Part shown: one piece after another, positions 1 to 34,674 of the stretch
Numbering within the stretch: position 1 is the stretch's first letter
Layout of the letters: every line of letters begins with the position of its first letter
Source of the DNA: Solirubrobacterales bacterium
GTDB taxonomy: Bacteria > Actinomycetota > Thermoleophilia > Solirubrobacterales > 70-9
NCBI GenBank assembly: GCA_050697175.1
Contig: JBOGZB010000207.1
Location: 1 to 34,674, forward strand
Direction: 5' to 3'
DNA length: 34,674 bases
Made by a program: the position numbers and the translations under genes
The notes under the pieces: model-generated
Seen by the model: only the letters and a program-made list of their open reading frames with translations
The model's database searches: none
What the model was told of the DNA's origin: nothing

Positions 1-580
1 GCCTGAGGAAGGTGGGGATCGCCCGTCCGTCGTGCGGCCTCATCCGCGGGCCGTAGGTGTTGAAGATGCGAACGATCGAGGTATCGACGCCCTGCTGGCG
101 GTGGTAGGCCATGGTGAGGGCCTCCGCGTAGCGCTTCGCCTCGTCGTAGACGCCACGGGGGCCGATCGGGTTCACGTGACCCCAATAATCCTCGGTCTGC
201 GGATGGACCTGCGGGTCGCCGTAGACCTCCGAGGTCGAGGCGATCAGGAACCGAGCCCGCTTCTCCTTGGCGAGCCCGAGCATGTGGTGGGTCCCGTACG
301 ACCCCACCTTGAGGGTGTGGAGCGGCAGCCGCGCGTAGTCGATCGGGCTCGCAGGCGAGGCGAGGTGATAGACGAAGTCGACCTCCCCTTCGAGGAAGAG
401 CGGCTCGGTCAGGTCCTTGTTCAAGAACCGGAACTCCGGGTCGCCGATGTGCTCGATGTTCTGGAGGGACCCGGTGTCGAGGTTGTCGATGCAGATCACC
501 CGGTGACCCTCCGCGAGAAGCCTCTCGCAGAGGTGTGATCCGAGAAACCCCGCGCCTCCGGTGACTACGCATGTACTCAT
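1..580 (-). CDS. UDP-glucuronate decarboxylase-like NAD-dependent sugar epimerase/dehydratase (extended SDR). N-terminal part only; the gene runs off the left edge.
   Basis: Minus-strand ATG at 580-578 reads [22 protein letters not shown] (GxxGxxG Rossmann motif), then [10 protein letters not shown] and YDEAKR (YxxxK). The frame is open to position 1, so it is missing from the ORF track. The + ORF 32..538 is its antisense shadow. Confidence 0.85.
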
Positions 581-792
581 CGGCCCGGGGAGGATAGCGC
601 CGCTTCGCATCTTTCTCACGGCATCCCGACGCGCCTGCACCGTGGCTGGCAGGCCTCCTCCGGCGGGGACGACGGGCACCGGGACGCACGGATCCGCTCC
701 GACGTTCAGAATCCATGGCGCTTCTCAGGATGAGAGGCGGCAGAGGGCGCGCACCGCGCAACTTGGGACAGGCCCATCATGGAGGAGACACC

Positions 793-2016
793 TTGACCAT
801 CCGATCCGGAAACCGTCCGCGGGCGCGTGTGCTCGCTCTCGCGATCGCCGCAGTCGCCGCGATCGTCCTCGCCGCCGCCGGCTCGAGCGCCGCGTCGGTC
901 CGCCAAGGCCCCGCCGGCCTGGCCTTCTACCACCCCCCGAAGTCGCCGACCGGAGGCCACGGATCGCTGATCTGGGCCCGCAAGGCCCACGGGCTGGTGC
1001 CGCTGTCGAAGGCCGCCTCGACCAAGCTCGTCCTCTACACCTCGACCGGCCAGGCCGGCGCGGTGGACGCCGTTTCGGGCTCGGTCAGCGTGCCGAAGGG
1101 CAAGCCGCCGAAGGGTGGATGGCCCGTGATCACCTACGCGCACGGGACCACCGGCACGGCCGACGTCTGCGCGCCGTCGCGCAACCGACCGGGCGACCCG
1201 GCGACTCCCTACATCTCCTACGTCGATCCGCAGCTCAACGCCTGGCTGGCAGCAGGGTATGCGGTGGTCCGCACCGACTATCAGGGCCTCGGCACGCCGG
1301 GCCCGCACCCGTACCTGATCGGCCGCAGCGAGGGCCGAAGCGTGCTCGACATCGTTCGTGCCGCCCGTCAGCTCGATCCCAGCATCGGCAAGCGCTTCCT
1401 GATCGCCGGGCACTCGCAGGGCGGCCACGCGGCGCTGTTCGCCGCCGGACTGGCGAGCCAATACGTGCCCGACCTGTCGCTCCGCGGGACCGTCGCCTAC
1501 GCGCCGGCATCGCATCTCAAGGAGCAGGCGGAGGCGCTGCCGGCCCTCACCTCGCCCAGCGGCCTGACGGCCCTCGCGGCCCTGATCGTCCAGGGCGCTA
1601 CGACCAAGTCGACGCCGTCCGCGCCGATCGACCCGAACGCGCTCCTCTCCGACCAGGTGCTCGCCTACTACCCGCTCACCGACAAGCTGTGCCTGTCGGA
1701 TCTGAGCGCGACCAACCGGCTCGGTGGAATCGCGCCTTCGACCATGCTCCGCTCGGGAGCGGACACGACGGCGCTCTTCAACGTCCTGGCCGATCAGAAT
1801 CCGGCGGTTGCGACCGCGGCCCCGGTCGTCATCGCTCAGGGCACCGCCGACTCGACCGTGTTCAAGGTCTTCACGGACACTCTGGTCAACGAGTTGAATG
1901 GAGCGGGAGACAACGTCACCTACGACGTCTTTCCGGGAGTCGACCACGGGGGCATCGTCGCCGCGTCGGAGTCCAAGGTGCTCAGCTTCTTCAAGTCGAA
2001 GCTGCCGCCCAACTGA
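793..2016 (+). CDS. Secreted lipase / alpha-beta hydrolase (LIP secretory-lipase-like)
   Basis: ORF 715..2016. Has a signal-like segment RARVLALAIAAVAAIVLAAAGSSAASV, the YAHGTTG..CAPS motif and a GHSQGG nucleophile elbow. I prefer the TTG at 793 because GGAGGAG (781-787) lies 5 nt upstream. ATG 715 or 730 are alternatives. Confidence 0.8.
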   Translation: MTIRSGNRPRARVLALAIAAVAAIVLAAAGSSAASVRQGPAGLAFYHPPKSPTGGHGSLIWARKAHGLVPLSKAASTKLVLYTSTGQAGAVDAVSGSVSVPKGKPPKGGWPVITYAHGTTGTADVCAPSRNRPGDPATPYISYVDPQLNAWLAAGYAVVRTDYQGLGTPGPHPYLIGRSEGRSVLDIVRAARQLDPSIGKRFLIAGHSQGGHAALFAAGLASQYVPDLSLRGTVAYAPASHLKEQAEALPALTSPSGLTALAALIVQGATTKSTPSAPIDPNALLSDQVLAYYPLTDKLCLSDLSATNRLGGIAPSTMLRSGADTTALFNVLADQNPAVATAAPVVIAQGTADSTVFKVFTDTLVNELNGAGDNVTYDVFPGVDHGGIVAASESKVLSFFKSKLPPN

Positions 2017-2126
2017 GCGGCCCGGTCGCTAAACGGCTGTTTCGACGCGGGACGACTGGGCCGTCCGGTGATCACCCCGGTCGGATAACGCGGCGCTTGG
2101 CGGCCGCGGGCTAGCTGACCTGCCCC

Positions 2127-2810
2127 ATGGGCGAGGTCTTCCTGTTCGCGTTCACGGCGGCGCTCAACCCGACGCTGCTCGCGGCGACGACGGTCATGTT
2201 GCTGCTCCCCAACCCGAAGCGGCTCCTGATCGGATACCTGCTCGGCGCCATGCTGACCAGCATCACGCTCGGGCTCGTGATCGCGTTCAGCCTCGAGGGC
2301 TCGAGCGCCGTCAACACGGCCCAGAACACCCTCAGCCCCGCCGCCGACTTCACCCTGGGCGGGATCGCGCTGGTGATCGCGTTCGTGCTCGCGACCGGTC
2401 GCGACCAACGGTTGAGCGAGCGGCGGCGCAGGAGGAAGGCCGCGAAGGAGCCCACCGGCCCCCCGCGCTGGCAACGGGCCCTGGGGCGCGGATCGGCGCG
2501 CGATTCATTCATCGTCGGCGCGCTCCTGACTCTTCCCGGTGGCTCGTATTTGGCCGGGCTCGACCGCATCGCCGCGCAGGACCTGAGCACCCCCGGCACC
2601 GTGCTGACGGTCCTCGCCTTCAACTTGATCATGTTGATCCTGCTCGAGGTGCCCACCCTCGGCTACCTGCTCGCCCCCGAGTCGACTCCCGGCGCGGTCG
2701 AGCGGTTCAAGGGCGCGATCTCGCGCCGCGGCCGCCGCGCCGGAATCTGGGGCGCCTCGATTGTCGGGACGCTGTTGATCGTGCGCGCGGTGATCGAGCT
2801 TCTGGCCTGA
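2127..2810 (+). CDS. Polytopic membrane protein, GAP/LysE-fold-like (function unknown)
   Basis: 227 aa. Several hydrophobic helices (FLFAFTAALNPTLLAATTVMLLL, LGAMLTSITLGLVIAF, IWGASIVGTLLIVRAVIELL) around a basic central loop RRRRRKAAKEP. Coding-like third-position GC. Confidence 0.6.
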   Translation: MGEVFLFAFTAALNPTLLAATTVMLLLPNPKRLLIGYLLGAMLTSITLGLVIAFSLEGSSAVNTAQNTLSPAADFTLGGIALVIAFVLATGRDQRLSERRRRRKAAKEPTGPPRWQRALGRGSARDSFIVGALLTLPGGSYLAGLDRIAAQDLSTPGTVLTVLAFNLIMLILLEVPTLGYLLAPESTPGAVERFKGAISRRGRRAGIWGASIVGTLLIVRAVIELLA

Positions 2811-2828
2811 GGTCGGCGCCCGGGGCGT

Positions 2829-4490
2829 CTACTGGGCCGCCGCCGCCGCGTCGTCACCGACCGCGCCCTCGGCGAGCGACTTGGTCGGCAGCCGTCGGGT
2901 GAACCACAGCGACACGAGCGCCGCGGCGGCGACGGCGCCGAGCGCCAGCCGCAGGGCCTCGAGCTGCGCGTCGCCGTAGTCGGTGGCGACCGCGCTGGCC
3001 TCGTCGGCTGTCAGCCCGCCGTCGCGCGCCGCCTTCTCGACGTCGCTCACCGGGACGATGTCGATTCCCTGCTCGGTGTTGGCCACGATCGTCTCGCGGG
3101 CGGGAGCCGGAATGGCCGGGTTGTCGGCGACGCGCTCGCCGAATCCGGTCGCCAGCGACGCCAGCAGCACCGCGCCGATCAACGCAGTCCCGAGCGAGGA
3201 GCCGAGGTTTTGGGCGGTCCCCTGGAGCCCACCGCCCTCGCTGCTCTTGTCGGATGGGACCGAGGACATGATCACGTTCCCGAGCTGTGAGGCGAGCAGG
3301 CCGCCGCCGGCGCCGATGATCGCCAGCGCGATCTTGAAGCCGGTGTCGTTCAGCGTCTGGTCGAGCGTCGCGAGCATCACGACCGCGCCGATGCTGACCG
3401 CGACCAGCCCGGTCTGCGCGACGATCCGCGGGGAGCGCCGAGCGGCCATCCGCGGTCCGAGCAAAGCGAAGACCAGCATCGCCACCGACAGCGGGAGCAG
3501 GCGCTTGCCGGTCTCGAACGCGTCATAGCCCAGTACCACCTGGAGGTAGACCGGGATCACGAAGAACGTTCCCATCAGGACGAGCTGTTGACCGAGCAGG
3601 CTCGAGAGCCCGGAGCGAAGCTGCGCCCCCTTGAGGAGCATGACGTCGAGAAGCTGGTCTTGGCCGAGCCGGGCCCGGCGCTCCTCCCAGAGCGCGAACC
3701 CCCCCACGAGCGCGAGCCCACCGAGGACCAGGAACGGCACCGGCGAGAAGCCGAGCGGAGTGATCTCCGTGCCGTTGATCTCCGGGGGCGTACGCGGCTG
3801 GACGAACCCCCACACGCTGCTCCTCAGGATCGCGAACACGATCAGGCCGAGCCCGCTCGAGGAGAGCAGGACGCCGACGACGTCGAGCCGGGGCCGCCGC
3901 ATGGCGCCCGCCGCTTGGGGCAGGAGCCCGCGCAGGAGCAGGATGACCGTGACGACGACGGTCTCGGCGGCGAACACGTAGCGCCACGAGAACTCGGTCG
4001 TCACCCAGCCGCCGATCAGGGGCCCGGCGGCGACGGCGACCGCCGAGACCCCGCCGAGCAGGGCATAGGCGAGCGCGCGCTCGCGGCCCTCGTAGCTGGC
4101 GGCGGTGAGCGCCGCGATCGCGGGGATCACCAGCACCGCGCCGAATCCCTCGATGCCCGACCAGCCGATCAGCAGAACGGCAAGGTTCGGGCTCAGGGCA
4201 GTGGTCAGCGAGCCGGCGCCATAGATCGCCAGGCCGATCGCGAACCCGCGGCTTCGACCCAGGATGTCGCCCAGCTTCGCGCCGAGCAGCATGAACGCGG
4301 CCATCACCAGCGTGTACAGGGTGATCGCCGTCTGCACCCCCTGGATCGTCGTGTGGAGGTCGGCGACGATCTGGGAGATCGCGACGTTCATGACGCTCGT
4401 GTCGAGCACCATCACGAACTGGGCGGAGGCCAGCATGATCAGGGGGATCCACTTGCGCACGAACCGGGGCGATCCTATCCGGGGCTCCAT
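2829..4490 (-). CDS. MFS transporter, DHA2 (EmrB/QacA-like, 14-TMS type) drug:H+ antiporter
   Basis: The track ORF 2829..5180 is over-extended across the divergent gene. The transporter sequence begins at ATG 4490-4488 (MEPRIGSPRFVRKWIPLIMLASAQFVMVLDTSVMNVAISQI). It contains the MFS motif LGAKLGDILGRSRGF and many TM segments. Confidence 0.85.
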   Translation of the reverse strand: MEPRIGSPRFVRKWIPLIMLASAQFVMVLDTSVMNVAISQIVADLHTTIQGVQTAITLYTLVMAAFMLLGAKLGDILGRSRGFAIGLAIYGAGSLTTALSPNLAVLLIGWSGIEGFGAVLVIPAIAALTAASYEGRERALAYALLGGVSAVAVAAGPLIGGWVTTEFSWRYVFAAETVVVTVILLLRGLLPQAAGAMRRPRLDVVGVLLSSSGLGLIVFAILRSSVWGFVQPRTPPEINGTEITPLGFSPVPFLVLGGLALVGGFALWEERRARLGQDQLLDVMLLKGAQLRSGLSSLLGQQLVLMGTFFVIPVYLQVVLGYDAFETGKRLLPLSVAMLVFALLGPRMAARRSPRIVAQTGLVAVSIGAVVMLATLDQTLNDTGFKIALAIIGAGGGLLASQLGNVIMSSVPSDKSSEGGGLQGTAQNLGSSLGTALIGAVLLASLATGFGERVADNPAIPAPARETIVANTEQGIDIVPVSDVEKAARDGGLTADEASAVATDYGDAQLEALRLALGAVAAAALVSLWFTRRLPTKSLAEGAVGDDAAAAAQ

Positions 4491-4589
4491 GGGCGGCTCG
4501 CGGCCGGGCGGCGTCGCCGTCGATAGGATCACGGTGCGGAATGCCGGCAGGTGGCCGCGCCGACGCCACCAGGGACACGGAGGACGGGG

Positions 4590-6065
4590 ATGCGCAAGAG
4601 CAGGAGGCTTAGGTTGTCGATCTGGGTAGCGGCCGTCGCGACGGCTGCCGCGGTCGCCGGCCCCGCGCAGGCGGGGGCGACGTCGACGTCGTGCGGGACC
4701 GACGGCGCGCCATCGTGCCAGCCGCGCTTCTCGTGGATGCCCGGCTACGAGGCTCCCGGCACCCCGGCGAATCTCGACCGAGTCGGCGTGCTCAAGATCG
4801 GCGACCCGTCGGCGAGCCACATCCTGGTGCTGAACCCGGGGACCTCGGCGGCATCCGCGTACTTCAGGCCGCTCGCCGACGACGTCGTCAGGCTGACGCA
4901 GGGCAGGTGGCAGGTCTGGTCGGTCGAGCGGCGCGAGAACCAGCTCGAGGACCAGTCGGTCCTCGAGCGGTTCAAGGAGGGCCGGGTCACCACGACCCGG
5001 CTGTTCAACTACTACCTCGGCTGGTTGTCGGATCCGAGCATCAAGAACCACTTCAAGCCGATCCCCGACTCGTCGGTGAGCTACGCCCGCCGGTGGGGGA
5101 TGAACACCGAGATCCACGACCTGCACCGGGTCGTGGAAGCGGCGCGGTCCGGCGGTCGCACGGTGGTGCTCGGCGGCCACTCACTTGGCGGGACGATCAC
5201 CACCGCGTACGCGACCTGGGACTTCGGCGGCACCCCCGGCGCGAGCGACCTGGCGGGGCTCGTCTACATCGACGGCGGCAGCGACCCGGTCCCCGTGACG
5301 CGCAAGGAGGCCTCCCAGTCGCTGTACAAGCTCAAGACCAGCACGCCGTGGCTGGCCTTCGGCGGCATCCCCGCTCCGTATCTGGGCATCTACTCGGCGG
5401 CCGGATCGTGCGGCGCGGTCAAGCAGCCGAACGAGCCGTCGGTCGCCTACGGGTCACCGATCCTCCCCGCCAACCTGAAGCCGTCGCTGCCCGCGGGCGT
5501 CGTGCCGACCAACGAGGGGGAGTTCGGCTTTGCGACCAGCGTCCCGAGCTCGCCGGCCAACCTCGTCGCCGCTCAGGTTCACGCCGGCCGCCTCGCGGGC
5601 ACCGGGAACCCGCGCGGTTGGATCCGCGGCGCGGCGATCACCCCGATCCAGCGCTACGCGGCCATGCTCTGCGGGAACGGCCTCGATGGCATCGACGGGA
5701 GCGCCTGGTACCACCCGATGCGACTCACGATCGACGCCGGGGCAGTCGCTGACGGAAACGCCAATCCCGCTCAGGGAGTGCTGAACGTCCAGGCGATCCA
5801 CGGGCACGACCTGAGCCCGCGCACCCTGATCTACGCATTCGGCGCCGCGCTCGGCGGCGAGAGCGTCCTGGACGACGCCCGCACCCTCGCCCAGCAGTCG
5901 GGCATCCCGAAGGGCAACCTGACCCTGGTGAACCGCGCCCGCTCCTACTCTCACAACGACCCGAGCGCGGCCAGCCCGACCAACGCGTTCGTCAAGAACC
6001 TGATCCCGTTCCTGTCGAGGGTCGCCAACTGTCACGGGCACGCCGGCCACCGCCACGGGTCATAG
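4590..6065 (+). CDS. Secreted alpha/beta hydrolase (esterase/lipase-like)
   Basis: ORF 4551..6065. The ATG at 4590 is preceded by GGAGGA. Signal peptide MRKSRRLRLSIWVAAVATAAAVAGPAQA and a GGHSLGG nucleophile elbow. Confidence 0.8.
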   Translation: MRKSRRLRLSIWVAAVATAAAVAGPAQAGATSTSCGTDGAPSCQPRFSWMPGYEAPGTPANLDRVGVLKIGDPSASHILVLNPGTSAASAYFRPLADDVVRLTQGRWQVWSVERRENQLEDQSVLERFKEGRVTTTRLFNYYLGWLSDPSIKNHFKPIPDSSVSYARRWGMNTEIHDLHRVVEAARSGGRTVVLGGHSLGGTITTAYATWDFGGTPGASDLAGLVYIDGGSDPVPVTRKEASQSLYKLKTSTPWLAFGGIPAPYLGIYSAAGSCGAVKQPNEPSVAYGSPILPANLKPSLPAGVVPTNEGEFGFATSVPSSPANLVAAQVHAGRLAGTGNPRGWIRGAAITPIQRYAAMLCGNGLDGIDGSAWYHPMRLTIDAGAVADGNANPAQGVLNVQAIHGHDLSPRTLIYAFGAALGGESVLDDARTLAQQSGIPKGNLTLVNRARSYSHNDPSAASPTNAFVKNLIPFLSRVANCHGHAGHRHGS

Positions 6066-6123
6066 CGCAGACGAGGCCCTGGCGAGACCTGACAGCCGGG
6101 CGCGTCTCGGTTCAGCCTGACGT

Positions 6124-6159
6124 GGAGGGCGCGGCCCGGGTTCGCCGAGCCGCGCCTCC
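6124..6159. terminator. GC-rich hairpin between convergent genes (possible bidirectional terminator)
   Basis: GGAGG(G)CGCGGC - 13 nt loop - GCCGCGCCTCC: 11 bp with a 1-nt bulge. Lies in the 97-nt convergent spacer. No strong T tract. Confidence 0.35.
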
Positions 6160-6162
6160 CGG

Positions 6163-6438
6163 CTAGTAGGTGATCGCCTCGGCCTCCTCGACGACCGTCG
6201 GGCCGGTGTGATCGGGGAACCGCTCGAGGATCCCCGAGGCGAGCAGCTTGTCGCGACCGCTCTTCGCCTCCTCGGAGGAGGCGAACTCCACCTGGACGAA
6301 CACCTCGTTGGGGTCGTCGACGCTGCGGTACAGCCGGTGGCCGCGCGCCGCCTCCCTGGCCCCCGGCGGATCCTGGTCGAACATCGGCTTCCAGGATCCG
6401 TACTCGTCGACGCGAACCCGGGTCAAGATGAATGGCAT
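6163..6438 (-). CDS. Small dimeric alpha+beta-barrel (ABM/Dabb-like) protein
   Basis: The real start is most likely ATG 6438-6436 (MPFILTRVRVDEYGSWKPMF...), preceded by GAGGAGG. 91 aa. The longer track ORF to 6621 would overlap the TetR gene start. Confidence 0.65.
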   Translation of the reverse strand: MPFILTRVRVDEYGSWKPMFDQDPPGAREAARGHRLYRSVDDPNEVFVQVEFASSEEAKSGRDKLLASGILERFPDHTGPTVVEEAEAITY

Positions 6439-6460
6439 GAGCGCCACCTCCTCAGCTCGA

Positions 6461-6483
6461 TCATGCATTGGATACATGCATGA
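6461..6483. promoter_or_regulatory. Candidate TetR operator: TCATGCAT-N7-ATGCATGA inverted repeat
   Basis: Perfect 8-bp arms read directly from the sequence. Lies in the AT-richer 74-nt divergent spacer between the ABM-like gene and the TetR gene. Confidence 0.5.
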
Positions 6484-6512
6484 AGTAATGAATACAGCGG
6501 TAGAGTAGCAAA

Positions 6513-7157
6513 ATGGCCGATCGCAAGAGCCGGCGGCGCTACGACTCCCCGATCCGCCGAGAGCAGGCGGCGGCCACGCGCCGCTCGATCCTCGACGCCG
6601 CGCAGCGACTGTTCGAGGCACAGGGCTACGCGGCGACCTCGATGGCCGCGATCGCGGCCGAGGCGGGTGTCTCCCTGAAGACCGTCTACGTCGTCTTCGA
6701 CACCAAGGGCGGCATCCTGCGGGCGCTATGGCACCTGCTGCTTCGCGGCGACGCGGACTCCGTCCCGATCGGCGATCGAGAGTGGTTTCGCCAGATGCTC
6801 GACGAGCCGGACCCGCGACGCCAGATCCGCCTCGTCGCCGAGAACTCGCGCATCGTCAAGGCGCGAGCGGGGGCGCTGATCGAGGTCATCCGGGGCGCCG
6901 CGGTCGCAGATCCCGACATCGCCGAGTTGTGGGGTCGCATCCAGTCCGAGTTCCACCAGACCCAGCGCAGGATCGTCGAGAGCCTGAGCGAGAAGGGCGC
7001 CCTCGACCCGGACCTCGACACCGAGCGCGCCGCCGACGTCCTCTGGGCGCTCAACCACCCGAGCTTCTACTGGCTGCTCGCCGACCAGCGGGGCTGGACG
7101 CCCGGCGAATACGAGCGGTGGCTGGTCGAGATCCTCTCCTCCGAGCTCCTCGCTTAG
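6513..7157 (+). CDS. TetR/AcrR family transcriptional regulator
   Basis: N-terminal HTH region RRSILDAAQRLFEAQGYAATSMAAIAAEAGVSLKTVYVVF is typical of TetR_N. 214 aa. Confidence 0.9.
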   Translation: MADRKSRRRYDSPIRREQAAATRRSILDAAQRLFEAQGYAATSMAAIAAEAGVSLKTVYVVFDTKGGILRALWHLLLRGDADSVPIGDREWFRQMLDEPDPRRQIRLVAENSRIVKARAGALIEVIRGAAVADPDIAELWGRIQSEFHQTQRRIVESLSEKGALDPDLDTERAADVLWALNHPSFYWLLADQRGWTPGEYERWLVEILSSELLA

Positions 7158-8299
7158 CCGGATCCGGAGTGCGGACGATGGTGATGGCGCCCGCGGTGGC
7201 GCACATGCGGCGCGTACGGCACGAAGCGGCGCTTGTCGAGCTGGTGCCGAATCACCTTTCGCGCCTTCGGCCAGTGGTTGACGTCGTAGATGGTGCCGGC
7301 GGTGACGCTTCGGTAATAGATCAGCATCCCGACCCGGTGGTGCTTCTTGGCCCAGTGGAACAGCTTGTGCGTGAACCGGCCGCTGTAGTCGTTGTCCCAC
7401 GGCGAGTACTCGCCGACCACGAACGGCTGATGGCTCCAGCGGTGGTAGAAGTGCTTGAAGGCCGCCCAGATCCCGGGAGTGGCGAACTTCGAGTAGATGT
7501 CGGCACCGACCCAGTCGACGTAGCGCTTGCCGGGCCAGTAGGCGCCGGGGCGGTTGCCCTTCACCGCCGGAGAGCCGAGCGTCTGCGGCGACCACATGAA
7601 GGCGACCTTGGCGTGCTCGAGGCGGTGGTGGATGTTGTGCCGCCCGTACACGCGGGAGTGGTTCGAGTGAGCGCGGAGGATCCGCGGCATGTGGCGCTTT
7701 CGGAGCTTGTGGTTGATCTTCTTGACCTTGCCTCCGCGAACGATCAGCGCCATGCGCCGCCAGGCTCGCCTGAAGTTCCGGGTTGAGTGGCTCCTGCCCT
7801 TCCTCGTCCCGTCGGAGTTGTAGGCGCAGTACGGGTTCCAGGAGCCGTTCATCTCGGCGAACGGGCGGATGTAGACGACCTGGTGGGAGCTGACGATCGA
7901 CTGGTTCAGTCGCACCAGGTAGTGATCGCCCTTGCCCTTCGCGATCTGTCGAGGATTGATCCGCTCCGGCCCGACGCCGGCCGCGGTCGACAGGCTGAGC
8001 ACCCCGCGCGTCCGGGTCTTGTGCCAGCGCTTCAAAGCGCCGGTCGTCAGCGGCGTGTCCCAGTGGTAGAAGTCCTCCAGCACCGCCGGATGGGCGCCGA
8101 CCCGCTTCGCGAAACGGTGGAAGTCGCGGTTGTTCGAGGTGTCGCTGACCCCGTGGAAGATCTGGTGGTGGGGCGGGGCGAAGCTCTTCGCCGCCGCCGA
8201 TCCGGCGGTCGCGAGTAGCAGCGCCGCGACGATCGCGCCGCCCACCGCAAGGCGTATCGAGTTGGCTGGACGCATCACCTGGGGGTCCGGATACCTCAT
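7154..8299 (-). CDS. Secreted glycoside hydrolase family 26-like protein (mannanase-like fold), unusually His/Arg/Lys-rich
   Basis: Signal-like N-terminus LAVGGAIVAALLLATAGSAAA. GH26-like blocks IRPFAEMNGSWNPY, AFMWSPQ, YWPGKRYVDWVGADIY and FVVGEYS. The stop overlaps the TetR stop (TTAG at 7154-7157). Confidence 0.7.
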   Translation of the reverse strand: MRYPDPQVMRPANSIRLAVGGAIVAALLLATAGSAAAKSFAPPHHQIFHGVSDTSNNRDFHRFAKRVGAHPAVLEDFYHWDTPLTTGALKRWHKTRTRGVLSLSTAAGVGPERINPRQIAKGKGDHYLVRLNQSIVSSHQVVYIRPFAEMNGSWNPYCAYNSDGTRKGRSHSTRNFRRAWRRMALIVRGGKVKKINHKLRKRHMPRILRAHSNHSRVYGRHNIHHRLEHAKVAFMWSPQTLGSPAVKGNRPGAYWPGKRYVDWVGADIYSKFATPGIWAAFKHFYHRWSHQPFVVGEYSPWDNDYSGRFTHKLFHWAKKHHRVGMLIYYRSVTAGTIYDVNHWPKARKVIRHQLDKRRFVPYAPHVRHRGRHHHRPHSGSG

Positions 8300-8412
8300 C
8301 AGACACCAGGCCCGGGCGTCAACCGGCCAAGAGCGGTGCAGCGATTCCTGTGCCCGAGCTCAGCCCGAGGCCTCGGGCGCCTGCCCCCGGACGGCGCGCG
8401 GGCCGGATCTCG

Positions 8413-8877
8413 ATGCATACTGCCCCTGTGGAGATCGAATCCGCCGTCGAGGCTGACCTGGGAACCCTGCTCCCGATGATGCGGGCCTACTGCGACTTCT
8501 ACGAGGTCTCGCCGACGGACGCGGGGCTCGAGGCGATGGCCAGGGCGCTGATCGCGGCCGAGGATCCCGACGGGATGCTGCTGGTCGCGCGAGACTCCGA
8601 CGGCGTGCCGATCGGGTTCGCCGCGGTGGGGTGGAAGTGGGCGAGCACCCGCGGCGCTCGGATCGCGGTCATGGAGGATCTCTTCGTCGCGCCAGAGGCT
8701 CGCGGCAAGGGCGCCGCCGACGCGCTGATCGAGGCCTGTGCCGACCGCGCTCGGAGGCACGGCGCCCCGGTCCTCACCTGGGTCACCGCCCCGGACAACA
8801 AGCGCGCCCAGGCGGTCTACGGCCGCGCCGGCGCCACCCCGGGCACCTGGCTCGAGTACGAGCTCGAGCTGACCTAG
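8413..8877 (+). CDS. GNAT family N-acetyltransferase
   Basis: ORF 8350..8877, with a likely ATG at 8413 (MHTAPVEIESAV). Acetyl-CoA motif region VMEDLFVAPEARGKGAADALIEACADRARRHGA. Confidence 0.85.
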   Translation: MHTAPVEIESAVEADLGTLLPMMRAYCDFYEVSPTDAGLEAMARALIAAEDPDGMLLVARDSDGVPIGFAAVGWKWASTRGARIAVMEDLFVAPEARGKGAADALIEACADRARRHGAPVLTWVTAPDNKRAQAVYGRAGATPGTWLEYELELT

Positions 8878-8913
8878 GCGGTTGCAGGTCGGTCCGATCG
8901 TCGACCCGAGCGC

Positions 8914-9681
8914 TCAATCCTCAAACGGGGCAAAACGGACCGCCAGCGGAGCGCCGCAACGTGCCAGAAGGGCGAATCGTCCGCCTGGAACGGCGTTCGC
9001 CTCGGCCCGCATCATCGAGGCGAGGTCGCTCTTGAAGCCGGTGCCGCGGGGATGGCGGCGGACGATCTCGCTCACGTTCGCGGGATCGATGTCGCAAATC
9101 CGGAGCCCGGCGCCATCGACCATCGCCCCCCACTGGAGATAGCACCCGAGCGGGCCGTCGCGATCGACGCGGATGCCGGGCGTGGTGTGAACGCAGATCG
9201 CATCGGCCATCGCTTCGCCCAGTTCGCGGGCCACTCCAGCCTCGGTCGCGCAGGCGATGGTGCGCTCCGCGCCGCCCAGCGTGAAGTCGCGTCCCTGGAT
9301 CGGCTGCGCTATTCCGTAGTCGTGGAGGAGGGACGCGCAGTAGAAGAGCTCACGGTCGAGCTCGACGCGATCGACCGCGGCCAGCGCATGTCCGAACATC
9401 CAGGTCCGGTACGAATGCCCCGCGATCGAGGCGGGCTGCTCAGCACACGCGGCCTCGGCGTCGCGCGCCAGCCGAGAATCCGGGGGCTCGAAGGTGCCGA
9501 TGTCGATCTCGCGGGCACCAGCCGGCAGCCTTCCCAGCGCCAGCTTGACCCGCCCCAGCATGTTGTCCACCTGGCCCTTGGCGATCTCTCCGATCAGTCG
9601 CGCGCGCTCGGCTCTGGTCAGGCGGCCCTCGGTCCGCCGGGCCCAGGCGAGCCCGCCGAGGCGTTCGCCGTCCGGGTTCAC
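8914..9681 (-). CDS. HD-domain metal-dependent phosphohydrolase
   Basis: GHSYRTWMFGHALA...ASLLHDYG supplies the H...HD signature. 255 aa. Confidence 0.8.
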   Translation of the reverse strand: MNPDGERLGGLAWARRTEGRLTRAERARLIGEIAKGQVDNMLGRVKLALGRLPAGAREIDIGTFEPPDSRLARDAEAACAEQPASIAGHSYRTWMFGHALAAVDRVELDRELFYCASLLHDYGIAQPIQGRDFTLGGAERTIACATEAGVARELGEAMADAICVHTTPGIRVDRDGPLGCYLQWGAMVDGAGLRICDIDPANVSEIVRRHPRGTGFKSDLASMMRAEANAVPGGRFALLARCGAPLAVRFAPFED

Positions 9682-9699
9682 GCGGGCTCCGTGAGGCAG

Positions 9700-9786
9700 C
9701 GGAGCGGGAGGGATTCGAACCCCCGGGCCCTTGCGGGCCGGCTGCTTTCAAGGCAGCTGCAATAAGCCAGGCTCTGCCACCGCTCC
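9700..9786 (-). tRNA. tRNA-Ser (anticodon TGA, reads UCA), class II with long variable arm
   Basis: Minus strand folds by hand as: GGAGCGG TG GCA GAGCCTGGCTTAT TGC A GCTGC CTTGAAA GCAGC CGGCCCGCAAGGGCCCG GGGGG TTCGAAT CCCTC CCGCTCC G. All stems pair. No encoded CCA. Confidence 0.9.
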
Positions 9787-9847
9787 ATGGTTGGATCGAG
9801 CCTAGACCGTCGCGCCCCCCGAAAGCCCGCGGAATAGGCTTGCCGCG

Positions 9848-11155
9848 ATGGAGCACGAGTGGCGCAACTGGACCGGCGACCAGGTGTGCACGCCGGAGGT
9901 GATCCACGGGCCGAGAACCCGCGACGGGCTGATCTACGCGGTTCGCAGCGCCGCCGAGGACGGCCTCGCGATTCGCGCTTCGGGCTCCGGGCACTCGTTC
10001 ACCGGCGCGGCGCTCACCGACGGGGCGATGGTCCGGATCGGGGCGCTCAACCGGATCCTCGACCTCGACCGCGAGTCGGGGCTGGTCAAGGTCGAGGCGG
10101 GCATCACCCTCGCCGACCTTGGCGCGGCACTGTGGCGGCACGGCCTCGCGATGGAGAATCTCGGTGACATCGACGAGCAGACCCTCGCCGGCGCGATCTC
10201 GACCGCGACCCACGGGACCGGGGCCGGCTTTCGAAACCTCTCGGCCCAGGTCCTGGCGCTCGAGCTGGTCCTGGACGATGGCAGCGTGATCGAGGTCTCC
10301 GAGCGATCCAACCGAGCCGTGTTTCAGGCCGCCCGGGTCGGACTCGGCGTGCTCGGGATCATCTATTCGGTCACCCTCCGCGCGGTGCCGGCGTTCACGA
10401 TGGAGAGGATCGACGCGCCGAAGCCGCTCGAGTGGACCCTCTCGAGCATCGACGAGCTCGCCGCCCGCAACGAGCACTTCGAGTTCTACGTCTTCCCGCA
10501 TACCGACACGGCGCTGGTCATCGAGCGCAATCGGACCGAGGGCCCGCCCAGGCCCCGCGGCCGCGCCGAGGCTTTCCTGAACGAGATCCTGATCGAGAAC
10601 TACGGCATGGACCTGCTGTCGCGGATCGGCCGAAGCGTCCCGTCGTCGATCCCCCGCCTGGCGGGATTCGCGGCCGATCGGTTCTCGAGCTCTCGGCGCA
10701 CCGATCGCAGCTACCGGATCTTCGCCTCCAAGCGCCTCGTCCGCTTCACCGAGATGGAGTACGCGATCCCGCGCCGCCATGGCGCGGAGGCGGTGCGCAA
10801 GGTGCTCGCGCTGCTTCGCAGCGGAAGGTTCCCGGTCGGCTTTCCGATCGAGTTCCGGCTCGCGGCGTCCGACAACGCCTTCCTGAGCACCGCCCACGAG
10901 CGTGAGACCGCTTATGTCGCCGTCCACCAGTACCGGGGTGCGCCGTGGGAGTCCTACTTCCGCGCGGTCGAGGAGATCATGGACTCCTACGAGGGCCGTC
11001 CCCATTGGGGAAAGCGCCACTTCCAGACCGCGGAGACGCTTGCCCCTCGCTACCCGCGCTGGCGCGACTTCCAGCGGGTACGGCGCCGGCTCGACCCCGA
11101 CGGCCGCTTCTCGAACCCCTACACCGACCGCGTTCTCGGGCCGGTGGACGCCTAG
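9848..11155 (+). CDS. FAD-linked D-arabinono-1,4-lactone / L-gulonolactone oxidase family oxidoreductase
   Basis: N-terminus WRNWTGDQVCTPEVIHGPRTRDGLIYAV...IRASGSGHSF (PCMH FAD-binding domain with a His in GSGHS). C-terminal ALO-type block GRPHWGKRH...RFSNPY. Confidence 0.85.
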   Translation: MEHEWRNWTGDQVCTPEVIHGPRTRDGLIYAVRSAAEDGLAIRASGSGHSFTGAALTDGAMVRIGALNRILDLDRESGLVKVEAGITLADLGAALWRHGLAMENLGDIDEQTLAGAISTATHGTGAGFRNLSAQVLALELVLDDGSVIEVSERSNRAVFQAARVGLGVLGIIYSVTLRAVPAFTMERIDAPKPLEWTLSSIDELAARNEHFEFYVFPHTDTALVIERNRTEGPPRPRGRAEAFLNEILIENYGMDLLSRIGRSVPSSIPRLAGFAADRFSSSRRTDRSYRIFASKRLVRFTEMEYAIPRRHGAEAVRKVLALLRSGRFPVGFPIEFRLAASDNAFLSTAHERETAYVAVHQYRGAPWESYFRAVEEIMDSYEGRPHWGKRHFQTAETLAPRYPRWRDFQRVRRRLDPDGRFSNPYTDRVLGPVDA

Positions 11156-12423
11156 GCCCGAAGATCCGGCGACACGGAGGCCGTCAGGTCGAGCAGTCCC
11201 TCGACGGCGTCACCCGCGGCCGGCGCTCCGCCGGCGGCTTCGAACGCCGCGGCGATCCGCTCGGCCTCGGGTCGGCGGGCCATCGCATCCAGCACCTTGC
11301 GCCGCAGCCTCTTCGCGTTCAGCCGCGAGGCCGGAAGCCGGCTGCCGGCCCCGCTGACCTGGACCCTCCGGGCGACCTCGAGCTGGTCACGGCCGAACGG
11401 CACCGCGCAGACGGGCACGCTCGCGGCGAGCGCCTTCTGCGTCACTCCCATCCCGCCATGGGTGACCGCGCACGCGGCTCGCTTCAGCAGGGGCCCGTGC
11501 GGAACGAAGCGCTCCACCCGGGCGTTGGCCGGAACCCGCGCCCGCGGAAGGTCCGCTGCGGGCAGCGTCGCCACCACCGTCAGGTCCTCCCCAGCCAGCG
11601 CCTCCAGCGCCACCTCGACCAGCCGGCCGTCGTCCTGAAACTCCGACGAGGTGCTGACGAGCACGATCGGTTCCTCGAGCTCACCCAGCCAGACGGGTTC
11701 CTCGGCCGGAGGATCCCAGCTCATCGGCCCGACCATGCGGACGTTCGCCGGCCAGTCCGAGCGCGGGTACTCGAACGGCTCCGCCGTGAGGTAGAGGAGG
11801 AGCGGCGGGGCGGCGAACATCTCGGCGGTGCCGCTGAACGGAGGCAGGTCAAGGCGCGCCCGAATGGGATCGAGCGACTTCCCCACCAGCCGCTCCGCTG
11901 ATCCGACGAACAGCCGGCTCAAGGCAGCGTCGCGCAGGCGACCGAGCGGGCCGCGGGCGGGTCGCAGGCCCGGCCCGAACGGCGGCGCGTCGCGCGAGGG
12001 GATCGGCAGCGGGTAAGGGCACCAGATCGCCCAGGGAAGGCCGCTCGACTCCGCGACCGCGGCGGCGCCCCACGTCTGCACGTCGATCAGCAGGAGATCC
12101 GGCTGCGCCTCATCGATCGCTCGTTCGAGATCCGCGACCTCGTACTCCGCCCTGGCTCCGAAGATCCCGACGCTTCGCTTGAAGGCCCCCTGGGGGGCGC
12201 GGGCCTTCCAGTCATCGAGGTCGATCGCCTCGATCTCGGGTGAGATCGGCTCGGCCTCGAACCCCCGCGCGCGAAGCAGGCCGAGCTGTGATGGCAGGGT
12301 CCTGACCGAGACGCGATCGCCTCGGCGGGCAAGCTCGTCGAGGATCGGAACCAGAGGAAACAGGTGCCCGCGGGCCGGCGAGGTGTAGGCGAGGACGGAG
12401 CTCACAGCCCTACAGGAAAGCAT
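11152..12423 (-). CDS. GT1 family glycosyltransferase (MGT/UDP-glycosyltransferase-like)
   Basis: N-terminus VLAYTSPARGHLFPLVPILDELARRGD. C-terminal donor-binding block THGGMGVTQKALAASVPVCAVPFGRDQ. The start is uncertain (ATG 12468, ATG 12423 or GTG 12405); the later ones reduce overlap with the upstream gene. The stop overlaps the oxidase stop (CTAG at 11152-11155). Confidence 0.8.
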   Translation of the reverse strand: MLSCRAVSSVLAYTSPARGHLFPLVPILDELARRGDRVSVRTLPSQLGLLRARGFEAEPISPEIEAIDLDDWKARAPQGAFKRSVGIFGARAEYEVADLERAIDEAQPDLLLIDVQTWGAAAVAESSGLPWAIWCPYPLPIPSRDAPPFGPGLRPARGPLGRLRDAALSRLFVGSAERLVGKSLDPIRARLDLPPFSGTAEMFAAPPLLLYLTAEPFEYPRSDWPANVRMVGPMSWDPPAEEPVWLGELEEPIVLVSTSSEFQDDGRLVEVALEALAGEDLTVVATLPAADLPRARVPANARVERFVPHGPLLKRAACAVTHGGMGVTQKALAASVPVCAVPFGRDQLEVARRVQVSGAGSRLPASRLNAKRLRRKVLDAMARRPEAERIAAAFEAAGGAPAAGDAVEGLLDLTASVSPDLRA

Positions 12424-13702
12424 GGCCCTCGCCCCGGTAGGTCGGGACCTGGTCGACGATCCGGTCACCCTGGACCAGGTAGAGGGAGCCGAAGCGCTCG
12501 CACAGCTCGCCCGCCTTGGCGTGGCGCATGTAGACGCGATCGCCGATCCGTAGCCGCCGAGCGCCCACCCCCCCGAGCGGGGTCTGCACCTCGCCGGCGC
12601 CCTCCTGCCGATCGAGGTGCAGGCCCTCCGGCAGGTAGGGCCGTGGGAGCCGGTCGCCTCCAGCCGCCCCGGAGGCGGGGTACCCGCCGCCCAGCGCGGT
12701 CACGACGGTCGGGCTCGGGCGGCGAACCACGGGGAGGACGAAGAACGCCGCCGGGGTGAGGTCCAGGGAGCGGTAGTCGTCGAACAGGGTCGGTGCATAG
12801 AACCCCGATCCGGCGGTCACCTCGGTCACCGTCCCCTGGGCGGCGGTTCGCGCCACGCTGCCGGTTCCGCCCCCGTTCACGAACTCGAGCTCGGCCACCT
12901 CGCCGACCGCCCGGACGAGCAGTGGCAGCCGGCGGCGGATCTCGCGCTCGGATGCGGCCTGCATCCAGCGGATGGCCGCGCTCCTCAGCGGCCTGCCCGG
13001 CACCCGATCGCCCACCCCGGCGATCTGGGCGTCGTAGGCCATCACGCCGGCCAGCCGGGTGCCCGGCCTCTCGGAGATCTCGGCCGCCATCTCCCGGGCC
13101 TGGGCCGGGGTTCTGACCGGGGAGCGCTTCGGGCCGATCCGCGCCAGCCTGCCCCGCCCTGGCCACCAGCCCAGGTCGAGGTCGAGACAGACCCGCAGCT
13201 GCCCGCCGCCCCGGTGGATCGCCGACTCGATCAGGTCGAGGTGGGGAGGGGAGTCGACCATCGGGACCGGCGCGCGCTCGGGATCCCGCGAGGCCAGCTC
13301 GACCAGCTCGGCGAGCGCGGTCCGATCCGCGGTCGGGTATGCCACGACGACGTCGCCGAATCCCTCGGCGGCGAGCCACAGCGCCTCGGGGAGCGTGTAG
13401 GCGAGGATGCCGCGAAAGGCCGGGTCGAGCTCGCCGATCAGTCGCAGGATCGCGGTCGATCGGACCGACTTCGAGGCCACCCGGATCGGCGATCCCGCCG
13501 CCTGGCCGAGCATGAAACGGGCGTTCGACCGCAGGGCGTCGAGATCCACGAACGCGAACGGCGGCTCGACCGATTCAAAGATCCCCTCGTAGCGGGCCAG
13601 GAGCGCCCCCCGCTCAACCCCCGCGGAGGACCTGGGAAGAGTGGTCTCGGTCGCGCTCACCGCGGCGCGAGCGTATCGGCTGGCCCGTGCCCCGGCGCGC
13701 AT
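12410..13702 (-). CDS. PLP-dependent alanine-racemase-fold enzyme (D-amino-acid deaminase/aldolase, DSD1-like)
   Basis: FAFVDLDALRSNARFMLGQAAGSPIRVASKSVRS (candidate PLP Lys in a TIM-barrel N-domain). 430 aa. The start may be internal. Confidence 0.75.
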   Translation of the reverse strand: MRAGARASRYARAAVSATETTLPRSSAGVERGALLARYEGIFESVEPPFAFVDLDALRSNARFMLGQAAGSPIRVASKSVRSTAILRLIGELDPAFRGILAYTLPEALWLAAEGFGDVVVAYPTADRTALAELVELASRDPERAPVPMVDSPPHLDLIESAIHRGGGQLRVCLDLDLGWWPGRGRLARIGPKRSPVRTPAQAREMAAEISERPGTRLAGVMAYDAQIAGVGDRVPGRPLRSAAIRWMQAASEREIRRRLPLLVRAVGEVAELEFVNGGGTGSVARTAAQGTVTEVTAGSGFYAPTLFDDYRSLDLTPAAFFVLPVVRRPSPTVVTALGGGYPASGAAGGDRLPRPYLPEGLHLDRQEGAGEVQTPLGGVGARRLRIGDRVYMRHAKAGELCERFGSLYLVQGDRIVDQVPTYRGEGHAFL

Positions 13703-13745
13703 CGCGGCGCTCGCCGCTACTTCCTAGAATCGTGGGCCGCGCCCC

Positions 13746-13834
13746 GGAGAGGTGGCCGAGTGGCTGAAGGCACTCGCCTGCTAAGCGAGTAGGGGGCGAA
13801 AGCTCTCTCGAGGGTTCGAATCCCTCCCTCTCCG
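13746..13834 (+). tRNA. tRNA-Ser (anticodon GCT), class II
   Basis: Folds by hand as: GGAGAGG TG GCC GAGTGGCTGAA GGC A CTCGC CTGCTAA GCGAG TAGGGGGCGAAAGCTCTCTC GAGGG TTCGAAT CCCTC CCTCTCC G. No encoded CCA. Confidence 0.9.
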
Positions 13835-13884
13835 TGCAGGAGCAGCCGCGGCCGATCGTCGGTCGCGACAATGGCTCTGTTCGG

Positions 13885-14808
13885 ATGAAACCCAACTCCC
13901 GGATCGTCGCGGTGGGGGCAGCCGCCGTGCTGCTGGTCGCCTGCATTGTCGCCGGATGGGCGCTGCTGTCGGATCGGGATTCCGACCCGGGTGGCGCCCC
14001 GATCACCGTGACCGTCTCGCCGAGTGGCGGCGGGCGGCCTCCACAGGCGAACGTCTCGCCCTCCGGGGCTCATCCCGGGTCTTCGCCGGGCCCTGGCCAC
14101 CCGGTGCCGCGGGCCACGGAGCCCGCTCGATCAGGCCCGTCGGCGGCGCGTCCGCCGAGTGGATCGGCTAACCGGCGGTCCGGGTCGGCCCGTCCCTACA
14201 GGCTCGCGCACGATGGACAGCAGCTCGTCTCGGTTCGCCGGGGCGCCCGCGTCCCGCTGCGCACATCGCCGGGCGGCAAGGTCGTCAAGACCCTTGGCGC
14301 ACGCACGCCGTTCGGGTCACCGACGGTGCTCGCCTTGTTCGCTCGGCGCGGAGCCTGGGCGGGGGTCCCGACCCCGCTCCTTCCCGACGGCCGTCTCGGC
14401 TGGGTGAAGCTCGACCGCTCGCGCCTTCGCCCCGGGTGGACGCGCTACTCGATCGACGTCAACGTCTCCTCGGAGGTGGCGCGGCTGCGGCTCGCCGGGC
14501 GGGACGTCCGCTCGTTCAACGTCACCGTCGGCGCTCCGGCATCGCCCACCCCGACCGGCCGGTTCGCGATCACCGACACGTTTCGAGGCGGCCTCAACCC
14601 CGCCTACGGATGCTGCGCCCTGGCGACCAGCGCAACCCAGTCCAACCTGCCGTCGGGCTGGCTTGGGGGCAACCGGATCGCGATCCACGGGACGACCGGC
14701 CCGGTCGGTGGCGCGCTCTCACACGGCTGCATCAGGGGCTCTGACTCCGACGTCGGCGCGCTGGTCCGGCGGGTCGGCCCGGGGACGCCGGTCGTGATCC
14801 ACCAGTAG
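13885..14808 (+). CDS. L,D-transpeptidase (YkuD domain) with N-terminal membrane anchor
   Basis: ATG at 13885 (MKPNSRIVAVGAAAVLLVACIVAGWALL), then a Pro/Ser/Gly-rich linker. Catalytic signature IAIHGTTGPVGGALSHGCIRG. Confidence 0.85.
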   Translation: MKPNSRIVAVGAAAVLLVACIVAGWALLSDRDSDPGGAPITVTVSPSGGGRPPQANVSPSGAHPGSSPGPGHPVPRATEPARSGPSAARPPSGSANRRSGSARPYRLAHDGQQLVSVRRGARVPLRTSPGGKVVKTLGARTPFGSPTVLALFARRGAWAGVPTPLLPDGRLGWVKLDRSRLRPGWTRYSIDVNVSSEVARLRLAGRDVRSFNVTVGAPASPTPTGRFAITDTFRGGLNPAYGCCALATSATQSNLPSGWLGGNRIAIHGTTGPVGGALSHGCIRGSDSDVGALVRRVGPGTPVVIHQ

Positions 14809-14837
14809 GGCCGGCGGGCCGCTCGCCGCCCCGGCCC
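14808..14837. terminator. GC hairpin filling the convergent spacer
   Basis: GGGCCGG...CCGGCCC (7 bp) plus an inner 3 bp. Lies exactly between the two convergent stops. Confidence 0.3.
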
Positions 14838-15629
14838 TCAGCCCCCCGCCGTCTGCGGCTCCCACTTGAAGGATCGCGCTGCGACCACCGCGCTGCCCAC
14901 CGCCCACAGGGCCAGCACCGCGACGTTGTCCGCGGTCAGCCCCGTCCCGGACGAGACCCCAAAGCTGATCTGAAGGCCCTCGGCGAGGTGGAAAAGCGGG
15001 AAGACGCGTCCGACGTCCTGAAGCCAGGTCGGCAGGGTGTCGATCGGGATGAAGACGCTCGAGATGAAGGAGAGGATCACCGCGGGGAAGGGGCCGATCG
15101 CGGCCGCGGCGTCGGCATTCGGGGCGAAGGTGCTCACGGCGATCCCGAGCGCGCACAGCGTCGCGCTGCCGAGCGCCGCGTTGACGACCAGGCCGATGAT
15201 CGCGGTCCCGTGGATGTTCACGCCGTAGAGGATCGCCCCCAGCGCGAGCAGGATGGCCATCATCAATGCCACGAGCACCATCGACCGCAGGACCAGCGAG
15301 GCGATGAAGGTCCACGACGGCACCGGGGTGCCGCGGTAGCGCTTCAGCTGGCCACTCTCCCGCTGTGCGGTGAGCGAGATGACCAGGGTGCTGAAGCAGT
15401 TCAGCATGATCGCGTAGGCCATCAGGCCGGCGGTGAAGTAGGTGTGGAGGTCGAGCGTGATCCCTCCGACGTCGACGGGCTTGGCCTGGCTCCCCGAGGC
15501 GAAGATCGAGTTGAAGAGCAGCAGGAAGACGATCGGGAACATGATCGAGAAGACCAGCGCCCGGGGGTTGCGCCTCGTGGTCTTGAGCCCGTAGTAGGTC
15601 TGGCGGGCAACCAAGGCCAGGTCACCCAT
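14838..15629 (-). CDS. ABC-2 type transporter permease
   Basis: 263 aa with six hydrophobic segments. Overlaps the upstream ATPase gene by 8 nt (15622-15629). Confidence 0.85.
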   Translation of the reverse strand: MGDLALVARQTYYGLKTTRRNPRALVFSIMFPIVFLLLFNSIFASGSQAKPVDVGGITLDLHTYFTAGLMAYAIMLNCFSTLVISLTAQRESGQLKRYRGTPVPSWTFIASLVLRSMVLVALMMAILLALGAILYGVNIHGTAIIGLVVNAALGSATLCALGIAVSTFAPNADAAAAIGPFPAVILSFISSVFIPIDTLPTWLQDVGRVFPLFHLAEGLQISFGVSSGTGLTADNVAVLALWAVGSAVVAARSFKWEPQTAGG

Positions 15630-16569
15630 CGCGGCCCCCTTCGGCCGGCGGGTCGTCGGAGGTGGTCAGCTCGAGGAAGATGTCCTCGAGGCTCGGACGG
15701 ACGGCCTCCAGGCCGTCGAGCTCGATCCCGCGCTCCTCGGCCCACCCGGTCAGCCGGTGGAGCGGCCGCTGGGGGCTGTCCACCTTGAGCGTCGCCACCC
15801 CGCCGGCGAGCTCGACGGGCGTCTCCACGACCGCGCGGACGTCGTCGACCGACACCTCGGCGGGAAGGCGGAAGCGGATCACCGTCTGCGCGCGCGTCCC
15901 GGCCCCGATCTCCTCGAGGTCCCCGACCGCGACCAGCTCGCCGCGCCGCAGGATCGCCACCCGGTCGGCGAGGTGCTGGGCCTCGTCCATATAGTGGGTG
16001 GTCAGGAAGATCGTCTTGCCGAGCTCATTGAGTCCCTCGATCATGTTCCACGCATCGCGCCTCGCTGAGGGGTCGAACCCGGTCGTCGGCTCGTCGAGGA
16101 AGACCAGCTCCGGATCGCCGATGATCCCCACCGCCACGTCAACCCGACGTCGCTGGCCGCCCGAGAGCGTCCCCACCCGCGCGTCGCGTTGCTCGACCAG
16201 TCCGACGAGCCGGATCGTCTCGTCGACGGGCCGAGGAGACGGGTAGAAGCCGGAGAACAGCGTGACCAGCTCCCGGACGGTCAGCGCCGGATCGAGCTCG
16301 CACTCCTGAAGCACCAGCCCGATCCGCTCGCGCCATTGCCGGGTCGGCTCTCCCGGGTCGACTCCCAGCACCGATGCCTCGCCGCCGGTCCGCTTTCGAT
16401 AGCCCTCCAGGATCTCGATCGTCGTCGTCTTTCCGGCCCCGTTCGGCCCCAGGAACCCGAACACCTCGCCGGCCGCCACCTCGAAGCTGATTCCTCTTAC
16501 GGCTTCGTGCCGGCCGTAGCGCATTCGGAGCTGGTCGACCGAGATCACTGTTCCGTTGCCGGTGCCCAT
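15622..16569 (-). CDS. ABC transporter ATP-binding protein (DrrA/ABC-2 exporter type)
   Basis: Walker A GPNGAGKTT, signature LSGGQRRR, Walker B LVFLDEPTTGFD. Confidence 0.92.
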   Translation of the reverse strand: MGTGNGTVISVDQLRMRYGRHEAVRGISFEVAAGEVFGFLGPNGAGKTTTIEILEGYRKRTGGEASVLGVDPGEPTRQWRERIGLVLQECELDPALTVRELVTLFSGFYPSPRPVDETIRLVGLVEQRDARVGTLSGGQRRRVDVAVGIIGDPELVFLDEPTTGFDPSARRDAWNMIEGLNELGKTIFLTTHYMDEAQHLADRVAILRRGELVAVGDLEEIGAGTRAQTVIRFRLPAEVSVDDVRAVVETPVELAGGVATLKVDSPQRPLHRLTGWAEERGIELDGLEAVRPSLEDIFLELTTSDDPPAEGGRDG

Positions 16570-16613
16570 CAGCTCTTCGGCGGAAGCTAGCGAGCGGCCG
16601 GCCGGTCGCGGCG

Positions 16614-17552
16614 CTACGTCTTGAGGACGACCTTGCCGGTGGCGCGGCGCTCGTCGAGCTCGCGGAGCGCGACGGCGCCATCCTCGAGCGGATGGACCGA
16701 CCCGACCAGGGGCCGGACCTTGCCGTTGCGAACCAGCTCGCCGAGCCGCTCGATCGCATTCGGGATCCCGGTCGGGTCGGAGGCCAGGGCGCCGAACGAG
16801 CAGCCACGCACGTCGACGTTTCGAAGCAGCAGGCGGTTGACCCGTATCTCGGGGATCTCTCCCGACGTGAACCCGACCACGACGATCCGTCCCTCCGGCG
16901 CCAGCGAGCGCAGGCTCTCCTTGAAGCGCTCGGTGCAGCCGACCGGGTCGACGATCAGATCGACCGGCTCGGCGAGCTGCGAGCGGAAGTCCTCGCCGAT
17001 CGCCACCGAGTCGGCCCCGGCCTGACGGGCGATCGCCGCCTTCTCGTCGCTGGAGACGGCGCCGACGACCCGCGCGCCGAGCGCCTTCGCCACCTGCACC
17101 GTCGCCGTGCCGACCCCGCCCGCCGCGCCGTGGACTAGCACCGTCTCGCCCGCCTCGAGCCCGCCGCGGCGCTGGAGCGCCGCCAGCGCCGTCAGGTAGT
17201 TGAGCGGCAGGGCCGCGCCCTCCTCGTGGCTGAGCTCGTTCGGAAGCCGGAAGGTGGCTTCGGGCAGCGCCGCGAGCTGCTCGGCGTGTGCCCCGAGGCT
17301 CAGCGTCATGACACGGTCTCCGACCGCGAACGGGCTGTCCGCCGGGGCGCGGATCACGTCACCGGCGGCCTCCCATCCGAGCGTGAACGGAAGCTCCTGG
17401 CGCACCTGGTACTGCCCTCGGGTCATCAAGAGGTCGGGAAACGACACACCCGCGGCCCGGACCGCGATCACGAGCTCGGCGTCAGGCTCCGGAAGGTCGA
17501 CCACCGAGACCGCGTCCGGCCCATCCTCCGTCGTCACCTGAAGGCCCCGCAT
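16614..17552 (-). CDS. NADPH:quinone oxidoreductase / zeta-crystallin-like MDR family
   Basis: RAAGVSFPDLLMTRGQYQ and the nucleotide-binding stretch VLVHGAAGGVGTATVQVAKALGARV. Confidence 0.85.
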   Translation of the reverse strand: MRGLQVTTEDGPDAVSVVDLPEPDAELVIAVRAAGVSFPDLLMTRGQYQVRQELPFTLGWEAAGDVIRAPADSPFAVGDRVMTLSLGAHAEQLAALPEATFRLPNELSHEEGAALPLNYLTALAALQRRGGLEAGETVLVHGAAGGVGTATVQVAKALGARVVGAVSSDEKAAIARQAGADSVAIGEDFRSQLAEPVDLIVDPVGCTERFKESLRSLAPEGRIVVVGFTSGEIPEIRVNRLLLRNVDVRGCSFGALASDPTGIPNAIERLGELVRNGKVRPLVGSVHPLEDGAVALRELDERRATGKVVLKT

Positions 17553-17570
17553 CGCCTTACCCCCCCTGCG

Positions 17571-18917
17571 TCAGCGGCTGTGGTGCGTCGGCAGCCTCTC
17601 GTAGGCGCCGATGTCAGGGTGGTCATCGCGCTCTCTCCCGCGCTGGTCGCGCTTCGGAGCGGGCTTGGTCGCATGGTCGACTGCCGGGCTGTCCTTGCTC
17701 AGGGCGATCGTCTCGGTCGGGCCGCCGTTGTCGGCCAACGGGCCGAGGTCGGGGTGGTGGGTGACGCGGTTCTGCGGCGAGCCGGTGCAGCCCGTGTCGC
17801 GACCGACGACGCTCGACTGAGCACCCGCGAGGAAGCAGTCATCCATCGTGTTGGTCGTGTTTCGGTCGTGATTCAGCGCCACGATCGAGTTCGTCGCGTT
17901 GACCCCGCCGCCGCCCAGCCCGCCCCCGTTTCCGCCCGCCCCGCCTCCGAAGTCGGCGATGTTGCGGGCCACGGTCGCGTAGCTCAGGGCGATCGATCCC
18001 GCGTACACGTAGACGCCCCCGCCGCTGCCGTAGGCGCGGTTCTGGGCGATCGTCACGTTGGTCGCCGTCAGCTTCGAGCTCACGAAGTCCGAGACGGTGA
18101 TCCCGCCTCCGCCCGCGTTGGTGCCCGCGCCCAGCTCGGTGTTGGCGCTGATCGTCGAGTCGCTGATCGCGGCCGTGTTGTGCCCGGAGTTCGCGCCGAG
18201 GTAGAAGCCGCCGCCGACGTAGCCCGAAGTGTTGGCGGCGATCGTGCTCTTCTCGACCACGAGCGTCCCGCCGAGCCACGCGACGCCGCCGCCGATGTTG
18301 TCGGCCCGGTTGTCGATCACCTCAACCCGGTGAAGCTTCGCTGTCCCGTAGACGCTGATCCCACCCCCACAGGTGCATTGGGCGTTTCCCAGCGTCTCGT
18401 TCTTGGTCACCTGGCTTCGCGACAGGATCAGGGTTCCGTCGTTGAGGATCCCGCCGCCGGCGGTGTCGTTGGCGGGCTGGTTGATCGCCACGTCGCCGTT
18501 CGTGATCGTCAGCTTCGACGCGGTCAGTTTGGCGCCCGGGAGGATCTGGATCACGCGATTGAGGCCGCCGGCATCGACCGTGGCGCGGCCCTCGCCCTTG
18601 ACGTCGATCGCCACCTGGCTCGTGATGTCGTAGTCCCCCACGGCGTTGGCGTCGTCGGCGCCCGCCCGGAAGCGGATGTAGCGCTTGCCCGCGAACAGGT
18701 CGATCGTGTCAGCGCCCTGGCCGCTGGCGCAGCCGCCGTATGCCGCGTCGGTGTTGGCCGACTGGATCGCCTCACGCAGCGAGCAGGCGTTGCCGGTCCC
18801 GAACTGGTCTTGGGTCGTGTCGACCTTGATCGTCGCCCCGAAGGCGGGGCCCGCCCAGATGGCCATGGACGCGACCACGCCCGCTGTCACAGCCCCCTTC
18901 TTGAAGGACGACCCCAC
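17571..18917 (-). CDS. Secreted CSLREA-domain / right-handed beta-helix (choice-of-anchor-Q-like) protein, paralog 1
   Basis: The track ORF to 19817 is over-extended across the divergent epimerase gene. GTG 18917 gives the signal peptide VGSSFKKGAVTAGVVASMAIWAGPAFGA. The CSLREAIQSAN motif is followed by Gly/Asn-rich beta-helix turns (GGGI, GGGV, GGGF). C-terminal block LGPLADNGGPTETIAL...DQRGRERDDHPDIGAYE. Confidence 0.75.
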   Translation of the reverse strand: MGSSFKKGAVTAGVVASMAIWAGPAFGATIKVDTTQDQFGTGNACSLREAIQSANTDAAYGGCASGQGADTIDLFAGKRYIRFRAGADDANAVGDYDITSQVAIDVKGEGRATVDAGGLNRVIQILPGAKLTASKLTITNGDVAINQPANDTAGGGILNDGTLILSRSQVTKNETLGNAQCTCGGGISVYGTAKLHRVEVIDNRADNIGGGVAWLGGTLVVEKSTIAANTSGYVGGGFYLGANSGHNTAAISDSTISANTELGAGTNAGGGGITVSDFVSSKLTATNVTIAQNRAYGSGGGVYVYAGSIALSYATVARNIADFGGGAGGNGGGLGGGGVNATNSIVALNHDRNTTNTMDDCFLAGAQSSVVGRDTGCTGSPQNRVTHHPDLGPLADNGGPTETIALSKDSPAVDHATKPAPKRDQRGRERDDHPDIGAYERLPTHHSR

Positions 18918-19004
18918 GCTTCCCACCTGGCCGGAGAGTGTACGCGGCCGCCCCCTGGCGATCGGTCCCCGGCTGCCGGGCCGTCGCCGCGCTAGCTTTG
19001 CGGG

Positions 19005-20003
19005 ATGGCCTCTGAGTCGCCCCAGCGGACGGGTCCGAAGCGGGTGTTCGTCACCGGCGCACTGGGCCTGATCGGGCGGCGGCTCGCGAGCCACTTTCGC
19101 GAGGCCAGCTCCGAGGTCGCCGGGGTGGACCTCCGCGCCGACGCCGAGCTGGGTGTCGTCGCCGGCGACCTGACCGCCCCCGGAGCGTGGACGGACGCTG
19201 TCGAGGGCGCGGAGCTCGTCGTCCACACGGCCGCCCGGCTCGGGATGGAGAGCGACGCAGACGGCTTCTGGAGAGTCAACGTGGTCGGGACGCGAAACGC
19301 GCTCGATGCCGCCGCGCGGGCCGGGGCGCGGCGCTTCGTCCAGATCTCGTCGATCGTCGCCTTCGGGTTCGACATCCCCCCGAACGTCGACGAGCGCCAC
19401 CCGGTGCGCCCGAACGGCGTCCCCTACGTGGACACGAAGGTCGCGAGCGAGCAGGTCGTTCTCCAGGCTCACGGCGCGGGCGAGCTCGCCTGCACGATCA
19501 TCCGGCCGGGCGACGTGTACGGCCCGGGGTCGCACTTCTGGACCCTGACGCCGGTGCGGGAAATGGCGATGGGCCGGCTGATCCTGCCGGCCGGGGGCCG
19601 CGGGACGATGAGCCCCGTATACGTCGACGACCTCGTGGAGGGGATCGCACGCGCGGCGACCCACGAGGACGCGGTCGGCGAGGTGTTCACGCTGAGCGGA
19701 GGCCACGACGTCGAGGCGAGCGAGTTCTTCGGCCACTACGCGCGGATGCTGGGCAGGGAGCGGGTGCCGACCGCGCCGACCCCCGTGGTCGCCGCGCTGG
19801 CCGCGGCGATCGGCCACGTCCGCCGCCTGCGAGGCGCCGCCCCCGAGATCACTCCAGCCGCGGTCCGCTACCTGTCGCGCTCCGGGAGCTACTCGATCGA
19901 GAAGGCCCGGCGCATGCTCGGGTACCGGCCCGAGACCGGGCTCGACGAAGGCATGGCCCGTTGCGAGGAGTGGCTTCGCGCCGAGGGAGCGATCCCCGGA
20001 TGA
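19005..20003 (+). CDS. NAD-dependent epimerase/dehydratase (3-beta-HSD-like SDR)
   Basis: RVFVTGALGLIGRRLASHF (GxxGxxG) and YVDTKVASE (YxxxK). Confidence 0.85.
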   Translation: MASESPQRTGPKRVFVTGALGLIGRRLASHFREASSEVAGVDLRADAELGVVAGDLTAPGAWTDAVEGAELVVHTAARLGMESDADGFWRVNVVGTRNALDAAARAGARRFVQISSIVAFGFDIPPNVDERHPVRPNGVPYVDTKVASEQVVLQAHGAGELACTIIRPGDVYGPGSHFWTLTPVREMAMGRLILPAGGRGTMSPVYVDDLVEGIARAATHEDAVGEVFTLSGGHDVEASEFFGHYARMLGRERVPTAPTPVVAALAAAIGHVRRLRGAAPEITPAAVRYLSRSGSYSIEKARRMLGYRPETGLDEGMARCEEWLRAEGAIPG

Positions 20004-20572
20004 GGGAGGCCTTCGGGCCGCCGCTGAAGGCGGCAGCGGTCAGCGTCTTCGTCGCGGGCGTCGTTCTGCTCCTCGTCAACCCGCCCTCCCTCTCGGGGCT
20101 GTGGGGTCTGGTGGCGCTGCTGGTCGGCGCCGCCGCGATCATCCTGCTGACCGCATGGGCGACGGTGGCCTTGATCGGTCGCGAGATGCCCGAGCCCGAG
20201 TTTCGCCGGCTGGTCGATCGAAGCGAGGCGCTGGCGATGATGCCACCCGCCGACCGACCCCCCAGCGAGTTCGACGAGCTGGTCGCCGAAGCGCTCGACG
20301 ACCTCCCACCGGACTTTCGCGAGCTGCTCCAGACGACGCCGGTGGTCGTCTCGAGCCGCGGGCACGAGCACCGCGCCTATGGCCTCTACATGGGCGGCAC
20401 CGTCGCGCGCGACACCTACCCCGACCGGATCGTCATCTACCAGGACACCCTGGAGCGCGACTTCGGCCACGATCCGGAGCTGCTTCGCGCGCAGGTCGAG
20501 CGAACCGTCCGCCACGAGCTCGCCCACCACCTCGGGTGGGACGAGCGCGGCGTTCGCAACCTGGGCCTCTGA
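20000..20572 (+). CDS. Zincin-like metallopeptidase family protein (DUF1025/Zincin_1-type) with N-terminal two-TM extension
   Basis: The ATG at 20000 overlaps the upstream TGA (ATGA). Two hydrophobic helices are followed by EFDELVAEALDDLPPDFRELL...DRIVIYQDTL...RHELAHHLGWDE (HExxH). Confidence 0.75.
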   Translation: MREAFGPPLKAAAVSVFVAGVVLLLVNPPSLSGLWGLVALLVGAAAIILLTAWATVALIGREMPEPEFRRLVDRSEALAMMPPADRPPSEFDELVAEALDDLPPDFRELLQTTPVVVSSRGHEHRAYGLYMGGTVARDTYPDRIVIYQDTLERDFGHDPELLRAQVERTVRHELAHHLGWDERGVRNLGL

Positions 20573-20599
20573 GCGGCGGGGCCGCTCGAGCGTCAGGAG

Positions 20600-20716
20600 G
20601 CATTGGCCCTCCTCGCCGCCATCGGTGAGCCGCTCCCACAAGTAGTCGACCTCGTCCTGGTCCTCGCAGGAGATCTGGAGCGAGATCGCCTCGTCGAACT
20701 GGAACTGGGGGCATGG
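20600..20716 (-). pseudogene. Remnant of a VOC/PhnB-like (3-demethylubiquinone-9 3-methyltransferase domain family) gene
   Basis: A minus frame reads PCPQFQFDEAISLQISCEDQDEVDYLWERLTDGGEEGQC. From memory this matches the family core (GGPxFxFxEAISFxVxCExQxEVDxxWxxLxxGGxxxQCGWLKD). No start codon and no N- or C-terminal family blocks. After QC the frame diverges and runs antisense into the peptidase gene. Confidence 0.5.
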
Positions 20717-20815
20717 CGAGTCCTCTCGGTCGGCGGAGCCTCTGCCGCATATGGATACCTGAACACCAGACCGGCGCGCGCAGCCGGATTCATCGCCGCG
20801 CCTCGACCAAACGGC

Positions 20816-22111
20816 TCAGGCTGCCGTGCGCTCCGGCTCGCGCGAGCGGGTGGGCGGCAGGATCGCGACCTCTCGAGCCAGGTCGTTGGCGCTCCGCCTC
20901 GGGACCAGGACGGCGAAGCCGAGCGCGCCCGCGAGGGCGATCAGGCACATCAGGAAGGAGAGGGTGAAGCCCGACGAGGCCGGGAGCCCGGAGGCGCCCA
21001 GGTTGCTCGCCAGCAGGGTCGCGGCGAGCTGGCCGCCGAACGCGCCACCGAGGGTTCGAGTCACCGCGTTCATCCCCGTTGCGACCCCGGTCTGCTCCTG
21101 GCGCACGTTCTGGACGATCAGGTTGGCCATGGCCGAGAACGAGAGGCCGATCCCGATCCCGAGCAGGCCCGCGGCCAGGTAGATCTCCCACTCCTGGCTT
21201 CGGCCGGTGACGAGCACGACGTAGCACGCGAGCGCGAACGCGGCGCCGCCGATCAATGACCCGCGCGAGCCGATCCGGCGCTCTAGCACCCCGGCCATCT
21301 GCCCGATCACGACGATCGCGATCGTGGTCGGGAGCAGGAAGAGGCCGGCCGTCGTCACCGAGGCGCCGAAGCCATAGCCGGTGCTCGTCGGCTCCTGGAC
21401 CAGCTCGGGCAAGAGGACGAACGACGAGTACATCCCGACGCCGATCAGGAACGCCACCGTGTTGGTGGTCCAGACTCCCCGGATCGCCATCATTCGCATG
21501 TCGACGAGCGGCTCGCGCGATCGGAGCTCCTCGCGTACCCAGGCCGCGATGACCGCCGTTCCGAAGGCGAGCAGGCCGAGCGTTTTCGCAGAGGTCCAGC
21601 CCCAGGCGCTGGTCTCGGTGATCGCCAACAGCACACCCGACATGCCGAGCGTCATCAGCCCTGCGGCCCGGTAGTTGATCTCGGCCGGAGTCTTGACCGG
21701 CGACTCCGGGATGTAGCGCCGGGTCAGCAGAGCGGTCGCGACGATGATCGCCAGCGGGCACCAGAAGAGCCAGTGATAGGAGAGATTCTGCGTCACGACG
21801 CCTGCGAGCACGACGCCCGCGCCGCCGCCGATGCCGAGGAGCGAGGAGACAAGCCCGATCGCGCCCGGGACCCGCTCGTTCGGGAACTCGTCACGGATGA
21901 TCGAGAAGGCCAGCGGGAAGATCCCGCCGCCGGCACCCTGGATCACGCGGCCGAGGATCATCAGCCAAAGCGACGAGGCGATCGCGGAGATCAGCGTCCC
22001 GAACGCGAGCGCGAGGAGGACGATCATCAACAGGCGCTCCTTGCCGTAGATGTCGCCGAGTCGGCCGATTATCGGCGTCGCCACCGAGGCGCTCAGCAGG
22101 TAGGCCGTCAA
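20816..22111 (-). CDS. MFS transporter, DHA2 family (5' end problematic, see findings)
   Basis: GRLGDIYGKERLL motif and many TM helices. The track start is TTG 22111. The same frame stays open and transporter-like (TM1) up to the stop at 22277-22279. Confidence 0.8.
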   Translation of the reverse strand: MTAYLLSASVATPIIGRLGDIYGKERLLMIVLLALAFGTLISAIASSLWLMILGRVIQGAGGGIFPLAFSIIRDEFPNERVPGAIGLVSSLLGIGGGAGVVLAGVVTQNLSYHWLFWCPLAIIVATALLTRRYIPESPVKTPAEINYRAAGLMTLGMSGVLLAITETSAWGWTSAKTLGLLAFGTAVIAAWVREELRSREPLVDMRMMAIRGVWTTNTVAFLIGVGMYSSFVLLPELVQEPTSTGYGFGASVTTAGLFLLPTTIAIVVIGQMAGVLERRIGSRGSLIGGAAFALACYVVLVTGRSQEWEIYLAAGLLGIGIGLSFSAMANLIVQNVRQEQTGVATGMNAVTRTLGGAFGGQLAATLLASNLGASGLPASSGFTLSFLMCLIALAGALGFAVLVPRRSANDLAREVAILPPTRSREPERTAA

Positions 22112-22328
22112 GACCCAGCCGACGGCGCTCTCCGACGTGTGGAGCGAGCTCTGGATCTGCGGCAGGGCGGGAACGACGAGGGACTGGAGGAGGGCGTAGG
22201 AGATCCCGCCGAGCGACAGGACGGCGAGGATGATCCGGGGGCTCGGATTGGCTGCTCGAGAGACGATCGGATGACCCTAGCAGATCGTTGGTGAACACCG
22301 AGCATTGGCCGATGGTAACGTTCTGTGC

Positions 22329-22832
22329 ATGGCAAAGGCATTGAGAGAGGGCGCGCCTCCCGGCATAGCCAGACAATGGCCGACCCTGCTGATGATCAAG
22401 CTGGGCAGGATCACGATGCACCGATTCACCGAGGCTCTGGAGCCGTTCGGCATTCGGCCTCGCCACGTGGCGGCCCTGATCGAGCTCCGCGACCGCGGCG
22501 AGCTCACTCAGCAGTCGCTCTGCGGACAGCTCCACCTCGACCCGACGAACCTGGTCGCGATCCTGAACGAGCTCGAGGACAGGGGATATGCGACCCGGCG
22601 CCGCGATCCCGAGGATCGCCGTCGCCATCTGGTCGAGGTGTCCCAGGAGGGGATCGCGGTGATCGAGGAGGTCTCGGCGGTCATGGACGGGGTGGAGGCC
22701 GAGCTCCTCGAGGGCCTCGAGTCCGGTGACCGCGAGCAGCTCGAAGGCCTTTTGACCTCGATCTGGGAGCGAAGCGGCGGGTATGAGGCCTGGTCCCGGG
22801 CAGAGGCCGCGGCGGACGACCAGGCCGCCTAA
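22329..22832 (+). CDS. MarR family transcriptional regulator
   Basis: Winged-HTH region LIELRDRGELTQQSLCGQLHLDPTNLVAILNELEDRGYATRRRDPEDRRRHLV. Divergent from the MFS gene. Start is ATG 22329 or TTG 22305. Confidence 0.88.
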   Translation: MAKALREGAPPGIARQWPTLLMIKLGRITMHRFTEALEPFGIRPRHVAALIELRDRGELTQQSLCGQLHLDPTNLVAILNELEDRGYATRRRDPEDRRRHLVEVSQEGIAVIEEVSAVMDGVEAELLEGLESGDREQLEGLLTSIWERSGGYEAWSRAEAAADDQAA

Positions 22833-22835
22833 CGC

Positions 22836-23207
22836 TCAGCCGGACGGCGGGTCGATGCGAAACACCGGGTGGTCGGGCGCGATCCTTCGAAGCTCCTCGT
22901 CAGCCGAATCCGGCCCGACCCCGCCGAAGAAGACGCCGACCTCCCACTTCCAGCGCTTCAGGTAGGCGCGAAGGATCGGGGGCTTCTCGTCATCCCCGAC
23001 CTCGGTGGCGATGAAGCCCTCGGAGCGCCTGCCGACCAGCAGCCGTCCCTCGTTTCGGGCCCGGAGGTTTCGCACCCACTGGGTGTGGCCCCGCGGAGCG
23101 ACCAGGTAGCGGGCGCCGTCGATGACCACGGGGTTGACGGGCGTTCGGCGGGGCTCGCCGCTGGTCCGTCCCCGGACCTCCAGCACCCGCGATCCGGCGA
23201 CGCTCAA
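22836..23207 (-). CDS. Deazaflavin (F420)-dependent nitroreductase-family (DDN-like) split-barrel protein
   Basis: GRTSGEPRRTPVNPVVIDGARYLVAPRGHTQWVRNLRA resembles the family core (GRxSGxxRxxPV...W.RNL). TTG start at 23207. Confidence 0.7.
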   Translation of the reverse strand: MSVAGSRVLEVRGRTSGEPRRTPVNPVVIDGARYLVAPRGHTQWVRNLRARNEGRLLVGRRSEGFIATEVGDDEKPPILRAYLKRWKWEVGVFFGGVGPDSADEELRRIAPDHPVFRIDPPSG

Positions 23208-23347
23208 ACCTGCCCGGGTCAGCGCTGCGACGGCGGGATTGAAGACGTGCGACTGGAACCAGCCGGGCCGTTGGAAGCGATCGGCGATGCCGCGATTCTG
23301 ACACCGCCGCCGCGCGGGCAGGTGTCGTTTGAGGCGTTACCTGACGC

Positions 23348-24847
23348 TCACCCCCTCATCCCGGCCACGCGGCTCACTGCCGTGGGCCTAATAGCGGTGC
23401 TCCTTCGGCCGATCGCTCGAAGCTCGCTCTGGACGTACCGGTAGCCGGCCTCGGCTGCGCCGACGTCCCTGTCGCCGGTCGTCCCCGGGAATCGTTCCCG
23501 GATCGAGCTGGCGACCGATTCGAGCGTCACGCACCCGCTGAGCGCCGCGAACGCGCCGACCAGCGCGGCGTCCGGCAGGGGCATTCCGATCTGCTCTTGC
23601 GCGATCTCGCTCGCCGGAATGCTGATCCGCCGGTCGGGACGCAACCTGGCGACGCGCTCGCCGAGACCCAGCTCCTCGATGGTCCTGGGCGAGTTGACGA
23701 GCAGGTAGCCCCCGGGCTCGAGCGCCTCGCAGAGGTCGCGCAACTGGGGGATCTCCGGGTCTTGAACGATCAGGCCGTCGGGTGGCCCGATCGACTGCCG
23801 AGGCCGGATTGGCTGCCCTCCGATGCGGCAGAACGCCACCACGCGTGGACCCCCGGGCCCCGAGCGAAAGCTCGGGAACGCGAGCGCGTCGCGGCCCTCG
23901 ACCAGCGCTGCGACCGAGAGGAGCTCCGCCGCGGTCATCACGGCTTGGCTGTCACGGCCGTCGAACCGAACCTGGAAGGAGCGGTCCGGGTCGCTCTTCA
24001 CCGGATCCGGCTCCTGCTTGTCAGTGCGCCGCGCGATGGCGCGGGCCACGGTGCCGCCGAGCAGCAGCGCGACCCCCAATCCCACCAGGCCCACGATCCA
24101 GGCGGGGAACTCGGATCCGCCGTGACCACTGACCGTCGAGGGAGTTGCGGTGAGCCGGTGCGCCGGTGCGCCGGCGTGGTCCGGGGTCGAGGGCGAATTC
24201 GGGGCCTGCCGCGGCTTCGCCGACGGCCTGCCCGCTCGCTGTGGACTGGAGACGGACGTCCGATCGGATGTGGCCGCGAACCCCGCTAGCCGTGCGCTGG
24301 TGGCGGTCCCGATGATTCCGTCGATCGCCAGGCCCTCGCCGGCCTGGAAGCGCTCGACGGCGATCTGGGTCCGGGGGCCGAATCGACCGTCCAGCGGCCC
24401 CGGGTGCTCGCCCGCCCGGCGCAGTCGATGCTGGAGTCCACGCACTCGCGTCGAGCCGCCGGGCTTGGCGTAGCCGGCGCCGTCAGATACGACCACGGCC
24501 TGCTCGTTGAGGGCGCTCGATGTAGCCGGCCCCACTATCCCGTCGACCGCCAGGCCCTCGCCGGCCTGGAAGCGCTCGACGGCTTCTTGAGTCAGCGGTC
24601 CGTAGAGCCCGTCGATCGGCCCTGGGCGCTCGCCCGCCCGAATCAGTCCGTGCTGGACCGCGCGTACGCGCGCGGAGCCATGAGGGGTCGAGTACCCCGT
24701 GCCCGAGGCGATCAGGCGGGTATCGGCCTGGGTGCCCTGGGCGCCGCCCCTCGCCTGGGCGAGAGCCGGGGCGGCGAGCATCAGGACGATCCCGATGAGC
24801 GCCGCCAGCAATCCACGTATTCCGGTGAAGTCGTTTGTTCTTCGCAT
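23348..24847 (-). CDS. Type I membrane protein: signal peptide, 2 x peptidoglycan-binding (PG_binding_1-like) domains, TM helix, cytoplasmic pyruvate/2-oxoacid:ferredoxin oxidoreductase gamma-like domain
   Basis: Strong SD AAGGAG before the ATG at 24847. Signal LLAALIGIVLMLAAPALAQA. Two copies of the V..LQ..L...G..PG..DG.FGP.T..AVERFQAGEGLA.DGI.G.AT block. TM helix FPAWIVGLVGLGVALLLGGTV. C-terminal region VRFDGRDSQAVMTAAELLSVAALVEGRDALAFPSFRSGPGGPRVVAFCRIGGQPIRPR...GYLLVNSP...PLPDAALVGAFAALSG..TLESVASSIRERFPG. Confidence 0.85.
   Translation of the reverse strand: MRRTNDFTGIRGLLAALIGIVLMLAAPALAQARGGAQGTQADTRLIASGTGYSTPHGSARVRAVQHGLIRAGERPGPIDGLYGPLTQEAVERFQAGEGLAVDGIVGPATSSALNEQAVVVSDGAGYAKPGGSTRVRGLQHRLRRAGEHPGPLDGRFGPRTQIAVERFQAGEGLAIDGIIGTATSARLAGFAATSDRTSVSSPQRAGRPSAKPRQAPNSPSTPDHAGAPAHRLTATPSTVSGHGGSEFPAWIVGLVGLGVALLLGGTVARAIARRTDKQEPDPVKSDPDRSFQVRFDGRDSQAVMTAAELLSVAALVEGRDALAFPSFRSGPGGPRVVAFCRIGGQPIRPRQSIGPPDGLIVQDPEIPQLRDLCEALEPGGYLLVNSPRTIEELGLGERVARLRPDRRISIPASEIAQEQIGMPLPDAALVGAFAALSGCVTLESVASSIRERFPGTTGDRDVGAAEAGYRYVQSELRAIGRRSTAIRPTAVSRVAGMRG
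24318..24583. repeat. Internal direct repeat: 44 nt with one mismatch (36 nt perfect), offset 222 nt
   Basis: 24318..24361 versus 24540..24583. The perfect run cgccaggccctcgccggcctggaagcgctcgacggc occurs at 24326..24361 and 24548..24583. It encodes the VERFQAGEGLA motif of the two PG-binding domains. Confidence 0.9.
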
Positions 24848-24880
24848 CGTCGTTTCTCCTTTTTCTCGAGCGAACGTGCT

Positions 24881-24906
24881 GCCGAAGCGCCAACGCGGCG
24901 CTCGGC
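24881..24906 (-). terminator. Hairpin between the repeat-protein gene and the PG-binding fusion gene (terminator or attenuator candidate)
   Basis: GCCGA(A)GCGCC - 5 nt loop - GGCGCTCGGC: 10 bp with a 1-nt bulge. Lies in the 84-nt spacer. Confidence 0.3.
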
Positions 24907-24931
24907 GGACTACCTGGAGAGCCGGTGGGCT

Positions 24932-26365
24932 CTAGCCAGGTCGCTCGAGAAGGGCGATGCGGGCCGTCGACCGCCAGGCGGCCGGGGCCAGGGTGAGGCG
25001 CTCGAACATCAGGGCGGCGAGGCCCGCGAGCGCTAGCAAGATGGCGAGGAATGAGAGGGAGATACCTCCGGGGGCCGGGGAGCCGGCGCCCGACGCTCCG
25101 CCGGGGGCGGCGGGCGTGTCCGGAACTGTGGATCCGCCGTTCGCACCGGTGGCATGCGAGGCCTGCCCGGTGGCGGCGAAGCTGTGGGTCAGCGAGGCGG
25201 TCATGGCGCCGCCGGCGAGGGTGACGCCCCGATCGGGGGGTGATGCGAGGCCCGCCGGCGCGGTCGGCTCGCCGACCCGGGGGGCGTCGCCCTGGGCGGG
25301 GCCGGCGAGGCCCTCGGGGTCGGGGCCGGCGACGGGACCGCTCGAAGGTCCGACGGGCGCCGGCGCGGGGGGTTGGGTCGCGATGGGCGGGGTCGGGGCG
25401 GCGGCTCGAGGAACGTGGACCACCGGGGCGACGACGGGGGCGATCGGGTCATGGGGTCCGACGACCGGACCGACGATCGGATCGACCGTGCCGACGACGG
25501 GACCGACGATCGGGTCGGCGATCGGCCTGACCGTGCCGAGGATGGGGTCCGTGATCGGCGTGACGGGCCCGACGATCGGGTCGACCACGTGCCCGACTGG
25601 ATCGGTCACCGACCCGACGATCGGGTTGACGATGCTGGCGACCGGGCCGGTCACCGGGTCTACCACGGGGTCCACCGTGTCGACGACCGGCCCGACTGGC
25701 CCGGTCAGCGAGCCGACCACCGGGTCGACCGGCTTGGTGACCGGATCGACGGCGCCGGTGACAGGCCCGACCACCGAGCTCACCGGCTTGGTGACCTGGC
25801 TGATCGGGCCACCCGGATTGGTCCCCCGGTCGACCGCACCGGTGACCGAGCTCACCGGCTTGGTGACCTGGTCGACCACCGAGCCGGTCGCGTGGGTGAT
25901 CGGATCAGGGGTGGCGTCGGTCGGCGGCTTCGTGGGGGCAGGCGTCGCGTGAACGGGCGGCTTCGGCGCGATCGGCGGTGTCGAAGGTTTGGGTTGGTGG
26001 ACCTGCGGGACCGCCGTGGGCTTCGGAGCCACCGACGCCGCGGGCGGCTTCGGAGCGTTCACCACGGGCGGGGTGGGCGGAGGCGGTGCGCTCGGAGCGG
26101 AGTTCGCCGGCGGGGTGGGGGAGCTCGGTGTGTGCACCTGCGGGACCGCCGCCCGGGCCGCTCCCGCCGCGGTGCTCACCGCAGCGCCCACGGTCCCGGT
26201 CGACACAGGGTTCGCCGGGGTCGCCTTGGCCGCGTTCGTCACCGTCCCAGTTGACGGGACCGCAGCCGAGGCGTTTGCGAAAGAGAGCGCGAACAGGGCG
26301 GCGCTCGCAGCGGCCACCGCGACGAACGGGCGGCGAATCAAGGGCTGATTGATCGAGTGTCGCAA
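24932..26365 (-). CDS. Pro/Val/Thr-rich repeat envelope protein with signal peptide and C-terminal hydrophobic anchor
   Basis: TTG start 26365 (or 26341). Signal FVAVAAASAALFALSFANASA, then a proline-rich spacer. A long array of (D/N)P(I/V)VG(P/S/T)V-type units follows (VDPVVDPVTGPVASIVNPIVGSVTDPVGHVVDPIVGPVTPITDPILGTVRPIADPIVGPVVGTVDPIVGPVVGP). C-terminal segment ISLSFLAILLALAGLAALMF. Confidence 0.75.
   Translation of the reverse strand: MRHSINQPLIRRPFVAVAAASAALFALSFANASAAVPSTGTVTNAAKATPANPVSTGTVGAAVSTAAGAARAAVPQVHTPSSPTPPANSAPSAPPPPTPPVVNAPKPPAASVAPKPTAVPQVHQPKPSTPPIAPKPPVHATPAPTKPPTDATPDPITHATGSVVDQVTKPVSSVTGAVDRGTNPGGPISQVTKPVSSVVGPVTGAVDPVTKPVDPVVGSLTGPVGPVVDTVDPVVDPVTGPVASIVNPIVGSVTDPVGHVVDPIVGPVTPITDPILGTVRPIADPIVGPVVGTVDPIVGPVVGPHDPIAPVVAPVVHVPRAAAPTPPIATQPPAPAPVGPSSGPVAGPDPEGLAGPAQGDAPRVGEPTAPAGLASPPDRGVTLAGGAMTASLTHSFAATGQASHATGANGGSTVPDTPAAPGGASGAGSPAPGGISLSFLAILLALAGLAALMFERLTLAPAAWRSTARIALLERPG
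25773..25871. repeat. 27-nt perfect direct repeat (offset 72 nt) inside the repeat-protein gene
   Basis: accgagctcaccggcttggtgacctgg at 25773..25799 and 25845..25871. Encodes QVTKPVSSV twice. Surrounded by degenerate periodic repeats from about 25440 to 25900. Confidence 0.9.
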
Positions 26366-26630
26366 GCTTGCTCTTCGGGCTGCGGATGCTCCCTGGAGGA
26401 GCGAACGCGGTTGAAAGACGGATACCCGCGCGAAAATAGTCCCTGGTCAAGGACCGTGCGCCGGTTCCTCCGGCCATCGTCGAAGCCGGCTCCGGGCGGG
26501 TTCCGCATACCCCCTGTAAGTGAGGGAAAACAGGCCCCCGTGGGGTCGCTCGCGGCTCGACCTAATCCCTACCTGGAACCTGTTAGCGGAGTCCTGGGGA
26601 TCGGATCGAGCGGATGGCGACCGCTGGGGA

Positions 26631-28064
26631 TCAGCTGTCGAAGCCCAGCCCGAGCCGGTCGAGGAGCCCAAGCCAAAGTCCGCGCCTTCCCTGACGTCGA
26701 TCAGCGGCGGCCAGACGGTTGCGGGTCAGGGCGATGACCGCCCAGCGCAGGGGCTCGGGGGGAAACGGCCAGGGCCGGCGGCGGATGGCGTCGAGCTTTC
26801 CGGATTCGCTCTCGCGACCCTCGAGGAGGTCCAACGCAACGCCGGCCCCGAACCGGCTCGCGCAGACGCCGAGCCCGGTGTGCCCGACCGAGTAGGCGAC
26901 CGCGCCGCGATGGGCGGTTCCATAGAAGGCGAAGAAGCGGCTGCAGGTGTCGATCGCTCCGCCCCACCGGTGCGTGAAGCGGAGACCTTCGAGCTGCGGG
27001 AAGACGGCGAAGAAGTGAGCCGCCAGCCGCGCGGAGCTTCGCTCGCTCTGCTCGAGGCCTGGCCGCTTGCCGCTGCCGTAGTGGTAGACGGCGTCGAAGC
27101 CCCCGAAGAGGATGCGGTCGTCCTGGGTCAGCCGGTAGTAGTGGAACTGGTTGGACGAGTCGGACAGGCCCTGGCGATTCGCCCAGCCGATCGAGGCGAG
27201 CTGCTCGCGCGTCAGGGGCTCGGTGACGAGGACGTAGTCGTAGACGGGAACGATCCGCCGCCTGATCGCGGGCACCAGGCCTCGGGTGGCGCCGCTCGCA
27301 AGCAGGGCCCGGCGTGCCTCGATCGCGCCCTCCCTGGTCTCCAGCCCGACCCCCGGCCCGCGCCGCGTGAGGCGCACCACCTCGGTCTGCTCGAAGACAC
27401 GGATGCCCAGCTCCTGAGCCACCCGGCTAAGGCCCCACGAAAGGCGCGCCGGGTCGAGCATTCCGGCACCCGTCCGGTCGATCATCCCGCCCAGATAGAG
27501 CGGCGAAGCGACCTCGGCCCGGGTCGCCTCGGCGTCGAGGACGGCGACGTCGTGGCCGTAACGCGCGGCCGTCTCGGCCGCCTCTTCGAGCCAATCGACC
27601 TGATGCGGCTCGACCGCGGTGCTGAGTGCCGCCGAGAGCTCGAGGCCGCAATCGATCGACCCGGAGGAGATCAGGTCGCAGACGTCGGCGAAGTTCTCCT
27701 CGCCCAGGCGCTCCAAGGCCTCCATCTGGTCGGGAAATCGCGCCAGGCCGTTCTCCAGCCCGTGGGTGAGCGAGGACTCGAGCAGGCCGCCGTTTCTGCC
27801 GCTCGCCCCAGACGCGATCCGCTCACCCTCGACCACGATCACGCCCAGGCCGGGGTCGCGCTGCTTGGCGAGGACCGCTGCCCAGAGCCCGCTCAGGCCG
27901 GCGCCGACGATCGCCAGGTCGGCCTGCTCTGAGCCGACCAGCGGATCACACGGCTCCGGTCGCAGGGGGGAGTCGAGCCAGAAGGGCAGCCGAGCCGCGT
28001 CCTCCCAGCTCGATCGTGGAGCGCCCTTCGCCTCGGCCCGGTCCCAGACCGTCGCGCGCGTCAC
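26631..28064 (-). CDS. FAD-dependent oxidoreductase (DAO / glycine-D-amino-acid oxidase-like)
   Basis: DLAIVGAGLSGLWAAVLAKQ...VVEGERIASGASGRNGG dinucleotide-binding motif. I prefer GTG 28064 (VTRATVWDR...). ATG 28226 would leave only 11 nt before the divergent gene. Confidence 0.8.
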   Translation of the reverse strand: MTRATVWDRAEAKGAPRSSWEDAARLPFWLDSPLRPEPCDPLVGSEQADLAIVGAGLSGLWAAVLAKQRDPGLGVIVVEGERIASGASGRNGGLLESSLTHGLENGLARFPDQMEALERLGEENFADVCDLISSGSIDCGLELSAALSTAVEPHQVDWLEEAAETAARYGHDVAVLDAEATRAEVASPLYLGGMIDRTGAGMLDPARLSWGLSRVAQELGIRVFEQTEVVRLTRRGPGVGLETREGAIEARRALLASGATRGLVPAIRRRIVPVYDYVLVTEPLTREQLASIGWANRQGLSDSSNQFHYYRLTQDDRILFGGFDAVYHYGSGKRPGLEQSERSSARLAAHFFAVFPQLEGLRFTHRWGGAIDTCSRFFAFYGTAHRGAVAYSVGHTGLGVCASRFGAGVALDLLEGRESESGKLDAIRRRPWPFPPEPLRWAVIALTRNRLAAADRRQGRRGLWLGLLDRLGLGFDS

Positions 28065-28237
28065 CCGACAGGCCGGTAAGGAGGCCTTGGACAGGGCCGC
28101 GCGTCGATCACCGGCACATGCTCCCACCCCGGGGCAAATGGCCCGACCGGCGGGCGCTCCGTGATCCCGGGGGGTGGGGAGCGGGCGCAGCGCGGCTCGG
28201 GCGAGCCGTACGCGTGGAAACGCCATACTGCGCGCCG

Positions 28238-28627
28238 ATGCCGGAGGAGAACCTGGATCTGATCAGGGCCGGATTCGCCGCGCACAATCGCGGAGATCTC
28301 GACGCCCTGGTCGAGCTCTACGACCCCGACGTCGTGTTCGAGACGCTCCTCCTCGGGACCCACCGCGGCAACGAGGCGATCCGCCTGATCTTCGAGGAGA
28401 ACCAGAAGACCCTGTCCGGGTACGACGTCGAGCCCGTCGAGCTGATCGAGGCCGGGGACCAGGTCGTCGCCGTGGCGCGAGTCACCGGAGTGGGGCCCGT
28501 GAGCCAGATGTCGATGGATGGGGGCACGTTCGCCTTCCTGTTCACGGTCAAGGACGGTCGGATCGTGCGAGAGCAGGCCTTCCGAAACCGGGACGAGGCA
28601 ATGGAAGCCGCCGGTCTGCGGGGCTGA
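28238..28627 (+). CDS. SnoaL-like / NTF2-fold protein
   Basis: ATG at 28238. MPEENLDLIRAGFAAHNRGDLDALVELYDPDVVFE is the typical SnoaL-like N-terminus. 129 aa. Confidence 0.75.
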   Translation: MPEENLDLIRAGFAAHNRGDLDALVELYDPDVVFETLLLGTHRGNEAIRLIFEENQKTLSGYDVEPVELIEAGDQVVAVARVTGVGPVSQMSMDGGTFAFLFTVKDGRIVREQAFRNRDEAMEAAGLRG

Positions 28628-28679
28628 CGCGACCGAACGGGTCGGGATGACGTGCCGCAATGGCGAAGCAGGCGCAGCC

Positions 28680-28700
28680 GCCGATCTGACGCTGATCGGC
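28680..28700 (+). terminator. Short hairpin downstream of the SnoaL-like gene
   Basis: GCCGATC TGACGCT GATCGGC (7 bp) followed by CGTTCTGT. Confidence 0.3.
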
Positions 28701-28812
28701 CGTTCTGTAAAAGCTATTACTCCTGGCTTGAACCTGGCCGAACCCTTTGCTTGCGTGTGTCTTGTCCAACGGGGGGGCGCCATCAGACGTGCGCGCCCAA
28801 AAGGAGACCGAA

Positions 28813-29589
28813 ATGCTCAGCAGGAGACCACTCGTCGTTGCCTTGGCTCTCGCGGCGGCCGGAGCACTGGTCGTGGCGGGAATCGCAATGGCGGCGATCA
28901 ACTCGACGGCGACGTTCAAGTTCAGCCCGAACAAGGTGTCGAAGACGACGCCGAAGGCGGGCAAGCTGAACGTCCACACGCACACCAACTACAGCGACGT
29001 GAACAGCCAATACACCGATCGCGCGCAGCTGTACTTCGACAGCGACGTCGTGGTCAACCCGAACGCGCTCGGCAAGTGCAACAAGACGTCGATCTCCGGC
29101 ACCAAGACGATGAAGCAGGCGATGACCGCCTGCGGAAGCAAGCTGATCGGCACGGGCACCGCGTTGGCTGCGGCCGGCGCGAACACCGTTCACGCCTGCG
29201 TCCTGGCGTTCAACGGCTCGGGCACCGGTGGCCACGTGCTGCTGTTCACTCGCGCCAACGTGGCGCCGCCGTTCACGATCAACTGCGCCAACCCGAAGAC
29301 CAACACCGCCGGGAACACCAACGTGCTCCTGGACGGCGCGCTGAAGCCGGCCAACAAGCCCGGCTATGGCAAGTTGCTGGACTTCCAGGGCATCCACGCC
29401 GCATCGGCTCTGCCGCTGACCGACTTCAATGTCACGGTCGGCAAGGGAGCGCCCGGAGCGACCAATGCGACGAACTACGTCAAGGCCAAGTGCAGCCACG
29501 CCAACAAGACGTGGAAGATGCAGACCAAGTTCACGTACAGCGCTGGGACGCAGACCAAGAACGCAACCCAGAAGTGCACGGTCGGCTGA
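28813..29589 (+). CDS. Secreted or membrane-anchored Lys/Asn/Thr-rich six-Cys protein of unknown function
   Basis: AAGGAG lies 6 nt before the ATG at 28813. Signal/anchor MLSRRPLVVALALAAAGALVVAGIAMA. The mature part is rich in K, N and T, which is atypical for this window. Six spaced Cys. I recognise no family. Confidence 0.75.
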   Translation: MLSRRPLVVALALAAAGALVVAGIAMAAINSTATFKFSPNKVSKTTPKAGKLNVHTHTNYSDVNSQYTDRAQLYFDSDVVVNPNALGKCNKTSISGTKTMKQAMTACGSKLIGTGTALAAAGANTVHACVLAFNGSGTGGHVLLFTRANVAPPFTINCANPKTNTAGNTNVLLDGALKPANKPGYGKLLDFQGIHAASALPLTDFNVTVGKGAPGATNATNYVKAKCSHANKTWKMQTKFTYSAGTQTKNATQKCTVG

Positions 29590-29682
29590 GCGGAAGGATT
29601 TCAGCGCTGTAGTCAGCCGGACAAGGCAATCGCGGATTATGTGCTCCTCCTAGCACGTACTCTCTCCCGCGTTGCAGGATGA

Positions 29683-29712
29683 ATGAGGGGTGGCCACGTG
29701 GCCGCCCCTCAT
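29683..29712. terminator. 30-nt near-perfect palindrome with a CACGTG core (strong hairpin, bidirectional terminator or protein site)
   Basis: ATGAGGGGTGGCCACGTGGCCGCCCCTCAT. Fourteen of 15 positions pair as Watson-Crick and the single exception is a G-U-compatible T/G. Followed by CGCTTTCTCTTCC. Lies 93 nt after the stop of the upstream gene. Confidence 0.5.
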
Positions 29713-29856
29713 CGCTTTCTCTTCCCCCTTCGACGGTTGCCTGCCCGGGCGGACCCTGGAAAGCGAGCTCGTCGCACACGGGTGGGCTCGTGCCCGCGCC
29801 TGATCCGAGCTCCGCGGCCAGAGGCGGGTCAGCGTAGGGGACACTATGGTGGTCGC

Positions 29857-30552
29857 GTGGCATCGGTGGTGGGAGTGCTGGTTGAGGACGTTGACCTCGC
29901 AGAGGGGCTGTCCGGGTCGCAGCTGCGCGAGGCTCAGCGTGCCTGCGTGGCAAGGACGGTCCGCGCGCCTCGCGGGACCTGGCGTCGTGCAACGGACCTC
30001 AGCGAACTGGAGCAGGGCTTCGGACTGCTGGTGCTGAGCGGCGTGCTGAGTCGCCGCGTGGGTCGTGACGGCCGATTTGGGGCCGAGTTGCTCGGACCGG
30101 GCGACCTTCTTCGTCCCTGGGACGATCCCGGCGTTCACGCGACTATGGCCTTCACCGCCGACTGGGTTGTCATCAAGCCCGCTCGATTCGCGGTCCTGGA
30201 CATGCAGTTCGCGGCCCGTGCGGCGCGATATCCCGAGCTGGCGGTGCGGCTGATTCAGCGGGCCGTGCTCCGCTCGCGGCGGCTGGCCACGACCGTCGCG
30301 ATCGTTCAGGAGCCGAAGATCGAAACGCGTGTCCACATGCTGTTATGGGAGCTTGCAGAGCGATGGGGAAGGGTTGGCGCCGAAGGCGTTACGCTGTCGC
30401 TGCCCATGACCCATGCGCTCGTTGCTGACATGGCTGCTGCCAGCCGGCCGGCCGTTAGCGCGGGAATCTCCTCGTTGCGTAAGCGTGGCCGCCTGCGTCG
30501 CGACCGGGACGACTGGATCCTTCTCCAGGGACCGCCGGCGGGCCCGCGCTAG
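29857..30552 (+). CDS. Crp/Fnr family transcriptional regulator
   Basis: GTG 29857 (VASVVGVLVEDVDLAEGL) gives 231 aa. Effector-domain-like FGAELLGPGDLLRPWD. C-terminal HTH LSLPMTHALVADMAAASRPAVSAGISSLRKRGRL. The track start at 29683 lies inside the palindrome and is unlikely. Confidence 0.8.
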   Translation: MASVVGVLVEDVDLAEGLSGSQLREAQRACVARTVRAPRGTWRRATDLSELEQGFGLLVLSGVLSRRVGRDGRFGAELLGPGDLLRPWDDPGVHATMAFTADWVVIKPARFAVLDMQFAARAARYPELAVRLIQRAVLRSRRLATTVAIVQEPKIETRVHMLLWELAERWGRVGAEGVTLSLPMTHALVADMAAASRPAVSAGISSLRKRGRLRRDRDDWILLQGPPAGPR

Positions 30553-30617
30553 CCTCGGATCAAATCGGCGGGCGGCCATGTGGCCAGCCGGGGACGAGAC
30601 TAGGGCGTTCACACGTG

Positions 30618-30637
30618 ACTGTCATAGCTATGACAGT
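30618..30637. promoter_or_regulatory. Perfect 20-bp palindrome ACTGTCATAGCTATGACAGT (TGTCA-N6-TGACA), candidate Crp-family operator
   Basis: Checked base by base. Same geometry as the TGTGA-N6-TCACA CRP box. Lies 65 nt after the Crp-like gene stop and 96 nt before ATG 30734. Confidence 0.55.
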
Positions 30638-30733
30638 GGCTCTTGGCTCAGTCGGTGAAGGTGGCTGATCCTTCATACGGGCCCTTGGCGTGGCGGCATC
30701 GCTGCCACGCGTGCCTGCAGCGTTCAGTTTCAC

Positions 30734-31735
30734 ATGACCTACTTGGAGACACAAGGCGGCGGCCCGATGATCACCCATCAGAGCGGGGATGCCCGGGCGG
30801 GAATTGGTGCCGTGTCACTGCCGATCTCGGTGGTGATCCCGGTTCACAACCGGGCCCGCCTGCTGGAGCAGGCCCTCAAGAGCGTTGAGGCGCAAAGGCC
30901 GCGGGGCCCCGCTCAGGTGATCGTTGTTGACGACGCTTCCAGCGACGGCAGTCGCGAGGTCGCTGAGAGGTGGGGGGCTGACGTGATCGTCCACCCCCAC
31001 AACCGCGGTGCCCCGGCTGCATATCAAACCGGCCTGGAGGCAGTCCGCGAGCAGTGGGTCGCTCTGCTGGATTCCGACGACGAATGGCTTCCCCATCATC
31101 TCGACGCCCTGTGGGCGCTGGCGCCGGGGAACGTGTTGGTGGCCTGCTCGTGCCTTGAAGTTGGAGTCGACGGTGATGGGTACGGCTATCACGGCCTGAT
31201 CGGCGATCGACCGGTGATGCTCGACTCGCCCGCCGGGATCCTTTACCCGGAAAACCCGATTCCTTCCAGCGGAGCGATGTTCAGCCGCGATGCGGCCCTG
31301 GCAGTCGGCGGTTTTCGGGAGATGCTTTGCGAGGATCTGGACCTCTGGTGCCGCCTCATGGCCAGGGGACCGGCAACGCTGTCACCGCACGTCGGGATCC
31401 TCTACCGGACGCATGCCGGCCAGATCTCCGCGGATTGGGCGGCGATGCACGCCGCCCACCTCGGGATTATCAGGGAGCTCGCGCGCGGATCGAGGGGATC
31501 GCACGGCGACCTGTTCGAGCGGCGCTCGGGGGTGAGCGCATGGGATCGCTTTCGGGTCAGGCGGAGAGCACGTAACCCGGGCGCCCGCCGCGATCTCGTC
31601 GCGGAGCTGCTTCGGCACCCGCGGCGGGCGTTGGGAGTGATCGATGTACTGGGTCATAGACTCGCGACCAGCCGACGCGCCAGTCACCTGGTGCGCGAGG
31701 GGCCGCTCTCGTCGCCCCCGCGATCGCCCCGATAA
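30734..31735 (+). CDS. GT2 family glycosyltransferase
   Basis: ISVVIPVHNRARLLEQALKSVEAQ...VIVVDDASSDGS...LLDSDDEW (DxD). ATG 30767 is an alternative start. Confidence 0.85.
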   Translation: MTYLETQGGGPMITHQSGDARAGIGAVSLPISVVIPVHNRARLLEQALKSVEAQRPRGPAQVIVVDDASSDGSREVAERWGADVIVHPHNRGAPAAYQTGLEAVREQWVALLDSDDEWLPHHLDALWALAPGNVLVACSCLEVGVDGDGYGYHGLIGDRPVMLDSPAGILYPENPIPSSGAMFSRDAALAVGGFREMLCEDLDLWCRLMARGPATLSPHVGILYRTHAGQISADWAAMHAAHLGIIRELARGSRGSHGDLFERRSGVSAWDRFRVRRRARNPGARRDLVAELLRHPRRALGVIDVLGHRLATSRRASHLVREGPLSSPPRSPR

Positions 31736-31830
31736 CCCGCGGGGTGGTGGCTCACGGGCCCTTCGACCCTCCTTTGAGCCGGCGAACGATCTAGGGCAAT
31801 TCGAGTCCCGACGCCGACCGCCCTAGGCTG

Positions 31831-31855
31831 GATGCCCGACAGGATTCGAACCCGT
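31831..31855 (-). other. tRNA-like 3' fragment (T-arm plus acceptor 3' strand)
   Basis: Minus strand reads ACGGG TTCGAAT CCTGT CGGGCAT C. GGTTCGAATCC is the canonical T-loop word. A 5' partner ATGCTCG (31898..31892) could close a 7-bp acceptor stem, but no D-arm or anticodon arm can be drawn. Confidence 0.4.
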
Positions 31856-31877
31856 GACGGGTGCTAGGTTCGGGGAC

Positions 31878-33122
31878 ATGCGCGCCGGACTCGAGCATGC
31901 GACGGTTCGAAAGTGCGCCTCGGCAGCAGTGCTCGCGATCGTCGTTTTGCTCTTCGCGGCCGCGCCCGCGCTCGCCAAGACCTTCGTGCCCACGCGGCAC
32001 GACGACCCGATCCCCGACAGTTGCAAGCCTCATGACTGCTCGCTGCGGGAGGCGATCACGGCGGCGAACAACCGCGTCGGGCCCGACGTCGTGCGCGTCC
32101 CAAGGGGCCACTACAAGCTCGCCCTTCCCGACACGGGCAACGACGACAACTCCGACGGAGACCTCGACGTCCTCGACGAGGTGACGATCACCGGTGCCGG
32201 CACGCACAAGACGATCATCGACGGACAGCACGTGAGCGGCGTGTTCGCGTTCCTGACCTTCAGCCCTCATTCGATGAGCCGTCTGACGGTCAAGGGCGGT
32301 TTGAATCCGGCGGGCTCAGGCGGAGCGATAGCCGTGGGCCCGTCTCGACTGACCCTGAGCAGGCTGAGGATCACGGGCAACAGCGCGCAGTACGGCGGCG
32401 GAATCTCCGGCGTCGCCTCGCCGCTGATCCTCAAGAACTCCACCCTCGACCACAACACGGCCTCGCTCGCCGGGGGCGGCGCCGATCTCGCCCCGGGCGC
32501 CGTCGCGATACCGAGGGCGGTGATCAAGAACACCACGTTCACGGAGGACCGCGCCAGCGAGGGCGGGGCCGTCGTGAACGATGGAACCTCCCGCTTCGGG
32601 GGCTTCGACGACAAGCCCGCCAAGCTCACGATGGAGAACTCCACCGTCGAGGGGAGCAGTGCGAGCGGAAACGGGGGCGGGATCGCGACCGTGGCGGGCT
32701 CGACGACTTCGATCGGAAACACGAGCGTCGCCTTCAACATTTCCGACTCCGATGCCTCCGGAGGCGGGAACGGCGGTGGGATCTTCCAATCCGCGGCCAC
32801 CTTCAAGGTGGAGAACTCGATCGTCGCCGGGAACTTCGCGGGTCCGACCGGGATGGACGACCAGTGCTCCGGAGCGTTTGACGGAGAGCGCAACGCATTG
32901 ACGACGCCGACGGGCTGTGCCAGCTTCCGGTCCCCGGCGAACGCGGTTGTCAAGAACCTCCGCCTGGGTCACTTCGGCTCGCACGGCGGCCCCACGCAGA
33001 CGCTCTCCCTGAAGCGCGGCAGCGCCGCCCTCGGCCTGGCTCGCGACTGCCCTTCGAAGGACCAGCGCGGAGTGAGGCGCAAGCACAGTCGCTGCGACGC
33101 AGGTGCCTTCGAGCGGCCTTAG
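31878..33122 (+). CDS. Secreted CSLREA-domain / right-handed beta-helix (choice-of-anchor-Q-like) protein, paralog 2
   Basis: ATG 31878 (GTG 31854 is an alternative). Signal AAVLAIVVLLFAAAPALA, CSLREAITAAN motif, GGGI/GGGA beta-helix turns. C-terminal block GSHGGPTQTLSL...DQRGVRRKHSRCDAGAFE. Confidence 0.8.
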   Translation: MRAGLEHATVRKCASAAVLAIVVLLFAAAPALAKTFVPTRHDDPIPDSCKPHDCSLREAITAANNRVGPDVVRVPRGHYKLALPDTGNDDNSDGDLDVLDEVTITGAGTHKTIIDGQHVSGVFAFLTFSPHSMSRLTVKGGLNPAGSGGAIAVGPSRLTLSRLRITGNSAQYGGGISGVASPLILKNSTLDHNTASLAGGGADLAPGAVAIPRAVIKNTTFTEDRASEGGAVVNDGTSRFGGFDDKPAKLTMENSTVEGSSASGNGGGIATVAGSTTSIGNTSVAFNISDSDASGGGNGGGIFQSAATFKVENSIVAGNFAGPTGMDDQCSGAFDGERNALTTPTGCASFRSPANAVVKNLRLGHFGSHGGPTQTLSLKRGSAALGLARDCPSKDQRGVRRKHSRCDAGAFERP

Positions 33123-33226
33123 CGCGGTCGGCATAGGGCACGGGAGACTCTTCTTCTCGGCCGTGACGCCCGGTCCGGGGGCGATGTCGCGGGAGAACGG
33201 CGTACCGCGTCTTCTCGGCCATCTTC

Positions 33227-33256
33227 TTGACGACCTGCGTCCTTGCGAAATATGAT
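33227..33256 (+). promoter_or_regulatory. Sigma-70-type promoter candidate TTGACG-N18-TATGAT
   Basis: -35 at 33227..33232 and -10 at 33251..33256. Followed by GGAGG (33284..33288) and the TTG start at 33296. Confidence 0.45.
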
Positions 33257-33295
33257 GGCGGCGCGGGGAGGGAACCTCTCACAGGAGGCAGTCCA

Positions 33296-33739
33296 TTGCG
33301 CAAGTTCATTGGGGCCGTTGCCCTCGCCGCGCTGGTCGCTGGCCTGACCGCGATCCCGGCCTCGGCAACGTTCGATACCCAGTTCAGCGTGATCGCAAAG
33401 CAGACGTCGACTCACAATGTGGGCCGGAACGAGGTTCGGTTTCAGCAAAAGCTCCTGGATCCGAGAAACCGAGACGACAAGGTCGGGCAGGACTGGGTTC
33501 ACTGCAAGTACAAGCCCAACATCAAGAAGCTGCGCTGCCGTGCCGTCGCTCACCTGAACGGTGAGATCGGTGGATTCGGCAACATCAGGGTCAGTGGCGA
33601 CATCCGGCCTCCGCACGGAAACCGCCGGCTGAACGTGGTCGGCGGCACCCATGATTTCAACGGGGTCGCCGGCAAGCTTCTGGTCCACAGCCTGCATCAG
33701 AAGAACACCAACAGGCTCCAGTTCGTGCTGACGCGCTAG
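33296..33739 (+). CDS. Small secreted protein, possibly dirigent/allene-oxide-cyclase-barrel-like
   Basis: TTG 33296 lies 7 nt after GGAGG. Signal LRKFIGAVALAALVAGLTAIPASA. C-terminal VVGGTHDFNGVAGKLLV resembles the GGTG.F..A.G block of dirigent-like barrels (weak, from memory). Confidence 0.7.
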   Translation: MRKFIGAVALAALVAGLTAIPASATFDTQFSVIAKQTSTHNVGRNEVRFQQKLLDPRNRDDKVGQDWVHCKYKPNIKKLRCRAVAHLNGEIGGFGNIRVSGDIRPPHGNRRLNVVGGTHDFNGVAGKLLVHSLHQKNTNRLQFVLTR

Positions 33740-33764
33740 CGCACAGGCTGGAAGCTGAACATCC

Positions 33765-33793
33765 ACACCGGGCGGGGCGATCCCGCCCGGTGT
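33765..33793 (+). terminator. Perfect 12-bp hairpin after the small secreted protein gene
   Basis: ACACCGGGCGGG GCGAT CCCGCCCGGTGT followed by CTTCTC. Confidence 0.6.
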
Positions 33794-33803
33794 CTTCTCA
33801 AGC

Positions 33804-33839
33804 GTGTCCACCCCGCGGCTGTTGCCGCGGGGTGGACAC
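33804..33839 (-). terminator. Perfect 15-bp hairpin after the convergent TIGR03118-like gene
   Basis: GTGTCCACCCCGCGG CTGTTG CCGCGGGGTGGACAC. Begins 17 nt beyond the minus-strand stop at 33857. Confidence 0.6.
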
Positions 33840-33856
33840 TTCAATGGCCGCTCCGA

Positions 33857-34674
33857 CTAGGAGCTCGGCGAGGCTGAAAGCAGCTTGCCGAACAGGCCGT
33901 GCGACTCGCCGGCCGGCCCCGCGGTGAACAGGAGGCTCTTAGGCGTTCCGATCACGCCGTTGCCGAACTTCAGCGCCCACAGCCCCGGGATTCGGACCCG
34001 CTGTCCGTGTGCCCAAAGGGCGCCCAGGCGCTTGCCCGTGGCCGGGTCGTAGGCGTTGATTTGCCCGTTCCCGAAGTTGCCGACCAGCAGCGCGCCGCTG
34101 GCTGGGCCGAAGCCCTGGGGCGCCTTCGCGATTCCCCAGGGCGAGTTGAGCGCCCCGTGCTGGGCGAGCCGCTTCAGCAGATGTCCGGCGGTGTCGTAGA
34201 CGTCGACGAAGCCGTTGCCCGGGCCCCGTACGTCGTCCTCGGCGTCCGCATCCTGCTTCGCGTAGGTGACCACCAGGTTGCCGTTCACGGTCTCGATCCC
34301 GAACGGTGCGAAGCCATTGGGGATCGCCGGATCCTTGAAGGCGCCTGGCCGGTTGACTCGCATGAAGCCCGAGTCCCACACGTCAACCCTGTCGTTGTGG
34401 AAGTCGGTCGCGTAGATCTGGGGGCCGGTCGCCGTATTGGCGATCGCGAGCCCCTTGAAGATCGCTCCAGGGACCCGCACCGCGGTTTGCGCCTGGGTCG
34501 AAAGGGGCGGTGGGGGGACGGCCTGGCTCCAGCCGGTGATCCTGCCGGCCTCCGAGGAGAACAGGAAGGATGCCGGGCCAGAGCTCGAGCGCGAGTGGAC
34601 AACGAACCCGTTGGAGCCGTTGAACACCATGCCGGTCGGTGCTCCCCCCGGGATTGAGACGGTCAGGGGGAGCT
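33857..34674 (-). CDS. TIGR03118-family beta-propeller-like secreted protein. C-terminal part only; the gene runs off the right edge.
   Basis: YATDFHNDRVDVWDSGF, FAPFGIETVNGNLVVTYAKQD, LNSPWGIAKAPQGFG, LLVGNFGNGQINAYD, GLWALKFGNG and LFTAGPAGESHGLFG match my memory of this family. The frame stays open upstream of ATG 34630 to the window end. Confidence 0.75.
   Translation of the reverse strand, partial: LPLTVSIPGGAPTGMVFNGSNGFVVHSRSSSGPASFLFSSEAGRITGWSQAVPPPPLSTQAQTAVRVPGAIFKGLAIANTATGPQIYATDFHNDRVDVWDSGFMRVNRPGAFKDPAIPNGFAPFGIETVNGNLVVTYAKQDADAEDDVRGPGNGFVDVYDTAGHLLKRLAQHGALNSPWGIAKAPQGFGPASGALLVGNFGNGQINAYDPATGKRLGALWAHGQRVRIPGLWALKFGNGVIGTPKSLLFTAGPAGESHGLFGKLLSASPSS

What the first reader, a model, noticed from the sequence alone, without database searches (positions are those of the whole stretch)
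23348..24847. Peptidoglycan-binding ectodomains fused through one TM helix to a cytoplasmic PFOR-gamma-like domain
Architecture, seen directly:
- cleavable-looking signal peptide;
- two tandem PG_binding_1-like repeats (about aa 50-185);
- a Ser/Pro linker;
- one TM helix (about aa 247-270, nt 24038..24109);
- a roughly 185-aa C-terminal domain (nt 23426..23977).

The C-terminal domain aligns block for block, from my memory of the family, with the gamma subunit / POR domain of pyruvate and 2-oxoacid:ferredoxin oxidoreductases. The remembered blocks are ..GRGGQG..TAAELLA.AA...G..V.AFPSFG.ERRGAPV.AF.RI...PIR.R, LIVN, P.PN..MLGAFA..TG...LESL...I.ERFPG.

The canonical GRGGQG loop is degenerate here (GRDSQA), which suggests a non-catalytic sensor or scaffold role. 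No alpha, beta or delta PFOR subunit genes lie nearby. I know of no described protein that couples a wall-binding ectodomain to this metabolic-enzyme fold.

The gene lies co-directionally between a repeat-rich envelope protein gene upstream and an F420-type reductase gene downstream.
Basis: partly seen in the sequence, partly recalled or inferred. Interest (0 to 1): 0.7.

Follow-up and report, generated by a model that had tools for sequence, protein, structure and literature searches.

The report
Wall-anchored membrane protein with pseudo-PFOR-gamma domain
A soil actinobacterium (Solirubrobacterales/Thermoleophilia) encodes a conserved single-pass membrane protein that has two cell-wall-binding repeats outside and, inside, a copy of the coenzyme-A-binding gamma subunit of a central metabolic enzyme that has lost its hallmark motifs; this combination appears in no paper I could find, and its function is unknown.

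Summary
ORF 23348..24847(-) encodes 499 aa: a signal peptide, two PG_binding_1 repeats (107 bits), a Pro/Ser spacer, one TM helix with K/R on its C-terminal side, and a PF01558/TIGR02175 gamma domain (82 and 118 bits; Foldseek TM 0.83-0.86 to solved gamma subunits).

It is not an assembly artefact. About 39 clusters at 90% identity share the architecture, all identified hosts are Solirubrobacterales/Thermoleophilia MAGs, and dN/dS is about 0.2-0.27.

The cytoplasmic domains form one clade. Their nearest relatives (50-57% identity) are stand-alone gamma subunits that sit in gamma-alpha-beta OFOR operons of the same genomes. In the fusion clade, 25 positions invariant in real gammas (bacteria to archaea) are lost stepwise. 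These include the CoA P-loop (GRGGQG to GRDSQA) and the FGSER.GAP motif. The domain is therefore most likely a non-catalytic pseudo-gamma.

Two findings are new. First, the SP-PGBx2-TM cassette is modular and is also fused to pseudo-resolvase, TPR and HATPase domains. Second, it is almost always encoded directly after a secreted proline-rich repeat protein that carries a C-terminal TM helix and a near-invariant '...LAPAAWRS.ARIALLERPG' end.

The best reading is a wall-anchored tether that displays an adaptor or sensor domain. The mechanism is inferred, not shown. Database names for these proteins are generic, and I found no paper describing them.

The parts
23348..24847 (-). Whole gene, 499 aa plus stop codon: SP - PG_binding_1 x2 - spacer - TM - gamma-like domain
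24856..24860 (-). Shine-Dalgarno AGGAG, 8 nt upstream of the ATG
   Evidence: read directly from the sequence
24752..24847 (-). Signal peptide, aa 1-32: RR..R n-region, hydrophobic core 12-30, AxA sites ALA/QA
   Evidence: hydropathy 2.44; N-terminus conserved across the family
24500..24703 (-). PG_binding_1 repeat 1, about aa 49-116
   Evidence: best stretch 59-113, profile 3-57 of 57; helices in the AF2 model
24278..24481 (-). PG_binding_1 repeat 2, about aa 123-190
   Evidence: most invariant family columns lie here
24110..24277 (-). Low-complexity Pro/Ser/Ala spacer, aa 191-246, variable in length and sequence
   Evidence: gapped, unconserved columns; pLDDT below 50
24038..24109 (-). Single transmembrane helix, aa 247-270, followed by ARAIARRTDK (positive-inside)
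23408..23977 (-). Cytoplasmic gamma-subunit-like (OFOR domain III) domain, aa 291-480
23942..23959 (-). Degenerate P-loop GRDSQA, aa 297-302; canonical gammas read GRGGQG
   Evidence: the role of the loop comes from PMC8091585
23843..23869 (-). FRSGPGGPR, aa 327-335, in place of the canonical FGSER.GAP
24932..26365 (-). Conserved upstream partner gene: secreted Pro/Val/Thr-rich repeat protein with a C-terminal TM helix and the near-invariant end ...FERLTLAPAAWRSTARIALLERPG
   Evidence: no Pfam or NCBIfam family
24879..24905 (-). Imperfect GC-rich hairpin (GCCGAGCGCC..GGCGCTTCGGC) in the 84-nt spacer between the partner gene and the fusion gene; no T-run follows
   Evidence: read by eye; the terminator scan finds nothing here

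Best explanation
The gene encodes a type-I (N-out, C-in) single-pass membrane protein of an uncultured Solirubrobacterales/Thermoleophilia bacterium.

Outside the membrane, two PG_binding_1 repeats sit on a flexible spacer of about 55 aa and are predicted to hold on to the peptidoglycan.

Inside, the protein carries a domain that descends, through one duplication-and-fusion event, from the stand-alone gamma subunit of the lineage's own gamma-alpha-beta 2-oxoacid:ferredoxin oxidoreductase. That subunit corresponds to domain III, the CoA-binding part of the enzyme. The copy has kept the fold and is under purifying selection. It has progressively lost residues that are invariant in real gamma subunits, including the phosphate-binding loop.

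It therefore most likely no longer works in catalysis. It most likely serves as a non-catalytic binding module (a pseudo-gamma) displayed on the cytoplasmic face of a wall-anchored membrane tether.

The tether (signal peptide, two PGB repeats, spacer, TM) is a reusable cassette in this lineage. Paralogues carry a pseudo-resolvase with HTH, TPR repeats or a HATPase domain instead of the gamma domain. The cassette gene almost always follows a gene for a secreted proline-rich repeat protein with its own C-terminal membrane anchor and a near-invariant tail. The two proteins probably act together in the envelope, and the cytoplasmic domain decides what is recruited or sensed inside.

Shown: architecture, topology prediction, ancestry, motif loss, selection, modularity of the cassette, and gene linkage. 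Inferred: peptidoglycan binding, loss of CoA binding, the adaptor role, and cooperation with the partner protein.
For: Architecture and fold.

A real, conserved family: about 39 clusters with PF01471+PF01558 at identities down to 41%. The alignment shows the same order of parts in 18 members. About 8 representatives exist at 50% clustering.

Selection: window against the 89%-identical L084 gives dN/dS 0.20 for the gamma domain and 0.27 for the PGB region.

Ancestry: the nearest relatives of the C-terminal domain are stand-alone gammas of about 193 aa at 50-57% identity. In L008 and L004 these sit in POR / POR_N+PFOR_II / TPP_enzyme_C / GltD-like operons. L004 comes from the same MAG as the full-length homologue L001, and P0155 lies on the same 647-kb contig as P0005. 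In an NJ tree all 38 fusion domains form one clade; the only other tips in it are 3 N-terminally truncated fragments of fusion proteins.

Motif loss: 25 positions at least 95% invariant in canonical gammas are changed or variable in the fusion clade. They include G299 of the P-loop, F-G-S-E-R 327-331, A334/P335, TLLHQV 365-370 and N426. The archaeal 9bt4_E still has GRGGQG, FGVERRGAP and the P..N motif. Mean pairwise identity is 0.74 among canonical gammas and 0.57 among fusion domains. The domain III P-loop binds CoA in PFOR (PMC8091585, citing Chen et al. 2018; PMC12337175).

Modularity: the same N-terminal cassette is fused after the TM to resolvase/recombinase (49 of the 120 best hits), TPR or HATPase domains.

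Partner linkage: the tail protein lies directly upstream of the fusion gene in the window, L001, L081, L083, L084, L086 and L088. A variant tail occurs in L087 (directly upstream) and in L085 and L082 (one gene further upstream). The reciprocal search that started from the tail led back to a fusion gene. The tail protein is also upstream of a PGB-TM-recombinase gene in L089 and a PGB-TM gene in L003.
Against: No experiment exists for any member.

Basal clades keep GRGGQG (P0020, P0024, P0026, P0034, P0038) or FGSERTGA (P0033). CoA binding may therefore survive in some members, and perhaps in altered form in the window's clade, where new arginines R328 and R335 appear.

Which lost residues are CoA contacts and which are alpha/beta interface residues could not be determined without coordinates.

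The PGB repeats were modelled with low confidence (pLDDT 30-65).

Operon status with the partner gene is not proven. There is an 84-nt spacer containing a hairpin, and the fusion gene has its own strong RBS.

The partner is tied to the cassette rather than to the gamma domain, so it says little about what the gamma domain itself binds.
Confidence: 0.5

Rival explanations
1. It is still a working gamma subunit. In this reading the membrane-anchored gamma docks the cell's OFOR alpha-beta core (plus its GltD-like partner) at the membrane or wall, and CoA-dependent catalysis takes place there.
For: The domain is 50-57% identical to genuine gammas of the same genomes, and the full profile is matched above the TIGR02175 cutoff. 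The fold is preserved at high confidence. Selection is purifying. Basal members retain the P-loop.
Against: All equivalog-level gamma models score far below their cutoffs, for example 121 bits against 225. Twenty-five invariant canonical positions are lost, including the P-loop glycine, which is replaced by Asp. In both canonical operons examined (L004, L008) a gamma gene precedes the alpha and beta genes. No alpha or beta gene lies near the fusion in the window or in the 9 other loci carrying the PGB-TM-gamma gene whose neighbours were examined. Fusion domains evolve faster than canonical gammas.
Confidence: 0.13
2. It is a one-component transmembrane sensor. The gamma-derived Rossmann-like domain binds a cytoplasmic metabolite such as CoA, an acyl-CoA or a nucleotide. 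Alternatively the PGB repeats sense wall fragments. Either way the signal crosses the membrane by a change in oligomerisation, coupling central metabolism to wall state.
For: The same ectodomain cassette is joined to typical signalling or output modules: a HATPase, an HTH-bearing pseudo-resolvase and TPR repeats. In four loci of deeper clades the gene is followed by a Zn-ribbon / class III cyclase / AAA_16 / TPR protein; three of these loci also carry a sigma-70-family gene nearby, and L083 has cyclase genes within a few kb. The ancestral domain is a ligand (CoA) binder (PMC8091585).
Against: No output activity is known for the gamma fold. The window's own clade has lost both the cyclase/sigma context and the ligand loop. 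Nothing distinguishes sensing from simple anchoring.
Confidence: 0.22
3. The fusion is an accident: a mis-assembly, a frameshift join of two genes, or a decaying pseudogene with no function of its own.
For: Some database members are truncated or frameshifted, for example P0003, P0035 and P0061. The window's P-loop is the most degenerate in the family.
Against: The same uninterrupted architecture occurs in about 39 clusters from independent JGI, ENA, NCBI and Logan assemblies at 41-89% identity. dN/dS is 0.2-0.27 in both halves. The TM helix and positive-inside pattern are conserved. The AF2 gamma domain has pLDDT above 90.
Confidence: 0.02

Closest known systems
Stand-alone gamma subunit (PorC/KorC; OFOR domain III; PF01558, TIGR02175) of 2-oxoacid:ferredoxin oxidoreductases, e.g. 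M. acetivorans PFOR gamma (9bt4_E) and T. maritima PorC (2raa)
   Same: Same fold and clear homology. Hits are E 9e-29 to 9bt4_E by sequence and target TM-score 0.83-0.86 by structure. Identity to gammas of the same lineage is 50-57%.
   Different: It is fused to a TM helix and a wall-binding ectodomain. It is not encoded with alpha or beta subunits. The P-loop, FGSER.GAP, TLLHQV and the P..N (PxPN) motif are lost. It scores below all equivalog cutoffs.
GspA/ExeA of type II secretion: cytoplasmic AAA+ ATPase, one TM helix, periplasmic PF01471 peptidoglycan-binding domain
   Same: It is a bitopic protein that couples a PF01471 wall-binding ectodomain through one TM helix to a cytoplasmic nucleotide-binding-fold domain, and it works with a partner encoded next to it (GspB) (PMC9239104).
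   Different: The orientation is opposite: GspA has its cytoplasmic domain at the N-terminus. The cytoplasmic fold is different, no secretin or T2SS context is present, and the hosts are Actinomycetota.
FimV/HubP-type polar landmark proteins: LysM ectodomain, one TM helix, cytoplasmic TPR or acidic hub (recalled from my own knowledge, not tested here)
   Same: The logic is the same: a wall-anchored single-pass protein presents a cytoplasmic protein-binding module. The paralogue P0064 (PGBx2-TM-TPR) has essentially this layout.
   Different: The peptidoglycan-binding domain is different (PG_binding_1, not LysM). There is no sequence homology, and no evidence for polar localisation.
Pseudoenzymes, i.e. 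catalytically dead paralogues reused as scaffolds or regulators
   Same: The enzyme-derived fold is retained under purifying selection, while residues invariant in the active family are lost. The sister fusions carry a resolvase domain without the catalytic Ser motif.
   Different: This is a concept rather than a family, and loss of activity has not been measured.

Membership tests
OFOR gamma subunit (PF01558 / TIGR02175 PorC_KorC) | Sequence match to the family models above their curated thresholds | tested here: met
   PF01558 scores 82 bits against 27.4 over profile positions 3-172 of 173. TIGR02175 scores 118 bits against 81.1.
OFOR gamma subunit (PF01558 / TIGR02175 PorC_KorC) | Equivalog-level match to a named gamma subunit (NF006321, NF040683, NF010632, NF045762 and others) | tested here: not met
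   The best score is 121 bits against a cutoff of 225. All equivalog models fall below their cutoffs.
OFOR gamma subunit (PF01558 / TIGR02175 PorC_KorC) | Domain III alpha/beta fold | tested here: met
   AF2 pLDDT is above 90 for aa 290-485. Foldseek gives target TM-scores of 0.80-0.86 to 9bt4, 2raa, 3g2e and 3on3.
OFOR gamma subunit (PF01558 / TIGR02175 PorC_KorC) | Glycine-rich phosphate-binding loop GRGGQG, which binds CoA (PMC8091585) | tested here: not met
   The window reads GRDSQA. G299 is 100% invariant in the canonical set, but in the fusion clade it is D, E, H or K in most members.
OFOR gamma subunit (PF01558 / TIGR02175 PorC_KorC) | Invariant FG(S/V)ER.GAP, QD(P/A)TLL and P.(P/V)N motifs | tested here: not met
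   The window has FRSGPGGPR, QDPEIPQL and PLPD at these sites. The canonical motifs are retained from Thermoleophilia to M. acetivorans.
OFOR gamma subunit (PF01558 / TIGR02175 PorC_KorC) | Encoded with, or fused to, alpha (POR_N/PFOR_II) and beta (TPP_enzyme_C) subunits | tested here: not met
   None was found among the about 25 window ORFs scanned or in the 9 other loci carrying the PGB-TM-gamma gene whose neighbours were examined. Canonical relatives do sit in gamma-alpha-beta operons.
OFOR gamma subunit (PF01558 / TIGR02175 PorC_KorC) | Assembles with alpha-beta subunits and supports CoA-dependent 2-oxoacid oxidation | not testable with these tools
   This needs biochemistry or multimer modelling.
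PG_binding_1 (PF01471) wall-binding proteins | One or more PF01471 repeats above threshold | tested here: met
   Two stretches, 107 bits against a cutoff of 23. Repeat 2 holds most of the invariant family columns.
PG_binding_1 (PF01471) wall-binding proteins | Repeats located outside the cytoplasmic membrane | tested here: met
   This is a prediction only. It rests on the signal-peptide-like N-terminus, a single downstream TM helix and K/R counts of 0 before and 4 after it, a pattern seen in all 9 family members checked.
PG_binding_1 (PF01471) wall-binding proteins | Binds peptidoglycan | not testable with these tools
   A pull-down with purified sacculi is required.
GspA/ExeA-type or FimV/HubP-type bitopic wall-anchored adaptors | Peptidoglycan-binding ectodomain, single TM helix and cytoplasmic domain in one polypeptide | tested here: met
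GspA/ExeA-type or FimV/HubP-type bitopic wall-anchored adaptors | Homologous cytoplasmic AAA+ (GspA) or TPR/acidic hub (FimV/HubP) domain, plus a T2SS or polar-organisation context | tested here: not met
   Only PF01558 is found in the cytoplasmic part. No secretion or partition genes are nearby. The resemblance is in how it may work, not in membership.
Anti-phage defence systems (PADLOC) | Match to any defence-system protein model | tested here: not met
   Zero families for the fusion protein and for its partner.

The most novel reading that the evidence does not exclude
Solirubrobacterales/Thermoleophilia have an undescribed two-gene envelope module. One gene encodes a tail-anchored, extensin-like, wall-spanning repeat protein with a near-invariant C-terminal end. 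The other encodes a peptidoglycan-binding single-pass tether whose cytoplasmic end is interchangeable and repeatedly built from catalytically dead enzyme domains (pseudo-gamma, pseudo-resolvase). In the pseudo-gamma version the module would couple the acyl-CoA/OFOR node of central metabolism to the cell wall, either by sensing a CoA-type ligand or by capturing OFOR subunits at the membrane.
Probability: 0.25. Interest if true: 0.7.

Novelty: new variant of a known kind. Interest (0 to 1): 0.55.

Why it matters
The gamma subunit (domain III) of 2-oxoacid:ferredoxin oxidoreductases is known only as the CoA-binding part of a soluble metabolic enzyme. This locus shows the fold exapted as the cytoplasmic head of a wall-anchored membrane protein. 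The case is unusually clean because parent and derivative coexist in one genome and the stepwise motif loss is visible across the family.

It would give enzymologists a natural experiment on which gamma residues matter for CoA binding or subunit docking. It would give envelope biologists a first handle on a modular system (PGB-TM cassette plus tail-anchored repeat protein) in Thermoleophilia, a soil-abundant actinobacterial class whose envelope has been little studied.

The value is limited for three reasons. The family is small and lineage-restricted, every host identified here is an uncultured MAG, and no function can yet be assigned.

Tried and rejected
Attempts that failed or gave little:
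- The first three paper searches and one read failed with time-outs and one on term syntax. They worked later. The primary CoA-site paper (Chen et al. 2018, PMC5899475) is not held, so the role of the P-loop is cited second-hand from PMC8091585 and PMC12337175.
- An exact look-up of the window's own protein found no record.
- I tried to test docking of the partner's cytoplasmic tail onto the gamma-like domain with a linker-joined, paired alignment (A3).
- The homology search with the partner's C-terminus gave only 7 hits because of word-index limits. Linkage had to be shown by motif scanning of fetched loci instead.

Hypotheses considered and rejected:
- The partner's tail is the specific ligand of the gamma domain. 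This was weakened because the same tail protein precedes PGB-TM genes with other cytoplasmic domains.
- The third hydrophobic segment (aa 424-445) is a second TM helix. It is the buried 'ALVGAFAALSG' core that is also present in soluble gammas.
- A Tat signal. The sequence RRTNDF does not fit the Tat consensus as I recall it.
- An anti-phage defence role. PADLOC gave no hit for the fusion or its partner.
- The fusion replaces a missing gamma subunit. In the two genomes checked a complete gamma-alpha-beta operon (L004) or a canonical gamma gene (P0155) is also present.
- The three apparently stand-alone sequences nested in the fusion clade are separate genes. They are N-terminally truncated fragments that begin inside the TM helix.
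Full report
OBSERVATION

The window has about 70% G+C. ORF 23348..24847 on the minus strand is intact and encodes 499 aa. A strong AGGAG lies 8 nt before the ATG.

Pfam finds two PG_binding_1 repeats (E 4.8e-31, 107 bits against a cutoff of 23). It also finds a full-length POR/PF01558 match over aa 301-469, covering profile positions 3-172 of 173 (E 6e-23, 82 bits against 27.4). NCBIfam's PorC_KorC subfamily model TIGR02175 is passed (118 bits against 81). Every equivalog model for a named gamma subunit is missed by a wide margin, for example 121 against 225.

Hydropathy shows a signal-peptide-like N-terminus (core aa 12-30, then ALA/QA) and one TM helix (aa 249-267). There are no K/R in the 15 residues before the TM and four after it. 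The same pattern holds in all eight other family members checked, so the topology is N-out, C-in. A third weak hydrophobic stretch (aa 424-445) is the buried ALVGAFAALSG core that soluble gammas also have.

AF2 with a 58-sequence alignment gives a TM helix at 249-275 and a gamma domain at 290-485 with pLDDT mostly above 90. The PGB repeats are helical but modelled with low confidence. Foldseek matches the model to solved gamma subunits and domain III: 9bt4_E/F, 2raa, 3g2e, 3on3, the oxalate oxidoreductase entries (5c4i, 5exd, 5exe) and the Moorella PFOR entries (6cin to 6ciq). E-values go down to 6e-16 and target TM-scores are 0.80-0.86 for the stand-alone subunits. A sequence search of the PDB agrees, with 9bt4_E at E 9e-29.

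None of the about 25 window ORFs scanned hits an OFOR alpha, beta or delta family.

NOT AN ARTEFACT

A search of 5.8 billion proteins returns about 39 clusters at 90% identity with PF01471 plus PF01558, at identities from 89% down to 41%, from JGI, ENA, NCBI and Logan assemblies. An alignment of 18 full-length members shows the same order of parts everywhere. Only the spacer is variable.

Against the 89%-identical homologue in L084, dN/dS is 0.27 overall, 0.27 for the PGB region and 0.20 for the gamma domain.

A scan of 185,579 species genomes places the full-length hits and the nearest relatives in Solirubrobacterales/Thermoleophilia MAGs. An exhaustive HMMER search of 1.84 billion 50%-identity representatives finds only about eight full- or near-full-length representatives. 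The family is real but small.

Source names are generic and inconsistent: 'pyruvate ferredoxin oxidoreductase gamma subunit', '2-oxoacid:acceptor oxidoreductase family protein' and 'peptidoglycan-binding protein, partial'. No paper in the library contains both Pfam ids.

WHERE THE CYTOPLASMIC DOMAIN CAME FROM

The best relatives of aa 291-480 are stand-alone proteins of about 193 aa, at 50-57% identity. They begin '...VRIHGRGGQGVVTAAELLSVAAF' and come from the same orders and from some Pseudomonadota and Pseudonocardiales.

In L008 and L004 such a gene heads an operon of four parts: POR, then POR_N+PFOR_II, then TPP_enzyme_C, then a GltD-like Fer4_20/Pyr_redox_2/Fer4 protein. That is a bona fide OFOR. 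L004 is from the same MAG as the full-length homologue L001. P0155 lies on the same 647-kb contig as P0005. Parent and derivative therefore coexist in one genome.

In a neighbour-joining tree rooted on the archaeal 9bt4_E, all 38 fusion domains form one clade among about 100 canonical gammas. The only other tips in that clade are three N-terminally truncated fragments that start inside the TM helix. The simplest history is one duplication followed by one fusion.

WHAT CHANGED

Twenty-five positions that are at least 95% invariant in the canonical set are replaced or free to vary in the fusion clade. They include the following:
- H296 and G299 of the GRGGQG loop
- V304, F315 and Q322
- G328-S-E-R331 and A334-P335 of FGSER.GAP
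- T365-L-L-H-Q-V370, F373 and G375
- P423 and N426
- N461

The M. acetivorans subunit still reads GRGGQG, FGVERRGAP, QDATLL and P.VN, so the motif-level constraints span bacteria and archaea.

The loss is stepwise. Basal P0033 keeps FGSERTGA. The P0020/24/26/34/38 clade keeps GRGGQG. Crown clades read GR(D/E/K/H/N)G.G. The window reads GRDSQA and is the most degenerate.

Fusion domains are also more divergent from one another (mean identity 0.57) than canonical gammas are (0.74).

Published work assigns CoA binding to domain III and specifically to its phosphate-binding loop (PMC8091585, citing Chen et al. 2018; PMC12337175). Domain III also flanks the modelled ferredoxin site in the Sulfolobus enzyme (PMC5020499).

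A retained fold, purifying selection and the loss of family-invariant functional motifs together are the signature of a pseudoenzyme domain with a new, non-catalytic constraint.

CONTEXT: A MODULAR CASSETTE

The nearest relatives of the N-terminal half are not wall hydrolases. They are proteins with the same signal peptide ('MRKTIDA...'), two PGB repeats, spacer and TM helix, followed by a different cytoplasmic domain. The alternatives are a resolvase and/or recombinase HTH (49 of the 120 best hits), TPR/Sel1 repeats, or a HATPase.

The resolvase parts read GYAIVPA, GYVSVRA and the like where, as I recall the motif, active serine recombinases read GYxRVS. They appear to lack the catalytic serine (read by eye, not tested with a model alignment).

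The pseudo-gamma protein is thus one member of a set in which a wall-anchored tether carries interchangeable cytoplasmic heads, several of them derived from enzymes and probably inactive.

CONTEXT: A CONSERVED PARTNER

Immediately upstream and co-directional in the window lies gene 24932..26365. It encodes a signal peptide, Pro-rich and 'VDPIVGPV' repeats, a C-terminal TM helix and the end '...FERLTLAPAAWRSTARIALLERPG'. It matches no Pfam or NCBIfam family.

The same arrangement, with 77-84 nt spacers where measured, occurs in L001, L081, L083, L084, L086 and L088. A variant tail ('LAIAPATLRPAPELG.PD.PG') occurs in L087 (directly upstream) and in L085 and L082 (one gene further upstream).

The last 45 residues are 71-100% identical across loci whose fusion proteins are only 45-89% identical.

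A reciprocal search from the tail found only seven proteins. The one on a long contig again precedes a PGB-TM-POR gene.

Decisively, the same tail protein also precedes a PGB-TM-recombinase gene (L089) and a PGB-TM gene with an Arg-rich cytoplasmic part (L003). The partner therefore belongs with the cassette, not with the gamma domain. This weakens my interim idea that the tail is the gamma domain's ligand.

No terminator-like site is called in the spacer. An imperfect GC hairpin without a T-run is present, and the fusion gene has its own RBS. Co-transcription is plausible but unproven.

OTHER NEIGHBOURS VARY BY CLADE

The window's clade (window, L001, L081, L084) has a DAO-family oxidase upstream of the partner gene (called in the window, L001 and L081). 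Downstream of the fusion it has an F420H2_quin_red-like gene (hit in the window and L081), a MarR regulator (hit in the window and L084) and an MFS transporter (all four).

In deeper clades (L002, L082, L085, L087) the next gene encodes a 865-1207 aa Zn-ribbon / class III cyclase / AAA_16 / TPR protein. L082, L085 and L087 also have a divergently transcribed sigma-70-family gene nearby. L083 has cyclase genes within a few kb. This hints at an ancestral signalling context that the window's clade has lost.

PADLOC finds nothing for the fusion or its partner.

MECHANISM

Shown:
- a predicted N-out, C-in bitopic protein
- PF01471 repeats outside the membrane
- a gamma-derived domain inside
- single origin from the lineage's own OFOR gamma
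- motif loss under continued purifying selection
- modularity of the cassette
- tight linkage to a tail-anchored repeat protein

Inferred: the ectodomain holds the protein to peptidoglycan. The cytoplasmic pseudo-gamma is a binding module (adaptor or sensor) rather than a catalytic subunit. The pair of genes forms one envelope module. I put about 0.5 on this reading.

Rivals:
- A still-functional gamma that tethers alpha-beta OFOR at the membrane (0.13).
- A metabolite- or muropeptide-responsive transmembrane sensor (0.22).
- An accident or pseudogene (0.02).

COMPARISON WITH KNOWN SYSTEMS

The domain is homologous to OFOR gamma subunits but fails four of their defining features: equivalog score, P-loop, the FGSER/TLL/PxPN motifs, and operon context. 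I therefore do not file it as a gamma subunit.

In working logic it most resembles GspA/ExeA, which has a PF01471 ectodomain, one TM helix and a cytoplasmic nucleotide-binding-fold domain, and acts with an adjacent partner (PMC9239104). From my own knowledge it also resembles FimV/HubP-type landmarks. It is homologous to neither in the cytoplasmic part.

VERDICT

The finding is real, correctly described and not covered by any paper I could find. It is a new domain architecture built from known parts. It sits within a previously unnoticed modular family and comes with a clean evolutionary story. It has no demonstrated function and a narrow host range, and every host identified is uncultured. 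Interest 0.55; novelty: new variant of a known kind.

Noticed in passing
window 24932..26365 (-); also L001 8192-9919, L081 8102-9919, L083 3-716, L084 3-1388, L086 4235-5920, L088 5001-5519, L089 4573-4923, L003 8255-9922: A secreted Pro/Val/Thr-rich repeat protein has a C-terminal TM helix and the near-invariant end 'GG(I/L)S.SFLA.L.ALAGL.AL.FERL.LAPAAWRS.A(R/L).ALLERPG*'. It matches no Pfam or NCBIfam family. It always lies directly upstream of an SP-PGBx2-TM-X gene, whatever X is. The end looks like an undescribed C-terminal anchoring or sorting signature. It is more conserved than the neighbouring fusion protein (71-100% over 45 aa).
   Followed up: partly
Proteins P0051, P0053, P0055, P0056, P0065, P0070, P0078, P0094, P0113, P0120; loci L089 5001-6554 and L090 2097-3701: The same signal peptide, two PGB repeats and TM helix are fused to a cytoplasmic resolvase/recombinase-HTH domain. 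Its N-terminal motif reads GYAIVPA, GYVSVRA and similar, where I recall active enzymes reading GYxRVS, so the catalytic serine seems absent. This would be a wall-anchored, membrane-tethered pseudo-recombinase, possibly a DNA-binding one. These make up 49 of the 120 best hits to the query.
   Followed up: partly
L082 11532-14129, L085 7713-11333, L087 7760-11383, L002 1348-4950: In four loci of deeper clades of the family, the gene after the fusion encodes a 865-1207 aa Zn-ribbon / class III nucleotide cyclase / AAA_16 / TPR (STAND-like) protein. In L082, L085 and L087 a divergent sigma-70-family gene with an unknown neighbour lies upstream. This context is absent from the window's clade. The cyclase gives only generic PycC-level hits in PADLOC.
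   Followed up: partly
L008 9998-14531; L004 10004-14690: The canonical OFOR operon of these Thermoleophilia reads gamma, alpha, beta, followed by (or fused to) a GltD-like Fer4_20 + Pyr_redox_2 + 2x[4Fe-4S] protein. There is no separate delta subunit gene. This suggests an NAD(P)H-linked 2-oxoacid oxidoreductase.
   Followed up: no
window 22836..23207 (-): The downstream F420H2_quin_red/TIGR00026-family ORF has only 123 aa and matches profile positions 26-101 of 130. The L084 counterpart has 102 aa with no Pfam hit, whereas L081 has a 131-aa version. The gene may be decaying or mis-started in the window's sub-clade.
   Followed up: no
window 24879..24905 (-): There is an imperfect GC-rich hairpin (GCCGAGCGCC-GCGTT-GGCGCTTCGGC) in the 84-nt spacer between the partner gene and the fusion gene, with no following T-run. 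It could be a U-tract-less terminator or attenuator, or an mRNA-stabilising element.
   Followed up: no
window 26631..28226 (-): The DAO-family oxidase ORF is 531 aa from its first possible start. The syntenic L001 homologue starts about 54 codons further in ('MTPATVWDRAEAKG...'), so the real start is probably internal. The long shadow ORFs overlapping it on the other strand are typical of 70% G+C DNA.
   Followed up: no
L082 7809-9881; L085 3461-5899: In the P0015 and P0022 loci (L085, L082), a second, very different secreted repeat protein lies between the tail protein and the fusion gene. It has 690-812 aa, tandem 'GGNGGNA(D/N)..GN' Gly/Asn-rich units and Cys-rich knots. It has no Pfam family.
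   Followed up: no
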